Assembly (NCBI GenBank): GCA_039630055.1
Contig: JBCNVN010000017.1
Coordinates: 1-30,027 of the forward strand
Length of the DNA: 30,027 bases
Direction: 5' to 3'
DNA from: Candidatus Caldarchaeales archaeon
GTDB taxonomy: Archaea > Thermoproteota > Nitrososphaeria_A > Caldarchaeales > Wolframiiraptoraceae
The translations under genes were made by a program, and so were the position numbers. Below the pieces are notes generated by a model, which did not search any database, had not been told where the DNA came from, and saw nothing but the letters and a program-made list of their open reading frames with translations. This document shows positions 1-30,027 of the stretch, piece after piece. Positions within the stretch are counted from its first letter, which is position 1, and each line of letters begins with the position of its first letter.

Positions 1-1
1 T

Positions 2-442
2 AGAAAGTTTGGAAAATCTGATGTAAACATAGTTGAGAGGCTTGCAAACATGTTTATGAAGCCTGGGAGGAACGGCGGTAAGAAGACTAAAGGATTGAAG
101 ATCGTTAAGAATGCATTCGAGATAATCCATCTAAAGACAGGTAAAAATCCGTTAGAGGTCTTAGTGAGAGCTCTCGAGAATTCTGCTCCGAGAGAAGATA
201 CAACAAAACTTGTCTATGGAGGTATACTCTATCTTAAAGCAGTCGATATATCTCCTCAGAGAAGATTAGACCTAGCTTTAAGATATATCTCTCAAGCGAG
301 TAGAGAGGCTTCTTTCAGAAGTAGGAAGAAGGTTGAAGAAGCATTAGCTGAAGAGATAATACTAGCCGCAGAGAATGATAGTAAGAGCTATTCTATAAGA
401 AAGAAGGTCGAGCTTGAAAGAATGGCATATGCATCTCGCTAA
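2..442 (+). CDS. rps7: 30S ribosomal protein S7 (uS7), 5'-truncated by the window edge
   Basis: Frame is open from nt 2 (RKFGKSDVNIVERLAN...). Archaeal S7 motifs GKK..., NPLEVLVRALENSAPRED, AVDISPQRRLDLALR, KKVELERMAYASR. Confidence 0.97.
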   Translation, partial: RKFGKSDVNIVERLANMFMKPGRNGGKKTKGLKIVKNAFEIIHLKTGKNPLEVLVRALENSAPREDTTKLVYGGILYLKAVDISPQRRLDLALRYISQASREASFRSRKKVEEALAEEIILAAENDSKSYSIRKKVELERMAYASR

Positions 443-569
443 ATCTCATCAACCATATCCAGCTATCTAACCTATAGACGAGAAGGATCATGATGAAACT
501 TGAGAGATAGAAGAAAATAGAAAAATATATCTTGAGAATCCTCGTTTATAGAATGTCTAAGGATAGCTA

Positions 570-1094
570 CTAGATAGAGTGTATCAGTAGTATGACCACT
601 ATTAATGGCTTGCTGAGTATCTCTACTATAGGATTGTCAAGCCTTTTAGAGATCTCTCCACGTCTAACAGACTCTAGGATGCTCTCGTATACTCTATCTA
701 AAACTTCTTTTGGAACTATCCCCAATGATCTAACAAAGATAAAGACTTTACTTGATGGCTTCATAAGGAAGTAGGGCTGCTTGGGAGAATCCTTCCATTA
801 GATTCAGAATCGATACTATTTACATCAGTCCTAATCTTAGTTGGCATGAATGGATGGCCTCTAATCATAATATCATTCTTTAACTCAATCTTAAAAACAG
901 AATACGTTGGGTTAGCACAGACCATTACAGGTATGAGCAGGATGATAATTGGGGTTCCACTGGTCTATCTAGGCTTAGACTTTTATGGTGTAATGGTTGG
1001 ATACGTCACAGCCGCTTTAATATCTGACATCATATACATTCTATGGTCTAGCCCGAGAAAAAGTAGAGCTATTGCTATGTCTATTATTGAATAG
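570..1094 (+). pseudogene. Probable decayed Wzx/MATE-like oligosaccharide flippase fragments
   Basis: Two hydrophobic fragments in different frames (592-774 and ~756-1094, e.g. SRMIIGVPLVYLGLDFYGVMVGYVTAALISDII) resemble flippase TM helices. No intact long ORF. Confidence 0.4.
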
Positions 1095-1378
1095 GAAGAT
1101 TAAGGAAGATTAAGGATGAGTAGAAGTATCTGCCTAATGCTGATTTATCTCTACGCGCATATTCTTTTCCTAGAGATCGCATGATGCCCTCATCTCTTTT
1201 CAAAGACTCCAACATCAGAACCAGACCTATAAGCCTTCAAAATTTTAAGCGAGATCATAAAATGAATCTTACAATATTAAGATTGTAGAGTAGCATAGAT
1301 ATTGGATCATCTGACAAGGATATTTGATTTCTTGAAATATATTTTAGATTATGTATTGTGATATAGTCTAAGGATGTT

Positions 1379-1708
1379 TTAGGCGGCTCCAAGTATGAAG
1401 AATGATATAACGATTCCATAGATCGCTAAAGCCTCTGCGAAAGCAGAGATGATTATCGCAACAGTCCTTATCTCTGGCCTTTCAGCAGATGCAGCGAGAC
1501 CTGCTGAACCTGCACGTGAGATAGCCCATCCAGCGGATATTACGGCTGAAGTGAATGCCGCTGCAGCGGCCAAGACTTTTGCAGCAAAATCAGATACTGG
1601 AGCTTCTTGTGATAATCTGAAGGACTCTGCATAGGCTGGTGAGGTTGAAAGAGAGATTAGGAGCAGGATAGTTAATGATAATAGTATACTTCTCTCCATA
1701 ACCATCAA
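1379..1708 (-). CDS. atpK: A/V-type ATP synthase proteolipid subunit K (c), with N-terminal signal-like extension
   Basis: Ala/Gly-rich helix (SAGWAISRAGSAG), loop AERPE, second helix AFAEALAIYGIVISFFIL with the ion-binding Glu. Confidence 0.93.
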   Translation of the reverse strand: MMVMERSILLSLTILLLISLSTSPAYAESFRLSQEAPVSDFAAKVLAAAAAFTSAVISAGWAISRAGSAGLAASAERPEIRTVAIIISAFAEALAIYGIVISFFILGAA

Positions 1709-2035
1709 CCTGACTGGATTCTTATAGTTGTCTCCAATATTTATCTATTCTTACTGTATATTTGGAGTCCATCCAATATTAGTATACTTTGAAAAGTATT
1801 TGGATAAGGATCTTCTCTAATCTGTCCAGATGATCAATCATCTAAAGATTATTCAAAGATGTCTTCTCTATATCGGAGAATAAGAATCAATTTAAGGTCT
1901 TCCAAATAGATGAAACCTCGACTCTTGAAATCCTCTACATTAACTCTACTCTCCTAAAATACATTTTATGTTTTAACGTTAAAACCTGTTTTACAGATAA
2001 TGTTAAAGGATTTTTAATGGTTGGAGAAGATGAGT

Positions 2036-2120
2036 CGCGGCGGGCGGGATTTGAACCCGCGCGGCCACATAGGCCAGTGGCTTAGCAGGCCACCCCCCTA
2101 CCGGGCTAGGGAACCGCCGC
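2036..2120 (-). tRNA. tRNA-Ser(GCT), intronless, CCA not encoded
   Basis: Acceptor GCGGCGG/CCGCCGC, anticodon arm GTGGC-CTGCTAA-GCCAC, long variable arm, T-arm GCGGG-TTCAAAT-CCCGC, G discriminator. Confidence 0.97.
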
Positions 2121-2681
2121 ATCAACCCTCCAACACAATTCTTTCTCCCTACATATATTATTATCTCTATACTATTTATTAGGTTATGCTATATTATTCC
2201 ATAAATCTTCTCTTAGTATATGTTTTCTTATAGATGATCGTTAGGTTCTGGTTGCCGATGGCTATACTATTTTATATTTTGATGAAATTAGAAGAATATT
2301 TGACATGCTATATCATGTATTGGCTCAGAATGTGTTGGTGAATCGGATGAAATAGAGAAGTACAGGAGAGATAATAGAAATGTTGATGATATTCAAGTTG
2401 CTTAAGTCTATGGAGCCTATGTAAGTGTAGAGATAACGTCAGTCCAAGCAGATTCAACCTTATCCAATAATGTGGACGTATCAGTCTCTTCACCATATGC
2501 TTATAGATCGATTATTTGAACTACTAGAGAAGATACAGCCCTCATATACTCAAAGATAATAGTCTTTACATAGTTCTTTATTCATGGCCCATCTCTTAGA
2601 AAAATCTCTGATTCTAGGTCAATATTATCAGAATATAATCTATAGATATCAAGTGGTATTCACAGACTTGCATCTTCTCAA

Positions 2682-3716
2682 CTAGTCAGCCAATCTTCTT
2701 AATTCTTCAGGTCTGAATACTCCTTTCTCCGTAACTATGTAAGATATTAATTCTGGTGGGGTAATATCGAATGCAGGATTAACTATATGCACGTCTCTAG
2801 GAGCTATTCTAATACCATCTATGTAGAGGACTTCACTAGCGTCTCTCTCTTCTATTACTATCTCATCTACATTATGTTTGAAATCTATGCTTGAAGATGG
2901 TGCAGCTACTATAAAAGGCACCCCATAGTATCCTGCAGATATAGCATGAGTTAGGGTGCCTATCTTATTTATTACGTGGCCCGTTTTAGCGATTACTCTA
3001 TCAGCTCCAACTACGACCTTACTGATCTCTTTCCTCTGCATAAGGAAGGCGGCCATATTATCTGTAATCAATTTGAAAGGTATCTTTTCTCTAATAAGCT
3101 CCCAAGTAGTCAGCTTGGCTCCCTGAAGCCTCGGCCTAGTCTCCGAGACATATACCATTATCTTCTTACCTTGAGCATATGCCGTTCTAACTACTCCTAG
3201 AGCGGTACCATAACCAGCTGTTGCGAGGGCGCCTGCATTACAGTGGGTCAGTATCCTATCTCCATCCTCTATCAGTCTCGAACCATTCTCTCCAATCTTC
3301 TTATTCATCTCAATATCTTCTTCAGCTATTTTTAATGCTTCACTTAGAACATCTTTCTTTAATCTCTCTCCAGATGGAGATGCTCTAGCAACCTCAATTA
3401 TCCTATCTACTGCCCAGAAAAGGTTTACCGCTGTGGGTCTTGTAGATCTAATTACTTCTCCAGCCTTCTCTAATCTACGTAACAAGGCTTCTTTATTGTT
3501 AGTCTTAGTGTTTACCACCGATAATGCTAGCCCCATCGCTGCTGCAACGCCTATAGCTGGCGCACCTCTAATAGCCATACTCTTAATCGCTTTAGCCACC
3601 TCTCTGTAATCTCTTATCTTAAGATACTTGACTTTATTGGGTAGAAGCCGTTGATCGATGATTGTGACTGTGCCCTTATCCCACCAGATCGTTCTAAACT
3701 CTCTCTCCATATACAC
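2682..3716 (-). CDS. mtnA: S-methyl-5-thioribose-1-phosphate isomerase (eIF2B-alpha-like)
   Basis: IDQRLLP, IRGAPAIG, TRPTAVNL, LTHCNAGALATAGYGTALG, ETRPRLQGAKLT, NKIGT, NPAFDITP motifs. Start may be the ATG at 3710. Confidence 0.93.
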   Translation of the reverse strand: MYMEREFRTIWWDKGTVTIIDQRLLPNKVKYLKIRDYREVAKAIKSMAIRGAPAIGVAAAMGLALSVVNTKTNNKEALLRRLEKAGEVIRSTRPTAVNLFWAVDRIIEVARASPSGERLKKDVLSEALKIAEEDIEMNKKIGENGSRLIEDGDRILTHCNAGALATAGYGTALGVVRTAYAQGKKIMVYVSETRPRLQGAKLTTWELIREKIPFKLITDNMAAFLMQRKEISKVVVGADRVIAKTGHVINKIGTLTHAISAGYYGVPFIVAAPSSSIDFKHNVDEIVIEERDASEVLYIDGIRIAPRDVHIVNPAFDITPPELISYIVTEKGVFRPEELRRLAD

Positions 3717-3816
3717 TCACTCTAACATTGAGTTACCATCTAGGAAATAACTTTTTACATATTACAATTTTTAAACATTTCAGTAGTAGACTCTCTAAAA
3801 TCTTATCCTAACTAGA

Positions 3817-4782
3817 CTATATATCTTTGAGATCTATGTGGACTACTCTATTCTTTTGGATCGACTCTAAAATAGATTCAGCTATTGCAACAGCTTTCAT
3901 ACCATCGATCTCATCCGGTGAAGGTTTAACATTATTTCTCAAACACTCAACGAAACTTGTCAACTCTATTTTTAATGGTTCTTCATACTTCATTATAGGC
4001 TCAGTAACCATCTCTGCCTTCTCAATTACTATCTGCTGAGTTAGGAACTGTATAGTGATTACTCCACTAGACCCTGTGATAAACATCTCTCTCTTCTTTC
4101 TCGGCGTCAGCCAGTTAGCCTCGATGAAAGCCATCTCCTCTTCTTCTCCAAACGATATTATCGCTTGTACATGGTCTTCTAATCTACTATGTTTTTGCCT
4201 TCCCCCTCTAGCATAAACAGATGTAGGCTCGTGGCAGAAGATATATCTCGCCAAGTCTATATCATGTATCGCAGTATCTTTAACCACGCCTACATCTCCG
4301 ATCCTTTCAGGCCACCATCCAATCCTCCTACTATGCGTAACGATTACATCTCCAATCTCTCCACCATTGAGTAATTCTTTCGCTTTCCTAACAGCTGGAT
4401 TAAACCTCTCTATAAAGCCTACCATAACTTTTTTACCACTAGACTTTACAGCATCGACAATCTTAAAACACTCTTCTATAGTTGATGCTAGAGGCTTCTC
4501 AACCAAAACATTTACACCTGCTTCAAGAGATTTTATGGTCAGCTCTGAATGGGTTACTGATGGGGTGCATATCGAGACAGCGTCCAGCTCATGTCTTCTT
4601 AGGACATCATCCAGGCTAGAATAAAAATTTTTAATATTGTATTTAGATGCTACCTGTTTCGCCCGCTCATAATCTATATCGCAGACGGCCTCTATCTGTA
4701 CATCGGAGATTTCAGAGAATACTCTTACATGATTTCTACCCCAGAAGCCTACACCGATAACCCCGATCTTTAATGGATACAA
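3817..4782 (-). CDS. Gfo/Idh/MocA oxidoreductase, likely UDP-GlcNAc(A) 3-dehydrogenase-like
   Basis: Rossmann GVGFWG, VLVEKP, VGFIERFNPAV, DVGVVKDTAIHDID, ANWLTP. GGAGGA SD before the TTG start. Confidence 0.88.
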   Translation of the reverse strand: MYPLKIGVIGVGFWGRNHVRVFSEISDVQIEAVCDIDYERAKQVASKYNIKNFYSSLDDVLRRHELDAVSICTPSVTHSELTIKSLEAGVNVLVEKPLASTIEECFKIVDAVKSSGKKVMVGFIERFNPAVRKAKELLNGGEIGDVIVTHSRRIGWWPERIGDVGVVKDTAIHDIDLARYIFCHEPTSVYARGGRQKHSRLEDHVQAIISFGEEEEMAFIEANWLTPRKKREMFITGSSGVITIQFLTQQIVIEKAEMVTEPIMKYEEPLKIELTSFVECLRNNVKPSPDEIDGMKAVAIAESILESIQKNRVVHIDLKDI

Positions 4783-4833
4783 GATCCTCCGACCCCAAAA
4801 TCCTAGAACGCTACGTAAATTTTAGTTTAGAAA

Positions 4834-5073
4834 TTATTCTTTAAGCATTAATCTGTAGAACCATCTCTTTGTTAATTCATACCATCCATAGACCCATAAA
4901 GCTATTACCGTGACTCCAAGAGTGACTCTAATCAATCCTAGAATAGGTTCTCCATCTGCATACTCTATCACGGGAAATAATGTATATGCGAGTATGAATG
5001 TTACCGTTAAGAATCCTGCCCATACAATCGTTAAAAGGATGGCGGTCATCAAAGTATTTTTTAGCAGAGACAT
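4834..5073 (-). CDS. Small two-TM membrane protein (79 aa), likely co-transcribed with aglH
   Basis: Two hydrophobic stretches and a basic C-terminus. Starts 7 nt after the aglH stop, with GAGGTGA SD. Confidence 0.8.
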   Translation of the reverse strand: MSLLKNTLMTAILLTIVWAGFLTVTFILAYTLFPVIEYADGEPILGLIRVTLGVTVIALWVYGWYELTKRWFYRLMLKE

Positions 5074-5080
5074 GAATTTC

Positions 5081-6058
5081 TCACCTCATGAAGGCCAAAT
5101 CCGTCAAGACTGCGAGGAATGCAGAGTAAAATGACAAGATGCTTATCGATTTTACCAAGTTATCTTCTCTAGCCTTGATATTTGCTGATAGAATCCTAAC
5201 CAGTGTTAGGGGTGCTTTATGGTCTGAGTTAGCAGAGATCATCCCATCTTGAATAATAATAGGTCTCGAGTCGTAATTTTTCGCCGACTTCAATCCACGC
5301 ATAGAAAATATAACATGCATCTCGTTCATAATGTGTGGGAGAAGAGCAATTATAGCGGCCACCTCTACTCTACCGATTATGGCCGTTGAGGCCATGACCG
5401 CTCCGATGAGGAGGCTTCCAGAATTGCCGGCAAATATTCTTGCTGGATACCTATTATAGATCGTAAAGGCTGTTAGAGAAGCCAACATGATTACAGATAC
5501 CAGTAGAGGAAACTCTGATTGATGGAGAAGAGATATAATAAATATGGCTGTGAAGAATGCTATCGATGTAAAGGATATCGACCCATTCAATACATCAATA
5601 CTATTAACTGCGTTACATACAATTGGAAAACTTGCTATAGCCAATACTGGATAGATCTTCGTCAATCTTGTAGCACCGATGAATGGTAGCTCGGGTCGAG
5701 GAGAATAGGTAGAGAATAAGAGGATGGGGATACCTGCGGATAAAAGAAAGATGGGTTTAGCCTTAGGATTGATCTCTACTTTAAGGTCTTCTATCAAACC
5801 TATAATCCACGCTATAGCTGAAGAACAAGTCAGTGCTAGAACATCTAGAGAGAGGCCTTCTAGAAAGATATAGATTGCAAGACTAGAGAATATTCCGATT
5901 ATTAAAACTATGCCCCCGGTCTTAGGTATTATCGGCCTATGAGGTTTATGGATATCCACGCCAACTAGATTTATCTTTCTCCCAATCTTGATGAAGAATG
6001 GAGTAAAAAGCATCACAGAGATGAAGGAAGCCATAAAGACTATTAAATAGATAAACAT
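5081..6058 (-). CDS. aglH: UDP-GlcNAc:dolichyl-phosphate GlcNAc-1-phosphate transferase (AglH/Alg7/MraY family)
   Basis: GVDIHKP, PKTGG, GLIED, NAVNSIDVLNG, YNRYPARIFAGNSGS motifs; polytopic. Confidence 0.88.
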   Translation of the reverse strand: MFIYLIVFMASFISVMLFTPFFIKIGRKINLVGVDIHKPHRPIIPKTGGIVLIIGIFSSLAIYIFLEGLSLDVLALTCSSAIAWIIGLIEDLKVEINPKAKPIFLLSAGIPILLFSTYSPRPELPFIGATRLTKIYPVLAIASFPIVCNAVNSIDVLNGSISFTSIAFFTAIFIISLLHQSEFPLLVSVIMLASLTAFTIYNRYPARIFAGNSGSLLIGAVMASTAIIGRVEVAAIIALLPHIMNEMHVIFSMRGLKSAKNYDSRPIIIQDGMISANSDHKAPLTLVRILSANIKAREDNLVKSISILSFYSAFLAVLTDLAFMR

Positions 6059-6208
6059 ATCCGCTCTCCCAAACCTCCATCAATCCTACTTTAAAGTATT
6101 ATTATTCTAGTATCTTAGAGGATCGATTCTAAAAATTCTAAATCTGTGAGGTGGATCAATGATAGATAAAGAAGACGAAAAACATTATAATAGAATCTAT
6201 TTAGAGTT

Positions 6209-7285
6209 ATGAAGATGAAGGTCTGGCTCGATATACTGACTCCGAAGCAGCTCTTCTTCTTCACATCCATTGCAAAGATATTGAGGAAGGAGGGTTTTGA
6301 ATTATTTCTATCAGCTCGAAGATATGAACAGCTGGATGGACTTATCAAAGAGTTCTTCTCAGATTGGAAGATAGAGATCTTTGGTAGATTCGGTGGCTAC
6401 AGTTTATATGAGAAGCTGAGAGCAAGCAGTGAGAGGCTCAACCTCTTGATAGATAATGCTCCTCTTAAAGAAGTAGATTTGGTAGCTTCAAGTGGGTCTG
6501 TAGAAGCATCTAGAATAGCTTATGGTCTCCAGATACCCCATATACTGGTCTCAGATTCTCCTCATTCTCCAGTAAATCTTCTCACCGCCCCGGTCTCAAA
6601 ACTTGTTCTAACACCTTGGGTCATAGATAAAAAAGAGTGGATAAAGTATGGTGTAAAATCTTCTATGGTCAAGAGGTATCGAGCACTCGATCCATACTTC
6701 TGGCTTAGAGACTTTAAGCCTGATAAGACTATCCTAGAAAGATTAGGAGTAGATAGTGGATATGTCTTGATTAGACTTCCAGAGTCTGCTGCTTCTTATC
6801 TTAGAATAGATGATAGAGAATATGTTAAGATCTTAACCAAGTTTCTAGATATTGTCAAGGTTTACGGGTTCAGAACTTTGGTTATGGCAAGATATAGAGA
6901 GCAGATAGAACTTGTAGAGAAGGTCATTAAAAATTATGATGTGATCTTGGTTGATAAGCCTGTAATCGGGAGTAACCTGATTTACTATTCTAGGATATTT
7001 ATCGGTGGTGGAGGAACCATGAGTCAGGAGGCCGCACTCCTAGGCAAACCCTGTGTATCGATCTATCCTGGAAAGCAGCCGACCATACTCAAATTCCTAT
7101 CTAGAATAGGGTTGATCAGACACTGTAGTGAGATCGACTACTCTCTCAAAGTCATAGATAATATCCTGAAAGATATTGATAGATTTCATCAAGAAGTTTA
7201 TGATAAGTCTAGAAGACTCTGGAAGCTTATGAAAGACCCTGAAGACCAGATATCTAGATGGTTTAAAGAGGCTAAGACTAAGTAA
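6209..7285 (+). CDS. DUF354 family GT-B-fold protein
   Basis: KVWLDILTPKQ..FF N-terminus, GGYSLYEKL, GGGGTMSQEAALLGKP. Confidence 0.87.
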   Translation: MKMKVWLDILTPKQLFFFTSIAKILRKEGFELFLSARRYEQLDGLIKEFFSDWKIEIFGRFGGYSLYEKLRASSERLNLLIDNAPLKEVDLVASSGSVEASRIAYGLQIPHILVSDSPHSPVNLLTAPVSKLVLTPWVIDKKEWIKYGVKSSMVKRYRALDPYFWLRDFKPDKTILERLGVDSGYVLIRLPESAASYLRIDDREYVKILTKFLDIVKVYGFRTLVMARYREQIELVEKVIKNYDVILVDKPVIGSNLIYYSRIFIGGGGTMSQEAALLGKPCVSIYPGKQPTILKFLSRIGLIRHCSEIDYSLKVIDNILKDIDRFHQEVYDKSRRLWKLMKDPEDQISRWFKEAKTK

Positions 7286-8885
7286 GACTTCTCCTCAAAG
7301 CCTCTAATTCTCTAACCATCTTCTCAGAATTTTTAAGAATGTTCTTATAAACATCTTCTACCTGTTTATCGAATACTTTTCTACCCATGCTTCCCGATAG
7401 ATACTTGTGCACCATCATCCATAGCTGCTCGATAGACTGCTCTATCATCTTAGAAGTATTGGTCAATATGTCTATCTTATCTGAAGCCTCTGGAACGGTC
7501 TTCTTCAGATCTATAGAGATGCTGGAGATCCTACTAATGTATTTAGAGACATCATTTCTTATCTCAAGTATTCTCGGTCTAACATATCCTTTATCAAGTA
7601 TCTTCCTACTGGTAATCAAGTCTCCTACTAGATTACATGATCTTATCAATCCCTCTACATCCTCGATCAGCTTCCTAGCCTTCTCCTCATATTCTCTTAG
7701 TGGAGGCTTAAAAACCGGTCTCAATGAATATACCAAGATTCCTACAATGAAGATTGTTAAAGATGCTCCAAGGACGTATGGGATGAATGATGATAGGCTG
7801 AGAGTACGTTTAACCTCTATCTTAAAACTCTTCGTATCCTCGGTTAGAGGTGAGAGCATACCTAATGTAAAGGTTATAGAAGTCTTCTCAGGATATATTC
7901 TTTTAACCTCTATAGGTTCGATATTTGATGAGATATACTCCATTGAGGGTAGAATCACGTTTACCCTATAATCTGGAGTACTTATGTTGAAAGGTAGATG
8001 GGGGTAGACTATTATAGAATCTTCACCTAGACTGTAAAATGTGTTCTCAGGAGGATTGAACCTGATTATTACCGTCTGGCTCTCACCTACATTTAGAACC
8101 CTTCCAAAATATACACGTAATCTTCCACTATTTTCATCATAACTGTTTGAGAGTTTTCTTAACAGGTCTTCAGTCTCGATAAGTCTTGAACCATTTGGTA
8201 GAGTAAAATCGAAACCATCGACTGTTCTTCCATCTCTTAGATTAAGCTTAACCATATATTCAGCTTGATTTGATGATAAATCTAGTCTAAGATGAATGTT
8301 GACCGGTCTAATCGAACTGATCTCTCCAATATTGAACTCCATCCGTAGATTGTTTACCTTGGTAGTATCTAGAGAAAGCTCTCCGACTGCTGTTACACCA
8401 TCTCCTCCAATCTTTATAGCCTCTGGATAGACCTCACTTATATTTGACCAATCAGGTAGAAACATTCTTAGCTTGATCTGCTTTAAATCTTCTCTTGTTA
8501 ACGGGTTCAAGGGAAACTCTAAACTAAAGCTATCAGCTCCACTCTTCCCCAATAGGTCTCCAAAGATCGTTATTAGCTTCATACTATATGATGATTGATT
8601 TGAATATACTCTGAACCAGAATGCCTCATCTTCTATATTCATCTCTACTCTGCCATCAGGCGAATAATAATCTACCAGATTTCGTAGGAGTTCTCTCGGA
8701 AATCCTATCTCTATACTTCCTCCAAGTGCTGGAAGAGTATCAATCACATAGATAAACCCATACCTATCGATCTCTATGATTCTCTCAGCTTCCTTTTCCC
8801 CTAATACTATGTTTGGATGAGACGTATACATGAAGAGAATCATTATGAAGATTATTGTAACAAGTATCTTCTTCAAATCTCTCAC
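7278..8885 (-). CDS. Type I membrane protein, ribophorin I (RPN1/OST1)-like
   Basis: Signal peptide, two beta-rich extracellular domains, one TM (~aa 365-388), ~145-aa helical cytoplasmic tail. By-eye matches to RPN1 blocks are listed in findings. Confidence 0.7.
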   Translation of the reverse strand: [535 protein letters not shown]

Positions 8886-9175
8886 CTGCTATCAAACACT
8901 AATCATTATTTAAAGCCTTCACAAGAGAGGAGAATATATGGATATCCTTCATAATCCTAGTGAGATAATGAGATGTCTCGAAGATTTAAACCTAGAATTC
9001 AGCATATACAATTAAAAATCATATTAATGTGCAACCTCTCCACATCTTCTTATTCATATCCATACTATTAATAATCATGTAGAAATCTTATCTTCAAGGA
9101 AGTTGAAGATTAAGTTAGAAGAGATAGGTACATTGTAAAATAATAAAAAGAATATAGAGACATTGATTAGATATA

Positions 9176-9270
9176 TGCTCCGGCCGGGATTTGAACCCGG
9201 GTCCCTGGCTCGAAAGGCCATTTTACGGCTCTTGGAGCCTGTATACTTGTCCGGGCTATACTACCGGAGC
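9176..9270 (-). tRNA. tRNA-Glu(TTC) with 20-nt intron at position 27/28 (9221-9240)
   Basis: Acceptor GCTCCGG/CCGGAGC. Removing AGGCTCCAAGAGCCGTAAAA gives anticodon arm CTGGC-CTTTCGA-GCCAG. T-arm CCGGG-TTCAAAT-CCCGG. Confidence 0.93.
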
Positions 9271-9454
9271 ACGGTATACTATACCAATAATGTTAGAGGG
9301 ATATTTTATACTTAGCTTCATCCTAGTTCTTCTTACATTTTCTTATAACAGATTTTATAGTTTATCCATCTTTTTATTATAAAGATTGCTTACTGGAGAT
9401 TGGAGAAGATGGTTATTGACCACTACTTAACCCTTACCTATCTTTTTAATACTA

Positions 9455-9607
9455 TTATTTTGGAAACTCGTATCCGCACTCGGGGCATTTAACATAGTTG
9501 CATGAGATGATGGATGGACATTCACCACATGAGAAGACTCTAGAGTAGCTGACTTCAAAACTAAAACCACATCTGGGACATTTAACGATGTTCTTCTGAT
9601 ACTTCAT
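9455..9607 (-). CDS. 50-aa Cys-rich zinc-ribbon protein (absent from the ORF track)
   Basis: Manual translation: MKYQKNIVKCPRCGFSFEVSYSRVFSCGECPSIISCNYVKCPECGYEFPK*; three CxxC plus one extra Cys. Confidence 0.85.
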   Translation of the reverse strand: MKYQKNIVKCPRCGFSFEVSYSRVFSCGECPSIISCNYVKCPECGYEFPK

Positions 9608-9769
9608 CTTCCATCTTAAATACTAGTATGTGTAGTAGAAAAACCTTGTCTAGCTTAGAAAGAGCATCTCTTGATGATTGTGAGAATCTTATAGAATCAT
9701 TCTAATATCTCGACATAGGGGTTTGGAGTATGATAACTCTCTTAAAAGAATATTCTCTATAAGATTATC

Positions 9770-10753
9770 CTAATCACTCCACCATTTCATGCTATCTCTA
9801 TACTGTCTTATATCATCTTCTCTCAACGGCTTTCTGAATATGAAGAGATGCTCATAATAGAGTAGATAGAAATCTGTATAGTATCTCCTACCTTTTTCTA
9901 TGTCTACCCAGCACTCATCTGCTGTCTTTGCTAATCCAGCCCACTTCTCTCTAGTCGTCTTAGTCTTCCACTGATATTTTATAATGTCTTCCCTAAGGAT
10001 GAAGCCAGCCTCTAGAAAAGCCTGCATAGTCCTGAAGGCTACTGGAACATGATGCCTCTGCCTCCTAATATCTCCTACAAGTATTGCACAGAATCTTCCA
10101 GGTTTCAAGACTCTATAACTTTCTCTCGCTATCTCTTTCATACTGTCTATGTATTCGTCGAGACTACCTACAGCCGATATGTCTCCAGGCATCCTCTCTC
10201 TCTTGTTGTAGCGTATGATGTTTACATATGGTGGATGCGTGGCTATCAGGTCTATGGTCTCGTCTTCGATCAAGTCGAGGTTCCTCGCATCTCCTACATA
10301 CGTTCTTATCCAAGTTCTAGGAAAGCTGGGATCGGGAGGATTATACTCAAAGTTTAATCTATCAAGTGTGAGCATTATGCAGTTGATATTTATATCGACT
10401 CCGATAGCATTTCTTCCGAGAAGCTTGCACTCTATCAGCGTTGTTCCAGACCCGCACATCTGGTCTAAAACCGTCTCATTAAGTTTAGAATATCTGATTA
10501 TTATGTTTCTCACCATCTGTGGAGGCCAATTCCCTCTAAAATCTCCTTGATGGGTTGCCCACGTCCCCCTCTCTGGGAAAGACCAGACATTCGTGGTCTC
10601 AAGCTTGAAACCTCTAGGTTGAAGCTCTCTGATCCTTTTAGGCTTTCCAATCCTAATCTTTACATCCTCTATAACCACTTCACCATTAACCTCTATGAAC
10701 CTCTCATAATCTTTACAGGTTACCTCTTTCATCCCAATGTATCTCTCCGACAT
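9770..10753 (-). CDS. Orphan amino (N4-C/N6-A) DNA methyltransferase, Trm11-like fold
   Basis: SAM motif I VLDQMCGSGTT precedes motif IV DLIATHPPY; YRVLKPGRFCAILVGD, GFILREDIIK, EHLFIFRK. Confidence 0.85.
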   Translation of the reverse strand: MSERYIGMKEVTCKDYERFIEVNGEVVIEDVKIRIGKPKRIRELQPRGFKLETTNVWSFPERGTWATHQGDFRGNWPPQMVRNIIIRYSKLNETVLDQMCGSGTTLIECKLLGRNAIGVDININCIMLTLDRLNFEYNPPDPSFPRTWIRTYVGDARNLDLIEDETIDLIATHPPYVNIIRYNKRERMPGDISAVGSLDEYIDSMKEIARESYRVLKPGRFCAILVGDIRRQRHHVPVAFRTMQAFLEAGFILREDIIKYQWKTKTTREKWAGLAKTADECWVDIEKGRRYYTDFYLLYYEHLFIFRKPLREDDIRQYRDSMKWWSD

Positions 10754-10965
10754 CTCATACTCCTCCTTGGGTCACGAATTCCTACACGATAACTTTCTCC
10801 ATAGTAGATGGTCTCGAAGTAAGCTTTAAAGTATTGATGACTGGGATAACTATAACATCAAAAACTATTGACATGGTCTGAATCGAATGGATTAGTAACT
10901 TTTAAATTCGACATATAGACTATCTCTACCTTGACAAGGGGATCAGAGATCGAAGAGGTGAATAG

Positions 10966-11529
10966 GTGGACTATTTAACACTCATCCTTCTCTCTCTAGG
11001 CTTATCTCTAGATGATTTCGGAATAGCTTTTGCTCTTAGCCTTCTAACACTTGGAGAATCTTTTAGAATTCGGATGGCTTATGCGGGTAAGATAGCGGTG
11101 GCATTCTCTATCTCAACCGCTCTCCTACCTTTAATAGGCTGGATAGCAGGCTTAATGATCTATGGTTGGGTTGCTGTATTCGATGATTGGATCGTTTTGA
11201 TAGTCTTCTGCGGAGTCGGGCTATGGATCATTAAAGAAGCTTTTGAAGATGAAAAGCTTAAGTCTGTTAACATGTTTTCCTCATCATTCTGGATGCTTGT
11301 GGCCACTGGCGTATTTGGAAGCTTAGACGAGAGCGTATTAGGGGTTAGTTACCCATTCCTCGATATCTCCATCCCATGGATAATAACCGCGGTCATCTTG
11401 GCTAACACAGCTCTAGTATACATGGCGATGCTGTTGAGTATCTGGATAAGGGGTCTAAGCAAGAGATTCACCTCAATCCTCTCCGGCTCAATCCTTATAT
11501 TGCTCGGCATAATGAACTTCATAAGATAA
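10966..11529 (+). CDS. mntP: Manganese efflux pump MntP family
   Basis: LSLGLSLDDFGIA and GSLDESVLG repeats, LPLIGW, FDDWI; six TM; GAGGTGA SD. Confidence 0.85.
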   Translation: MDYLTLILLSLGLSLDDFGIAFALSLLTLGESFRIRMAYAGKIAVAFSISTALLPLIGWIAGLMIYGWVAVFDDWIVLIVFCGVGLWIIKEAFEDEKLKSVNMFSSSFWMLVATGVFGSLDESVLGVSYPFLDISIPWIITAVILANTALVYMAMLLSIWIRGLSKRFTSILSGSILILLGIMNFIR

Positions 11530-11741
11530 CTAGTCAAAGCATCAGAATTCTTCATCAACTTCACATTCTCTACTTGGAAAGCACGTAATCTTCGATCTAT
11601 CGATAGGCTTAACGATCTATAGATAAGATAATCTTCAAGATTTCAGCACAACTCTTACCCTAAACTAAATTGGTCGAAGACATTATAGAAAGCTCTTATA
11701 CTCTTTGAACCATGTTCTAGTTAAAAGACTGATCAGCCGAG

Positions 11742-12653
11742 GTGGTAGGGATTAAGATCGGTTATCCTTGCATAAACCTAAGGATAGGTTGCAGAAGCGA
11801 TAAAACCTTTAGGCTCAAATCATACTCGGAGAAACGCTTGATAGAGACGGTAGATAACAACCTCGACTGTCTACTCAGAATCCTCAAATTCAACTATGAA
11901 CACAATATATTATTCTTCAGGATAACATCTGACCTCATACCTTTCGCATCTCATCCAATCTGTAGATTTAACTGGCAGAACCACTTTAAGAAAAAGTTTG
12001 AAGAAATAGGAGAATTCATAATGAGAACTGGTATGAGGATCTCGATGCATCCAGACCAGTTCACCTTGATAAACTCTATCGATGAAGAAGTATTCCAGAG
12101 AAGCGTTAAAGAACTTTCTTACCATGCTCAAGTTCTAGAACTTATGAAGCTAGATACCACTGCAAAGATCCAGATCCACATCGGTGGAGCTTATGGAGAT
12201 AAAAGAGAAAGCATGAGAAGATTCATTAAAAGATTCTATCAGCTCGATGACCAAATCGCCCGTAGGCTTACAATAGAGAATGATGATAAAATATTCTCTT
12301 TTCAAGATTGTCTAGATGTAAGTAGAGAAACAGAAATACCTATCGTGTTCGATGTCTTTCATCATTCACTTAACAATTCTGGTGAGAGTATCTCTCAAGT
12401 TTTCGAAAAACTAGTTAGAACTTGGAGTACTGATAAGGATGGTGTCCCCATGGTAGATTATAGTTCTCGAAAACGTGGAGGCTCTCCGCGACAGCATGCA
12501 GAGTCCATAGACCTGAAACACTTTAAATCTTTCATAAAAGAATCCAGACCATACGATTTTGATATTATGCTAGAGATAAAAGATAAGGAGAGGAGTGCTC
12601 TTAAAGCTGTCAAGATAGCTATGGATGATCCCCGATTCATAAAAGTATCATGA
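11742..12653 (+). CDS. uvsE: UV DNA damage endonuclease UvsE/UVDE
   Basis: IGYPC, FFRITSDLIPFASHP, RISMHPDQF, HIGGAYGDK, LTIENDD, VFDVFHH, DIMLEIKDKE. Confidence 0.96.
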   Translation: MVGIKIGYPCINLRIGCRSDKTFRLKSYSEKRLIETVDNNLDCLLRILKFNYEHNILFFRITSDLIPFASHPICRFNWQNHFKKKFEEIGEFIMRTGMRISMHPDQFTLINSIDEEVFQRSVKELSYHAQVLELMKLDTTAKIQIHIGGAYGDKRESMRRFIKRFYQLDDQIARRLTIENDDKIFSFQDCLDVSRETEIPIVFDVFHHSLNNSGESISQVFEKLVRTWSTDKDGVPMVDYSSRKRGGSPRQHAESIDLKHFKSFIKESRPYDFDIMLEIKDKERSALKAVKIAMDDPRFIKVS

Positions 12654-12731
12654 AGCCGGATATATGTTGAAAACTATATCAGAAATCTGTATTGATATAA
12701 GATGCTGGGTAGACCTATCTAAAGATCTAGG

Positions 12732-12827
12732 TGGGCCGGGCCGGATTCGAACCGGCGACCTCCGCCGCATCCCCGCCGATATATTCTTGCTGTCAGGGCG
12801 GCGTCATAGCCGCTAGACTACCGGCCC
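12732..12827 (-). tRNA. tRNA-Val(GAC) with 23-nt anticodon-loop intron (~12768-12790)
   Basis: Acceptor GGGCCGG/CCGGCCC, Val-type D-arm GTCTAGCGGCTATGAC, anticodon arm CCGCC-CTGACA[intron]C-GGCGG, T-arm GCCGG-TTCGAAT-CCGGC. Confidence 0.88.
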
Positions 12828-12851
12828 TCCGATGATGTTTAATCATGAGAA

Positions 12852-12859
12852 TTAATAAA
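12852..12859 (-). promoter_or_regulatory. TATA box of tRNA-Val
   Basis: TTTATTAA on the minus strand, 25-32 nt upstream of the tRNA 5' end. Confidence 0.55.
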
Positions 12860-13082
12860 TCCATCGCTCTACCTATCTATATGTGTATCTCCAGTGGTAG
12901 TCGGGTGTTTTTCTTCTAACTATGCTGGAAAAATTATCCGATTCGGTAGAGAGGGTTTAACCATCTTTCTAATCCTTGGAAAAAGCATTAAAGAGTCTTC
13001 GAATTAAGTATTCTAGGAAGGCTTGTACCATACTTTTCCCTCATGGAGATGACATATCCTAGATTTAGAGTTTAGGCATAAT

Positions 13083-13628
13083 TTAATTCCTAGTCTGTCT
13101 TTCCACTTTCTTTCCACATCTTTGTGGTATTATTCTTAGTTCTGCAGACTTGAACTCTCTAGTTAGCTCCTTTCCCTCTTGGAGCCAGTCTAGGAAAGTG
13201 GCTAACGCTGCCACCTCGCTGTGCGGTTGGTTAGATACCGCTATATTATAGTCTGCTAGCTCATATACCTCTCTCGGAACCTTCTCTGAACCAACTATAA
13301 CCATTATATCTTTCTCTCTCCAAATTCTTCTCACCTCATCTATAACATCTGGTAGATTTAATCCGTATACTGTTAGATGAATAATCTTTCCATCATTCTT
13401 CTTCCATTCCATTATAATCTTCCTCCACTCTTCTTCATATTCTATCTCGATCTCTCCACCCCATCTCTTAACAAACTTCTTCATCCTCTCGATCAGCTTA
13501 TCGTCTCTCTCCCCTGAGATTATGACTTTATCAGCACCGTAGGCTCTAGCCGTTAAGAAAACATGTGTAGTAATCCTCTTATCTCTCATGATTCTATGTC
13601 CAAGCCTTAGCACTACGATGTTACCCAT
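13083..13628 (-). CDS. trm56: tRNA (cytidine56-2'-O)-methyltransferase aTrm56
   Basis: [45 protein letters not shown] motifs. Confidence 0.96.
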
Positions 13629-13630
13629 CT

Positions 13631-14215
13631 CTACTTCTTAGCTTTAAGAGCCTTAGATACTTCTTCTTTTATAGGAAGTTCTTCAACCTTCTTAGCCCTA
13701 GCTATCTGTTCGAGATACCTCTTTATCTCATCGATTTTAGATTCTATTGCTTTCAATACTTCTTCATTATCGATTGGTTGAAGCATGTTACCGCATAATC
13801 GACATCTGAATAGATTGTCTAAAGCTTCCTCGAATGTGAGCTTTCTACATCCCTTGGTTCCACACCAGTAAAACTGGTGGCTTCTCTCATACTCTAACCT
13901 CTCCTCCAACCTCTCAAGTATCTTCTTCATATTAGTTATTATGAAGCCTGTTACCTGCTCTTGTCCAACATACCATCTAAATATTCTATGACCTGTATCT
14001 TTATCTCTAGCCAGCTCATAATGTAAGATTCCCTGCTCATTCAGTTTATGAAGTATTTTTCTAACCTCTCTAACATCTATCTGGAGGAGGCTTGATAGTT
14101 CTTCATCGGTTATGCCAGGTCTCTTCAGTAGATTCTTCATGATCTGTCCTGAAGTCTCTCCTCCAATAAGAATGGCAAGCTCCACAATCGTATCTTCATC
14201 GATGTGTAGAAGCAT
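13631..14215 (-). CDS. tfe: Transcription factor E (TFE alpha)
   Basis: wHTH TDEELS..L...EVRKILHKL, Zn ribbon C..(C)..TFEEA...FRCRLCG; adjacent to trm56 as is common in archaea. Confidence 0.95.
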
Positions 14216-14916
14216 ACCATCATAAAAATAATTTAATAGAAATTAAAATACGTTTCCAAGTTATGATAAGTTATTTATAGCTCCATCATCGAAGAGCAGA
14301 TGTAGACGATATATTAGTTAAGAATGCTTTTCTAAGAAAATGATGGTAGAATAGTTAAGATAGGAGAAGCAGAAGAGATAGACCAACTTACTCTATCTTC
14401 TAGTAGAATAGACACTCTCCTCATCATATCTCTTAATCTTCTCCATCAATGGTTTGGAGACTGGGCTTAGTCTATCTGCTCTTTCAGACATAGAAATGCA
14501 TCTATACTTCTCTTTAGATCTTCCTTCAAGTCTCCCAAGTACCGAATCCCAGACATCTAACCTCACTTTAGAACTCAGTAGATGTTAAGTGGTCTATACC
14601 TATATCTCCAAATGAGTAGGATAACCCAAAGGATTTCTGAACTCTTAGTAGGAGTTTAGACGTCTCCAAACGTCTGATCTATACCCTAGCAGTCTCCTCA
14701 AATATGATCATTTATTCCTATAAATTACTCTTCAAAGATCCTTAATCCTAGAAGATAGATGAGCTCAATGCTAGATAATTGATAGGGGTGAGGTTGAGAC
14801 TAGGCTCACCGAGTCTATAGCTGAGAGGATAGAGGGCTCCCTTGATATACTCTCTGTTTTAGACGCTTTCTGGTCTTGAAATAAGCTTAAAATACGTCAA
14901 AATGACCGGTTTAATT

Positions 14917-16200
14917 ATGATAATTAGAAAAGCTAGGATTAGAGGTAAAGATGGATTATTCGATATCAAGATAGAGGATGGGTTGATAAAGAGTATCTCC
15001 CCACATATCTCAGCTAGAGATGAAGAAGAAATAGATGTAGAGGGTCGCCTAGTGATGCCAACATTCATAGATATGCATTTCCATCTAGACTCGGTACTAA
15101 CCCTAGGAGATCCAAGATTCAATAAATCTGGAACACTGCTAGAAGGAATAGAGATATGGTCAGAATACAAGAAAAAGCTTAGTGTAGAGGATATTCTAGA
15201 CAGAGCAGGGAGAGCTTTAATGCTTATGGTCTCATACGGTACTACAATGATTAGAACGCATGCAGACATTACTGATAAAAACTTGATTACGCTTAAAGGA
15301 TTACTAGAGGTTAAGCGATTATTCAAAGATATAATCGATATACAGATAACCGCTTTTCCCCAGGATGGAATATTGACAGATCCAGAAAATGTCGAACTGC
15401 TTGAGAAGAGTATAGAAATGGGTGCTGACAATGTTGGAATGATCCCACATCTCGAATATACTAGAGAGGATGGAGTCAGATCTATAGATATATCATTCGA
15501 GATAGCTAAAAAATATAATAAAGATATAGATGGACATGTAGATGAGACTGATGATGAGCATTCTAGATTTCTCGAAGTTGTCGCTGCGAAAACTATAAGG
15601 GAAGAATATTTTGGTAGGGTGACCGCTGGACATGCTACCGCTATGCACTCTTATAACGATGCATATGCAGACAAGCTTTACAGATTGCTCAAGATAGCTC
15701 AGATAACCATAGTCCCAAACCCCTTGATAAACATCCATCTCCAAGGAAGATATGATAAGTATCCAAAGAGGAGAGGGTTAGCAAGGATCAAGGAGCTGAT
15801 GGATAATGGGATAAATGTGGCCCTCGGACATGATTGCATCATGGATCCATGGTATCCACTCGGTAGAGGAGACATGATGCTCGTACTCTTCATGGCCGTC
15901 CACATAGCCCAGATGATGGGTTACGATGAGCTCGTAAGATCTTTAGACCTCATAACGGTAAACTCTGCCAAAGCACTTAGGATAGATTCTAAATATGGGG
16001 TGGGAGTAGGAAGAATGGCGAACCTAGTAGTACTTGACGCATACAGCGAGATCGAGGCCTTAACATATCTTAAACGACCACTCTACGTTATAAAAAATGG
16101 GAAGATAATATCTGAGAAGAAACCTGATGAAGTTAAGGTTATAGACCCTTTATATGGAAAGCTCTCCCGATTTGAAGAACCCTTACATAGAAAGCCTTGA
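14917..16200 (+). CDS. codA: Cytosine deaminase (amidohydrolase superfamily)
   Basis: DMHFHLD, NKSGTLLEGI, RTHAD, AFPQDG, PHLEYTRE, HVDETDD, GHATAMHSY, GHDCIMDPWYPLG. Start is 14902 or 14917. Confidence 0.93.
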   Translation: MIIRKARIRGKDGLFDIKIEDGLIKSISPHISARDEEEIDVEGRLVMPTFIDMHFHLDSVLTLGDPRFNKSGTLLEGIEIWSEYKKKLSVEDILDRAGRALMLMVSYGTTMIRTHADITDKNLITLKGLLEVKRLFKDIIDIQITAFPQDGILTDPENVELLEKSIEMGADNVGMIPHLEYTREDGVRSIDISFEIAKKYNKDIDGHVDETDDEHSRFLEVVAAKTIREEYFGRVTAGHATAMHSYNDAYADKLYRLLKIAQITIVPNPLINIHLQGRYDKYPKRRGLARIKELMDNGINVALGHDCIMDPWYPLGRGDMMLVLFMAVHIAQMMGYDELVRSLDLITVNSAKALRIDSKYGVGVGRMANLVVLDAYSEIEALTYLKRPLYVIKNGKIISEKKPDEVKVIDPLYGKLSRFEEPLHRKP

Positions 16201-16452
16201 ATAGACTATAAACCTGCATTATGAGTTTTCTTAAAAACAATATAAGTAAAAATTAACGTAAAGTTCCTCCTACACTGTTAGAATAATCGTGGGAATATCT
16301 GAGGTTAGTACTCTAATCTCGTGAAATCGTATCTTGAATTTATAATTATTTACTGAAAATTTTAAAGTTAATAAGTTGTCTCTATGTAGTGATAGCAAAG
16401 GTTTAATTGTCTCTACCTTGATATGCTATAGTGAGATATGGAGTGATGTATA

Positions 16453-17673
16453 TTGGTGAGTAAAAAATCTATTAATGCTGTATCTAAAACCGTTGCTATC
16501 CTGATCGCATTAGTGATAATTTTGGCTATCGTCGCAGCGGTTGAGCCGGTAATGCTGCCTGCAACAACTATAACGAAGACTGACGTTATAACCGAAACTA
16601 AGACTTTTACGACTAGTGTAGGAGCAGCAACGGTAACGGAGACGAGAACAGTATCTACAACAGTGGAGAAGACCGTTACCGTTGGGAAACCTCAGAAGAC
16701 GGAGCTTGTGGTTAGAGCCGTCTTCCAGACCCCTGTAAGCGAGCCTTGGGATGGAGCTATACATACAGCAATCCTCGCAGTTAAGGAAGAGTATGCCGCC
16801 AAAGGTATAAAAGTTGATTATCAGTTTGTAGATAGGAAGATAGACCCGAAAGAGTATGAACTGGCTCTTGAAGATGCAGCAAAAGTTGCAGATATAGTCT
16901 TCCTAGACGCATTCTTAAAAGAAGATATAGCTAGAAGAGTAGCTCAGAAGTATCCTAACGTAGCGTTTGCAGCTGGAAGCGAGTATCTGCCAACACCTCC
17001 GAACTTCGCCGTCTTCGATAACTGGCTACATCAACCAGCCTTCCTGGCCGGGGTAATTGCTGGAAGGGTTACTAAAACGAATAAGATAGGTGTTGTAGCG
17101 GCCATGGAGATAAACGAGGTAAATAGGATAGTTAATGCATTCATACTTGGTGCGAAGACTGTGAACCCAAACGTTAAAGCTAAAGTTGTATATCTACTTG
17201 GAAACATTCCGCCTGGAGAGTCTCCATGGTATCATCCAGCAACTGCTAAGAGACTTGCCAAGACCCTGATAGATCTAGGAGCAGATGTAATCTTTGCCGA
17301 GAGGGTTGGAGCAGAAGAGGCAGCTAGAGAAGCATATGCTGGAGGGAAGGAGGTCTGGGTTATAGGGATGATGGCAGATCAATATGATAGAGCTCCTGAA
17401 GTAACTGTAACCAGTCTAGTCTGGGATATGAGACCAACTGTAAGAGTAGCTTTCGAGAGAGTACTGGCTGGAACATGGACAGCGGACAATCTTGGAACAT
17501 ATTCTTGGATGAGCTTTGGAGGATCATATCTAGCAGATTTCCATCACTTTGGCAAGCCTTCACCTCCACTCAACTCTGAAATACTGAAAGAAGTCAAAGA
17601 ATGGGAGAAAAGAATAATAGATGGTTTAACATGGATACCGATAGTCGAAACACCACCGGTATCAGATTATTAA
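16453..17673 (+). CDS. BMP-family (PnrA/NupN-like) nucleoside ABC transporter substrate-binding protein
   Basis: N-terminal TM plus Thr-rich linker; AFLAGVIAG..TKTNKIGVV, AFILGAK..NP, GADVIFA. Confidence 0.9.
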   Translation: MVSKKSINAVSKTVAILIALVIILAIVAAVEPVMLPATTITKTDVITETKTFTTSVGAATVTETRTVSTTVEKTVTVGKPQKTELVVRAVFQTPVSEPWDGAIHTAILAVKEEYAAKGIKVDYQFVDRKIDPKEYELALEDAAKVADIVFLDAFLKEDIARRVAQKYPNVAFAAGSEYLPTPPNFAVFDNWLHQPAFLAGVIAGRVTKTNKIGVVAAMEINEVNRIVNAFILGAKTVNPNVKAKVVYLLGNIPPGESPWYHPATAKRLAKTLIDLGADVIFAERVGAEEAAREAYAGGKEVWVIGMMADQYDRAPEVTVTSLVWDMRPTVRVAFERVLAGTWTADNLGTYSWMSFGGSYLADFHHFGKPSPPLNSEILKEVKEWEKRIIDGLTWIPIVETPPVSDY

Positions 17674-17681
17674 AACCATCC

Positions 17682-17693
17682 TTTTTTTTCTTT
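17682..17693 (+). terminator. Oligo-T archaeal terminator/attenuator after the SBP gene
   Basis: T8-C-TTT run 8 nt downstream of the stop codon. Confidence 0.5.
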
Positions 17694-17731
17694 AACTATT
17701 TAAACTGGAACATAATCTTGAAGTTGGAATC

Positions 17732-19255
17732 ATGGGGCACTCAGTAAAACTGGTCAATGTTTGCAAAACTTTTCCCGGCGGCGTCGTAGCTGTAGACAAC
17801 GTATCTTTAGAACTCGAAGAAGGGGTATTGTATGGGTATGTTGGACCTAATGGTGCGGGGAAATCTACCCTAACAAATCTGATAAGCGGCTACTATACCC
17901 CAGATAGAGGAGAGATATATGTTCATGGAGTTAGAATAACAGATTTCCATAAAGCGATCTCAGAGGGAGTGGTAAAGGTAGAACAGCATCCGAATCTAGC
18001 CCCATGGCTTACTCCAGCTGAGCATCTCGCCCTCCTTATCCCCAAGATCTTCTATAATGTCGAGGATTTGAAAGAGAAGGTGGAAGAGTTGATAGATGTG
18101 ATAGGTGTCAAAGTAGATCTAGATGCACGGGTTGAAGATCTACCGATAGGCCATCTGAGAGTATTCGAGATAGTCAAGGCATTAACTTTATGCGATCTCT
18201 TATATCAGGCTGGAAAGAAACCTATTCTAATCTTGGATGAGGCAACAGCCTTTCTCCCAATCCAGCAGAAGAAAGTATTGAAGGATGTGTTGAGAGGTTT
18301 AACTCCCCTCGGATACACGATCATTCTTATCTCACACGATCTAGCTGAGGTTATAGATGTCTCAGATGAGATTCTCGTGATGACTATGGGGAAGATAGTC
18401 GCAAGGTTTAGGTCTGAGAAGCTAGATATGACAGAGCTTATCAGGTCCATGTTCGACACCGTCCCATTACTAGAATCTGCCAAGACTGACCGCACCCATA
18501 TTAGAGAGGAGCCTGCATTAAAGATAGAGTCGTTGAAAGTTAAAGATGATAGAGGTCATATCGTTGTAAGAGACTTAGACTTGACCGTGTATGCTGGAGA
18601 GGTACATGGAGTGGTAGCTATTCCTGGAACGGGAGAGAAAGAGCTTGCTGAATGTATATATGGTCTAAGATCTCCAGAGTCTGGCAGAATCATATTATTT
18701 GGAGAAGATATAACTAAACTAGATGTTTCCCGGAAGAAGATGAAAGGTTTATCGTTTATCTCTGATGATAGGATCAGAGATGGACTTATCCCTGAGGCAA
18801 CGGTTGAAGACAACATGACTATAGGAAGCGAGGATAAGTTTACCTACCTACGGGGACTATTAATAAATACAAAGATCAGGGAGGCGTTGGCCAGACAATT
18901 GATAAGAGAATACTCTATTATTGCTAAAGATATCAAGTCTCCTATAACGACCCTCTCAGGTGGAAACATGCAGCGGGCGTATCTAGCAAGGATTATAGGT
19001 AGACTTGGAAGATTACTGATAGCACTTCACCCAACCATAGGGCTAGATCCCATGGGGACAAAAATCTTCTTCGATAAAGTTGGTGAAAGAAAAGCTAAAG
19101 GGCTTACAACACTTATCTTCTCACCAAATATAAAAGAACTCATAGCATTCTGTGACAGGATCTCCGTTATGAGTGGTGGAAGAATTATCGGGACCTTCAA
19201 GGCGGAAGAGGCAGATATTGAGAAGCTTGGATTGATGGTGAGTGGGGTAGCATAG
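17732..19255 (+). CDS. ABC transporter ATP-binding protein, tandem-NBD CUT2 type
   Basis: Walker A GPNGAGKST, Walker B LILDEAT, ISHDL; second NBD with LSGGNMQR. Confidence 0.93.
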   Translation: MGHSVKLVNVCKTFPGGVVAVDNVSLELEEGVLYGYVGPNGAGKSTLTNLISGYYTPDRGEIYVHGVRITDFHKAISEGVVKVEQHPNLAPWLTPAEHLALLIPKIFYNVEDLKEKVEELIDVIGVKVDLDARVEDLPIGHLRVFEIVKALTLCDLLYQAGKKPILILDEATAFLPIQQKKVLKDVLRGLTPLGYTIILISHDLAEVIDVSDEILVMTMGKIVARFRSEKLDMTELIRSMFDTVPLLESAKTDRTHIREEPALKIESLKVKDDRGHIVVRDLDLTVYAGEVHGVVAIPGTGEKELAECIYGLRSPESGRIILFGEDITKLDVSRKKMKGLSFISDDRIRDGLIPEATVEDNMTIGSEDKFTYLRGLLINTKIREALARQLIREYSIIAKDIKSPITTLSGGNMQRAYLARIIGRLGRLLIALHPTIGLDPMGTKIFFDKVGERKAKGLTTLIFSPNIKELIAFCDRISVMSGGRIIGTFKAEEADIEKLGLMVSGVA

Positions 19256-19256
19256 A

Positions 19257-21401
19257 TTGTTTAAGGTAATGCTGGTTAAGAGAGAACCTCTATCGATGAA
19301 GTACCGTATACTATTACCAATATTCTCAACGTTCCTCGCTATAGTCACTGCATCAGTATATGTTCTAATAGCTGGACGAGACGTAATCCAAGTATACTAC
19401 TACCTAATTACATGGCCACTTACATATCCGGCTGAGATACTGGTTACTGCAACGCCTCTACTTTTACTAGCTCTTGCAATAGCGGTTGCATTCAAGGCAA
19501 GATTCTGGAATATAGGAACTCATGGACAGTTTATCATAGGTGGATTGATAGCTGCTTGGCTAGGGGTAAGGTTTGGAGATCTTCCCCCATTTCTTCTAAT
19601 ACCCTTGATCATGGTGCTAGCTTGGCTTGGAGGGGCTGGAGTCGCTCTAATATCTTGGTGGTTGAAAGTTAAGAGAAATCAAGATGAAGTTCTTACAACG
19701 ATACTAATCTGGTCGGCTATCTTACTAATCAATGCTGGTCTATTAACCGGTCCTCTCCGCTCTCCCTATACCACCTATCCCCAGTCTCAAGAGATAAGTA
19801 TTAATGCTAAACTTCCCATACTGTTTCCAGAGACGAGACTTCATGCAGGAGCGATAGTTCCATTCATATTGGCCATCATAATATGGATAATATTCAATAG
19901 AGTAAGTTTTAGAAATAAGATAATTGCTGTTACTGTTCCTAGAGTAGCTTTACTTGAAGGGATAAACATATCGAGAACATATTTCTGGGTGGCTTTCATT
20001 AGTGGTGGGATCGCTGGATTGGCCGGCTCGATAGAGCTCATGGGCATACTATACTATATGACGCCATTCGTAGGACCATATTATGGTCTAGTAGCCTTAG
20101 CGATAGCTATGCTTGGAAATCTAAACCCGATAGGAATCGTGGCCGCAGCATTCTTCTTCAGCATCTTGATTAATGGCGCCAATGCGATGAGCTGGAACAC
20201 TGGGGTTCCAAGCTTCCTATCAGACATAATCCAAGCCCAAACTCTAATATTCTTCCTAATCTTCAGCACTTTCAACAATTATAAGCTAACATTCGTCAGG
20301 TCTGAGGGGATTAAGAGCAATCCTAAACCAGTAATCTTAAAGCCTCCTAAAAAGACTAGGCCTACTAGAAGCCCGTATAGAATTAGTAAAACCAATCTGA
20401 AGATCTTGACGGCCGCTATCTTGATTTTATTATCCTTCTCAGTTCTAGACCTAGTATATCCTGAGCTTAGAACAAGCTTGATCGGAACGATCGCTTCAAG
20501 CATAATCGTCTTAACTCTAGTGATCTCAACCCCTATAATCTTCGCTGGAATAGGTGAGACCTTCACAGAGAAATCCGGTATAATAAACCTCGGCATACTG
20601 GGGATAATGATCGCTGGAGCAGCATGGGGGTTTATGGGAGCATACTTTAGTGGAAACATACTTGTAGGAATATTCACCGCAGCTTTATCAGGGATTGTCT
20701 TCGGAATCCTACTAGCATTTCTAGTGGTAACTCTTGGAGTCCAGCAACACATCGCCGGCATAGCTATAACCTTCTACTCTATGAATGTTGCATACTTCTT
20801 CCACAGACTTCTAATAGGTTCTCCACTCGTCGAACCTACCATCCCTCCCGTAACATCTCTTCGGATACCTTTCCTAGAATCTCTACCCATCATAGGTGAA
20901 ATGTTTAAACAGAACCTCTACACATATTCTGGAATGTATATTTTACCTCTACTAGCAATCTTCATATTCTTTAAGACTAGGTGGGGTCTCATATTAAGAG
21001 CGGTTGGAGAGAATCCGAAAACAGTTGACTCAGCTAGGGTTAGAGTTCACCTAACCAGATATCTTGCAGTAATCTTAGGTGCTGCACTAATGTCTATAGG
21101 TGGAGCATACTACTCTCTAGTCGATCTAAGAACCTTCAACTTAAATGTGGGAGGAGAGTGGAGTTGGATAGCTCTCGCACTAGTAGTTTTAGGAAACTGG
21201 AATCCATTATGGGTCTGGGTAGCCTGCATCTTCTTCGGTATGTTGAACGCTGTCCAAGCATGGCTTGTAGCAACCGTAATCCAGATACCCTACCAGTTCT
21301 TCCAATCAATACCTTACGTGGTAACGGTTGGAGCCTCAGCTATACTAGGTAAACGTGTAAGACCTCCTAAAGCTCTACTACAACCGTATAGAAGAGAGTA
21401 A
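19257..21401 (+). CDS. Nucleoside ABC transporter permease, fusion of the two permease subunits
   Basis: N-half WNIGTHGQF and SGGIAGLAG; C-half EKSGIINLG, LRAVGENP, WIALALVVLGNW; basic Pro-rich linker. Confidence 0.92.
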   Translation: MFKVMLVKREPLSMKYRILLPIFSTFLAIVTASVYVLIAGRDVIQVYYYLITWPLTYPAEILVTATPLLLLALAIAVAFKARFWNIGTHGQFIIGGLIAAWLGVRFGDLPPFLLIPLIMVLAWLGGAGVALISWWLKVKRNQDEVLTTILIWSAILLINAGLLTGPLRSPYTTYPQSQEISINAKLPILFPETRLHAGAIVPFILAIIIWIIFNRVSFRNKIIAVTVPRVALLEGINISRTYFWVAFISGGIAGLAGSIELMGILYYMTPFVGPYYGLVALAIAMLGNLNPIGIVAAAFFFSILINGANAMSWNTGVPSFLSDIIQAQTLIFFLIFSTFNNYKLTFVRSEGIKSNPKPVILKPPKKTRPTRSPYRISKTNLKILTAAILILLSFSVLDLVYPELRTSLIGTIASSIIVLTLVISTPIIFAGIGETFTEKSGIINLGILGIMIAGAAWGFMGAYFSGNILVGIFTAALSGIVFGILLAFLVVTLGVQQHIAGIAITFYSMNVAYFFHRLLIGSPLVEPTIPPVTSLRIPFLESLPIIGEMFKQNLYTYSGMYILPLLAIFIFFKTRWGLILRAVGENPKTVDSARVRVHLTRYLAVILGAALMSIGGAYYSLVDLRTFNLNVGGEWSWIALALVVLGNWNPLWVWVACIFFGMLNAVQAWLVATVIQIPYQFFQSIPYVVTVGASAILGKRVRPPKALLQPYRRE

Positions 21402-21511
21402 CTCGTATCTGGATAGACCTCATCAAGGACCTTTACTGATAATATAGTCAGAATCTATAAAAGAACCCTATATACTCAACACTTTTACCAACATATTGTT
21501 AATACAGAATC

Positions 21512-21519
21512 TTTATATC
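21512..21519 (+). promoter_or_regulatory. TATA box of dsrE-tusA-sqr (likely leaderless transcript)
   Basis: TTTATATC 23-30 nt upstream of ATG 21542, with purine-rich BRE-like ACAGAA just upstream. Confidence 0.5.
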
Positions 21520-21541
21520 ATGTTGAGAGAAAGTTATACCC

Positions 21542-21967
21542 ATGAGCACTAAAAAGGATAAATTATCAATAATAGCCTTTTCCGGAACAGATGATAAACT
21601 ATATCCAGTCTCTATACTTGCTAACGGTGCAGCCGCACTAGGATTAGATGTAGAGATCTTCCTAACATTCTGGGGGTTAAACGCTTTCAGGAAAGATACA
21701 TTAAAAAAGAGTATGAAGATATCTAAAGACTTTGAAGAGGTTGGCCCCATGGTGTCTAAGGTTATGAGAGATAAGAATGTTCCCCACTGGTATGATATGC
21801 TTAAACAAGCTAAAGAGTTAGGGAATGTTAAAGTATATGCATGTGCTATGACCTATGACCTATTTAACATGAAGAGAGAAGACTTAGCGGATATCATAGA
21901 CGGTGTTGTCGGGGTAGGAGAGTTCTTAGAAAAAGCTAAAGAGAGCAGCATAACATTATTCATATAG
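21542..21967 (+). CDS. dsrE: DsrE/DsrF/DrsH-like sulfur carrier protein
   Basis: [33 protein letters not shown] with the conserved Cys. Confidence 0.88.
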
Positions 21968-21984
21968 CTTTGTGGGGTGGACTG

Positions 21985-22230
21985 TTGAGCAAAGGAGAAC
22001 AAAAGATAGATAGAATCGTAGATGCGAGAGGAAGCCATTGTCCAGGTCCCTTAATGGAGCTTATAAAAGCTGTAAAGAATGCTCAAGTTGGAGAAGTAGT
22101 AGCAGTATATTCTACGGATAGTGGCTCGAAGACCGATATACCACTGTGGGTGAAGAAAGCTGGACATGAGTTGCTAGGAATATACGAGAGAGATGGATAT
22201 ACAGAATTCGTTATAAGAAAGGCTCGATAA
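21985..22230 (+). CDS. tusA: Sulfurtransferase TusA family
   Basis: [12 protein letters not shown] motif, TD.GS..DIP.W...GH. TTG start preceded by GGGGTGG SD. Confidence 0.92.
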
Positions 22231-22240
22231 TCTAGTATAT

Positions 22241-23371
22241 ATGAAGAAGATCATAATAGTCGGTGGGGGCACCGGCGGAACAGTAGCAGCAAATGTATTG
22301 GCGAGAAAGATATCAAAAGATGCTGAGATAGTGGTCGTCAACGACTCCTCCAGCCACATCTACCAACCAGCTCTTCTATACAGAGCCCTCGGAGAAGTGA
22401 TAGATGAATCAAAGATCATAAGAGAAGAGAGGACCCTACTCGATAAGAGGGTAAAATTGATTATCGATAAAGCTCTAAAGATAGATGTAAACAATAGGCT
22501 AATACAATTACAGAGTGGAAAACAGCTAGACTATGATTATCTAATCATCTCAACCGGCTCAAGGATAGTTCCCGAAGAAGTTCCAGGATATCAGACAGCA
22601 TACCACTTCTATAGTCTTGAAGGAGCTGTAAGGCTTCATGAAGAATTAGAGAGATATAGTGGAGGGGTGATAGCGGTAGGGGTAGGAGGTCTACCCTATA
22701 AATGTCCACCAGCTCCAGCAGAGTTCTGCTGTCTTCTAGACTATTACTTTACCAAGAAGGGGATTAGAGACAAGGTTGAGATACATTATCTATCTCCTCT
22801 ACCTAGAACCTTTCCCCACGAGGCCGTGGCAGAATCTATAACAGAGATGATGGAGGCGAAAGGGATACACTGGCATCCAATGTTTAATATAGAATCTATA
22901 GACTCTGAGAAGAAGATAGTAAACTCTCTTGAAGGAGAGTCTCTAAAATTCGATCTATTAGTTATGGTCCCACCCCATAGAGGCGCTGAGGTAGTAGAGA
23001 GATCTGAGCTTGGGGTAGATGGTGGATGGATACCTGTAGATAAGCACACCTTACAATACAGAGATTACAGAGAGGTCTATGTTATAGGTGATGCAACGAA
23101 CCTACCCGTATCTAAGGCGGGATCGGTTGCACATTTTGAAGCAAAGGTGGTGGCCGAACGGATAAGTTCAGACATTCAAGGATATACTCCTAGAGCGATC
23201 TACGATGGAAGAGTAACATGCTTCTGTGATGCAGGCTTTAAGAAAGCAATATATATGAGCTTCAACTATGAGAAACCACCTAAAAAGCCCGGATTCAGCT
23301 ATTTATGGTATCTTGGAAAACAGATGGTAAATAGATTTTACTGGAGCTTGATACTCAAAGGAATAGTTTAG
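22241..23371 (+). CDS. sqr: Sulfide:quinone oxidoreductase-like flavoprotein
   Basis: GGGTGG FAD motif, YQP, YKCPPAP.E, VYVIGDAT..P.SKAG, distal CFCD. Confidence 0.87.
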   Translation: MKKIIIVGGGTGGTVAANVLARKISKDAEIVVVNDSSSHIYQPALLYRALGEVIDESKIIREERTLLDKRVKLIIDKALKIDVNNRLIQLQSGKQLDYDYLIISTGSRIVPEEVPGYQTAYHFYSLEGAVRLHEELERYSGGVIAVGVGGLPYKCPPAPAEFCCLLDYYFTKKGIRDKVEIHYLSPLPRTFPHEAVAESITEMMEAKGIHWHPMFNIESIDSEKKIVNSLEGESLKFDLLVMVPPHRGAEVVERSELGVDGGWIPVDKHTLQYRDYREVYVIGDATNLPVSKAGSVAHFEAKVVAERISSDIQGYTPRAIYDGRVTCFCDAGFKKAIYMSFNYEKPPKKPGFSYLWYLGKQMVNRFYWSLILKGIV

Positions 23372-23772
23372 AGATCGAGATCCGATTCGGTCAGAGACTA
23401 GAAACTATAATCTTCTTTACCCTGGAGAAGCCTCTTAACATAGAATCGGTCTAATCTCGGTTTTTAATAGTAAAGTTGCTTAGAGAGTTTTACGATCATC
23501 CTCCTTTAACCTCCTGAAATCAATCGGCAGAATCACTTCAAATACTGAGAAATCATCCTAAATTCTTTAAAGGTGGTCTAGTAGATATCTCGCCGTAAGT
23601 GGGTCATATATCGTGGAAGATAAAAAAGATGTGTCTCCATATAGATACAAGCCTATAGATAAGTGATCGGTCTGAGGATTGGTGAAAGCCATGGATTCCT
23701 AAGGCCGTTCTCTACAATTTGTGTTCCCCTCATTTTATCCTTTATTAGTTGGAGAAGGATACTATGCTAACG

Positions 23773-25086
23773 ATGTTGAAAGCTATATACTGGTTTAAGA
23801 GAGACTTAAGGGTTGACGATAATCGAGCTCTCAACGAGGCAGTAGCTTTAGCCGACAGAATAATACCGATATTTATCATAGATGAAGGTCTGCTCAAGGA
23901 TCTGAATATAGATAGAGAAGATCTGAGATTAAGCTTCATTATCAGTGCTTTAAGAAGGCTGAGCAGACAGGTCAAGTTATACGTTTTTTATGGGAAGACT
24001 GTAGAGGTATTCGAGTATCTACTCGGTAAGTATAAGATCGACTATGTGATAACAGCTAAGCCTCTAACATGGAGTGGAAGATCTAGATGTGAACAAGTAA
24101 AAAATATTTGTGATATGATGGGTGTCAGATACCATGAGGTTAGCGATAACATCTTGGTCGAAATCGGGAAAATAAGAAATCTGCATAATTTCTCATCGTT
24201 CTATAGAGCTTGGCTGAGAATGGTGGACACTAGGATCTCTCCACCTCCACCTCTAGATAAGGTTGAAGAGATAGATGAACCGGACATCATCCAGGTCTCT
24301 GAAAAGATTAAACCTATTCCTTGTAGATTCTGGGATGTCGATATACTGATGCAGGACATCCTAAGCTATAATTTTAGAGATTATGAGAGACTGAGGGATA
24401 ATCTTGGAGAAGACTATTCATCCAAAGTCTCCCCATGTTTAAGGATGGGATTGATCTCTATTAGAAGACTTTACGAGCTATCCTACAAAGATTCTCCATC
24501 ATATATTCGACAGCTTGCTTGGAGAGAGTACTACTACAATCTAGTCTACAGATATCCGTACATGAAGGATTTAGAGCTGAAGCCTTGGGCTAGAAGGATA
24601 GAATGGGAGAACGATAAAGATCTGTTAGAGAGATTTATGAGAGGTGAAACAGGTTATCCTATAATAGATGCTGGTATCAGAGAGCTTAAAGTTAGAAAAT
24701 GGGCTCACAATAGGGCGAGGCTATTAATGGCAAACTTCCTAACCAAGGACTTGTTCATCGATTGGAGGATAGGTGAGAAATTCTTCAAACATCATCTCAT
24801 AGATTATGATGAAGTCTTGAATGTTGGAAACTGGCAGTGGGCCAGCTCTGTAGGAGTTGATAATCTGCCTCTAAGAATATTTAACCCGATAACTCAAGCT
24901 AAAGAGTATGATCCAGAATGTAAGTATATTAAGAGGTATATTCCGGAGTTATCGGGATATAGTTGTGAAGAGCTTCACGACCCATTAAAATACAGATTGA
25001 GAGATTATTTTGAGCCTATAGTAGACCATTATGAAAGGGTTAGAAAGTTTAAAGAGATGGTGAGCAAGCTCATCAAGTCAAAATAG
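23773..25086 (+). CDS. phrB: Deoxyribodipyrimidine (CPD) photolyase
   Basis: WFKRDLRVDDN.AL, SKVSPCLRMG, QLAWREYY, GETGYPIIDAG, HNRAR, IDWR.GE, GNWQW, RIFNP..Q. Start is 23749, 23764 or 23773. Confidence 0.95.
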   Translation: MLKAIYWFKRDLRVDDNRALNEAVALADRIIPIFIIDEGLLKDLNIDREDLRLSFIISALRRLSRQVKLYVFYGKTVEVFEYLLGKYKIDYVITAKPLTWSGRSRCEQVKNICDMMGVRYHEVSDNILVEIGKIRNLHNFSSFYRAWLRMVDTRISPPPPLDKVEEIDEPDIIQVSEKIKPIPCRFWDVDILMQDILSYNFRDYERLRDNLGEDYSSKVSPCLRMGLISIRRLYELSYKDSPSYIRQLAWREYYYNLVYRYPYMKDLELKPWARRIEWENDKDLLERFMRGETGYPIIDAGIRELKVRKWAHNRARLLMANFLTKDLFIDWRIGEKFFKHHLIDYDEVLNVGNWQWASSVGVDNLPLRIFNPITQAKEYDPECKYIKRYIPELSGYSCEELHDPLKYRLRDYFEPIVDHYERVRKFKEMVSKLIKSK

Positions 25087-25803
25087 GATTTGACAGTTTT
25101 CACATAAGTAGTTGATCCTCTTCTTCTCTCCCAATCTTCTTATAACCATCTTTCCCGAACATCTTGGACAAGTCCTTCTACCATAACATACAAGATACTC
25201 CTTCAATCTATTGTTTTCTTTTATCGTCTTATAGAATATGAAGGAAAAGCTTCTAACCTCTTTAACAAGATTCTCCATCTTTTCTTCAGGTATGTTCTTA
25301 CATATCGACAATGGATGTATCGATGCTCTATATAGCCCCTCAACTTTGATTATATTGCCAACCCCTGGAAATAGTTCTTGATCTAGTAGTGCATCACAAA
25401 TGTATCCTTCATATCTCTTTAAGTTCTTGACAGCTGTTTCTACCGAGAACTCATCGCTGAGGATATCGTTATTGTTGAAATCATATCTTTCCATTAGGTC
25501 TATGCTACAATTGTAGAAGTATACCTGAGAGTCATCTACCTTGATCATCAATCTGATAAATCTATCATCCTTAATCTTCTCATTCACAGAGTATGACCCA
25601 TACATTAGAAAGTGGATTCTTAGATAACCTAGGTCTTTAAATTCGATAAAAAGATTTTTACCATAACTAAATACTCTCTTAATATCTTTCCCTCTTAACA
25701 AACCTACATCAAATTTTTTAGTCCTCCCCTCAGAATCTAGTACTACCTTACCCTCTAAAAACCTGAGTCTCTCCGAGATTACCTTTACACCCGGCCCCTC
25801 CAC
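25078..25803 (-). CDS. nei: Fpg/Nei family DNA glycosylase (endonuclease VIII / NEIL3-like)
   Basis: (M)EGP N-terminus, GKNLF, IHFLMYGS, H2TH LLDQELFPGVGNIIK.E, C4 Zn finger CPRC...R..YLCENCQ. Confidence 0.92.
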   Translation of the reverse strand: MEGPGVKVISERLRFLEGKVVLDSEGRTKKFDVGLLRGKDIKRVFSYGKNLFIEFKDLGYLRIHFLMYGSYSVNEKIKDDRFIRLMIKVDDSQVYFYNCSIDLMERYDFNNNDILSDEFSVETAVKNLKRYEGYICDALLDQELFPGVGNIIKVEGLYRASIHPLSICKNIPEEKMENLVKEVRSFSFIFYKTIKENNRLKEYLVCYGRRTCPRCSGKMVIRRLGEKKRINYLCENCQILF

Positions 25804-26459
25804 ATCTTACATATTAACCCATCCCCACTATTAGAATCTAATCAGTAACATGTAAACTGTTTTAATATGAGGATTTGATGGATCTAGCTCTTTTTAAGAT
25901 TGTATAGAGTATGAAGATTACGAAGTTACGATACTACATATCTCTATTTTTCCATGTTCTTAACTACCATATTTTGCTTTTGTTTAACCTCTTCTTCTAA
26001 GGATTCATCAAGAGATGACTGACTCGTCTCTAAACTCCCTCTCCTAAGAATTTCTTAACTTCATCTTCAACCTCAGCTATTAATACCTACATCTCTCTTA
26101 TCTCCACATATATAGCTTTTCCAACTATCTCTTCATCAACTATATCCATATATAATGGGTCTTTATAAAGTCCTCAATACTATACTTCGAGCCTACACTA
26201 AATACAATTACCTCGAATCCATCACAACTCTCTGAATCCCCCTATAATCTACAATCCACACATAATTTACCAATGTAAGCCTTACCGACAGCAGAAACTC
26301 TAAACCTTTGAGGGGGCGTCGCTGACGAGATTGGGTCTGCCTCTCTTTAAATATTCTCCTTTATCCGGACGCTATCTAGTTGAATTTTGAGAGAAGTTTT
26401 TATATCACGGAAAAACACTTCTATTTTATTCGGTAGGGTGTATGTAATGAGAACTCACC

Positions 26460-28244
26460 TTGCTTTTAGTAATCATAGCACTGTTATCTTTGTTAGCATC
26501 CTCTTCTCTTCCATTTACAGATAGTGAGGTCGGCATCAATTTATCTGGAAATGTACTGACTGAAAACGTGGTGGACGGGCTTATCATAAGAGTGCCTCCA
26601 AGATGGGTATATAATGAGGAAGAGGTTTTAAAGAGCGGAAGCTTAATACGGATAGATACATCTTCCAATATAATGTTTGAAGCTGAGATTACTGAAGTAT
26701 TCGGTAGACCGTTTAAGCTTTCTATGTTTAGTCCCATAGAGTTTGAGTTATGGCGGATTGGTAAGCCTTCCACCCCGATGTTCGAGAAGTTATGCGATTG
26801 GAAGTGTAGTTTAAAGACAAACCTTACCAATACTGGTGGAAGGATCTATATAGTCTTCGAGGGAAAGGGATACGAGCCCGAAGCCGTCTTGAAGGGAAAG
26901 ATCTCATATTATGAGTATGATGAAGGACAAGATGTTATGAGAGAGTATGACATTTCTCTCCCCATCTTAGGTAATGAGCACATAGTCCTTGAAGGTAGTT
27001 TTAGATCGAACCTACCCATAAAATTCTCTGTAAACTCTGAAGAAGATGAAAGAGTCTATTATTCTGTAAAGAGCAGTGCAGGAGATTTTCTCCTCAAGCT
27101 ATCACCTTCGAAAAGCGAGTTAAAAAGAGGGTTCATGAGCTTAGCATTTGTTATGGAGAATGAGGGGCGCGAGACCGCGGAGGTCAGGATCTGGGCTAGA
27201 GCATCTTGGAAGAACGTAGTAAAGTCAAAACCTATAATAGTCCTCGATAAAGAGAAAACTGTAAAGCTTGCTCCACTCTATACCGAAGATAAAGTAGAGT
27301 CCTTTGAGACTTTGGTAAAAATAAGTAATAAATATTACTGGGGCTTTTCGGGCGTTTATAGCCGCTTCTGTCCCAAAGGGTTTAACTACCGACTTGAAGC
27401 AGAGGCCGTCGAGCCTTCAGGTCTATCCTTCAGGCTAATAATCTTAGATGACTACAACTGGAAGATCCTCAAAGAGTACAGCACGGAAGAATTCCACTTT
27501 AGAATGGATAGGGATCCATCTGGAGTTTTTCCAAGGCTTAATCCGATATACTTCTCGCCGTCCTCGTCTAAGATAAACGTGGAACTGAGAAATTTAACAT
27601 CGTGTATTAATGCATTCTTTCTCAGAGATTCCAATGGCACGTTATCTATAAAGTGGAGAGGGATTGAAAAGTGGATCGATTATAATAAAGACAGCTTGAA
27701 GAGAGAAACTCTAAACAAGGAGGAGCTTATAGCAACGAGGGAGAGTTTTCTTATTATTGAAGGAGGGTTTGAGGCGAATCAGCCGGTTAGAGCAAGGATA
27801 ACCGTACCAGATGACATTGATCCAAGATCCGGAGACTTATCCTACTACTATGTAGAAGACTCCATGAGCGGCAGCTTCCATTTCTCATCATACTCTCCTT
27901 TATCTTATCATCCAATGTATTGGGTAAGCATAATATTCGAGAACTCTATTAATAGGCCTGCTGAAGTAAGATTCTGGATCAAGGGCTATAGGATAATACT
28001 TTCAGAGAAATCAGAAGCTGTTGCAGAGACTTCCACTAAACTCACGACACCTACCACTCCGACCAAGACCGTAAAGACTACGCCTACAATTAGTAATACA
28101 GATACGACTTATACTACTCGAGTTGAAGGGGTATCGGTATTCAAACTTCCACTAACTCTGACACTACTGATAGTATTGCTGATCGCTCTGGTGTCAACTA
28201 TTCTTTTTATGTCTTGGTTAAAACGTAGGAGGACTAGAAGCTGA
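26460..28244 (+). CDS. Secreted/cell-surface protein with internal duplication, Thr-rich linker and C-terminal TM anchor
   Basis: Hydrophobic N-terminus, TTKLTTPTTPTKT linker, TM followed by KRRRTRS. Confidence 0.85.
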   Translation: MLLVIIALLSLLASSSLPFTDSEVGINLSGNVLTENVVDGLIIRVPPRWVYNEEEVLKSGSLIRIDTSSNIMFEAEITEVFGRPFKLSMFSPIEFELWRIGKPSTPMFEKLCDWKCSLKTNLTNTGGRIYIVFEGKGYEPEAVLKGKISYYEYDEGQDVMREYDISLPILGNEHIVLEGSFRSNLPIKFSVNSEEDERVYYSVKSSAGDFLLKLSPSKSELKRGFMSLAFVMENEGRETAEVRIWARASWKNVVKSKPIIVLDKEKTVKLAPLYTEDKVESFETLVKISNKYYWGFSGVYSRFCPKGFNYRLEAEAVEPSGLSFRLIILDDYNWKILKEYSTEEFHFRMDRDPSGVFPRLNPIYFSPSSSKINVELRNLTSCINAFFLRDSNGTLSIKWRGIEKWIDYNKDSLKRETLNKEELIATRESFLIIEGGFEANQPVRARITVPDDIDPRSGDLSYYYVEDSMSGSFHFSSYSPLSYHPMYWVSIIFENSINRPAEVRFWIKGYRIILSEKSEAVAETSTKLTTPTTPTKTVKTTPTISNTDTTYTTRVEGVSVFKLPLTLTLLIVLLIALVSTILFMSWLKRRRTRS

Positions 28245-28357
28245 GCTTCCTGCTGAAGCTATCGCCAAGAAGAGAAACAGCATATAGCCATTAGACTACG
28301 AGTACTGAAGAAATTTGCTAAGAGAACTAATACGCCTTCTAAACAGGTTTAGAGGCT

Positions 28358-29374
28358 TTATGTGAGTCTTCTTCTTATTGTCATCTTCTCTATCGTCCAT
28401 CCTTCTTCTCTAGCTGTCTTCAAGCATAGTGGTAACCCTATCTCTATAGGCATAGGATACTCTTTACAGAATTCTGGTATAGATATCTTTAGTACTCGAG
28501 TCCTCGACTTTGATCTCTTTGACCTTGAATTATCTGATTCTGTTCTTGGAGGTGTGAGTATCTCCTTCAATTTTGATGTGAAGTCTTCGAGTATCTTTCT
28601 CTCATCTAATGGTATCGCTATCAATGTTGATTCTTCTGGAAGATTCTCCTCGAATAGGTATGATGCCATTCTTAGATGTTTAATGTAGGGTGGCTTAGTG
28701 TCAGCGTACAAGACCTCGTAGTTTCCTACAGAGTCTTCTCCTAAACATCTCTCTATTACTTCTCGGATTGTTGTACCAACTTTAAACATAGAATGCTGTT
28801 CACATCTACCTTGTCTTACTACTTGGAACCCTCTACCCAGATGCCTCAACCTCAAGACCGATAATTGGAGAACTCTATTAAAGCCGAGTACTTCTACTAT
28901 AGATATCTGAAGTAGTCTTGAGAGAGTGAAGACTACAGCTAAAACAACTATTACAGCTATAGAGGTTGCATAGATTAATGGTGTAGACTTCAAAGTCAAG
29001 CTTAATATATTGAAGACCGCTAAGAACGCTGTAAATAAAAGAATATTCTTATAGTCTCTCTCTAAAAGCTTGTCAGACTGATATATGAAGACCTTTCCAT
29101 CAACCTCTTCTTTCCTCAAAGGATAGCATCGCTCCGCTTTAAAAAGCAGTCTAAAAGCCAATCCTATGAAGCCTCTTACAGAAACCCCATTACATAGAAG
29201 GTCGTCCAGGTTCTCATCAAATACCTTCCTATCTGAAATGTTGAGCTGAAGCCTACTCCACAACTCATCTAATTCAATCCTACCATTATTCCTCCAAACT
29301 TCACACAAGATAATCTTCTTAACATTACCAATATTATAAGATGGTAGTAGCCAAAGTTTCAAGACCAAAACCAT
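28358..29374 (-). CDS. Hypothetical two-TM membrane protein with putative wHTH and ubiquitin-like domains
   Basis: Long ORF. ATG at 29374 follows GGAGGAGG (ORF track starts at 29422). Two TM helices mid-protein. Confidence 0.75.
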   Translation of the reverse strand: MVLVLKLWLLPSYNIGNVKKIILCEVWRNNGRIELDELWSRLQLNISDRKVFDENLDDLLCNGVSVRGFIGLAFRLLFKAERCYPLRKEEVDGKVFIYQSDKLLERDYKNILLFTAFLAVFNILSLTLKSTPLIYATSIAVIVVLAVVFTLSRLLQISIVEVLGFNRVLQLSVLRLRHLGRGFQVVRQGRCEQHSMFKVGTTIREVIERCLGEDSVGNYEVLYADTKPPYIKHLRMASYLFEENLPEESTLIAIPLDERKILEDFTSKLKEILTPPRTESDNSRSKRSKSRTRVLKISIPEFCKEYPMPIEIGLPLCLKTAREEGWTIEKMTIRRRLT

Positions 29375-29519
29375 CCCCTCCTCCCATAAAGCATACCAAT
29401 GTAAAAAAGCTGGAAAACGCACTTTCCACAGAAAACAGCCTAATCAAACCTTTCTCAAGACGATAAAAGAGAGCAGACTATATAAACATCAACCCAACAC
29501 CATAAGATAGAAGATAAAA

Positions 29520-30027
29520 TGAGTCTACGACATAGAGAGAACATAGTCGTAGATGATGTAGGAGCTACTCCCCATCCAGAGAAATCTGGATCCAGCCATG
29601 ATAGGCTGGCGGCGGGAAGAAAGCTGGACGCCCATAGCCCCAAGATGCTACCATAGGGGGAGAACGGTGGATGGGAGGGGTAGAAGGTCCCAGCACAAAA
29701 GATAAAGATGGTCTCAGAAGCCTCTGGTAAGGCTTGCCGCAACCCCATGAAACCCCTCAAACATGCCTGAGACAAGGGCATCCCGGGGGAAACATCATCA
29801 TCCCCGGGGGAGGGGTTGGGGGCCTACAGAGATGAGGCTTGAAAGCCTCCGAGGCGTGCTGGAGGCCGGGGGAGGCGGTTGCCTGGGGCTTCCGTCTCCG
29901 TCGAGGTTGCCTGGGGCGGCCTCGACTCCTCCAGCATACTTTGAGAGATGCTTGGGGCTTCTCTCAGGGGAAGACTGTTTCCAGTGTTATGCCTGGGGCA
30001 TCTCTGGAGGCGGTCAGCCTCGAACCA
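29520..30027 (+). ncRNA. Putative large structured non-coding RNA, may continue beyond the window
   Basis: Abrupt GC enrichment, more than 10 consecutive hairpins, purine-rich loops (GAAA), multiple G-U pairs only on the + strand, no credible ORF. Confidence 0.65.
29880..30000 (+). repeat. Four copies of TGCYTGGGGC, each capping a hairpin
   Basis: Copies at 29880-29889, 29908-29917, 29949-29958 and 29990-29999. Confidence 0.85.

Follow-up and report, generated by a model that had tools for sequence, protein, structure and literature searches.

Few large structured RNAs are, to our knowledge, described from archaea beyond the universal ones. Among the closest systems, I-DmoI is the enzyme of the bulge-helix-bulge (BHB) intron in the 23S rRNA of Desulfurococcus, LAGLIDADG enzymes recognise DNA by protein, and TnpB omega-RNAs lie 3' of tnpB. 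Structural RNAs in AT-rich thermophile genomes are typically high in GC. We know of no use of terminal inverted repeats by LAGLIDADG, TnpB or IS110 enzymes. Bridge RNAs lie 5' of the recombinase in IS110 elements (PMC11208160).

The locus analysed here lies at the end of a 30,027-nt stretch from a Candidatus Caldarchaeales assembly (GCA_039630055.1), referred to as the window, which is one whole contig (C9). Positions 29519-30027 are best explained, at a probability of roughly 0.55, as the 5' 509 nt of a ~0.9 kb plus-strand RNA that heads a genus-restricted selfish nuclease cassette and would act in cis.

Composition, fold and continuation of the contig end

The island at 29519-30027 has a GC content of 0.51-0.645, against 0.34-0.44 in the flanks and a genome mean of 0.394, and homology to the copy on contig C1 begins at 29519. 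The plus strand folded to a minimum free energy (MFE) of -243.4 kcal/mol, compared with -200.9 ± 6.3 kcal/mol for 100 dinucleotide shuffles (z -6.8; 0/100 as good). The minus strand folded to -218.5 kcal/mol (z -6.6), leaving the plus-strand fold 25 kcal/mol the more stable. An earlier sequence-only reading had claimed a GC-rich, hairpinned non-coding stretch at 29520-30027, and the stretch is real (51-65% GC, with the z-score above and no Rfam family). The helices named in that reading were recovered: TCTACGAC/GTCGTAGA (29524-29553), ATCCAGA-GAAA-TCTGGAT (29574-29591), CCAGCC/GGCTGG (29592-29609), GTCTCAG/CTGAGAC enclosing AAGCCT/AGGCTT (29711-29773), CCCGGGG/CCCCGGG (29782-29808) and GAGGCT/AGCCTC (29834-29849), as was the multibranch domain that it placed after the last of these (29852-30027). 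Its length of 'at least 500 nt' described a genuine structured stretch and was an underestimate, because the structured region extends ~400 nt past the contig end. The longest ORFs, of 108 aa (minus strand) and 88 aa (plus strand), do not keep their frame in homologs, and a protein-coding reading was rejected. A 92-aa pseudo-ORF shifts frame between copies and 1-nt indels occur within the core, which argues that the region is non-coding.

Rfam 15 gave no rRNA, SRP, RNase P or other family over the region at gathering or E-value thresholds, in agreement with the earlier statement that no rRNA, SRP or RNase P signature is present. Across the whole window and the loci, tRNAs alone passed gathering thresholds. 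At E-values up to 10, the best match within 29300-30027 was snoPyro_CD (18.2 bits against a threshold of 45, opposite strand), and the group I and group II intron models gave no match even at permissive E-values. No published description of the RNA was found; paper supplements may list overlapping archaeal IS110 clades or intergenic clusters.

The last 77 nt of the window overlap contigs C37 and C20, on which ~400 more GC-rich bases are followed by protein genes. The path from C9 to C37 was inferred from the 77-nt overlap, 3'-domain homology and pairing strength, with no spanning read. Along this path the 3' domain of the same ~0.9 kb RNA (~390 nt) occupies positions 78 to ~470 of locus L004 on C37, beyond the window end. 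Independent contigs break up inside the region and carry alternative flanks; their summed depth includes other organisms and gives no copy number.

Domain architecture

The 509 nt in the window (plus strand throughout) were divided into a 5' module, a variable domain and a core, and were assigned to one RNA from the GC island, the z-score, the lack of an Rfam match and the covarying homologs. A TATA-like box, TATATAAA, read from the sequence at 29479-29486 (~37 nt before the first conserved hairpin), is a candidate archaeal promoter from which the RNA would be transcribed. In other copies, inspection by eye likewise showed A/T-rich TATA-like boxes, at 25-45 nt before the first conserved structure.

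Hairpin 1 of the 5' module (29523-29554) has a stem that differs wholly in sequence between copies while its pairing is always kept: GUCUACGAC/GUCGUAGA in the window, CCUGCGAUC/GAUCGCAG in C1, CUUGUGGU/ACCACAAG in G001 and CUGCGAG/CUCGCAG in G002/G003. The 5' hairpin is thus fully compensated in 3-4 variants. The TGAG before it and the single-stranded motif TGATGTAGGAGCT after it (29554-29566) are invariant in the three of three aligned 5' modules, and the G002/G003 copies read ACGACGTAGGATC at the latter position. Two conserved hairpins follow (ATCCAGA/TCTGGAT and CCAGCC/GGCTGG; 29574-29609), both in the MFE fold, with stems that are invariant and loops that vary in length and sequence among the window, C1 and G001. 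The next segment (29610-29700) is a lineage-specific GC-rich domain, for which the alignment of upstream halves shows an A-rich spacer in G002/G003-type copies.

In the alignment of copies, a GGTCTCAG...CTGAGAC helix surrounds the AAGCCT/AGGCTT hairpin (29710-29773); the GGTCTC...GAGAC helix is kept in all copies, and the inner hairpin occurs only in the window, L033 and L028. A CCCGGGGG...CCCCGGGGG hairpin (29782-29810), present in the MFE fold, is conserved in position and has one two-sided pair change in alignment A1. Segment A (GGTTGGGGGCCTAC; 29814-29827) pairs over 1.5-2 kb with a segment, A', directly after the downstream nuclease gene. The GAGGCT-TGAA-AGCCTC hairpin (29834-29849) is an insertion specific to the window's lineage and a gap in all other copies in A1. 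The core multibranch domain (29852-30027) consists of a closing helix, GUGCUGGAGG/CCUCCAGCAU, round two hairpins, then two more hairpins; in covariance model R1 it has four loops with GCC(U/A)(G/A)GG(Y)GC, and the joiners CAGGGGAAGAC and GGUCAGC are invariant.

Homologous copies and covariation

Homologous copies were found in three of eight genomes of the genus Ca. Geocrenenecus and on nine hot-spring metagenome contigs, often at contig ends. Model R1 matched four loci in 3 of 35 family genomes, all of one genus, in addition to the nine metagenome contigs, and the RNA appears on these matches to be a multi-copy family so far seen only in Ca. Geocrenenecus. The RNA family is more strongly conserved than the downstream sequence. 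Upstream flanks differ between copies, and the 5' module, which is outside A/A', still moves with the unit. Searches with nhmmer (A1 and A6) of all loci and the whole G000 genome returned no remote homologs beyond the known copies, so no homology to the RNA is detectable in the GC-rich leaders that precede IS110-like genes in G006:C180 and G022:C12; these leaders also matched no Rfam family. Two matches to a two-motif pattern were discarded as chance: L024 from Metallosphaera yellowstonensis (AT-rich coding DNA, no R1 match) and the metagenome match L035 (no R1 match). The same pattern gave 0 matches in viral contigs. A 55-nt DNA match in G040 was absent from the model searches.

Across 11 copies of the core, 97.8% of cells are paired and two-sided changes occur in 14 of 57 pairs, against 3.3 ± 1.5 in shuffles (0/500 as high) and at most 4 in slid controls. 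The 3' domain (nine copies) has two-sided changes in 17 of 104 pairs against 6.9 ± 2.1 in shuffles (0/500), with weaker controls: sliding by +1 gave 11 pairs, and 191/500 shuffles reached the observed number of further pair types. Every homolog belongs to a single genus or to related hot-spring metagenomes, with 86-100% likeness inside one clade and ~65% between that clade and the window. Because they are so closely related, these shuffle controls overstate significance, and many compensatory changes rest on the one window-versus-clade split. In the core G-U cells outnumber A-C cells by 55:7, and in the 3' domain by 104:29; this excess points to a plus-strand RNA and bears out, across homologs, the strand that the sequence-only reading had taken from G-U pairs. 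Its 'probable novel structured RNA' is supported by this strand asymmetry together with the absence from Rfam and the compensatory changes in both domains.

Linked nuclease genes

Inspection beyond 30027 for transposase or TnpB genes, which the sequence-only reading had proposed, was useful: of the 12 copies for which downstream sequence exists, 10 have a selfish nuclease gene after the RNA and the other two have truncated ORFs there. The partners are I-DmoI-like LAGLIDADG genes in eight copies (six by Pfam, two by an identical N-terminus), TnpB in one and an IS110-like recombinase in one (by fold). The six Pfam assignments are to LAGLIDADG_3 (E 1e-12 to 4.5e-18), and the best PDB sequence match of a LAGLIDADG partner is I-DmoI (E 8.5e-5). 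In the single TnpB copy (L033), the RNA lies ~1 kb 5' of tnpB. An 81-aa fragment in L029, judged TnpB-like by eye, was dropped (BLASTP E 0.047 over 13 residues).

The cassette reads, in order, TATA-like box, RNA, optional small ORFs, one nuclease gene, a short C-rich segment and usually an oligo-T run. The optional ORFs between RNA and nuclease encode an acidic peptide, a 56-71 aa membrane peptide and a 93-aa protein; overlapping small ORFs, one of them for a short hydrophobic peptide, are present in L026, L033, L029 and C20, and the membrane-peptide ORF is absent from at least five copies (L014, L027, L031, L017, L034). AT-rich intergenic DNA flanks the cassette, with a TATA-like box on one side and an oligo-T run or a convergent tRNA on the other. 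C20 carries a 15-nt T-arm-like match. Integrase-type insertion beside a tRNA was considered and rejected, no att-like direct repeats being found.

The C37 neighbour is a 287-aa protein that was modelled with AF2 from an alignment of 41 of 45 clusters (P0037 and the short P0043-P0045 omitted) at pLDDT 89.8, against 53 for a single-sequence prediction. Foldseek matched the model over its full length to IS621 (8wt9/8wt6) and ISCro4 (9t56), with E ~1e-6, probability 1.00 and TM 0.57-0.60; Pfam DEDD_Tnp_IS110 reached an E-value of only 0.03-0.19. From the predicted fold (RuvC-like DEDD plus Tnp domain) and its occurrence in multiple copies with pseudogenes, the protein is probably an IS110-family recombinase. 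The family has up to 32 matches per genome, many of them broken. In G006 the repeat unit starts near the start codon and ends ~150 nt or so beyond the stop, which leaves upstream DNA outside it; the RNA is therefore not the end of a known element, which had been named as a possible refutation. At 29 other IS110-like loci, no significant R1 match (one weak match of 18 bits, E 0.016, at L055) and no nhmmer match was found. This family, abundant in Caldarchaeales yet invisible to Pfam, is a lineage of the kind that could fill a gap indicated in one preprint, whose database, as its authors state, might lack an archaeal clade of IS110 that is ancestral to Nop5 (10.1101/2024.06.21.599552).

Pairing between the RNA and the nuclease gene end

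Segment A, just 5' of the core, pairs with the C-rich bases directly after the nuclease stop codon (A'; ~1497-1515 of L004 on C37, 1615-1624 of L005 on C20). The helix is 9-16 bp long, has an adjacent bulge of 1-3 nt in L014 and L026, and covaries between copies (GUU/AAC versus GUG/CAC; GGAGG/CCUCC in L034). The number of shuffles (of 300) with a duplex as strong was 0 for L014, L031 and window-C37, 1 for L026 and L017, and 2 for L032; the duplex was weak for window-C20 (17/300) and null for L034 (95/300, segment truncated). A T5-T7 run lies within 25 nt after A' in five of seven copies, and A' was not found in the TnpB copy. A and A' are also inverted repeats at the DNA level, of 11-12 nt in L014 and L026. 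C-rich ends of the A' type with a T-run occur as well behind IS110-like genes for which no copy of the RNA was detectable, so A' in C37 could belong to the insertion sequence. For 5'-3' closure on the G006:C180 and G022:C12 leaders, shuffles paired as well (123/200 and 37/200), long GC-rich stretches being uninformative in this assay.

Alternative explanations

The RNA might be an independent trans-acting ncRNA gene, such as an RNP scaffold, that serves as a landing pad for selfish nucleases inserting downstream and using read-through transcription. Three mechanistically unrelated selfish genes share one slot, IS110-like and TnpB genes are found elsewhere without the RNA, the RNA family is better conserved than what comes after it, and the invariance of the four GCCURGGYGC loops and the CAGGGGAAGAC joiner suggests ligand or protein contacts. 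However, none of the 12 copies is empty of a nuclease-type ORF, the covarying pairing of the RNA with the post-stop segment argues for a single transcript, and no oligo-T run separates RNA and ORFs in C20 or G003, and such a gene is considered possible but unlikely. A free-standing descendant of an archaeal intron is more doubtful; here A/A' would be a processing stem, and its cleavage, by the splicing endonuclease or by the RNA itself, would release and perhaps circularise an RNA with core, 3' domain and homing-endonuclease ORF. It would accord with I-DmoI as the nearest solved relative of the LAGLIDADG partner by sequence, with an ORF looped out by a long-range helix from a GC-rich structured RNA, which is the layout of such introns, and with the bulge beside A/A' in L014 and L026; but there is no host gene between the promoter-like AT-rich flank and the oligo-T run or convergent tRNA, no canonical 3-4-3 bulge-helix-bulge motif was recognised by eye, and the group I and II models are silent. 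In a bolder reading, put forward tentatively, the cassette would be a new class of archaeal selfish element: a promoter-driven, intron-like unit with a constant ~0.9 kb RNP or ribozyme scaffold and an exchangeable nuclease (LAGLIDADG, TnpB or IS110-like). Its RNA would serve the nuclease both as message and as partner, and would be excised or circularised under the direction of the A/A' stem.

A role at the DNA level, as a hairpin-rich origin, recombination site or terminal inverted repeats of a mobile element with A/A' as the repeats, is improbable. Both strands fold well (z -6.8 and -6.6), A and A' are perfect 10-12 bp inverted repeats bounding a 1.5-2 kb nuclease-bearing unit, and the family is multi-copy and breaks assemblies. 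Set against this are the G-U excess, with 97.8% pairing reduced to 89.8% for the opposite strand or for hairpins formed from the duplex, a conserved 5' module that moves with the unit though outside A/A', the absence of target-site or att direct repeats, a GC content typical of structural RNA in an AT-rich thermophile genome, and partner enzymes that are not known to use terminal inverted repeats. The chance that the region belongs to an unassembled rRNA operon, as its leader or external spacer, another condition under which the sequence-only reading would have failed, is negligible. The assembly has no 16S rRNA (0 matches; 14/14 named control genomes positive), which leaves a small chance of an unassembled third branch to rRNA, and the feature sits at a contig end; yet both graph continuations, C37 and C20, lead into protein genes, no rRNA lies on C37, C20 or the C1 end, and none lies beside the complete copies in G003 and G002, which have prpD-type genes, LAGLIDADG genes and tRNAs as neighbours. 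A guide RNA programming the adjacent nuclease or recombinase, analogous to a bridge RNA or omega-RNA, is very improbable: at least 8 of the 12 partners are LAGLIDADG enzymes with DNA recognition by protein, the G006 IS110-like unit begins at its start codon with upstream DNA outside, the 29 other IS110-like loci carry no copy of the RNA, and omega-RNAs sit 3' of tnpB, not 5'. In its favour, TnpB is linked to one copy, and in C37 the RNA precedes an IS110-like recombinase on its 5' side, the position held by bridge RNAs in IS110 elements (PMC11208160).

Proposed function and relation to known systems

In the preferred reading, a cis-acting RNA at the head of a nuclease cassette, the ~0.9 kb RNA is laid out as 5' module, variable domain, four-helix core and closed 3' domain. 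Because the C-rich post-stop segment pairs 5' of the core, RNA and nuclease ORF would most likely form one transcript with its 3' end folded back into the structured domain. Possible roles of the RNA, singly or in combination, are to protect the nuclease mRNA in a thermophile, to control when it is translated and to guide its processing, and the cassette would move between loci through the homing or insertion activity of its nuclease.

Beyond the universal ones, Rfam 15 records no large structured RNA for Caldarchaeales, and the present one is long, multi-domain and supported by covariation. It is coupled to three selfish nuclease families, and a covarying helix ties the end of the nuclease message back to it. 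A cis-acting role, if true, would show a way in which the messages of selfish genes may be stabilised or controlled at high temperature. An intron-like origin would bear on the kinship of archaeal introns and free-standing homing endonuclease genes, and a new RNA-based element class would be a living intermediate between such genes and mobile introns.

Hok/sok-type mRNAs offer a possible likeness: they too are long folded transcripts whose 3' end pairs with the 5' region, a feature predicted here from sequence, with overlapping small ORFs (including a short hydrophobic peptide, here in some copies) and a multi-copy, narrow distribution. They differ in that the membrane-peptide ORF is missing here from at least five copies, the cassette has no known antisense RNA, its main ORF encodes a nuclease and the host is archaeal. 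GOLLD, ROOL, HEARO and OLE resemble the present RNA in spanning several hundred nt, in multi-domain structure supported by covariation, in frequent location on mobile DNA and in discovery through composition or conservation; the present RNA is archaeal, confined to one genus, without a sequence or structure match in Rfam 15 and likely co-transcribed with an ORF. With IS110 bridge RNAs and IscB/TnpB omega-RNAs it shares the tight linkage of a structured ncRNA to the nuclease or recombinase gene of a mobile element; an IS110-like protein of IS621/ISCro4 fold is the partner of one copy and TnpB that of another. Unlike bridge RNAs, it is five times longer and lies outside the IS110-like repeat unit; unlike both classes, its partners are mostly protein-guided LAGLIDADG enzymes and no Rfam or model match was obtained; and a TnpB omega-RNA overlaps or follows the tnpB 3' end to the right transposon end, whereas the RNA here lies ~1 kb 5'. 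Compared with archaeal BHB rRNA introns that carry LAGLIDADG genes, such as the I-DmoI intron, the cassette has no host rRNA or tRNA exons, its own TATA-like box and oligo-T end, a ~0.9 kb structured part wholly 5' of the ORF, a slot that may hold a TnpB or IS110-like gene instead, and no canonical BHB motif recognised by eye. It shares with them a thermophilic archaeal host, a GC-rich RNA coupled to an I-DmoI-like ORF, the enclosure of that ORF by a long-range helix, and a multi-copy, patchy distribution.

A probable structured RNA at the end of the window contig

The window is one whole contig of a genome with 39.4% GC (1.54 Mb in 80 contigs, ~92% complete), and its GC content rises to 51–64.5% from position 29500 onward. 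A reading from sequence only had proposed a probable novel structured RNA at 29520–30027, and the helices it listed were all found in place on inspection. The + strand of 29519–30027 was predicted to fold at -243.4 kcal/mol, against -200.9 ± 6.3 kcal/mol in dinucleotide shuffles (z -6.8), and the - strand at -218.5 kcal/mol (z -6.6). Rfam 15 gave no match in the GC-rich region at gathering thresholds and no credible match there at E values up to 10. The only Rfam matches in the window were three intron-bearing tRNAs outside this region (12732–12827, 9176–9270 and 2036–2120, all on the - strand), at least two of which carry long insertions (25 and 29 nt) resembling archaeal introns; one insertion, in the D-arm region, is non-canonical in its position.

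Two other contigs of the same genome, C37 and C20, begin with exactly the 77 nt in which the window contig (C9) ends, and the junction was therefore read as an assembly-graph fork. Both contigs stay GC-rich and hairpin-rich for another ~400 nt before running into protein genes, encoding a LAGLIDADG protein on C20 and an IS110-like protein on C37. Contig C1 ends in a second copy of the RNA's 5' end (107 nt at 89% identity), and the stem of its first hairpin differs wholly in sequence from that of the window with pairing kept. Within the region, contigs assembled independently from three DNA runs of a single study broke into pieces of 56–284 nt, and their summed depth, which is not a copy number, rose from ~15–19 in the flank to 50–200 inside. 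The C1-type flank, another 5' variant and other forms of the core hairpins reappeared at their loose ends. Taken together, this looks like a repeated family that comes in many variants.

In this genome, the gene next upstream of each copy (window 28358–29422, - strand; C1 locus L006 1270–1986, + strand) has a winged-helix and transmembrane look by eye only and no family matches; for the copies in related genomes G002 and G001, that place is taken by a small zinc-ribbon-like ORF encoded on the opposite strand. A weak match to the C/D-box sRNA family sR17 was seen at 2999–3053 (+) of the C37 locus L004 (26.1 bits, threshold 36, E 0.03).

Distribution of the RNA

DNA similarity searches returned weak matches in three genomes of the same genus, Ca. 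Geocrenenecus, chiefly at contig ends. This genus is a member of Wolframiiraptoraceae/Caldarchaeales. A covariance model, R1 (179 positions, 61 pairs), was built from the core of four copies. Among 35 genomes of the family it matched only G003, the window genome and, at two loci, G002, which makes three of the eight Ca. Geocrenenecus genomes (window genome counted) and none of the 27 in the other four genera. A further genome, G001, has the 5' module of the RNA at a contig end. A two-motif pattern search matched G002 and G003 records titled Candidatus Geocrenenecus, no viral contigs, and 10 metagenome contigs, nine of which had a true R1 match; one match in Metallosphaera lay in coding DNA and was set aside as chance. 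Core identity was 86–100% among the copies and 61–66% between these and the window copy. The cassette is multi-copy and confined to one genus, and its copies sit at unrelated loci (by prpD and tRNA-Asp in G003, by a second, intron-bearing tRNA, identified by Rfam only, in G002, and by unrelated genes on C9 and C1). The genus is mentioned in PMC9246946.

Anatomy and conservation of the structure

Along the path from C9 into C37 the RNA measures ~0.9 kb. A TATA-like box (29479–29486) precedes a 5' module (29519–29609), a lineage-specific GC-rich domain (29610–29700; an A-rich spacer in G002 and G003), two hairpins (29710–29810), a segment termed A (29814–29827), a lineage-specific hairpin (29834–29849), the core (29852–30027) and, off the window, a closed 3' domain (C37 ~150–470). 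The 5' module, common to the window, C1 and G001, has two invariant motifs, TGAG and TGATGTAGGAGCT (29554–29566), between which stands a hairpin with a stem that varies at almost all positions; two final hairpins with conserved stems and variable loops follow. In the core a closing helix surrounds two hairpins and is followed by two more; four core loops carry GCC(U/A)(G/A)GG(Y)GC, and the joiners CAGGGGAAGAC and GGUCAGC are invariant.

The core was aligned from 11 copies, and the RNAalifold consensus contained 57 pairs, with 97.8% of 597 cells in standard pairs. Both sides had changed in 14 pairs, against 3.3 ± 1.5 in 500 column shuffles (none as high) and at most 4 when partners were slid by 1–3 columns. 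The 3' domain, aligned from nine copies with the window genome represented by C37 60–500, formed a closed domain of 104 pairs (90.1% of cells paired) with 17 compensated pairs, against 6.9 ± 2.1 in shuffles (0/500) and 4–11 in slid controls; the measure of further pair types was not above shuffles here (191/500). The aligned sequences are all close kin, and much of this covariation comes from the one division that separates the window lineage from that of G002 and G003. With compensatory pairs above shuffles in both parts and no Rfam match, the proposal of a novel structured RNA was supported. Its assignment to the + strand also held: G-U outnumbered A-C cells in the core (55:7) as well as in the 3' domain (104:29), and on the opposite strand only 89.8% and 82.1% of cells would pair, which places the structure in a + strand RNA. 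A coding reading was rejected, because an apparent 92-aa ORF over the 3' domain shifts frame between copies and the core contains 1-nt indels.

Genes downstream of the RNA

Downstream sequence was available for 12 copies. A Pfam-confirmed HTH-LAGLIDADG protein is encoded 0.1–1 kb downstream in six (C20 and loci L026, L017, L032, L034 and L014); among solved structures, I-DmoI is the closest to it in sequence (E 8.5e-5). Two more copies, L027 and L031, are counted with these because their N-terminal 90 residues are the same as those of L014, and L030 has a truncated HTH ORF. L033 is followed by TnpB (NCBIfam guided_TnpB, E 6.7e-20), L029 by a truncated ORF without similarity to that TnpB, and the C37 copy by a 287-aa protein.

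Small ORFs lie between RNA and nuclease gene in some copies: an acidic peptide ending ...(F/Y)(L/F)(D/N)NQ(W/R)W, a membrane peptide (56–71 aa) and a 93-aa protein. The last, in full or as a remnant, has the C-terminus ...EDEEVxYIG*, and its stop codon shares bases with the TTG start of the following gene (L004 490–523; C20 locus L005 743–770; C77 381–410 and C8 30712–30745 (-) of the window genome; L033 1790–1812), which is LAGLIDADG, TnpB or IS110-like by locus. This junction could reflect translational coupling or a shared insertion target.

Three LAGLIDADG cassettes face a convergent tRNA gene, with ~80 nt between the end of the nuclease gene and the tRNA 3' end (L005 1686–1759 (-), L014 6908–6981 (-), L017 3257–3372 (+)). 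The tRNA is tRNA-Asp(GTC) on C20 and on G003 contig C30 and an intron-bearing tRNA (Rfam only) on G002 contig C8. The LAGLIDADG frame on C20 no longer has a stop and reads into the tRNA. Also on C20, a 15-nt T-arm-like segment in the 3' region (L005 230–244) shows 87% complementarity to the T-arm region of the tRNA-Asp gene close by (L005 1696–1710), which could be chance or a tRNA-derived remnant.

The IS110-like family

The 287-aa gene on C37 (L004 515–1378) belongs to a family also present on C8 of the window genome (30148–30684, -) and at loci L036–L065. The protein had no Pfam, PHROG, NCBIfam or PDB sequence match. Its homologs, labelled 'hypothetical', form 45 clusters from MAGs of Nitrososphaerota and Thaumarchaeota. 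An AlphaFold model was made from an alignment of 41 of these clusters (omitting P0037 and the short P0043–P0045; pLDDT 89.8), and Foldseek placed the bridge-RNA recombinases IS621 and ISCro4 at the top over the full length (E ~1e-6, probability 1.00, TM 0.57–0.60), followed by TIGR-TasR. Among 76 related genomes, 23 had matches to the family, as many as 32 in a single genome, and many of these were fragments that contain stops or lie at contig ends. The family behaves like an insertion sequence, and the predicted fold points to what is probably an unclassified archaeal IS110-like element (~290 aa).

The RNA was considered as the bridge RNA of this element and rejected. The repeat unit in genome G006 covers the gene from its start codon and a further ~150 nt beyond the stop, with no DNA upstream of the gene included, and 29 other loci with the gene had no significant R1 match (L055 reached 18 bits, E 0.016) and no sequence-profile match to the RNA; the element's own RNA would lie in the ~150-nt 3' tail.

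Two other GC-rich leaders were observed. Directly upstream of an IS110-like gene in a different genus lie ~670 nt of 64–81% GC (L042, G022 contig C12, 1–670). This stretch matches no Rfam family, is not detectably homologous to the window RNA and may be a second, unrelated structured leader. At L036 (G006 contig C180, 1–400), GC-rich hairpins precede an acidic ORF ending ...EYLDNQWW*, a membrane-peptide ORF and the IS110-like gene; this small-ORF module is the same as in the RNA cassettes, and the leader is not homologous to the window RNA by nhmmer.

A long-range helix closing on the nuclease gene

An inverted-repeat scan found that 11–12 nt directly after the LAGLIDADG stop (A') are complementary to segment A just 5' of the core (L014 5356–5366/6825–6835; L026 528–539/2411–2422). 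Duplexes between the 60 nt 5' of the core and the 45 nt after the stop were compared with 300 shuffles each, and gave -36.1 kcal/mol in L014 and -23.7 in L031 (no shuffle as good), -37.0 in L026 and -33.0 in L017 (one each), -26.2 in L032 (two) and -11.8 in L034 (95), where the contig end truncates the upstream segment; L027 was left out, its sequence 5' of the core being too short. The helix covaries: GUU/AAC in L014, L031 and the window lineage is GUG/CAC in L026 and L017, L032 has a U-G pair, and GGGGG/CCCCC in all others is GGAGG/CCUCC in L034. Segment A of the window paired with C37 ~1497–1515 at -47.8 kcal/mol (0/300 shuffles) and with C20 1615–1624 at -38.2 kcal/mol (17/300); the pairing with C37, together with the 3'-domain homology of C37, points to C9-to-C37 as the cognate path. 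A run of 5–7 T, the usual archaeal termination signal, lies within 25 nt after A' in five of seven copies. The TnpB copy (L033) has no A'-type segment. C-rich ends with T-runs also follow IS110-like genes elsewhere, so A' on C37 might belong to the insertion sequence.

Interpretation and comparison with known systems

RNA, small ORFs and nuclease gene most likely form one transcript, running by its sequence signals from TATA-like box to T-run, with the 3' end paired into the structured domain. Because of this pairing within one likely transcript, the RNA is read as cis-acting, a putative domain of a selfish nuclease cassette of 2–2.7 kb, which might serve mRNA stability at high temperature, a translation gate, a processing signal or a combination of these. 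The cassette would presumably be spread by its nuclease.

Other readings of the same features were weighed. The RNA might be a trans-acting RNA gene on which site-specific selfish genes of several kinds have landed, which we consider unlikely; an intron-derived unit processed at the A/A' stem appears distinctly less probable. A role at the DNA level, with A/A' as terminal inverted repeats, is improbable enough to carry little weight, and no att repeats were found at the cassettes; a guide RNA is given slightly less weight still. An rRNA external spacer, named beforehand as one case that would refute a novel RNA, is very unlikely, since C37 and C20 run into protein genes and no rRNA was found on either. 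The rRNA operon is missing from the assembly, since no 16S rRNA gene turned up in this 92%-complete genome while the control search recovered 16S from all 14 of 14 named genomes; this leaves formal room for an rRNA branch, though nothing speaks for one. The preferred reading remains a cis-acting RNA of the cassette.

No description of this RNA was found in the literature, paper supplements lying outside the search, and the accessible part of a 2026 preprint on prokaryotic non-coding clusters makes no mention of LAGLIDADG or homing endonuclease (10.64898/2026.10.21.760802). Of the arrangements already known, the archaeal LAGLIDADG-encoding intron comes closest, and it likewise couples a structured RNA to a homing nuclease; in contrast to it, the cassette has no host gene and carries its own promoter-like and terminator-like signals. 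It is filed, rather than as a member of any family, as a variant of the general kind in which a structured RNA is coupled to a homing nuclease.

Follow-up and report, generated by a model that had tools for sequence, protein, structure and literature searches.

Near the end of the window, the 30,027-nucleotide stretch of Caldarchaeales DNA analysed here, four hairpins with unrelated stems and a common tip are closed into a single domain. The locus raises the question of what kind of molecule this domain belongs to and what its four tips may be for.

Fold and strand of the four-hairpin domain

The elements discussed below are listed with their coordinates in the window, strand, description and basis.

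29519-29700, + strand: 5' module, a hairpin at 29525-29557 followed by GAUGAUGUAGGAGC and more hairpins (second copy, related modules)
29712-29849, + strand: domain D1, assigned to the same RNA as D2, beginning at a conserved GGUCUC and containing hairpins (alignments, GC content)
29809-29823, + strand: 5' strand of a long-range helix, GGAGGGGUUGGGGGC, whose partner GCCCCCAAC... lies past the cargo ORF, outside the window (duplex scan)
29850-30022, + strand: D2, closed multibranch four-hairpin domain of the proposed large RNA (fold, CM R1, covariation)
29850-29855, + strand: 5' strand of the closing helix, CGAGGC, with its partner GCCTCG at 30017-30022 (sequence, fold)
29856-29865, + strand: 5' strand of the 10-bp helix GTGCTGGAGG/CCTCCAGCAT (also written GUGCUGGAGG/CCUCCAGCAU), with its 3' strand at 29928-29937 (encloses h1 and h2)
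29871-29899, + strand: hairpin h1, tip GCCUGGGGC (fold, tip motif scan, covariation)
29900-29926, + strand: hairpin h2, 12 bp including two G-U pairs, tip GCCUGGGGC (fold, covariation)
29942-29966, + strand: hairpin h3, tip GCUUGGGGC (fold, homologue alignment)
29973-30015, + strand: hairpin h4, tip GCCUGGGGC (fold, homologue alignment; two helices)

The helices and hairpins of D2 were first described in the original prediction. All of them were present at these positions, and RNAfold returned the same multibranch fold, which was the minimum free energy (MFE) structure as well as the centroid. The MFE of the + strand was -110.1 kcal/mol, compared with -76.6 ± 4.1 kcal/mol for dinucleotide shuffles (n = 200, z = -8.15), and none of the 200 shuffles folded as well as D2; the - strand folded to -81.4 kcal/mol. 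The G-U pairs of D2 were retained on the + strand, and one of them was invariant in 11 of 11 sequences. Since each such pair would be an A-C mismatch on the opposite strand, they favour a folded + strand over a duplex-DNA repeat, and the folded strand is most simply read as a transcript. The region also has an RNA-like composition, with a GC fraction of 0.61 over 29701-30000 against approximately 0.39 genome-wide. CM R1 scored 136.5 bits on D2 of the window.

As the original prediction had proposed, the four hairpins carry equivalent tips on different stems. The motif GCYTGGGGC occurred four times in the 30-kb window, each time at a D2 hairpin tip, whereas shuffled sequences contained 0.16 ± 0.39 occurrences and none of 100 reached four. 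A search of the window against Rfam 15 at the gathering score returned three tRNAs only and no match to D2. D2 adjoins the contig end (30027), and the RNA extends into contigs C37 and C20. Both overlap the window, whose final 77 nt are common to the two, and they represent two alternative continuations.

Homologues, covariation and distribution

Eleven homologues of D2 with the same fold were found, in two genomes of the same genus and in a few hot-spring metagenomes. In the alignment of 12 sequences, from which L019 was omitted because its score was identical to that of L005, 98.2% of the 726 cells were paired. Both sides had changed in 15 of 64 pairs, compared with 4.3 ± 1.4 in shuffles, of which 0 of 500 reached 15; this count was made on an alignment fitted to the structure of the model, and several of its rows are close relatives, many near-identical, so that few independent lineages are represented. 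Six slid controls of the same alignment gave 0-4 such pairs. The covariation first noticed among the four stems of the window is thereby backed by covariation between homologues. D2 folds, is conserved and belongs to the + strand.

The changes were unevenly distributed over the domain. In the 10-bp helix, 10 of 10 pairs, one of them G-U, were invariant in the 11 of 11 sequences that covered it, and the junction strands were likewise invariant. The hairpin stems varied, with both sides changed in 7 of 11 pairs of h1 and in 4 of 9 pairs of h2. The closing helix was replaced in homologues by CGC/GCG and CGA/UCG, one pair having changed on both sides. Variable stems combined with invariant junctions and an invariant 10-bp helix are what pedestals mounted on a rigid frame would show.

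The RNA was present in 3 of 76 genomes of the order and 3 of 8 of the genus, in more than one copy. The locus is thus multi-copy and confined to a few species of one hot-spring archaeal genus. The homologue records carry the name Candidatus Geocrenenecus, and labels of the sequencing runs give hot springs as the host habitat. Assemblies break at the RNA locus. The stretch was present in three DNA runs of one hot-spring study and in no listed RNA run, and in the DNA runs the region was represented by unitigs of 56-193 nt with variant loose ends. A pattern scan of viral contigs gave 0 matches. Three further candidates were dropped: L024, a metagenome pattern match located inside a coding sequence and without a CM match; L027, a Latescibacterota pattern match also without a CM match; and L014/G058, whose 21.5 bits were judged from its alignment to be due to chance. 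A search for the ends of the element found no empty site; G000, G002 and G005 each have a relative of the L022 upstream gene, but in none of them is the downstream gene adjacent to it.

Conservation of the tip motif

To what extent the tips are the same was evident from the 47 tips of the 12 sequences, which comprised CCUAGG (24), CCUGGG (9), CCAGGG (8), CCAAGG (4), CCGAGG (1) and CUUGGG (1). The conserved motif is CC-N-R-GG, rather than UGG. The homologues had therefore not lost the loop, which the original prediction had considered as an outcome that would speak against it, and the key positions were conserved in 46-47 of 47 tips. In particular, the first C of the loop was present in 46 tips, the sole exception being a U that can still pair with G, and the opposing G was present in all 47. 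The two middle positions varied without a partner. A conserved C and G around free middle positions fits a cross-loop C:G pair with three exposed bases, and we read the tip as a C:G-closed (pseudo-)triloop like that of an iron-responsive element (IRE), a geometry deduced from the pattern of conservation; the sequence by itself fits a triloop and a fully open loop of 5-6 nt alike. The tips of the G002/G003 type have an extra pyrimidine, read as extruded, and the 9-nt tips of the window are the same without this sixth base. The full pattern is GC-C-N-R-G-G-(Y)-GC, in which U, C or G follows GG, U or C doing so in 43 of 47 tips; GGA occurred in none.

A purely structural role was weighed against this conservation. 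The hairpins could serve as a thermostable scaffold that stabilises the leader or mRNA against heat or exonucleases, the tip being a favoured stable loop with no ligand. The hot-spring host, the GC-rich stems within an AT-rich genome and the long-range 5'-3' helix, which resembles an end-protection device, are in line with such a role. Stability leaves unexplained, however, the strict conservation of C3, G6 and G7 (46-47 of 47) on drifting stems, the invariant 10-bp helix and junction strands, and the fourfold use of an unusual tip instead of standard stable tetraloops. We consider a scaffold without a ligand rather improbable.

The near self-complementary CC-N-R-GG loops might instead kiss one another, within or between molecules, giving compaction, dimers or higher assemblies. 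Fully paired 6-nt kissing loops are known from TAR-TAR* and from ColE1 RNAI/II, and kissing loops also occur in ROOL, GOLLD and OLE assemblies and in HIV DIS. The commonest tip, CCUAGG (24/47), is a perfect palindrome and is found in both h2 and h4 in 8 of 12 sequences; CCUGGG (9/47, including three of the four window tips) is self-complementary with two G-U pairs, and the outer CC:GG pairs, at a minimum, are possible between any two tips. Several features are at odds with such docking. Thirteen of the 47 tips have A or G at position 3 (mostly A in h1), which places a mismatch in the centre of a kiss; C never occupies this position, although CCCGGG would pair best; and the middle positions of any two tips do not covary. 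Additionally, the unequal stem lengths disfavour a simple side-by-side kiss, and the window loop can close to a triloop that leaves too few bases free. RNA-RNA docking is thus unlikely, though the most probable of the rival readings.

The original prediction had also suggested that UGG in the tips pairs with the CCA end of tRNA. As UGG was found in only 10 of 47 tips (the four of the window and 6 of the other 43) and only GG was conserved (47/47), T-box-like UGG:CCA pairing is not the conserved feature. As a rival explanation, GG(Y) of the loop would capture a tRNA 3' end by pairing with C74-C75 and the discriminator base, as the T-box bulge, the P-loop of 23S rRNA and the L15 loop of RNase P RNA do; the GG-U or GG-C of 43 of the 47 tips could face an A or G discriminator. 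The likeness to the 23S P-loop noted earlier is real in the window, where h2, the only hairpin that matches the P-loop string (UGGGGCG), has 10 nt (CUGGGGCGGC) in common with the P-loop region of the genus 23S rRNA (GGCUGGGGCGGC), but it is gone in most homologue tips (CCUAGGUGC). Moreover, the base facing A76 is A or G in most tips, and 2-3 bp in a small, possibly closed loop would hold poorly in the absence of a pocket like that of the ribosome. The type of LAGLIDADG gene that the locus carries often adjoins tRNA genes; this adjacency is a DNA-level trait of the nuclease genes, seen also in genomes without the RNA. Capture of tRNA ends is, in our view, scarcely probable.

Another ribosomal partner was considered on the basis of the 16S rRNA, whose 3' end in the genus is GGAUCACCUCCU. 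By pairing with this pyrimidine-rich end, the purine-rich tips could mimic a Shine-Dalgarno sequence and recruit or sequester 30S subunits, acting as a standby site or as a ribosome sponge. AGGUG is present in 22 of 47 tips, GAGGUG in one, and the cargo ORFs use Shine-Dalgarno sequences of the GAGGUG type. The remaining 25 tips lack AGGUG, including all four of the window (UGGGGC) and nearly all of h3 (GGGCG, AGGCG), and the conserved CC and GG differ from the positions that define a Shine-Dalgarno sequence. This makes the mimic very improbable.

Three local sequence resemblances were examined and set aside. The 16S processing stem of G001 contains UGCCUGGGGCUUC, 13 nt identical to the tip region of h1, which could have pointed to rRNA processing; the G003 leader predicts another partner, G005 lacks the motif and neither follows the tip type, so the identity was treated as a coincidence. 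Mimicry of the tRNA-Pro anticodon loop (tRNA-Pro(GGG) of G000, loop region GCGCCUGGGGCGUGC) was rejected because the hairpin register gives no 7-nt CUGGGGC loop and the homologue tips are unlike an anticodon loop. A C/D-box reading of GAUGAUGUAGGA in the 5' module was rejected, there being no D box and the G002/G003 copies reading GACGACGUAGGA.

The proposed larger RNA and its downstream genes

D2 is very probably one domain of a large, GC-rich structured RNA on the + strand, with a leader of 0.7-0.8 kb (a length estimated from alignments) that contains at least three domains and is followed by ORFs. The leader starts near 29712, perhaps at 29519, and runs past the contig end. The 5' module has a second copy at the end of contig C1 (89% identity to C1:228639-228745), and related modules were found in L005, L006, L007, L009, L015 and L017, while L022 is without one; this module may be the start of the same transcript as D1 and D2.

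Downstream of the leader, in the same orientation, lie small ORFs for an acidic peptide, a membrane peptide and a protein of approximately 93 aa, and then one variable selfish gene, which encodes an HTH-LAGLIDADG protein, an IS110-like recombinase or TnpB. Directly before a T-rich tract, a post-ORF segment (GCCCCCAAC..., at approximately 1507 in C37 and 1720 in C20) pairs with the 5' domain. A duplex scan with the 24-nt 5' segment ranked the post-ORF site first in 6 of 6 full elements; with a 47-nt segment that includes an arm of a D1 hairpin, this site came first in 4 of 6. Changes on both strands of this long-range helix between copies were read from the sequences, and three G-U pairs were read by hand in the C37 copy. 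Because the post-ORF segment pairs back to the 5' domain, the cargo lies within an RNA loop. The promoter and terminator were assigned by eye only.

The cargo gene was readable in 10 of 12 loci, giving 11 genes as the window forks: eight LAGLIDADG, two TnpB and one IS110-like. LAGLIDADG_3 was matched with E-values of 1e-13 to 1e-17, and the TnpB cargo has a Cas12f1-like TNB domain (E = 1e-10). The AF2 model of the IS110-like cargo (pLDDT 89.5) matched IS621 (8wt9, E = 5e-8) and TasR. The 287-aa ORF of C37 had no match in Pfam, NCBIfam, PHROGs or PDB sequences, and its identity comes from the fold search alone. The cargo families are independent selfish genes: of the 76 genomes of the order, 44 contain one family and 24 the other (the IS110-like one), compared with 3 for the RNA. 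No candidate binding protein emerged, and no ORF was found to accompany the RNA in every copy; the acidic peptide was not found in L009, L021 or L023.

The association with mobile genes bears on whether D2 acts as single-stranded DNA, in the manner of REP-like repeats, transposon ends, single-strand origins or attC-like sites. In favour of this reading, the locus is present in several copies and linked with TnpB, IS110-like and LAGLIDADG genes, and assemblies break at it; G-T wobbles are tolerated in DNA hairpins, so that the strand asymmetry is not strict proof against ssDNA. The REP-like role raised in the original prediction does not agree with the placement of the motif, which is not dispersed in G000 or G002. 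G000 has seven GCCTGGGGC sites, of which three belong to the finding, two lie in the overlapping contig starts, one is the tRNA-Pro anticodon loop and one is coding; in G002, 6 of 7 GCCDRGGBGC sites are in two element copies. In G003, 3 of 9 such sites fall within assembled element copies. The earlier concern about a dispersed repeat tied to a transposase thus fails on dispersal, but comes close in that the locus has several copies and is linked with genes for transposases and homing nucleases. Among its neighbours, we saw neither a Y1 transposase nor a Rep or integron integrase. D2 also lies inside a covarying run of 0.7-0.8 kb that is co-oriented with the ORFs and bracketed by the ORF-spanning helix, and GC enrichment is typical of stable RNAs in thermophiles. 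An ssDNA structure is accordingly quite improbable.

Comparison with known RNAs

The RNA appears to be previously undescribed: no description was found in searches of open-access text, Rfam 15 contained no match, and searches of six element loci against Rfam down to E ≤ 5 gave nothing relevant. Housekeeping RNAs were rejected, since RNase P RNA (C56, 174 bits) and SRP RNA (C3, 151 bits) were both found elsewhere in the genome and the studied RNA is multi-copy and present in 3 of 8 genus genomes.

GOLLD, ROOL, HEARO and OLE are similar in that they span hundreds of nucleotides with several domains and strong covariation, are patchily distributed and associated with mobile DNA, and had no known function when discovered; GOLLD and ROOL are often near tRNA genes. 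In contrast, the studied RNA is archaeal, has no match to them in Rfam 15 and carries its ORFs in a loop closed by a long-range helix, in a putatively co-transcribed layout.

ORF-bearing introns (group I introns with LAGLIDADG genes, IStrons and archaeal rRNA introns) share a structured core that tolerates different selfish nuclease ORFs, and 5' and 3' parts that pair across the ORF. The studied RNA differs in the T-rich tract after its 3' strand and, as judged by eye, in having no consistent bulge-helix-bulge. The bulges at the long-range helix vary by copy (3 nt on one strand, 2x2, 2x1 or none), and a conserved splicing-endonuclease site was therefore rejected. Group I and group II introns were also rejected, as six loci gave no match at E ≤ 5 and the copies lie in different intergenic contexts with no flanking exons. 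The Rfam group I model is known to miss subtypes, so that the studied RNA may still have a remote kinship to group I introns.

A further comparison was made with TIGR arrays and IS110 bridge RNAs; one copy of the studied RNA has an IS110/TasR-like gene directly downstream. TIGR arrays and bridge RNAs are described as hairpins in tandem whose palindromic stems vary and whose small motifs are conserved, a feature shared with D2, and as having box C/D-like motifs that flank two 8-12-nt spacers per hairpin and an obligate linkage to Tas or IS110 (PMC12045711). The RNA studied here has loops of 3-6 nt, no box C/D and no pairs of 8-12-nt spacers. The linkage is also absent, LAGLIDADG or TnpB following the RNA in most copies, and this assignment was rejected.

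Two further systems display a loop motif repeatedly. The bacterial CsrB/RsmZ RNAs present the same short G-rich motif on several hairpins with unrelated stems, which is the multivalent display seen in D2. The D2 motif is CC-N-R-GG, however, compared with A(N)GGA in CsrB/RsmZ, and D2 forms part of a much larger RNA that runs on into ORFs in an archaeal host. Membership of the CsrB/RsmZ class, to which the original prediction had likened D2, was not borne out: GGA/ANGGA is absent, there is no Rfam match, and a search for CsrA (PF02599) gave matches in 0 of 3 carrier genomes (91.9-97% complete) and in 3 of 14 control genomes.

The IRE cluster in the 3' UTR of transferrin-receptor mRNA, which contains five IREs acting in cis, likewise repeats an identical small loop on differing stems. 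The IRE loop CAGUGN is a classic protein-recognition hairpin with a pseudo-triloop, and the C-N-N-N-G-N pattern in D2 fits this fold, in which C and G would pair across the loop and the final base would be extruded. IREs work in cis on their mRNA, as D2 might. The differences are in the loop (CNRGGY in D2, CAGUGN in the IRE), in the D2 stem, which is without the bulged C, and in the packing of the D2 hairpins into one closed multibranch domain, whereas IREs are spread along the UTR.

Proposed function

We favour D2 as a multivalent docking platform for a protein, which as a whole is the best explanation we have, with a chance of being correct that is slightly below even. The part of the earlier proposal that stands is the design principle, one loop motif displayed four times on differing stems; the binding of a protein is our interpretation of it.

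The docking mechanism is held a little more tentatively than the platform itself. The four hairpins would be interchangeable pedestals whose stems drift freely as long as pairing is kept, each presenting the same small tip, GC-C-N-R-G-G-(Y)-GC, with an architecture possibly equivalent to that of the IRE loop CAGUGN. D2 could then bind an RNA-binding protein of the host or the element, either as a single oligomer or in as many as four copies. Acting in cis, by analogy with the five IREs of transferrin-receptor mRNA, the bound domain might control the stability or translation of the downstream selfish genes; acting in trans, it might be a sponge as in CsrB/RsmZ.

A long shot beside this protein platform is an RNA of a selfish locus whose GG(Y) tips are docks for tRNA 3' ends like the P-loop or RNase P L15, or whose tips dock together into an RNA assembly. 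Either version, if true, would mean that the element ties up or organises a core component of translation, and the RNA would belong to a type of mobile-element RNA for which no archaeal example has been described.

Significance

To our knowledge, large multi-domain structured RNAs with no assigned function, such as OLE, GOLLD, ROOL and HEARO, are rare finds and almost only bacterial. The RNA described here appears to be an undescribed archaeal example with strong comparative support and a clear modular anatomy. Its layout is unusual in that three unrelated kinds of selfish nuclease gene are found inside the RNA loop. The narrow distribution, in one genus, limits the breadth of the finding; in another genus, related LAGLIDADG genes are preceded by GC-rich leaders, a hint that the class may be wider and more divergent. 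The fourfold display of a small loop provides a sharp, testable handle, and if its partner is found, the RNA would reveal the means by which a mobile locus of an uncultivated thermophile governs its own nucleases or manipulates a factor of the host.

Fold and conservation of the four-hairpin domain

Contig C9, the window, was one of 80 contigs in a 1.54-Mb archaeal genome bin with a GC content of approximately 0.39, and its GC content was 0.61 at positions 29701-30000. A covariance-model search placed three tRNA genes on this contig. The following genes, each 85-96 nt in length with an end-to-end match to the 71-position tRNA model, probably carry introns:

2036-2120, - strand, tRNA gene
9176-9270, - strand, tRNA gene
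12732-12827, - strand, tRNA gene

Every helix of the original prediction was located at its assigned position, and both the MFE and the centroid structures from RNAfold were exactly the closed multibranch fold proposed for positions 29850-30022. The RNAfold energy of this four-hairpin domain (D2) was -110.1 kcal/mol, compared with -76.6 ± 4.1 kcal/mol in 200 shuffles (z = -8.15), and the reverse strand folded far more weakly (-81.4 kcal/mol) because G-U pairs are used on the forward strand. A role as a single-stranded DNA structure is improbable in our estimation, and site counts in genomes, which revealed that the motif is not dispersed, argue against the REP-like repeat that had been suggested. 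In the window, GCYTGGGGC occurred at four sites, against a chance expectation of 0.16, and all four were the tips of the hairpins (h1-h4). Community contigs (loose ends from runs X1 and X2) departed into other sequence inside h1, at window positions 29875-29880; therefore, more variants of the domain exist in the same hot-spring study.

For the covariation analysis, 12 sequences, many of them close kin, were fitted to the covariance model of the domain (R1); besides the window, three came from genomes and eight from metagenomes. L019, which scores the same as L005, L024, a coding-sequence match to the pattern, and L014, judged a chance match, were left out. Standard pairs were found in 98.2% of 726 cells, and both sides had changed in 15 of the 64 pairs, compared with 4.3 ± 1.4 after shuffling (none of 500 shuffles reached 15); six slid controls gave 0-4 such changes. 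The double changes clustered in the stems of h1 (7/11 pairs) and h2 (4/9 pairs), and the covariation of stems around a common tip, noted within the window, was borne out between homologues, mainly in these two stems. The 10-bp helix GUGCUGGAGG/CCUCCAGCAU was invariant, its G-U pair included (11/11), and the junction strands of D2 showed zero variation among homologues.

Architecture and copies of the larger RNA

D2 is very probably a single domain within a much larger conserved RNA that extends beyond the contig end. Alignments revealed covarying, conserved structure on either side of D2, from which we judge the structured leader to be 0.7-0.8 kb long. Its domains, together with a separate 5' module that may be the start of the same transcript, are as follows:

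D1, starting at a conserved GGUCUC, window position 29712, + strand
D2, the four-hairpin domain, window 29850-30022, + strand, after D1 and followed by a variable linker
D3, about 250 nt with several hairpins, beyond the variable linker
Separate 5' module, window 29519-29700; C1:228639-228745; L005, about 1130-1200; L006, about 1440-1569

The first 77 nt of C37 and of C20, two further contigs of the same genome, were identical to the final 77 nt of the window; the two were similar over approximately 155 nt and divergent thereafter. The end of contig C1 carried a copy of window 29519-29623 at 89% identity, so several copies exist in this genome, with the assembly forking within them. BLAST of relatives revealed the domain in two genomes of the same genus:

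G003, one copy, L005
G002, L007 and L009, with additional partial copies in C31 and C34

In metagenome contigs, a pattern scan identified 10 loci, nine of which were confirmed by R1, and nearly all lay at contig ends.

The 5' module consists of a 9-bp hairpin with compensatory changes among copies, followed by GAYGAYGUAGGA. By eye, its loop UAGGGGUCC could pair with an upstream GGACCCC to form a pseudoknot in G001, G002 and G003. The module occurs in G001, a relative that is without the four-hairpin domain, and is not present in L022.

Rfam 15 gave no match for the RNA, either at the gathering score or at E<=5. A housekeeping RNA was rejected, as RNase P RNA and SRP RNA were located elsewhere in the same genome, and the RNA was not recognisable as a group I or group II intron and had no exon context. 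By the family criteria in PMC12045711, it is neither a TIGR stem-loop array nor a bridge RNA, since its loops are tiny and box C/D motifs are absent, and it is not linked to the IS110-like gene described below.

Cargo genes and a long-range helix

Downstream of the leader and on the same strand lie small ORFs, in varying combinations, and then one selfish gene (the cargo gene):

Short acidic peptide, ending ..LDNQWW or similar
Small membrane peptide
Protein of about 93 aa
Cargo: HTH-LAGLIDADG protein (Pfam LAGLIDADG_3, E 1e-13 to 1e-17)
Cargo: TnpB with a Cas12f1-like TNB domain (E 1e-10)
Cargo: 287-aa protein in C37 (L002:515-1378), AlphaFold model IS621/ISCro4/TasR-like

The acidic peptides (C20:480-600, C37:430-520, L018, L022) were 37-50 aa long and very acidic, many with LDNQWW or NNQRW ends; in some copies, a 48-57-aa membrane peptide and the ~93-aa protein, which has a ..MYIG end, come after the acidic peptide. 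Pfam gave no match for the L022 ~93-aa protein, the L022 membrane peptide or the C20 acidic peptide, and PHROGs gave none for the ~93-aa protein.

Sequence-family searches, Pfam among them, were without a match for the 287-aa protein of C37, and its AlphaFold (AF2) model (pLDDT 89.5) resembled the bridge-RNA recombinases IS621 and ISCro4, and TasR. The family was also found at C8:30118-30675, and a short C-terminal remnant containing stops was observed at window 28249-28356. A GC-rich, hairpin-rich sequence of approximately 150 nt lies 3' of the gene in C37 and C8 and could be its bridge RNA. This IS110-like family is multi-copy: 24 of the order's 76 genomes carry it, each with up to 22 matches; LAGLIDADG genes occur in 44/76, with up to 32. 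Both cargo families consist of independent selfish genes, present in multiple copies across the whole order.

A GCCCCCA(C)AAC..CCACC segment, followed by a T-rich tract, was found 3' of the cargo gene, and in all six full-length copies it ranked first among possible duplex partners for the 24 nt after D1. This helix comprised a perfect 15-mer match across 2.5 kb in L022 and, as read by hand, three G-U pairs in the C37 copy, and indels were matched on both strands among copies. The segment pairs back to the 5' domain, and thus the cargo genes sit within an RNA loop.

We also examined the 3' flanks of HTH-LAGLIDADG genes (L046-L053, L005, C20 and C31). The genes of the order end beside a convergent tRNA gene, within about 170 nt in 6/9 loci (ARAGORN), and at several loci a conserved motif of ~30 nt (AAATATYAAWTGCACAACYARTATATAA) separates the gene from differing tRNAs. 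This arrangement suggests that the gene is part of a selfish element targeting tRNA flanks.

Hairpin tips and their possible partner

Among 47 tips, we counted CCUAGG (24), CCUGGG (9), CCAGGG (8), CCAAGG (4), CCGAGG (1) and CUUGGG (1); therefore, the core kept is C-C-N-R-G-G within GC...GC. The predicted conservation of the tip held for this core and failed for UGG itself, which was present in just 10/47 tips, four of them in the window. Capture of tRNA CCA ends by the tips is highly improbable. In this window, CUGGGGC(GGC) does resemble the 23S P-loop, but homologues do not retain the resemblance. We also noted that AUGCCUGGGG, 14 nt past the 16S 3' end, pairs with CCCCAGGCAU in the leader of the rRNA gene to form a 16S processing stem (L065 of G001 and L066 of G007), in which UGCCUGGGGCUUC is identical to the window's h1 tip region. 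A link between the two was rejected: there was a 13-nt identity in a congener, but no tracking of tip type in G003 or G005.

The second C of the tip was present in 46/47 cases, the sole deviation being a U still able to pair with G, and the second G in 47/47; the two middle bases were variable, without a covarying partner. We read the tip as a cross-loop C:G pair closing a three-base loop (N-R-G), with an extruded pyrimidine in G002/G003-type tips that the otherwise equivalent 9-nt tips of the window would lack. Pseudo-triloop geometry is known from the IRE loop CAGUGN, and the tips, read in this way, would share it.

In the conserved, forward-strand-specific fold, four stems that are free to vary in sequence rise from an invariant frame and display the same small conserved tip, all within the large leader of a selfish-gene locus. 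The four tips would be equivalent docking sites, and we tentatively favour a protein as the partner, because the tip matches a protein-recognition hairpin type, because variation of the exposed bases breaks base-pairing models yet suits shape-plus-GG recognition, and because repeated identical hairpins are a known way for one RNA to capture proteins multivalently, either in cis, as the IRE cluster of the transferrin receptor does, or in trans, as CsrB does. Membership of the CsrB/RsmZ family itself was contradicted by the absence of the GGA motif, the lack of an Rfam match and the presence of CsrA in 0/3 genomes carrying the RNA.

Loop-to-loop kissing or self-assembly of the tips is rather doubtful: CC..GG is self-complementary and CCUAGG palindromic, but position 3 is A or G in 13/47 tips, and the tips show zero covariation with one another. 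It is unlikely that the hairpins, with their conserved tips, serve as a scaffold only. Mimicry of the Shine-Dalgarno sequence is highly improbable; AGGUG occurs in 22/47 tips and the 16S 3' end was checked and confirmed, but no tip of the window contains AGGUG.

Distribution and relationship to known RNAs

A covariance model and a 661-nt BLAST query found the RNA in just 3/76 genomes of the order, and an exact-pattern scan of all prokaryotes, with one genome per species, found only Candidatus Geocrenenecus dongiae, Candidatus Geocrenenecus huangii and one chance match. In another genus, more than 700 nt of GC 0.70-0.74 with hairpins precedes a LAGLIDADG gene (L052, G064:C9:1-760), and one portion of this leader is similar to D1 (GAGCCCCC...GCCG). 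Divergent leader RNAs may occur outside Geocrenenecus.

The RNA is real and conserved, and it appears to be undescribed so far; searches of open-access text on Geocrenenecus and on Aigarchaeota noncoding RNA and homing endonucleases showed no description of it. It can be placed, loosely, among the large ornate RNAs that accompany mobile elements. By analogy, D2 would work like known protein platforms at the level of design, while being a member of none. Its distribution is narrow, covering one genus, and the function put forward here is a proposal.
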